Part shown: in pieces, positions 1-32,000 of the stretch
Numbering within the stretch: the stretch's first letter is position 1
Layout: every line of letters starts with the position of its first letter
DNA from: an uncultured archaeon
GTDB lineage: Archaea; Asgardarchaeota; Thorarchaeia; Thorarchaeales; Thorarchaeaceae
Direction: 5' to 3'
NCBI GenBank assembly: GCA_964354495.1
Contig: CAYHAA010000008.1
Coordinates: forward strand, 1-32,000
Length of the DNA stretch: 32,000 nt
Position numbers and translations under genes: made by a program
Notes under the pieces: generated by a model
Database searches by the model: none
What the model was told of the DNA's origin: nothing
The model's input: only the letters and a program-made list of their open reading frames with translations

Positions 1-1
1 T

Positions 2-1996
2 GATGATGCAAGACGAGTGCTCCAGATATATGCCCGAATATGCGTTGAGTCTGCATTCATTACTATGCACTATTATTTCTGAGCTCTCGAAGATGTATAT
101 TGCATCACCGCCATTGGAGTTGAATGTATTGTTGAAAATAGTCATCCCCACCGATGTGTCTACAAACATGGCATATCCCAGATTGAAATCGCAGGTGTTG
201 TTGTAGATAAGGGTATCAACCGCAGAGGAGAGCAGGAGTCCATAGTAGCGATTACCCGTGACTATATTTCCCGTGAGTTTTCCGTCTGGTGAGCTCGAAA
301 CAACTATACCATAGGAATTGTCACTACAATGATTTTCGACCAGTGATGTACTGACCGAGTTTCCCACACTGATTCCCGAGCTCGTCGAGTGATCACAGAC
401 AGTGTTCTGGACAAGTGTGAAGTTTGAATGCACAACACTCACAGCCGTCTGTCTGGCGAAACTGCAGTCCGAATCGATGATGCTGCATCCGTTGCTGTAC
501 GCGACAGTCATTCCAGTGACAGTATGGGAGCAGTCTAGAGATGCAAGTACAACATTACTGCAATTAGTGAGGAAGATCTGACCGCGCGGACTGGAGATCG
601 TGATATCTTGAAGTGAGTTATGGAACGTTAGGGGTTTGCCATTGACCATATTGCCGGTGACATTGTCAGAATATCTGAAGTAATCCTGCATGCTCATGGC
701 CTGACACATTATTCCATCGTCTGTGAAGTCATTGTCTGTGACTGTCATGTTCCATTGGTACTTGATTTCCAGACCATAATAGATGCTGCTCACGAGTCTG
801 TTATTCTGAATAGATGCCGTTCCTGCTCCTTCAAGTTCAATGCCGCGCCCGTTCTCTATTATGTTACAGTCAGTGATATTCACAGAGTCCGAACTGTCGA
901 TCAAGAACCCAGAGTACATATTCTGAGACAGAGTGAGATTGAAGAGCGTGAGATCACTGCAAAAGATGAAATAGCAGCCATCCGCTTGGTTCATAGATGT
1001 AGTTACGTTCTCCATATCGATGTTGTCAGAATAAGTGGCAAAGAGCCCTCTGTCATCGTTATGATCAAGATGACTGTCACGAATCTCGAAATCTGTACAC
1101 CAGAGCATAAAGACTCCATTCTCGGAATGGCTCAGATTCAGGTTGGAGAGTCGAGTCTTGGTGCAGTTTATCAGAATTGCCTGACCAATCCCTCCATCAT
1201 AAGTTACTCCCTCCTCACTGACTAGGAATGCAAGAGGCAGTCCATTCACAGTGTTGTTCTTCTCACTAATGGTCTCATAGGCTGCAACGGTAGTCATTAG
1301 GACATAGAAGCCATCATCAATTAGGGTGTTGTTCTCAACGAGTGCGTTGTACGCATAGAAGAGACCAATGCCATGCCCATTAGCCCAGAGTCTGTTGTTC
1401 GCCACGATAGTGGCGCCTGCTATGATTCTCATTCCATATTCATCGTTTTCGAAAGCCGTGTTGTTGAAGGCTGTGCTGTTATCTGCGTGATCAATGAGCA
1501 TTGCATCTATGCACCTTTGGATTGAGCAGTCCTTCACGATTGCCTCAGATGCGTATGATAACACTATACCCTTACTCAACGACTCACAGTGAATGCGCTC
1601 AACCACTGCGGTACCGGTCGCAGCGCTATTGATCTCGATACCAGTGCATGACGAGAATCCTCCTCCGCTCAGCCAACAATCACGAAGAACGAAATGCTTG
1701 GTCGTGCTCCAGATGAGAATACCTCTCGCATTGTCTGCCTCTGTTGTGATATTCCATCCTTCTAGCACATAGGGTGTGCCGGGGTCCCCTGTTCCAGACA
1801 CAGCATAGAATGCCAGTGCTGTGTCATTTCTTATATCAATAGGATCGTGTTGGGTGTAACTCGACAGTGTCATTATGTTAGTAGTGCTCTCTTCGTTCTG
1901 TGCATACTCTATAGTGACTGGATACATCCAAATGAATGAACCCAGGAACAGAATCAGACATAATGTGAACAAGGACACACCTTTTCCACGCGACAA
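2..1996 (-). CDS. Large secreted right-handed parallel beta-helix (NosD/PbH1-repeat) protein, >665 aa, runs off the left window edge
   Basis: Absent from the ORF track because there is no stop in the window. TTG start at 1996 with GGAGG upstream. Translates MSRGKGVSLFTLCLILFLGSFIWMYP (signal/TM), then HDPIDIRND...GTGDPGTPYVLEGWNIT, and short beta-helix repeats near the edge (GYAMFVDTSVGMTIFNNTF, NAYSGIYLEHSSCII). Frame spot-checked at both ends, not codon by codon. Confidence 0.85.
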   Translation of the reverse strand, partial: MSRGKGVSLFTLCLILFLGSFIWMYPVTIEYAQNEESTTNIMTLSSYTQHDPIDIRNDTALAFYAVSGTGDPGTPYVLEGWNITTEADNARGILIWSTTKHFVLRDCWLSGGGFSSCTGIEINSAATGTAVVERIHCESLSKGIVLSYASEAIVKDCSIQRCIDAMLIDHADNSTAFNNTAFENDEYGMRIIAGATIVANNRLWANGHGIGLFYAYNALVENNTLIDDGFYVLMTTVAAYETISEKNNTVNGLPLAFLVSEEGVTYDGGIGQAILINCTKTRLSNLNLSHSENGVFMLWCTDFEIRDSHLDHNDDRGLFATYSDNIDMENVTTSMNQADGCYFIFCSDLTLFNLTLSQNMYSGFLIDSSDSVNITDCNIIENGRGIELEGAGTASIQNNRLVSSIYYGLEIKYQWNMTVTDNDFTDDGIMCQAMSMQDYFRYSDNVTGNMVNGKPLTFHNSLQDITISSPRGQIFLTNCSNVVLASLDCSHTVTGMTVAYSNGCSIIDSDCSFARQTAVSVVHSNFTLVQNTVCDHSTSSGISVGNSVSTSLVENHCSDNSYGIVVSSSPDGKLTGNIVTGNRYYGLLLSSAVDTLIYNNTCDFNLGYAMFVDTSVGMTIFNNTFNSNGGDAIYIFESSEIIVHSNECRLNAYSGIYLEHSSCII

Positions 1997-2313
1997 TGGC
2001 TCTCCTCCCAAATAGCTGCTGAATAGTGCTGACTGAATGAAGTACCTGCCAATAAGCGCTTCGGAAAACCGATTTCCTCATTTCCAAGATTATTCTATGG
2101 TATAGCCATGAAAATTATGTATTTGAAGTGTTACTCAATACAGAATGCTATTTTTCTAGTACACTATTGTTCATACTTCAAGCCCCACAGCCTCAGCCCT
2201 CGTCAAGGATTCCATTGGTCTTGATGTGGAAAGCAATCTCGTTCAGTGCCACTCCTACACTGCGTCAGTCAATCTGTATTTAAGGTAAATTGGCAACTTT
2301 CTTGGTGAGTGTC

Positions 2314-2454
2314 ATGATTGACATTGAAAATCTGACAAAAAAATTCGGCAATCTTACCGCCGTCGAGGCTCTCAATCTGCATGTTAATGAGGGCGAGGTC
2401 TTTGGTTTCCTTGGACCCAGTGAATCAGAAGGGGTACAGGAGGTGAAAATATGA
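2314..2454 (+). pseudogene. 5' remnant of an ABC-2-type ATP-binding protein, truncated inside Walker A
   Basis: MIDIENLTKKFGNLTAVEALNLHVNEGEVFGFLGP is a typical ABC ATPase N-terminus. The expected NGAGKTT is replaced by SESEGVQEVKI-stop. Confidence 0.8.
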
Positions 2455-2627
2455 ATAGTATGAAATTAAGACTTCTCCTAATGGGGTGCATCCTGATGAT
2501 TATAGGTGGCGACCTGACTGTTTTTAGTGGTGTCTCTGTGCTTCTCATTGGAGTAGTTTGTGTAGGAATAATACTACTTGTGGTTGGGGTTGTTTGGAAG
2601 CCTCGAGAGAAAGTAGACAACACCTGA
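2451..2627 (+). CDS. Small (58 aa) two-TM membrane protein
   Basis: Strong RBS AGGAGGTGA 5 nt before the ATG. MNSMKLRLLLMGCILMIIGGDLTVFSGVSVLLIGVVCVGIILLVVGVVWKPREKVDNT has two hydrophobic segments and a basic tail. Below the ORF-track cutoff. Confidence 0.7.
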   Translation: MNSMKLRLLLMGCILMIIGGDLTVFSGVSVLLIGVVCVGIILLVVGVVWKPREKVDNT

Positions 2628-2778
2628 AGGGATGCTGAATTGGTTAAGCATCAGCGTAAACAAGCCCCATAAGATGACGCGCGATATGGTTCGGGTATTC
2701 ATGTCGATTCACGTGATACTAGAAGGGAATGCTTTATTGAATCTTGAAGGATTTCATTTACTGTTTCTATGGTAACAT

Positions 2779-2786
2779 TTTATAAA
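2779..2786 (+). promoter_or_regulatory. Candidate archaeal TATA box (TTTATAAA)
   Basis: Consensus TATA box ending 22 nt before the ATG at 2809, the spacing expected for a leaderless or short-leader transcript. Confidence 0.5.
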
Positions 2787-2808
2787 ACCGCGGAGGAGTC
2801 GTTGGAAC

Positions 2809-3621
2809 ATGGTGAAGATTCTTCCTACCGAGTTCACCTCAGAAGCAGAGACGATCAGGGGAAGATTCGTCCTTCCAAAGGGAAGAGGACCCTTCCCAGG
2901 TATTTGCAAGTTCCACGGACTTCCGGGTGAACCCGACCAGGTCAGTGGTGTTGCAACAAGGCTTGCTGAGGCTGGTTTTGCGGTTCTGACTTTTGACTTC
3001 AGGGGCTTCAGGCAGAGCGACGGACTGTTCTCTCTCGCGGGCGAGATTAAGGATGCCAGCGCAGCCATCTCACACCTGCTGGAGTCGGACCTGACGGTCG
3101 ATTCATGGTCCGGAGTGTACGCTGCAAGTTTTGGTGGAGCAGTCGCAGTCTGTACCTTGGCTGAGGATAGGCGTGCCAACGCGCTCTGCCTGCGGGCACC
3201 AGTCTATGACACGCTCTGGTTCGCCCAGTCACCAATGATTCGTCCCTCTGTTGATTCCATCGTTCAGACAGATCCCACTCAGATCCGTGGCATCGAAGAC
3301 CCGAAGATTCAGGCGCGACTACTTCGCGGGATGGTGAAAGATGCCAGAGTACACAATCCGATGAACGAGATCTCCAAGATATCACCATGTCCATTACTGA
3401 TTATCCATGGTAGTGATGATGTAGGTGTTGACCTAGCAGGAGTGAAGCGCCTATACGAACTGGCTGGCGAGCCAAAGGACCTGGTCATCGTAGAGGGCGC
3501 AGACCATAATCTCTCAGACCCCCGAGCATACGAGATAACTATGAGCACGGTGGTTGAATGGTTCAAGAAGCAGTGGATGAACCGTCGAAGGAAGGCAAAG
3601 AGTCGGAAGACTAGGGCATAG
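2809..3621 (+). CDS. Alpha/beta-fold hydrolase (esterase/peptidase-like)
   Basis: KFHGLPG, VLTFDFRGFRQSDG, nucleophile elbow YAASFGG, LLIIHGSDD (acid) and EGADH (His). Confidence 0.88.
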   Translation: MVKILPTEFTSEAETIRGRFVLPKGRGPFPGICKFHGLPGEPDQVSGVATRLAEAGFAVLTFDFRGFRQSDGLFSLAGEIKDASAAISHLLESDLTVDSWSGVYAASFGGAVAVCTLAEDRRANALCLRAPVYDTLWFAQSPMIRPSVDSIVQTDPTQIRGIEDPKIQARLLRGMVKDARVHNPMNEISKISPCPLLIIHGSDDVGVDLAGVKRLYELAGEPKDLVIVEGADHNLSDPRAYEITMSTVVEWFKKQWMNRRRKAKSRKTRA

Positions 3622-3690
3622 ACTGAAACTCTTCTGATAGCCAATGATATTTAACTGATATATCGCCAGTGTTGTCCTGAGGTCGTTGAT

Positions 3691-4869
3691 GTGGAGTCGA
3701 TGTTGGTGAGTGTTGATGCTGAGAGGATATACCAGCACGTGCTGAAGACCGAGGGTGAGAAGCATCCCCTCTTCAGCCCCGAGCGGATGGAGGCCTGTGC
3801 TGACTATATCCTTGCAGAGTTCGAGTCCTACGGTCTGAAGACCAACGTTCACAGGTTCGAGGTAGAGGGATTCGACTATACGTTCCGCAACATCGAGGCC
3901 ATCACAGGGGGCGACGGACCTGAACTCCTCGTGGTTTCACACTATGACACAGTGAGGCACGCCCCGGGAGCCAACGACAACGGGTCTGCCATCGCAGTGA
4001 TGCTTGAGGCAGCTTGGGTACTCTCTCTAGGCGAACTCTCCAACACAGTTAGATTCATCAGCTTCAACCTTGAGGATCTCAATCCGCTCAGAGCACAGCA
4101 GATGAGGGAACTTGCCCTTCAGTATAGCATCCGCGATGAGGACGGGTACTATACATCGTGGCGAACCTGTCAGAAGATGGAGTCTTTTGCCCGACTGCAG
4201 TTCAAGTTCATCACAGAGTCCAGGACCTATGCTGAGGCAGCTGCGAAGGCAATCGCGGAGATGGGCGAGGAGCTCAGCCCCTTAGAGCGAGAGTTTCTGC
4301 AGGGCATTCAGGACCTCTCGGAGGGGCTCACCATGGCGAACTGGCCCGGACAGACCAGTCTGATGGGAAGCAGTGCCTGGGTGAGAGACGCCCTCAAGCG
4401 CGGACAGAGGATAAAGGGAGTCCTCTGCCTTGAGACCATGGGGTATGTCTCCAACAAGAAGAACTCGCAGCACTTTCCAGAGGGACTCGACCCTGACATG
4501 TTCAAGATCTACGGCACAGAGCCCGACCTCAAGACGGGCGATTTTCTCACCATTGTGGGCGACCGCAACTCAGCAGCCCTTGCAGAGACCTTCTGCGAAC
4601 AGTGCAGGCGCGAGTCGGTCCAGCTCCCGTACGCCTGCCTTCAGGAGGACTTCACCTATGAACAGGCTGCGTACATCATGCATGATATTCTACGCTCGGA
4701 CCACGCCCCGTTCTGGAGAGAGAATATCCCGGCGCTCATGTTGACTGACAGTGCCGACTTCCGCTATCCCTTCTATCACACACCCGCCGACACCATTGAC
4801 AGACTTGACTTTGACTTTCTCGCAAAGATCTGCAGGGCTGTTGTGGCAACCGCTCTTGCACTCGAATGA
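3691..4869 (+). CDS. M28-family (clan MH) zinc metallopeptidase with a large internal insertion
   Basis: Motifs SHYDT, PGANDNGS, FNLED, CLETMG, RSDHAPFW and YHTPADT. Confidence 0.88.
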   Translation: MESMLVSVDAERIYQHVLKTEGEKHPLFSPERMEACADYILAEFESYGLKTNVHRFEVEGFDYTFRNIEAITGGDGPELLVVSHYDTVRHAPGANDNGSAIAVMLEAAWVLSLGELSNTVRFISFNLEDLNPLRAQQMRELALQYSIRDEDGYYTSWRTCQKMESFARLQFKFITESRTYAEAAAKAIAEMGEELSPLEREFLQGIQDLSEGLTMANWPGQTSLMGSSAWVRDALKRGQRIKGVLCLETMGYVSNKKNSQHFPEGLDPDMFKIYGTEPDLKTGDFLTIVGDRNSAALAETFCEQCRRESVQLPYACLQEDFTYEQAAYIMHDILRSDHAPFWRENIPALMLTDSADFRYPFYHTPADTIDRLDFDFLAKICRAVVATALALE

Positions 4870-4963
4870 CACGCACTGCCATCAGATGGACCTGATTGCC
4901 GATTCCCAAGATTATTATAGTTAATCTCTATCGCATCTAACTCTGTATATGGAGGTCTCTCTC

Positions 4964-5530
4964 ATGCAGAAGACTCGAGAAGAGTGGCTACAGGAAGTAG
5001 TCGCAAAGATGGAGAAGGAGAAGGGATTCACCCTCGACCAGTGGGTCAAGATGGTGCGGGATGCCAAGTTGACCAAGCACGGCGAGATTCTCGACTTCTT
5101 CAAGAAGAAGCACGGCATCACCCACGGCTATGCCAGTGCGCTCACACATGCGGTGCGCGATGTGCTGGAAGGTGTGGAGTCTGAGGATGATCTCATTGAG
5201 GCACAGTACACAGGCGAGAAGGCAGCCCTGAAACCCATCTATGAGAAGGTCATCAAGACTGTCACGGGCTTCGGAGATGATGTCACAGTCACCCCGATGA
5301 AGGCATATGTCAGCCTCAGGTGGAAGAAGCAATTCGCAATTGTGCAGTCGTCCACGAAGATGCGTATGGACATCGGGCTACAGCTCAAGGGCAAGAGCCC
5401 GACAGAGCGCTTGGAGGCTGGTGCCAAGTGGAACGACATGTTCACTCACCGCGTGAAAGTGACCAGCAAGGATGAGGTCGATGCTGAGCTTGTGGCGTGG
5501 CTCAGAGAGGCCTATGAGAACGCAGGCTAG
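4964..5530 (+). CDS. DUF4287 + DUF5655 domain protein
   Basis: N-terminal LTKHGEILDFFKKKHGITHGYA and C-terminal KAYVSLRWKKQFA...RVKVTSKDEVDAELVAWLREAYE. GGAGGT 8 nt upstream favours ATG 4964 over 4949. Confidence 0.8.
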   Translation: MQKTREEWLQEVVAKMEKEKGFTLDQWVKMVRDAKLTKHGEILDFFKKKHGITHGYASALTHAVRDVLEGVESEDDLIEAQYTGEKAALKPIYEKVIKTVTGFGDDVTVTPMKAYVSLRWKKQFAIVQSSTKMRMDIGLQLKGKSPTERLEAGAKWNDMFTHRVKVTSKDEVDAELVAWLREAYENAG

Positions 5531-5543
5531 GAGATGAGGCTGG

Positions 5544-5567
5544 GAGGGAGATTCCCTCTGTCCTTTT
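5544..5567 (+). terminator. Short hairpin plus T-run between convergent genes
   Basis: GAGGGA-gat-TCCCTC followed by tgtcctttt, 13 nt after the stop at 5530. Confidence 0.35.
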
Positions 5568-5612
5568 CGAAGCAACGCCATTCTTTCTCTCAATACCCTG
5601 AATCAGTGAGAC

Positions 5613-6524
5613 CTAGAAACTGATTGCGATGAGGAATATGAAGATGGGAACGTCAGTGAGGAAGTGGACAAGCCACGCCACGAAGAACCCCCTTGTTTCC
5701 AGCATGCTCTTCCCAAGGAGCCACCCTAGGAATCCTGAGAGAGCAACACCAATGATTCCGTTTGGCACTCCGTAATAGTGACCCAGCCCGAAGTAGGCAG
5801 CCGTCACGATCAGTGAATCTGACTTACCCATGGTCGGTTCAAGTTCTCCGAGGGGCGCAGCACGAAGGGTGAACTCCTCATTGAACCCATTCATCGCAGC
5901 AATGAGCAGTGCGACTGGAATGAGCATCACATCGACAGTGAGAGTTCCCAGCTGGGCACTATTGGCTCCAAGGAGAAAGATGGCAGCCACGGCGACGAAG
6001 ACCAGTGCGAATATGAGGGCGATCTTGATCCAGGGTTCGGGCTTGTCCGTTTTGAGCAGTGGAGAGGGCTCGACAGTGGCATGCATATCGCCCTTCGTCA
6101 GGAAGAAGTCCTTTCTCTTTCTCCCTGTGAGGAGAAGCATTATCAGAATTATCAATGCAGGCGCGAGACGCAGACTATGCAGGGAGAGCTCGTAGAGGAC
6201 CTTCGGACCGGCGGCCTCCCATGCAATCCAGGTGTCTGTTGCGCGGATATACGATATCAGGCCCCAATTCCACCCGCTCGCATACCCCATGAAGAACAGA
6301 GTGACAATGATGAAGGCGAACCTGCGATGAGGCTTCAATGGACTGTAGACTAGTGTGGTAAGAAAGAGCAGTACAAGAATTCCTCCATGCAACCATTGCA
6401 GCCAGAATGGTTCCACTACCCCTAGAGTGCGCCATGGGATGATGCCGATGGGACTGGCGACGAGTATCATGATCCACGGAAGGAAGAACTGAATCCTGCT
6501 TGGAGCTGCCTTAGTCTCGGTCAT
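5613..6524 (-). CDS. CPBP-family (Abi/Rce1-like, type II CAAX protease) intramembrane glutamic endopeptidase
   Basis: Multi-TM protein with NGFNEEFTLRA, FGLGHY and VHFLTD motifs. ATG 6524 (MTETK) preferred: TTATAAAT lies about 30 nt upstream on the minus strand. The track start is 6551. Confidence 0.88.
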   Translation of the reverse strand: MTETKAAPSRIQFFLPWIMILVASPIGIIPWRTLGVVEPFWLQWLHGGILVLLFLTTLVYSPLKPHRRFAFIIVTLFFMGYASGWNWGLISYIRATDTWIAWEAAGPKVLYELSLHSLRLAPALIILIMLLLTGRKRKDFFLTKGDMHATVEPSPLLKTDKPEPWIKIALIFALVFVAVAAIFLLGANSAQLGTLTVDVMLIPVALLIAAMNGFNEEFTLRAAPLGELEPTMGKSDSLIVTAAYFGLGHYYGVPNGIIGVALSGFLGWLLGKSMLETRGFFVAWLVHFLTDVPIFIFLIAISF

Positions 6525-6661
6525 TTGTTCAATCCTGCACCTTGCATGCATGGCATTTATAAGTTCTGTCGGGCGTCAGAGCCTCTCAGGGAACGCTCAA
6601 AGTGGAGCATCAAGGTTATCAATAGGCTTGCGTGTGTCCCTGAACTACGACAGCGTGATGA

Positions 6662-7564
6662 GTGGACATAAGCCAGTTTGTCATCGAAACTCAGGGTCTC
6701 AGCAAGGCCTATGGAGACCTCTGGGCGCTGAAGTCTCTAGACCTCAGAGTGCCCAAGAACTCAATCTTTGCCTTCCTCGGCCCCAATGGTGCAGGGAAGA
6801 CCACAGCGATAAAGCTCCTTCTGGGCCTGACAGGCGCCTCGGAGGGAGGCGGGTACATCTTTGGCATGGACATTGCCCGTCAGAGCACTGAGATCCGTGG
6901 TCGCGTCGGGTATCTCGCCCAGCATCCGAAGTTCTACGACTATATGACAGCCCGAGAAAACCTTCGCTTCGCAGCACGATTCTTCTACACTGGTCCAAAG
7001 GAGCAAATCGAGAAACGCATCGAGCACCTCTTGAAATTGGTCGACCTTGAGGACAAGGCGGATCGGGCAATCAAGGGTTTCTCTGGTGGTGAAACACAGC
7101 GCCTTGGGATTGCTCAGGCTCTGATCAACGCGCCCGAGCTGTTGATTCTTGATGAGCCTGCCTCAGGATTGGACCCGCAGGGACGAGAGGAAGTTCTCGA
7201 TCTCATGGCACAGCTCCAGAGGATGAAGGCGATTCTGAAGGAGTATGAAGGTCCCTTCACACCCAAGTTTGACCTTGATAGCAAGTACGACCTCTGGTCT
7301 ATCAAGGATGTTGAGATTGCAGGAAGAAAGCGAAAAGAGGTCTATTTCGCTGGGTTGATCATTCAGAGCAAGTATGTCGGATTCTACTACATGCCAATCT
7401 ATACTGATACAGACCTTAGAGATGTGTTCGAGCCAGAGCTAATGAAGTTACTCAAGGGCAAGTCCTGTTTTCACATCAAGGAACTGGACGCCAAGCTTCA
7501 GAAGCAGATACGAAAGGCTCTCAAGGTCGGCCTCAAGCTCTACAAGACACGTGGATGGGTCTAG
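6662..7564 (+). CDS. Chimeric ORF: ABC ATPase lacking the H-loop, fused in frame to a DUF1801-like C-terminal domain
   Basis: Walker A GPNGAGKTT, Q-loop, signature FSGGE, Walker B LLILDE and D-loop are present. After about aa 185 the sequence switches to YDLWS...YFAGLIIQSKYVGFYYMPIY...KLLKGKSCFHIK...YKTRGWV. Confidence 0.75.
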   Translation: MDISQFVIETQGLSKAYGDLWALKSLDLRVPKNSIFAFLGPNGAGKTTAIKLLLGLTGASEGGGYIFGMDIARQSTEIRGRVGYLAQHPKFYDYMTARENLRFAARFFYTGPKEQIEKRIEHLLKLVDLEDKADRAIKGFSGGETQRLGIAQALINAPELLILDEPASGLDPQGREEVLDLMAQLQRMKAILKEYEGPFTPKFDLDSKYDLWSIKDVEIAGRKRKEVYFAGLIIQSKYVGFYYMPIYTDTDLRDVFEPELMKLLKGKSCFHIKELDAKLQKQIRKALKVGLKLYKTRGWV

Positions 7565-7566
7565 TG

Positions 7567-8067
7567 CTAAACCGGAATCCACTTCCTCACAGACTTCTTG
7601 TACTCAAGGAACTCTTCACCGAACTTCTCTTGTAGCTTTATCTCTTCATAGTCGGCTAATCTGTTATAATAGGCGCAGATGATGAGCCATACAATTAGTG
7701 TTGCAAGTGACAGTGTCAGGATGATTAGACCGAGATAGAAGAGTACAATCCCAAGGTACATTGGATTGCGGACTCGTGCGAAGACTCCCTTCGTCTTCAA
7801 ACCCCAGTCTTCTGTGTGAAAGAGATCTTTGAGGGAGGCATACAAATAGTAGACCGATACTGAAAGGACTATCATGCCAAGTATAACATACAGCCACATC
7901 AATGAAAAGGCAAACAGGAAAGTCGTGTACCGTATGAAGAACGAGTCGATGATCCAGACCACAAAGAATACCAGCATTAGAATAGCCTGTCCTCTATGGC
8001 AACCTGGCTTCTCGCCTGCTAGATGCTCGTGATCGTGTTTCTTCGTTCCGTCCCACCTCGGAGTCAT
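7567..8067 (-). CDS. ICMT/PEMT-family integral membrane methyltransferase (short form)
   Basis: GVFARVRNPMYLG...EEIKLQEKFGEEFLEYKKSVRKWIP. Confidence 0.88.
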   Translation of the reverse strand: MTPRWDGTKKHDHEHLAGEKPGCHRGQAILMLVFFVVWIIDSFFIRYTTFLFAFSLMWLYVILGMIVLSVSVYYLYASLKDLFHTEDWGLKTKGVFARVRNPMYLGIVLFYLGLIILTLSLATLIVWLIICAYYNRLADYEEIKLQEKFGEEFLEYKKSVRKWIPV

Positions 8068-8181
8068 ATCTCATCAGATTCTTCTTCGTGATCCATAGTG
8101 ACTCTATCCTGCTGTTTAATACTGTCTATCAACGCCACTAGTGTTTTGAGTGCATGAACCTATATTCCCAGACAGAGGTCT

Positions 8182-8580
8182 GTGACCATGACGTTTGCGA
8201 TTCGGACAGAGGGCTCTTGCAGTGGCGGAAAGGGCAAGTGGTCCTATACGGTTGAGTATGGGAATCGGGGGACAGGTTTTGAGGAGGTCCACTCAGACAG
8301 CGGCGAGGAGGTGGGTACTACCGATGTCCAGATGAAACTGATGGCCATTCTCAAGGCATTGACTCATGTCCAATCTATGGATGTAGTGGAGCCCGTCATC
8401 ATGAAGTCCGACTGCTCTCTTTGTGTCAAGTGTATCACCAAGGAGTTCGACTGTACAAGTAATGATGCACACAAGAGAGACAAGGTGACGAGGGGATTCG
8501 TGCAGTATCTTCAAGAGATCTGGTGGAAGATGGCTGGTCTGAATATCAGGTTTGAAACCATAGATTCAGCCGTTGCGTGA
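8182..8580 (+). CDS. RNase HI-fold protein with degenerate catalytic residues
   Basis: IRTEGSC / TTDVQMKLMAILKAL / VIMKSDC align with RNase HI IFTDGSC / TTNNRMELMAAIVAL / VILSTDS. Alternative ATG at 8188. Confidence 0.7.
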   Translation: MTMTFAIRTEGSCSGGKGKWSYTVEYGNRGTGFEEVHSDSGEEVGTTDVQMKLMAILKALTHVQSMDVVEPVIMKSDCSLCVKCITKEFDCTSNDAHKRDKVTRGFVQYLQEIWWKMAGLNIRFETIDSAVA

Positions 8581-8596
8581 TGCTTTCCTCAGTCTA

Positions 8597-17890: not shown

Positions 17891-17981
17891 GGACAGACGG
17901 CGCATTGGACCTAAGGAGAACATGACTCCTCAATCACCTGCATAGGTCATGTCCTAAGGGATAAATCCAGCTCTGTCCTCA
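17891..17981. repeat. Intergenic element, copy 2
   Basis: GGACAGA (17891-17897) pairs with TCTGTCC (17972-17978); inner inverted repeat ACATGAC/GTCATGT; shares TCTGTCCTCA and GTCCTA with copy 1. Confidence 0.35.
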
Positions 17982-18007
17982 GACCGAGTAGAGGTGTACA
18001 CCCAACA

Positions 18008-18400
18008 ATGACTATTCTAGGTATCGAACATATCGCAGTTGTGTGCAAGGACACGGTCAGTCTGGCAAAGTGGTACGCGAAGACTCTCGGGTTTGTCGAG
18101 GTCTACAACAACAAGAAGACGCCACCGACGCTACTCCTGAAGGCGCAGAATGGAATCATGATTGAGTTTGTTCCAGGCGAGGGAAGACCCCGGCCGATGT
18201 GCGAGGAGAAGGACGAAGGCTGGCGTCACCTAGCTATCGCAGTGAACAACATGGATCAGATCATGGCTGACCTCACAAAGAAGAAGGTCGAGTGGATTGG
18301 CGATGTCAAGGTGGGCAGTGGCGGGACTGCAAGAGCGCGGTTCTTCAAGGATCCCGAGGCAAACCTGATTCACATAATCGAGCGAACAGGTACGCTCTGA
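18008..18400 (+). CDS. VOC (glyoxalase/bleomycin resistance) family protein
   Basis: GIEHIAVVC, MIEFV, GWRHLAIAV and FFKDPEANLIHI. Confidence 0.9.
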   Translation: MTILGIEHIAVVCKDTVSLAKWYAKTLGFVEVYNNKKTPPTLLLKAQNGIMIEFVPGEGRPRPMCEEKDEGWRHLAIAVNNMDQIMADLTKKKVEWIGDVKVGSGGTARARFFKDPEANLIHIIERTGTL

Positions 18401-18538
18401 TTAATCGCACCTGCACTCGAACGTTGCCTTCTCTTGCCCTCGGGAATGCCAAGGAATGAGCTTTGACGCAGACCGCAGTCCTTATGGGGAGTAAGTGTTT
18501 GTCGAAGTTCGTGTTTTTGATGGCTTGCAGGTGATAAT

Positions 18539-19600
18539 ATGCGTGAATACAGTCCCAACACCAACGGCTACGCAGGCCTGCCGCGAAAGCGCAACCGCAA
18601 GGTTCCCGATACAACGAAACCTCCCAGAATCACCATCTTCGACTACGACGGGACTCAATTCAAAGAGTGGCAGGCAGAATCAGTTGATGTATGCAAGCCG
18701 CCGACTGACAAGTCTACTGTGCGCTGGGTCAATATCGATGGGGTCTACATGCCTGAAGTCATATCAAAGATGGGAGATGCCTTTGGACTCCACCCTCTCA
18801 CCATAGAAGACATTCTTAATGTCGAACAACAACCCAAGGTAGAGGCTCTTCCAGAATATTCCTTGATTACGATGCGGATGATCTATACTGACGTACCGGA
18901 TGGTCCAGTGTTGTCTGAGCAGATCAGCTTCGTCCTAGGCGCAAACTTTGTGCTTTCAGTTCAGGAAACAGAGGGAGACGTGTTTGATCCTCTTCGCAGA
19001 AGGATACGAGAGGAAGGAAGCCATGTCAGAAAGAGCGGTGCGGACTACTTGGCGTACAGCCTGATGGACCTCCTGGTGGACAACTACTTTGTGATACTCA
19101 ACCAGATAAGTGAGAACATTGATGCGATTCAGGAGAAGATCATTCTGGAACCCACCTCTGAAACGCTTCGCGATGTCTATGAGGTGAGACGAGCGATTTC
19201 GGAGATGCGGAGGTACACCTGGCCCGTGAGAGAGATATCCCTTAGACTCGAGAGAGAGGCTCCTCAGATGTTCAAGAAGAGCACCCTCCCCTACCTCAGA
19301 GACCTGTACGACCATGTGATTCAGATCACGGACCATATTGACATATACAGAGAATGGCTAGCGAGCATGCTTGATATCTACCTCTCAAGTGTGACCAACA
19401 GGCTGAACGAGGTCATCAAGGTCCTGACCGTGATATCCACGGTCGCCATCCCTGCCACCGTAATCGGATCGTGGTATGGCATGAACTTTGAAGTCATGCC
19501 AGAGTTGGAGTCTACATACGCATATCCTGCAGTGATTATCATTACTGTGATAATGATGATGGCCATGCTGGTCTTCTTCAGGCGAAAGCGTTGGATCTAG
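18539..19600 (+). CDS. corA: Magnesium/cobalt transporter CorA
   Basis: FGLHPLTIEDI, EQISFVLG, YLRDLYDH, signature YGMNF...MPEL and two C-terminal TMs. Confidence 0.95.
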   Translation: MREYSPNTNGYAGLPRKRNRKVPDTTKPPRITIFDYDGTQFKEWQAESVDVCKPPTDKSTVRWVNIDGVYMPEVISKMGDAFGLHPLTIEDILNVEQQPKVEALPEYSLITMRMIYTDVPDGPVLSEQISFVLGANFVLSVQETEGDVFDPLRRRIREEGSHVRKSGADYLAYSLMDLLVDNYFVILNQISENIDAIQEKIILEPTSETLRDVYEVRRAISEMRRYTWPVREISLRLEREAPQMFKKSTLPYLRDLYDHVIQITDHIDIYREWLASMLDIYLSSVTNRLNEVIKVLTVISTVAIPATVIGSWYGMNFEVMPELESTYAYPAVIIITVIMMMAMLVFFRRKRWI

Positions 19601-19645
19601 ACCTTCATGCTCCGCTCGTTTGAGAGGAAACAGAGATGTAGGAAT

Positions 19646-20419
19646 ATGACGAATACTATATTCTACTTCACTGGGACAGGCAACTGCCTGATGGTGGCTA
19701 GGTCAATTGCTGCAGGCATTGGAGATACGAAAATAGTCCCAATCTCAAGAGCCATCAAGGAGAGTATTGATGCAGGAGGCGATGCCATCGGGCTCGTCTT
19801 CCCTGTCTACTGGGGTGGTCTACCACTCATTGTTCGGAAGTTCCTTCCTCTATTGAAGCACTCTCAGGAGAGTTATCTCTTCGCTGTGGCAACACATGCT
19901 GGAGGTCCGGGGAAGGTGTTGTCCCAGTTACAATCAGAACTGGCGGTATTCGGACTGGAGTTGTCGGCTGGCTACCGCCTCAGCATGCCCTCGAACTACA
20001 TCATCAGCTATGATGCTCCCGGCAAGGATGATATTGAGACGGATCTCGCACGGGCAGACCGTAGTGTCTCAGACATCGTTGATACAGTCAAAAGTAGAAA
20101 GGTCCATAGACCCTCAACGGACTTCCCGAAATACGAGCGACCAAACAGCTCATACGAACGGTTCATCGCCACAGTCAATTCTTCGGACGCAACCTACAAG
20201 GTCGACAACAGCTGCAATGGGTGCGGGGACTGCGTCAAGGTGTGCCCCGTCGAGAACATAGTACTGCGTAAGAGCAAACCTACTTGGCTCCATCACTGTC
20301 AACAATGCCTTGCCTGCATCAACTGGTGCCCCGTCAGAGCCATCCAATATGGCTCCGGCACTTCCGTCAGGGGGCGGTACACGAACCCGCGGGTGTCGAT
20401 CGATGATGTTGCTCGTTAG
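19646..20419 (+). CDS. EFR1-family flavodoxin-ferredoxin fusion
   Basis: IFYFTGTGNC and GLVFPVYWGGLP flavodoxin segments; CNGCGDCVKVCP and CQQCLACINWCP [4Fe-4S] motifs. ATG 19646 preferred over 19607. Confidence 0.88.
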   Translation: MTNTIFYFTGTGNCLMVARSIAAGIGDTKIVPISRAIKESIDAGGDAIGLVFPVYWGGLPLIVRKFLPLLKHSQESYLFAVATHAGGPGKVLSQLQSELAVFGLELSAGYRLSMPSNYIISYDAPGKDDIETDLARADRSVSDIVDTVKSRKVHRPSTDFPKYERPNSSYERFIATVNSSDATYKVDNSCNGCGDCVKVCPVENIVLRKSKPTWLHHCQQCLACINWCPVRAIQYGSGTSVRGRYTNPRVSIDDVAR

Positions 20420-20507
20420 CACATATGAGATATGAAGACAGCACAATCCAGTCCTGCTGGCGCAGTATCCGGCAGGTTGATGAGACAACGAAGTAATACT
20501 ATTCAGT

Positions 20508-21437
20508 ATGGGCTCACTGATTGAGAAAACGTTTCATTCTCTGATTGAAGGTGGCTACCGCATACGTATGGTCTCGACTGACCATCTTCCATCGTTGCAG
20601 ACAGAGATTGAGGGACGCCATCAACGAGGCGAACTCAACGACGAATTCTACAAGCTACGGCTCACTTGGTTCGATTTTCAACTCCCAAAGAGTCTGCGAA
20701 AGGCTCGATCGTTGATAGTCGTTGCACTCCCTCGACCGCAGACTCAGGCAACCTTCAATTGGAGAGGCCAGAAGCGGACTCTGAGTGTTCCTCCCACCTA
20801 TACGGACTATGACAAAGTCAACCAACAGGTTGCAGATGCCCTGGCGGTGACGCTCAAGAAGAAGGGGCACAAGGTTGCGACTACTGGCCTGCCGCTCAAA
20901 CTCCTATCTGCCCGGAGTGGTCTGACGCAGTACGGTCGAAACAACATCTGCTATGCGCCAGGAATGGGCAGTTTCCTGCAACTCGTTGCTGTCTACTCTG
21001 ATATGCCTTGCAAGGAGGACACATGGCAAGAACCTACTATGATGACGGCCTGCGGCTCCTGTCAGAAGTGTCGTGACGCATGTCCGACCGAAGCCATTCC
21101 TGCTGACCGATTTCTATTGCACGCCGAGCGCTGTATCGTCTTTCACAACGAGAAATCTGGTGAGATTCCATTTCCTGCATGGATGAATCCTGCATGGCAC
21201 AACTGTGTCGTGGGATGCTTCCGCTGCCAAAGAGTCTGTCCTCTCAACAGGGAGTTCCTGCGATGGACTGGAGGTCAAGAGGAGTTCTCCGAGCAAGAGA
21301 CCGCTCTGCTTCTGGATGGGACACCATCTGAGAAGATGCCAGCAGAAACACTTGGAAAACTGCAGCGGCTCTCTCTAGATGGATATCTTGGTGAACTACC
21401 GCGCAACCTGGGTGTCTTCTTCCGGAAAACTGCCTGA
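20508..21437 (+). CDS. QueG (epoxyqueuosine reductase)-like double [4Fe-4S] protein
   Basis: ARSLIVVAL, SGLTQYGRNN, CGSCQKCRDACPTEAI, ERCIVF and VVGCFRCQRVCP. Confidence 0.78.
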   Translation: MGSLIEKTFHSLIEGGYRIRMVSTDHLPSLQTEIEGRHQRGELNDEFYKLRLTWFDFQLPKSLRKARSLIVVALPRPQTQATFNWRGQKRTLSVPPTYTDYDKVNQQVADALAVTLKKKGHKVATTGLPLKLLSARSGLTQYGRNNICYAPGMGSFLQLVAVYSDMPCKEDTWQEPTMMTACGSCQKCRDACPTEAIPADRFLLHAERCIVFHNEKSGEIPFPAWMNPAWHNCVVGCFRCQRVCPLNREFLRWTGGQEEFSEQETALLLDGTPSEKMPAETLGKLQRLSLDGYLGELPRNLGVFFRKTA

Positions 21438-21445
21438 AAGAAGAA

Positions 21446-22177
21446 TTGCTCACGTTCACTGCAAAGAAAGAGCCATCGGAAGACATATTTGAGCATCAGC
21501 AAGAACTCAATCTAGTGGTTGACTCTCGGCTTTTGGTGAAGAAGGCTATAGGTGTTCCATTCGTATTGCTCTTCATGAATTCTCTCTTTATCATCTATGC
21601 CCAAGATGTCTATGGCAGTCTGACTACCTTAGTCCCCATCTCACTGATGTCGATTGCCATCTGTACCGATGTAGCTATCAGACCGATCTCAGCCAAACCA
21701 GATCGATACAACAGGAACCTGCTTGTGCTCGCTTTCCTCTTATTCCCGTTTGCCGTGGCATTGCCCTATTTCGAGTTTAAGTTCCTGACGTCACTCTACC
21801 TATCAAGTTTCATGCCTCCAGTTCTTATCGTCGGCATCTTGGCCATCCTGATAGGTTGGATAGTCCTACTAGTGAGTCGACTGCAGATTGGCCGGTACGG
21901 TGGAGCTAGGATCGCTATTGAGGATGACCACCGCCTTGTCACGAACGGAATGTACAGGTTCATCCGCAATCCTCAGTACCTAGGCATGCTGCTCATTCTG
22001 TCCGGATACGCAGTTTCACTTGGTAGTCTGATTGTCACAGCAATAATTGTGATTTGTCTTCTCGCTATTCTCAGGAGTCGAATCAGACTCGAAGAAGAGC
22101 TTCTGCTTGCTGCATTCGGAGATGAGTATCGAGAGTATATGCGACGGACTTGGCGATTGTTGCCGCACGTCTACTAG
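21446..22177 (+). CDS. Third ICMT/PEMT-family methyltransferase
   Basis: HRLVTNGMYRFIRNPQYLG...EEELLLAAFGDEYREYMRRTWRLLP. Confidence 0.88.
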   Translation: MLTFTAKKEPSEDIFEHQQELNLVVDSRLLVKKAIGVPFVLLFMNSLFIIYAQDVYGSLTTLVPISLMSIAICTDVAIRPISAKPDRYNRNLLVLAFLLFPFAVALPYFEFKFLTSLYLSSFMPPVLIVGILAILIGWIVLLVSRLQIGRYGGARIAIEDDHRLVTNGMYRFIRNPQYLGMLLILSGYAVSLGSLIVTAIIVICLLAILRSRIRLEEELLLAAFGDEYREYMRRTWRLLPHVY

Positions 22178-22185
22178 ACCACTTC

Positions 22186-23460
22186 TCACGCAGATGTTGA
22201 TGAGCCATGGCTTGACGTTCTTTCACGATACACCAATCTCATTCTCCGGTAGAGGACATAGAAGAGGAGTACTAGGATTACAGACACAACGAGCATCCCT
22301 GCGTAGACTGTACCTATGCCGACTTCGAACAGTGGCTCATACAGCATCAAGATGAGCGCAGAACCAAGGAAGAATGATGATGTCACAACTCCCGCGAGAA
22401 CCCCGTGTCGTGTTGGCGAGATCATTTGACCAAATGCTATCGTCATCGGATAGAGCGTACCGCCTGCCCAGCCCACAGCTGCAAGTGCCAGTCCAACAAG
22501 AGGTACTGCGCTGGTCAGAGTGATATCACCTACGAGTGTGAGTATGGACAGTCCGCTGATGTTGGACAGAAGACCAAGAATGATTGGAAGTCTGAGACCC
22601 CATCTTCCCATCATGGGACCTAACAGAGAGCCTGCGACTGCTCCTGCGGCTCCTCCCCCCAAGAGAATCAGACCAATGAGGGTCTCATTCGAGGTACCGG
22701 TGAGCGCATGGGAAGTCCACACAAATGCGCTTAGGTAGGTGAGGGCAACGAGAAATGTGGCTCCGAGCATCAATAACACCACAGGTCTCCTGAGTTCATT
22801 ACCCAGATTCACGACGAGCATATGCAGTTCTGAGTCACCATGAGACCTCGTCACTGGATGGTCTGCCACCAACATAGCTATCAGACCAACAACGACAATG
22901 ACAAAGAACAAGAGATAGTACGACTGCCAACCGAGTGAGACCATTTGTCCCGCAAGGAACGGCCCCAGCCCTGCGCTCAGTGATGCAAGGGCAGATGCTA
23001 TTCCCATGCGCCTTGGAATGTTTCTTGGTGCTGATAGATCTGACAGCAAAGCCAGCAAGACTGGGTTCACAAACCCAAATCCCGTTCCGGAGAGGACGTT
23101 TCCGAGTACAAGGATTATCAGGGATGTAGCATTTACTATGATAAGGAGTCCTACCGCAAAGACGCCCAACCCGACAAGCATCACGCGGACCCTCCCATAG
23201 ATATCGCTCATTGCTCCCGAGATCAGCTGAATCATTGCAAATGGAAGCATGAATGCAGGGATAGCAGTCAACACAGCGGTTGGATCAACAGCAAAATCGG
23301 TCGCTATTGCGCCCAGCAACGCAAGAACCGCATTGCCAGCTAGTGGTCCCATGGCAAATAGGAAGTATGAAAATAACCTCAGCGACCTGTATCCTTCAAA
23401 CTCTTCTGCCAGTTCTGCTTCCGAGCGCACATCTAGCTCATTCATGTCGGAGGCCTCCAT
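22186..23460 (-). CDS. MFS transporter (DHA1-like multidrug efflux type)
   Basis: About 12 TM segments and motif A GAMSDIYGRVRV. Confidence 0.9.
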   Translation of the reverse strand: MEASDMNELDVRSEAELAEEFEGYRSLRLFSYFLFAMGPLAGNAVLALLGAIATDFAVDPTAVLTAIPAFMLPFAMIQLISGAMSDIYGRVRVMLVGLGVFAVGLLIIVNATSLIILVLGNVLSGTGFGFVNPVLLALLSDLSAPRNIPRRMGIASALASLSAGLGPFLAGQMVSLGWQSYYLLFFVIVVVGLIAMLVADHPVTRSHGDSELHMLVVNLGNELRRPVVLLMLGATFLVALTYLSAFVWTSHALTGTSNETLIGLILLGGGAAGAVAGSLLGPMMGRWGLRLPIILGLLSNISGLSILTLVGDITLTSAVPLVGLALAAVGWAGGTLYPMTIAFGQMISPTRHGVLAGVVTSSFFLGSALILMLYEPLFEVGIGTVYAGMLVVSVILVLLFYVLYRRMRLVYRERTSSHGSSTSA

Positions 23461-23470
23461 CGTACTACGA

Positions 23471-23492
23471 GTTATTAACCATAGTTAATAGC
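23471..23492. promoter_or_regulatory. Palindromic operator-like site between divergent genes
   Basis: GTTATTAAC-cata-GTTAATAGC: 7-bp perfect (8 of 9) inverted repeat 10 nt upstream of the MFS ATG. Confidence 0.5.
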
Positions 23493-23574
23493 TTTGGTCA
23501 GACCATCAAAAAACTCATATGACGACCTGAGAAATGCGAGATCTATCAAGTCCTGCCTTCTGGAGGCCGAAAGT

Positions 23575-23949
23575 ATGCCCGACGATGATATGTTGATGGC
23601 TGCCTGCGGACTGCTCTGTGGAAGTTGTGACATACGCAAAATGCCATTTGATAATGAAGCTGCTAGAGTGACAGTAGACTGGTATCGAGAGATGGGCTGG
23701 CTGAAGAAGAATGAGGGCGTGAAAGAGGCCATCGCGAAGAATATGATATGCACTGGCTGCCACGACGATCGCACAACGCATTGGAGCTCTGATTGCTGGA
23801 TTCTGAAATGCTGTGTGGATGAGAAGAACCTGCGCCATTGCCACGAGTGCATTGATTTCCCCTGTGTCAGACTTGCTGACTGGTCGAAACAGAATGATGG
23901 ATATGCGAAGGCATTTGAGAGACTTACACAGCTCAAAATGACTGTTTGA
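23575..23949 (+). CDS. DUF3795 Cys-rich protein
   Basis: AACGLLCGSC, CTGCH, CWILKCC and HCHECIDFPC; GGAGG RBS before ATG 23575. Confidence 0.85.
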   Translation: MPDDDMLMAACGLLCGSCDIRKMPFDNEAARVTVDWYREMGWLKKNEGVKEAIAKNMICTGCHDDRTTHWSSDCWILKCCVDEKNLRHCHECIDFPCVRLADWSKQNDGYAKAFERLTQLKMTV

Positions 23950-24306
23950 ATGTCATGAGCAGAAACAAACCATCGTTCATCTGGGGCGACTGGTCTAAGC
24001 CGATTCTGGTTAAGACCTGCCATACGAATGCCTGCATAGATGAGATCCCCAGAAACCAGCGGGCTCTCAGCCAGTCTTCTCGGCATAAGCAATCTTGATA
24101 GCTCCACCTAGGTGATTGCTTTTTAGCGAATAATCACATAGCATGTTGATGGTCTTATTACGATGGATGTAAAGGGATGGTGCTGCCAAACTGTGACGAA
24201 TCGAATTTGGCGGAATCTGTCATGCGGCATCTTGAGTTCAGATGTCGGTCCTCAGCCAGGAGCATCGACATACCCAAATCGATTCAGCCGTAGCAGGTGC
24301 CTCCTG

Positions 24307-24507
24307 TTGATTCGTTTCATCATCCTTTTTGCAATAGCGGCAACCCTATTCCAAGTCGCCATGCTTATACGACGTTACTTTCCCTCGGAACTCCTGATCC
24401 TCTCGGCTGCGCTTGTATTCTCAGTGCTTTTTCTCATTGGAGCATCAATATATTTCGTGAGAATCCTTAGACTGAGGTCTGAGGCCATGAGAATAAGAAC
24501 CCAGTAA
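24307..24507 (+). CDS. Small two-TM membrane protein (about 66 aa)
   Basis: Two clean hydrophobic helices in the 3' half of track ORF 24163-24507. TTG 24307 with AGGTG upstream is the likelier start. Confidence 0.5.
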   Translation: MIRFIILFAIAATLFQVAMLIRRYFPSELLILSAALVFSVLFLIGASIYFVRILRLRSEAMRIRTQ

Positions 24508-24634
24508 CAAAAAGGACTTAAATCGAGACCTGAATAGCAGGCTATGGTCTAGATACCCAAAAGCTGGCAGGCTCTCTTTCATTGAGTCCGACTCCTATGC
24601 GTTATACCTGAGTCATGCTGGCAGGCGATTGGAA

Positions 24635-24970
24635 ATGGCTACCACTGATAAACCACAGGGAGTGAGTAGGGATGAGTTTCTTTTTCGTGCATTTCTTGTC
24701 TTCGGGATTTGTGGCATTACTAGTGCTCTTCTTGACTTGGATCACTCTTGGAAGTATTTTGGCTTCGAGGAACCATTCAACTTTACGGGTTGGTATGGCA
24801 GACCTCTCCACAGTCCATTGGTGCTTCTGCTGGTCTCTCTCGCTCTTGGCATCATTCTGGTTTCACTTGGCTATGGACGGAATCTGGCAATTCCTCTATG
24901 GCTGACAGAGCAACACACCGAAGATGGTGAAGATCAGCAAGCAGACGGCCAATCTCAGAATAAGCAGTAG
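24635..24970 (+). CDS. Small membrane protein with DLDH...RPLH motif
   Basis: Two hydrophobic segments flanking LLDLDH and GRPLHS; acidic tail. Upstream TTG at 24629. Confidence 0.6.
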   Translation: MATTDKPQGVSRDEFLFRAFLVFGICGITSALLDLDHSWKYFGFEEPFNFTGWYGRPLHSPLVLLLVSLALGIILVSLGYGRNLAIPLWLTEQHTEDGEDQQADGQSQNKQ

Positions 24971-25280
24971 TATTCCTAGTACTCCCTTTTTTCCGTCAAA
25001 CTTGACTTTTCAATGGCGAGCACGACTATGATTTGCAGCCTGATGATGTGTCTTTTCATTAGACTCCTTGGTGTTTATTTTATCAATAATCAAATAAGGC
25101 TGCACATGCAAAAAGGGCAAGTTAGTAGTCACGCTTAGGAATACACGCTGGAAATACTCAAGGGGTGCAAGCGATTCTCACGGATGACACTGAAGAGAAT
25201 CAACCAACAAACCTCAGCCTGCACTTGAAAGATTCACAAGTGATGACTGTATCTGACCTGCACTAGGAGGGAATAATGGA

Positions 25281-28200
25281 GTGAAGCGTCCGAGAAGTAT
25301 CATCTTTCTCACATGCACGTTCATTCTATTCGTGATGTTCTCCATGCACGCAGAGAATCCTCAGGAGATCATCCTCGTTACTAACCCGTCCTCACCACAC
25401 AATCAAGCAGTTCCCGCAGCAAACACCGAGGATTTTGTTGACCTGCTATCGGACCTTCACGCTCCTGCAGATTTGGGCACTCATGATGTCTTTGCTGATC
25501 TTCAGGACCATGGATCTAATTATGATGCCATGACCGAGGAAGACACTGGCGGATCTGCTGTCAACGAATACAGATATATTGATACAGCACCCGGGACGCC
25601 AGCTTGGAGTACGAACGGTTCAGCGCCATATCTCGATGCTCAAGATCAACCTACGAACTATATCTACACAATCACTAACAGTCTTGTATCTGGATGGTTC
25701 GAGTTTGCTGAAACCTCCGGCACAGGGACAGGTCTTAGCGTAAACTGCTCGGTCTATTGGGTAGCGGTTACTGACTCAAGTTTCTCATGGGAGATAGACT
25801 GGACAGGTGATGATGCAGCCGATGCTAGCGGTGGTGTCATCACGACGCAGACAACCTGGGGCTGGTCAGACTTAGGAACAATATCTGGACTTGACACCCA
25901 GACTGAGATTGATGCTGCGAGAATAAGATTCACCTACAATAAGGGTGGAGACCAACCTGACCAATGTAGTATAGACGCTGCTCGTATTGGTATACATCGG
26001 CTTGAAGCACTCAACTACCAATTAGACCTTGAGTGTGCATGGACTGCTGTTGATTATGGCGAAACTAACGGTGAATTATGTATCTATCCTGTCACCGGGG
26101 GTGGATGGCCTACTGAGGATATCATCGTAGATGTCTGGAATGGCACTTGGGTGAGTATGTTTTCGGGCCTCACGCCTGACACTTGGAACAATATAAGCAT
26201 CAGTAGTTGTTTGACGGGCTCTGCCTTTGAGATTCGATTCCTTGGTGGCACAGAAACTGGTGACACGGCACAGTCCACTTGGGAGATAGATGCGGTCCTA
26301 ATACACACATGGACTCCGATCTACGCTCCAGCAATAGATCAAGCACCTACCTTGGACAATCCAAGCGACACGGACAACCTGTATGCACAATACCAGGAGT
26401 ATCAAGTTACGGTCTATGTATCCGATCAGAATGGTTTCGGGGATATCGACTTCCTTGAGATTGGACTATGGGATGATACCTCGACCACAGAGTACTGCCG
26501 ATTCAGGTACGATGAGGACACGAACACTTTCACTGAGGAATATGACGCTGGGACCTATGTTACTCTAAACACAGGAAGCTCCACTGTAACAGAGAGCGGC
26601 AATGATATAAATGCGACCTTCTATCTCACAGTGGACTGGGATTTTCCTGACTCAACTGACTTGGATGCTAATTGCTCTGTGATAGATACCCAGGGGGAGT
26701 CTGCAACTACATGGTATGAGGTCGATTGGGATGTTGAAACCCGTCTTGGCTATTCGGTTACTCCGAGTATCGATGATGGCTCTGGGACTGCAGACAGAGG
26801 AAATCTTGACGGTTCGTTTTCATTGACTGGTACGGTCATCTACTATGATTCTGTGGATGACTATCCTTCTTCCTCAGCAGTCGATGTCTGGGTTTCCGCC
26901 TCTGAATATGGGACAGGTGTCGGTCCTTGGAGCGCCCTGACTCTCGACTCTGGTGCATTCGATGTCACCTGCTATGCTGATGATCAAGTCGGACTAACTC
27001 CAGATACATGCACAGTAAAGATTGTGGAAGAAGGTGCAGGTTCTGATGGTTCTGATTTGTACTTCTCAAGTAGCTTCACAGATACCTACATCGCAGACCA
27101 ATTGATCATCTCCATTACGGATCCAATGGACCAGAGAATCAACATTGGAGAGAATGCAACAGGTATTCTTGTATCGGCAGTCTATGACTATGATGATTCT
27201 CCGTTTGATGGGACATTGACTCTCAATGACACGACTTATAATTATGGGACAGCCGGACGGAGAGGATACAGTGTTTCATCAGCTTCTGGAGACACTCATG
27301 GAGTGTCATTCATCGGGATAGATGACGCCACATACTGTATCTGGGATTCGTTAACAGTTACAATCACGGACCCTGCAGATCAGCGAATCAACATAAACAC
27401 GAATGCAACTGGAATCATAGTTACAGCTATCTATGACTATGATGGAACTACGTTCGATGGAAGCCTCACTCTGAACAACACTCAATTTCAATATAGTACT
27501 GCTCAGATACAATACTATGCTGTACAATCTGTTGCCGGAGGAATCTATGGCATCACTATCATCTCGAGTAATGATGTGACGTGGTTCATCTGGGACTCAT
27601 TGACTATCACGATTGCTGGTCCTTCAGACCAACGAATCGACATAAACGCGAATGCAACAGGAATTGTCGTTACAGCGATATATGACTACGACGGAACCTC
27701 TTTTGATGGGATGCTCACCCTAAACAACACTCAGTATGATTATCCTACGGCGCAGATTCAGTGGTATACAGTGGGCTCAGTGAATGGAGGTATTCACGGA
27801 ATCACTGCCATCTCCTCTAATGATATGACGTGGTGTATCTGGGACTCCTTGACAATCACAATCACCGATCCCGCAGACCAAAGGCAGAACGTGAATGTGA
27901 ACGCGACAGGTATCTTTGTAACTGCAATATACGACTACGATGGTTCAGTCTTTGATGGCGCTCTCAGCTTGAATAACACTCAGTACATTTACAGCACAGC
28001 CCAGAGGCAGGACTATACGGTTAATCTGGTCAGTGGTGGGACTCACGGAATCACCGCTATCTCCGCAAATGATGTGACCTGGTTTATTTGGGACTCCTTG
28101 ACGATCACAATCACCGATCCGCCAGATCAACGAATCAACATAGGCACAGCAGCTACAGGAATCGTTGCAACAGCGATATACGATTATGATGGAACAGCAT

Positions 28201-31200
28201 TTGATGGAACGCTCACCCTGAACAACACTCAATTTCAGTACGGTGCGGCTCAGATCCAATACTATACGGTTCAATCTGTAACCGGTGGAATTCATGGCGT
28301 CACAGCAGTCTCATCAAATGACGTGACTTGGTGTATCTGGGACTCATTAACGATAACAATCACTGACCCTGTCGACCAACGACAGAATGCAAATGTCAAC
28401 GCCACAGGCATCTTTGCTTCTGCAGTCTATGACTATGACGGATCATCATTTGATGGGACGCTCACCCTGAATAACACCCAATTCAGTTATCCGACTGCAC
28501 AACGGCAAGGTTACACTGTTCAATCTGTCAGTGGTGGGGCTCATGGAATCACAGCAATCTCAACAAATGACGCGACCTACTTTATCTGGGATTCACTAAC
28601 CATTCTAATCACAGACCCAGCTGATCACCGTATCAATGTAAACACTGCAGCATCAGGAGTCACTGCTACAGCAGTATACGATTATGACGGAACTGCCTTT
28701 GATGGCACACTCACTCTTAACAACACTCAGTTTACCTATTCCACTGCACAGATTCAATGGTATACAGTCGGGTCTGCAAGTGGCGGAATACACGGAATAT
28801 CCGCCATCAACACCAATGATGTTACTTGGTGCATCTGGGACTCGCTAACCATCACAATGACCGACCCGGTGGATCAACGTATCAATATCAATGCTAATGC
28901 GACCGGGATACTTGTGTCAGCCACGTATGACTATGATTTAACTCCCTATGGTGGCTCTCTAGTTCTGAATGACACGATATACAGTGATTCATCTGTTGGG
29001 CATAGAGGATACACTGTGCTCAGTGCGACTGGCGACGATGCATATGGAATTACTGCCATCTCAGTCAATGACGAAACGTGGTGTATATGGGACCAGGTGA
29101 TTGTTCTTTCGTACTCAAGCGATGACTCCCGGATTGATATCAATACGGCTTGCACGTGCCATGCTGAACTCCGGTATGCATACGACTACAGCTATGTAAT
29201 AGCTGGCATAGTCACTGTCAATGGATTAAGTGCTACCTACTCTGGAGCTAGTGGCATCTGGAACTTCGGTGAGACCCGCGTGAGTGTACAGATGCTCACA
29301 TATGATAATGTAGTCACTTCAGGAAATCAACACGGAATCAGTGTCGTCAATCAGAACGGTCAGACACAGTCTCAGATCTGGGACAGAGTGCAAGTGCAGT
29401 CATATACTGTGACGGACTCCCGAGTAAACGTTGGCGATTCGGTGAATGTTGATGTCACACTCTATTATGACTACGACAATTCTCAAGTGACTGATGGCAT
29501 AGTCACAATAGACTCGATAGTGGCAACCAATCGGGGATCAGGCATCTGGAGGATATCCGTCAGCGAGCTGTCTGTGGTGGGAAACACCTATGATACAGTT
29601 GTAGTGTCTGGGAACTCCTATGGAATAGCAGCCGTTGACCAGAACAGTCAGGCGCAGCTTGTGATTTGGGACCAGGTTGTAGTACAAGGATACGTGGTAG
29701 CCGATGCTCGGGTGAATATCGGCACGAGCGTAAATGTCGATGTGGCTCTCGCGTATGCGTATGACAGCGCACCAGTTATAGATGGTACGGTACTAATCAA
29801 CACCCTCCCAGCCACTCACCAAGGCGCTGGAGTCTGGAGGTTGGTGCAATCAAGGAGCGTCGCACAAGGTGTTACGTACAGCAGCATAGCATGTAGCGGA
29901 AACACTAATGGGATAAGCTTGGTCAACCAAAATGGGCAGTCACAACAGGTCATCTGGGATAGCCTGACGATTACCATAACTAATCCCACAGACCAGCGCA
30001 TAAACATAGGTGAAAACGCATCTGGAATGGTCGTCACAGCTGTCTATGACTACGACTCCACTCCCTATGATGGCACACTCACCCTCAACAATACAGTATT
30101 CACCTATGCTGTCGTGGGCAGACAGGGGTACACAGCCGCGAGTGCAGCTGGTAATGACGCCTATGGGATCACCGTCATACGCGTCAACGACCAGACGTGG
30201 TGTATATGGGACCAGGTCGTGGTCGTTTCCTATTCCTCAGGTGACTCACGTATCAATGTGGGCGCATCCAGTTCGTGCCATGTCATACTGCATTATGACT
30301 ATGACGAAGCAATCGTGGTTGATGGCACTGTAACTGTCAATGGTGTTGGTGCGACCTATTCAGGTTCGAATGGAGTGTGGGACTTCAGTGAGATCAAGGT
30401 AGCAGTCCAGCTCTTTACTTATGACAGTGTTCTAGCGTCAGGTAATACGTATGGCATAGATACGACTGACCAGAATGGGCGGAGTCTCGGCCAGATCTGG
30501 GACAGGGCGCAAGTGCAGTCATATACTGTGACGGATTCTCGCGTTAACGTGGGTGATAACGTAAACATTGACGTGATCTTGCGCTACGACTATGATGACT
30601 CATTTGTGACTGATGGAAGTGTGACCATCAATGGTCTGGCAGCCACATATCAAGGGTTAGGGGTCTGGAGAGCTGTCGATTCTGAATCATCAGTTGTGTC
30701 GAACACCTACAACTTGGTAGTGGTGTCAGGCAATTCTAACGGTATCTCTGTTGTAGATCAGAACAGCCAGTCGCAACAGGTCGTCTGGGACCGCATCATC
30801 GTGAGAGGATTCACTGTCGTCGATGCAAGAGTCAACTTGAATGACATAGTCAACATTGATGTTGAACTCGAATACGAATACGACAGCACTGACCTTATGG
30901 ATGGTTCCGTGAGTGTGAGCGGTGTTTCCGCCACCTATCAGGGACTTGGCATATGGCGAATAACAGTTGCAGAGGCCGCTGTGACTGGAAGCACATACAA
31001 CTCTGTTAGTTGCACAGGGAACGGCCAAGGGATCACTGCCGTATACCAGAACGGGCAGACCCAGCTTGTCGTGTGGGACCAGGTGGCCGTGAGAGGCTAT
31101 TCGGTTGCAGACAGCAGAGTGAATCTGGGCACCGGTGTCAACGTTGAAGTAGCGCTGGAATACGAGTACGATGACAGTCCCGTGACTGATGGTGCAGTCA

Positions 31201-32000
31201 CGATAAATGGATTGAGTGCAAGCCACATAGGATCTGGTGTCTGGCGAGTAACAGACACAGAGATCATTGTGATTTCCAACGTATACAACGCAGTGGTGTG
31301 CTCTGGCAATTCATATGGCATAACGAATGTGAACCAGAACGGGCAGATACAGGAGGTCATATGGGACCAAGTGACCGTGAGGGGCTATTCTGCCTCGGAT
31401 ACCCGTGATAATGTAGGGGACTCAATCATAGTCTACGTTGTGCTGGAATACGAGTACGACGACTCTGATGTGACCAATGGCATAGTCGTAGTAGATGGCG
31501 TTACATTCACCTACACGGGCTCTAATGGCCAGTGGTCCGCCACTAGGATTCAAGCCGCTGTCACCTCGGAAACCTATGATTCTGTGACAGTATCTGGAAA
31601 CACTCATGGAATCACTTCTGTGAACCAGAATGCGCAAGCTATCATAATCATATGGGACAGGGTTCAGGTCCAATCGTATCTTGTATCGGATCCCCGTGTC
31701 AATGTCGGCGATGGTGTGATCGTTGATGTGACACTCTACTATGACTTTGATAACTCACCACTGATTGATGGCACAGTGACCATCAACGGAATCCTTGCCG
31801 CGAATCAAGGGTCCGGCATCTGGAGAATCACCGACTCCGAGGTATCTGTGGGAGATAACACCTACAACAATGTTGCAGTATCCGGGAATACTTTAGGAAT
31901 TACTGTTGTTGACCAGAGTTCGCAGTCCACGACTATCATCTGGGACCGGATAATTGTGATTGCACTCTATTCGGACGATACCCGCATCAATGTTGGCACA
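25281..32000 (+). CDS. Giant secreted tandem-repeat surface protein, >2240 aa, runs off the right window edge
   Basis: Absent from the ORF track because there is no stop in the window. AGGAGG RBS, GTG start and signal peptide MKRPRSIIFLTCTFILFVMFSMHA. The same frame gives coherent protein at checked points 25683, 26043, 27123, 29103, 30003 and 31923, and through the repeats. Confidence 0.92.
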   Translation, partial: MKRPRSIIFLTCTFILFVMFSMHAENPQEIILVTNPSSPHNQAVPAANTEDFVDLLSDLHAPADLGTHDVFADLQDHGSNYDAMTEEDTGGSAVNEYRYIDTAPGTPAWSTNGSAPYLDAQDQPTNYIYTITNSLVSGWFEFAETSGTGTGLSVNCSVYWVAVTDSSFSWEIDWTGDDAADASGGVITTQTTWGWSDLGTISGLDTQTEIDAARIRFTYNKGGDQPDQCSIDAARIGIHRLEALNYQLDLECAWTAVDYGETNGELCIYPVTGGGWPTEDIIVDVWNGTWVSMFSGLTPDTWNNISISSCLTGSAFEIRFLGGTETGDTAQSTWEIDAVLIHTWTPIYAPAIDQAPTLDNPSDTDNLYAQYQEYQVTVYVSDQNGFGDIDFLEIGLWDDTSTTEYCRFRYDEDTNTFTEEYDAGTYVTLNTGSSTVTESGNDINATFYLTVDWDFPDSTDLDANCSVIDTQGESATTWYEVDWDVETRLGYSVTPSIDDGSGTADRGNLDGSFSLTGTVIYYDSVDDYPSSSAVDVWVSASEYGTGVGPWSALTLDSGAFDVTCYADDQVGLTPDTCTVKIVEEGAGSDGSDLYFSSSFTDTYIADQLIISITDPMDQRINIGENATGILVSAVYDYDDSPFDGTLTLNDTTYNYGTAGRRGYSVSSASGDTHGVSFIGIDDATYCIWDSLTVTITDPADQRININTNATGIIVTAIYDYDGTTFDGSLTLNNTQFQYSTAQIQYYAVQSVAGGIYGITIISSNDVTWFIWDSLTITIAGPSDQRIDINANATGIVVTAIYDYDGTSFDGMLTLNNTQYDYPTAQIQWYTVGSVNGGIHGITAISSNDMTWCIWDSLTITITDPADQRQNVNVNATGIFVTAIYDYDGSVFDGALSLNNTQYIYSTAQRQDYTVNLVSGGTHGITAISANDVTWFIWDSLTITITDPPDQRINIGTAATGIVATAIYDYDGTAFDGTLTLNNTQFQYGAAQIQYYTVQSVTGGIHGVTAVSSNDVTWCIWDSLTITITDPVDQRQNANVNATGIFASAVYDYDGSSFDGTLTLNNTQFSYPTAQRQGYTVQSVSGGAHGITAISTNDATYFIWDSLTILITDPADHRINVNTAASGVTATAVYDYDGTAFDGTLTLNNTQFTYSTAQIQWYTVGSASGGIHGISAINTNDVTWCIWDSLTITMTDPVDQRININANATGILVSATYDYDLTPYGGSLVLNDTIYSDSSVGHRGYTVLSATGDDAYGITAISVNDETWCIWDQVIVLSYSSDDSRIDINTACTCHAELRYAYDYSYVIAGIVTVNGLSATYSGASGIWNFGETRVSVQMLTYDNVVTSGNQHGISVVNQNGQTQSQIWDRVQVQSYTVTDSRVNVGDSVNVDVTLYYDYDNSQVTDGIVTIDSIVATNRGSGIWRISVSELSVVGNTYDTVVVSGNSYGIAAVDQNSQAQLVIWDQVVVQGYVVADARVNIGTSVNVDVALAYAYDSAPVIDGTVLINTLPATHQGAGVWRLVQSRSVAQGVTYSSIACSGNTNGISLVNQNGQSQQVIWDSLTITITNPTDQRINIGENASGMVVTAVYDYDSTPYDGTLTLNNTVFTYAVVGRQGYTAASAAGNDAYGITVIRVNDQTWCIWDQVVVVSYSSGDSRINVGASSSCHVILHYDYDEAIVVDGTVTVNGVGATYSGSNGVWDFSEIKVAVQLFTYDSVLASGNTYGIDTTDQNGRSLGQIWDRAQVQSYTVTDSRVNVGDNVNIDVILRYDYDDSFVTDGSVTINGLAATYQGLGVWRAVDSESSVVSNTYNLVVVSGNSNGISVVDQNSQSQQVVWDRIIVRGFTVVDARVNLNDIVNIDVELEYEYDSTDLMDGSVSVSGVSATYQGLGIWRITVAEAAVTGSTYNSVSCTGNGQGITAVYQNGQTQLVVWDQVAVRGYSVADSRVNLGTGVNVEVALEYEYDDSPVTDGAVTINGLSASHIGSGVWRVTDTEIIVISNVYNAVVCSGNSYGITNVNQNGQIQEVIWDQVTVRGYSASDTRDNVGDSIIVYVVLEYEYDDSDVTNGIVVVDGVTFTYTGSNGQWSATRIQAAVTSETYDSVTVSGNTHGITSVNQNAQAIIIIWDRVQVQSYLVSDPRVNVGDGVIVDVTLYYDFDNSPLIDGTVTINGILAANQGSGIWRITDSEVSVGDNTYNNVAVSGNTLGITVVDQSSQSTTIIWDRIIVIALYSDDTRINVGT
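27093..32000 (+). repeat. Intragenic tandem array: 9 type-A units (249/252 bp) and 9 complete plus 1 partial type-B units (288/291 bp)
   Basis: Unit starts (W-D codons; A-D for the first). Type A: 27093, 27342, 27591, 27840, 28089, 28338, 28587, 28836 and 29955. Type B: 29088, 29379, 29667, 30207, 30498, 30786, 31074, 31362, 31653 and 31941 (partial). Confidence 0.92.

Follow-up and report, generated by a model that had tools for sequence, protein, structure and literature searches.

A giant predicted surface protein of a Thorarchaeota-type Asgard archaeon, with a stalk built from an unnamed Ig-like domain family

The structural theme of this work is the tandem Ig-like array, in which each unit of ~80 to 100 aa forms an antiparallel sandwich of seven strands, its N and C termini lying at opposite poles, and units succeed one another at roughly 4 nm per domain. 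The bacterial fibrillar adhesins with which we compare our protein are the Big_1 arrays of invasin, intimin and FdeC, the RTX adhesins LapA, SiiE and that of Aeromonas (6xi1), and GhpA (9flp). Whole-unit differences in copy number are usual for the stalks of adhesins. Archaea have tandem Ig-like surface proteins too, among them the methanogen arrays of Big_3_5, MG4 and Big_1 domains and the Nitrosopumilus S-layer (8c8k-8c8r). Cultured Asgard archaea are without an ordered S-layer, and unidentified 'complex surface proteins' have been seen (PMC9834061; PMC11284389). The protruding surface proteins of Asgard archaea are thought to mediate the cell–cell contacts at the heart of ideas about how eukaryotes arose (PMC9834061).

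The gene described here, together with its relatives, is a candidate for those structures on Asgard cells. Its product, in an Asgard archaeon of the Thorarchaeota type, is a 4658-aa type I membrane protein, which on balance we take to be a glycosylated fibrillar adhesin. This reading is based on computed evidence (the gene and its architecture, the family, fold and distribution of the unit, and the conservation of sequons), from which we infer that the protein would be exported, glycosylated, stiff, cation binding and adhesive.

A gene that runs past the window

The window, a stretch of 32,000 nucleotides, holds the first (5′) half of a real gene on its forward strand. The frame begins with a GTG at position 25281 and is still open at 32000, after 2240 aa; on the whole contig it continues to position 39257 and yields a protein of 4658 aa. 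From end to end this comprises a signal peptide, a 600-aa head, 40 units, one membrane helix and a 109-aa cytosolic domain, and only two of its segments, aa 6–24 and aa 4524–4545, exceed 1.9 on the Kyte–Doolittle scale. The initial annotation, made from the letters of the window, had described an ORF of more than 2240 aa with a signal peptide, some 600 aa of N-terminal domains and at least 18 units. This has held up, with 18 complete units in the window and a 19th begun, and retrieving the rest of the gene, as that annotation had proposed, located the anchor, a membrane helix with a cytosolic tail, beyond the window.

All features lie on the forward strand. The GTG start and a signal-peptide-like N terminus, KRPR followed by a hydrophobic run (aa 1–24; 25281–25352; from the frame and the Kyte–Doolittle profile), lead into an acidic segment that is predicted to be disordered (aa 25–93; 25353–25559), with a pLDDT of 36–39 from aa 40, where the model starts. 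Three parts of the head follow: a CBM-type beta jelly roll assigned by structure search (aa 94–243; 25560–26009; pLDDT 70–88), a second domain of ~100 aa (aa 244–343; 26010–26309; pLDDT 45–53) and a conserved beta module of ~260 aa (aa 344–604; 26310–27092; pLDDT 95–98), the last two drawn from the homologue alignment. The unit profile then marks out eight short, or type A, units of 83–84 aa, each bearing a sequon at unit position 21, 45 or both (aa 605–1269; 27093–29087), and three long, or type B, units of 96–97 aa that are free of sequons (aa 1270–1558; 29088–29954). A lone A unit (aa 1559–1642; 29955–30206) marks where a super-repeat of four units, A-B-B-B, begins for the second time, and is followed by six B units, again sequon-free (aa 1643–2220; 30207–31940), and by the start of the 19th unit from aa 2221 (31941–32000), which continues past the window. 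Between there and 39257 the gene encodes another 21 complete units, a repeat of the 260-aa module, the membrane helix and the cytosolic domain.

The region is repetitive and comes from a metagenome-type assembly of 51 contigs, so one has to ask whether it is an artefact: collapsed, expanded or chimeric, or not a coding frame at all. We regard this as very improbable. Every 31-mer is unique within the 13.9-kb gene, and the units are only 63–75% identical in DNA. Compared with one another they give a dN of 0.13–0.27 and a dS of at least 1.5 or saturated, hence a dN/dS of ~0.1: the units are under purifying selection, and the repeats are old and anciently diverged, not near-identical. It is this age, together with the lack of shared 31-mers, that makes a collapse of the assembly unlikely. 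Wetland metagenome contigs from three studies cover the gene at 90–97% identity and differ from it by whole units only (+249 nt and ~+3744 nt), and hundreds of homologues have the same architecture. Stretches of the gene that lack contig cover in some runs are given no weight. None of the listed runs with the gene's DNA is recorded as RNA; in one wetland metatranscriptome, 8% of the words sampled from the gene's 5′ end are present, which we do not count as evidence of expression.

The unit as a sequence family and as a fold

Within the window the 18 complete units run contiguously from aa 605 to 2220, individual units match the profile at E values down to 3e-33, and the pattern is far beyond chance. 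Over the 40 units of the whole protein, type A measures 81–84 aa and type B 96–99 aa, and no linker separates any two. An A unit can be aligned with a B unit over its full length, B being A with a 13-residue insertion, and W1, D2, D13, D33, G40, Y71 and G82 are each at least 90% conserved in the joint alignment. Judged by that alignment, short and long units are one family in two length classes. The family has 914 cluster representatives and is nearly restricted among genomes to a single Asgard family, whose named members are Thorarchaeota; there are two or three such giant genes per genome.

Each of the 40 units was scanned alone against Pfam at E values up to 10, and none matched a named Ig-like family (the profiles tested include Big_1, Big_3_5, Big_12, MG domains, PKD and cadherin). 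An NCBIfam search with the units gave no match, and sequence and profile searches of the PDB gave nothing below E 0.18. The only curated profile to register on the protein, weakly and over part of its length, is DUF7738 (PF24880), which reaches 80.2 bits, against a sequence cut-off of 24.6 bits, when summed over six stretches of the A array; the matching part spans profile positions ~40–98 of 103 and contributes ~13 bits per unit. DUF7738 matches no single unit at E up to 10 and no B unit. Its best single matches in 201 Asgard genomes score 21–22 bits, and the match is precomputed on many A-rich homologues. Our literature search found no mention of DUF7738 and, in writing on giant surface proteins of Thorarchaeota and other Asgard archaea, no description of the unit family. 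Other Pfam matches on the repeats (TamB, at 43.6 bits summed, MerB, F-93 and more) were set aside; they are short, partial and below cut-offs, and we read them as the noise of beta-strand-rich repeats. The first impression that the unit belongs to no named family was thus essentially right, DUF7738 being the weak and partial exception, and the single-unit Pfam scan brought no strong full-length match to any described Ig-like or S-layer family. This is a new, unnamed domain family in a familiar adhesin-like design. The unit deserves a family entry of its own, by which giant 'hypothetical proteins' would come to be annotated.

To see the fold we turned to an AF2 model of four units, the first half of which consists of the last two of the eight short units; its depth alignment was built from four-unit windows of homologues. 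The model is all beta, with seven to eight strands per unit, and reaches a pLDDT of 97.7 and a pTM of 0.83. In it the units are four Ig-like beta-sandwiches, and the last strand of one leads directly into the W1-D2 of the next. The initial annotation had proposed a beta-sandwich, had thought A and B probably one fold and had units abutting one another; model, fold searches and A/B alignment bear out all of this. The model's best structural matches are without exception tandem Ig-like arrays, adhesins and surface layers among them: the GhpA neck (9flp, Z 9.0), FdeC (4e9l, Z 9.0) and invasin (1cwv, Z 8.4), with further matches to the RTX adhesin extender 6xi1, the Sap S-layer, EA1 and the Nitrosopumilus S-layer. 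Big_12 arrays superpose on the four-unit model with a TM of 0.58–0.61, and single domains on the alpha2-macroglobulin MG domain 2p9r with a Z of ~7 and an rmsd of ~3 Å. The likeness of the units to adhesin stalks, S-layer proteins and macroglobulin domains is one of fold only.

The pTM of 0.83 and the lack of linkers suggest a stiff stalk. Strand topology, taken with the pTM as the whole basis for rod geometry and for the clustering of acidic residues, offers a possible reason. Across 774 units D2 is kept in 99% and D33 in 93%, position 13 is acidic in 80% and position 31 in 72%. By strand order, positions 13, 31 and 33 would sit at the C-terminal pole with D2 of the next unit adjoining, and the four acidic positions should converge at each junction between units. 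Ca2+ at these junctions, as the early annotation had imagined, is plausible; either Ca2+ or salt bridges from positions 2, 13, 31 and 33 to a conserved Arg15 might give a stiffer rod.

Head, surface and anchor

The jelly roll at aa 94–243 finds its matches (VIA Z 9–10.3, rmsd ~3 Å over 120–133 residues) in CBM35, CBM16, CBM4, CBM6, CBM29, CBM61, Cry toxin domain III and PAPP-A. The jelly roll is a very common fold, and a Pfam scan of the domain gave no match. We describe the head as containing a CBM-like jelly roll on the strength of a moderate-confidence model without sequence support. The acidic segment before it (aa 25–93) carries a conserved motif of ~45 aa (LHAP..G.H..F..LQD....YD..TE), duplicated in the C10 paralogue and in P0016, P0022 and P0037, and the region behind the jelly roll (243–345) matches twice in the homologues P0004, P0016, P0022, P0037, P0013 and P0007. 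The 260-aa module recurs past the window at aa 2763–3011 and is present in two to three copies per homologue; its structure matches are Ig/FN3 arrays, and it probably consists of two to three domains of the Ig/FN3 type. At profile level it is no degenerate copy of the unit (hhalign probability 0.6%). Among homologues the same units stand behind other, lectin-like heads (DUF2341, Laminin_G_3, Laminin_G_2, PKD, CARDB): heads are swapped and the stalk is kept.

Most A units were noted early on to bear two sequons. Those of the A units fall at unit positions 21 and 45, which lie outside the strands of the AF2 model; they number 30 against 18.0 ± 3.8 in shuffles, a count attained by 0.2% of shuffles. 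The 266 short units of homologues have a sequon at position 45 in 91% of cases and at 21 in 55%, or 1.92 per unit against 1.04 in shuffles. This conservation, and an STT3/AglB gene in the genome (STT3 match of 170 bits), make glycosylation likely; the short units are probably N-glycosylated at two loop positions and the long ones bare. An enrichment across the ectodomain was rejected (57 against 54 ± 6), the signal lying in the short units only. Some 7 kb downstream of the gene there is a glycan-synthesis cluster.

Sugar and charge together raise a different possibility, a surface coat or spacer. Many copies would together make a brush, glycosylated and strongly acidic, that serves as a glycocalyx or in place of an S-layer and, with no specific ligand, shields a wall-less cell and sets its distance from the surroundings. 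The net charge of the ectodomain is −346, and lysine makes up 15 of its 4492 residues, against 4.8% in the genome. Conserved sequons, the two or three genes per genome, the Sap, EA1 and Nitrosopumilus S-layers among the fold matches and the missing ordered S-layer of Asgard cells would all suit such a brush. We nevertheless find it doubtful, if a serious contender: a 4658-aa rod with a distinct head is the build of an adhesin, not of a lattice former, heads are exchanged while the stalk is retained, unit number differs between strains, and nothing in the analysis points to lateral self-assembly or very high expression.

The end away from the head carries the hydrophobic helix (aa 4524–4545), followed by RRTRRR, and a hydrophobic segment past the last unit occurs in 109 of 151 family proteins. 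The cell-anchored filament or adhesin first suggested thus has its anatomy: signal peptide, CBM-like head, membrane helix and cytosolic tail. The 109-aa cytosolic domain retains 20 invariant columns across 33–78% identity and closes giant frames in 17 of the family's 76 genomes. Tails across the unit family range from 2 to ~500 aa, which makes the long folded tail a specific feature of this orthologue group. Two copies modelled together gave an ipSAE of 0.01 against a mark of 0.42, a value that speaks neither for nor against self-association of the domain.

So conserved and group-specific a tail would fit an adhesion receptor that works from the outside in, the ectodomain binding a partner and the cytosolic domain relaying this to cytoskeleton, small GTPases or adaptors in the manner of cadherins or integrins. 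Yet searches of Pfam and NCBIfam with the tail brought no match, the convergent neighbour gene has only a weak TPR match (E 0.0055) and no partner came to light, and a folded tail may merely stabilise the anchor; we think a receptor unlikely.

Our preferred reading remains the fibrillar adhesin. The protein would be exported, its signal peptide removed, and the C-terminal helix would anchor it in the single cell membrane, leaving the conserved 109-aa helical domain in the cytoplasm. Outside, 40 linker-less Ig-like units, interrupted by the two copies of the 260-aa Ig/FN3-like module, would form a long, acidic, rod-like stalk of ~150–200 nm if fully extended at ~4 nm per domain; the 'tens of nm' of the initial annotation is probably too low for 40 units. 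The stalk would display the N-terminal head with its CBM-like jelly roll, and a lectin-like tip kept far from the cell could bind polysaccharide, particles or partner cells.

An adhesin among known systems

A bolder proposal, to which we would give little credence for now, casts the whole family as Thorarchaeial 'complex surface proteins': cation-stiffened, partly glycan-coated rods of >100 nm with interchangeable lectin-like heads and a cytosolic link, making up a cadherin- or integrin-like adhesion-receptor system. If true, the archaeal relatives of eukaryotes would have such a system for the syntrophic cell–cell contacts of eukaryogenesis models. Short of that, the ~900 relatives are concrete molecular candidates for the surface structures of Thorarchaeota. 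They offer a very confidently modelled domain family absent from domain databases, with conserved glycosylation sites, a head open to glycan-binding assays and a conserved cytosolic domain that could serve as bait.

With classical cadherins, no sequence or specific fold relation exists and the analogy is functional only: both are single-pass proteins with a tandem beta-sandwich ectodomain and a conserved cytosolic domain, and conserved acidic residues are predicted at each junction here. The archaeal Ig-like surface proteins are the nearest neighbours by language model and fold, the likeness being confined to the fold (feature score 0.82, Z ~6); the present protein greatly exceeds them in length and differs in its membrane anchor and cytosolic domain. 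The bacterial fibrillar adhesins have no sequence relation to this archaeal protein, whose repeats are anciently diverged and whose anchor is a C-terminal helix with a folded cytosolic domain in place of an outer-membrane beta-barrel, T1SS retention module or sortase signal. What it shares with them is the design: giant size, a tandem Ig-like stalk whose linkers are short or absent, a distinct tip, a unit number that varies between strains and a fold likeness of Z 8–9, with a TM of up to 0.6 over four units.

The giant gene and its repeat units

The open reading frame that begins with a GTG at window position 25281 (+ strand) runs for 2240 aa to the end of the window, where its 3' end is open. 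The initial annotation had put it at more than 2240 aa. In the whole of contig C8, whose first 32 kb make up the window (the genome is a 3.3-Mb assembly of 51 contigs with 97.7% completeness), the frame continues to a stop at 39257 and encodes 4658 aa. The protein starts with basic residues that lead into a hydrophobic segment (aa 6-24), and retrieving the rest of the gene supplied a candidate for the anchor: the sole other strongly hydrophobic segment, aa 4524-4545, after which come RRTRRR and a tail some 115 aa long. Hydrophobic segments at these two places only point to a secreted type-I membrane protein anchored at its C terminus. Directly upstream on the same strand lie two small ORFs, of 114 aa (window 24163-24507) and 113 aa (window 24629-24970), neither with a Pfam match. 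Downstream, a 490-aa gene on the minus strand with a weak TPR_1 match (E 0.0055; contig 39352-40824, or L006:15352-16824 in local numbering) converges on the giant gene, 94 nt from its stop.

Cut at their W-D anchor, the repeats resolve into 40 units that abut without linkers. Sixteen are short (type A, 81-84 aa) and 24 are long (type B, mostly 96-99 aa, with degenerate ones of 92-113 aa toward the C terminus); all 40 can be aligned over their full length, the long units carrying a 13-residue insertion. Within the window, 18 complete units follow one another in the order 8 short, 3 long, 1 short and 6 long before a 19th begins, in keeping with the at least 18 contiguous units originally read from it. 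Counted over 774 units from homologous proteins, the most conserved positions are D2 (99%), D33 (93%), G40 (87%), G82 (84%), Y32 (82%) and R15 (81%), and position 13 is acidic in 80% and position 31 in 72%.

It is very unlikely that the gene is a non-coding artefact or a collapsed assembly, because adjacent A units are 63-75% identical in DNA, the 13.9-kb gene contains no duplicate 31-mer, and unit pairs are saturated at synonymous sites (dS 1.5 or more) with dN of 0.13-0.27 and dN/dS of about 0.1. An artefact of assembly is practically excluded, and by their divergence the units are ancient duplicates rather than recent copies. Wetland metagenome contigs that align to the gene at 90-97% identity come from three studies. 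Contigs from two studies carry insertions: +249 nt in the A array, exactly one 83-aa unit (L006:3401-3631, window 27401-27631), and about +3744 nt in the B array, computed as 13 x 288 or some 13 B units (L006:8766-8836, contig 32766-32836). Since both differences correspond to whole units, related strains vary in unit number by whole-unit steps; these contigs are relatives' DNA and do not confirm the exact copy number of the present assembly.

Fold, family and distribution of the units

An AlphaFold2 model of aa 1103-1462 (units A, A, B, B), built on an alignment of four-unit segments from 76 homologous stretches (A3), has a mean pLDDT of 97.7 and a pTM of 0.83. The model is purely beta, each unit comprising seven to eight strands, and the final strand of one unit passes straight into W1-D2 of the next. 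The lack of linkers, together with such a pTM for four domains, argues for a defined, rod-like arrangement. Foldseek against the PDB returned tandem Ig-like arrays: the S-layer proteins Sap and EA1, C3/CVF macroglobulin domains, the RTX adhesin extender 6xi1, FdeC and GhpA. The proposal that A and B units share one beta-sandwich fold is borne out by model and search alike. VIA-align gave ICAM-5, the GhpA neck, FdeC, invasin, titin and intimin at Z 9.3-8.0 and, for single domains, the alpha2-macroglobulin MG domain and GH2 Ig-like domains at Z of about 7 (rmsd about 3 Å over 82-88 residues), and the ESM Atlas neighbours were Big_12, Big_3_5, LapA and MG4 arrays (TM at most 0.61, across 324 residues). 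With so many different Ig-like arrays returned, the units are best described as generic Ig-like sandwiches, among whose modelled likenesses no one structural relative stands out. The strand order of the model would place positions 13, 31 and 33 in the loops of a unit's C-terminal pole, adjoining D2 of the next unit, so that four conserved acidic positions should converge at every junction. Alternatively, the conserved Arg15 could make salt bridges there.

The first reading could assign the units to no named family, and database searches agree. Scanned singly against Pfam with an E limit of 10, the units gave scattered noise and no family match, and there was no match in NCBIfam or in sequence and profile searches of the PDB; a language-model search found weak Big_3_5/MG4-type neighbours only (score 0.82). 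The sole exception, Pfam DUF7738, is the precomputed label on many A-rich homologues and scores 80.2 bits against the A-unit array, summed over six stretches and exceeding its sequence cut-off of 24.6 bits. Its match is limited to profile positions ~40-98 of 103, is worth about 13 bits for each unit, and leaves the B units unmatched; across 201 Asgard genomes its top single matches reach 21-22 bits, all within giant unit-bearing genes. We found no mention of DUF7738 in the literature, and treat the likeness as weak and partial, short of a strong full-length match.

Searched against 1.84 billion proteins, a profile of the 40 units matched 914 representatives of 50%-identity clusters with E of 1e-3 or better; for 309 of these, E is 1e-30 or better. 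Among the matches listed, the best 40 carry 7-25 units each in up to about 4800 aa, and all named homologues are 'Candidatus Thorarchaeota archaeon' or 'Promethearchaeota archaeon'. A search across Asgard genomes, suggested at the outset, found the units concentrated in the family of the window's genome: 52 of 301 sampled genomes of the phylum match, namely that genome, 46 of the 76 others in its family and, with weak matches only, five from three other families. Matching open frames in this sample reach 6620 aa.

Heads, tails and neighbours

The head is modelled in four parts (aa 40-604, pLDDT 76). A predicted disordered segment (aa 40-93, window 25398-25559) bears a conserved, roughly 45-aa motif, single here and doubled in several homologues including paralogues, which may serve as a pro-peptide or as a site of processing or binding. 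A beta jelly roll follows (aa 94-243, pLDDT 70-88), whose best matches are the carbohydrate-binding modules CBM35, 16, 4, 6, 29, 61 and 32, Cry toxin domain III and PAPP-A (Z 9-10.3, rmsd about 3 Å over 120-133 residues), then a domain of about 100 aa with no fold assigned (aa 244-343) and a 260-aa Ig/FN3-like module (aa 344-604, pLDDT 95-98). Profile comparison shows no relation between this module and the units. A second copy of the module lies at aa 2763-3011, and most homologues have two or three. Because homologues join the same units to other heads (DUF2341, Laminin_G_3, Laminin_G_2, PKD, CARDB), the family follows the logic of a stalk presenting exchangeable binding domains.

At the other end, a hydrophobic segment lies beyond the last unit in 109 of 151 family proteins, and tail lengths range from 2 to about 500 aa. 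The giant protein's 109-aa cytosolic domain matches nothing in Pfam or NCBIfam but is conserved: aligned in six sequences that are 33-78% identical, it has 20 invariant columns. In 17 of the 76 other family genomes it ends giant frames (1924-6620 aa), mostly once per genome.

Two further genes in the window's genome bear units. One encodes a paralogue, P0004 (G000:C10:67727-77797, minus strand, 3357-aa frame), with 24 units, mostly of the 83-aa type A, two copies of the N-terminal LHAP..YD..TE motif, and, after its membrane helix, an acidic, proline-rich cytosolic tail that spans about 250 aa, contains internal repeats and differs from the giant protein's cytosolic domain. The other, on the minus strand and convergent with the giant gene (G000:C8:41128-46098, or L006:17128-19000 and onward), encodes a 1657-aa surface protein with one weak unit (E 4.6e-6), a C-terminal membrane helix and a basic tail. 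In both proteins a hydrophobic segment at the N terminus is paired with a membrane segment and a charged tail at the C terminus. Elsewhere in the window (11167-13578, + strand) an 803-aa protein that combines a CBM96 domain (E 3e-19) with the Ig-like domains Ig_Rha78A_N and Big_7 is probably another secreted glycan-binding protein.

Sequons, charge and a probable role at the cell surface

Most A units had been said to carry two sequons. Over the ectodomain as a whole, sequon density shows no excess over chance (57 against 54 +/- 6). Sequons are nevertheless sorted by unit type: the 16 short units have 30, at unit positions 21 and 45, against 18.0 +/- 3.8 expected (30 is reached in 0.2% of shuffles), and the fourteen core B units (96-97 aa; aa 1270-2317 and 3305-3689) have one in total. 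Among 266 homologous short units, position 45 is a sequon in 91% and position 21 in 55%, with 1.92 sequons per unit against 1.04 +/- 0.05 when shuffled; homologous long units show no excess (1.38 against 1.38). In the AlphaFold2 model neither position falls within a strand. The genome encodes STT3/AglB (170 bits), and about 7 kb past the giant gene, right behind the two surface-protein genes, lies a glycan-synthesis cluster (G000:C8:46742-59788, or L009:3742-16788) of a GT4, a Wzx-type flippase, a CE4 deacetylase, DUF354, a radical SAM/SPASM protein and two FemAB-like acyl/aminoacyl transferases. With sequons conserved and outside strands, and this machinery present, the short units are likely to be N-glycosylated.

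We think it most likely, if with some reserve, that the giant protein is a glycosylated fibrillar adhesin. The C-terminal helix would anchor it in the membrane, and the CBM-like head would bind polysaccharide, particles or partner cells. An Ig-like domain spans about 4 nm, so 40 units and two modules would make a rod of some 150-200 nm if extended. Its composition would also suit a non-specific acidic coat, a reading we regard as unlikely: net charge is -346, with arginine at 3.4%, and lysine is nearly absent from the ectodomain (window 25353-32000 and onward), at 15 of 4492 residues or 0.3%, against 2.2% in homologues and 4.8% in the genome's long ORFs. Lysine depletion may reflect protease resistance or avoidance of modification. 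The conserved tail could instead make the protein an adhesion receptor that signals, which seems to us distinctly improbable; in a test for self-association, two copies of the tail scored an ipSAE of 0.01 against a mark of 0.42, speaking neither for nor against it.

Cryo-ET of Lokiarchaeum has revealed complex surface proteins of unassigned identity on a cell without an S-layer (PMC9834061), and proteomics of Promethearchaeum detected no S-layer protein (PMC11284389). In the literature on Thorarchaeota we found no paper naming such surface proteins.

The giant protein is a solid and moderately interesting find, and an unsurprising one. What is new is a lineage-restricted domain family absent from databases, in two length classes, one with fixed sequons and one bare, along with the recurrent 260-aa module and the conserved cytosolic domain. 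Bacteria are well known to have giant surface proteins whose stalks are tandem Ig-like arrays, and such proteins occur in archaea too. Acidic residues that meet at domain junctions form the geometry of the Ca2+ sites in cadherins and RTX-adhesin extenders, and the unit junctions, by the strand order of the model, would be alike.
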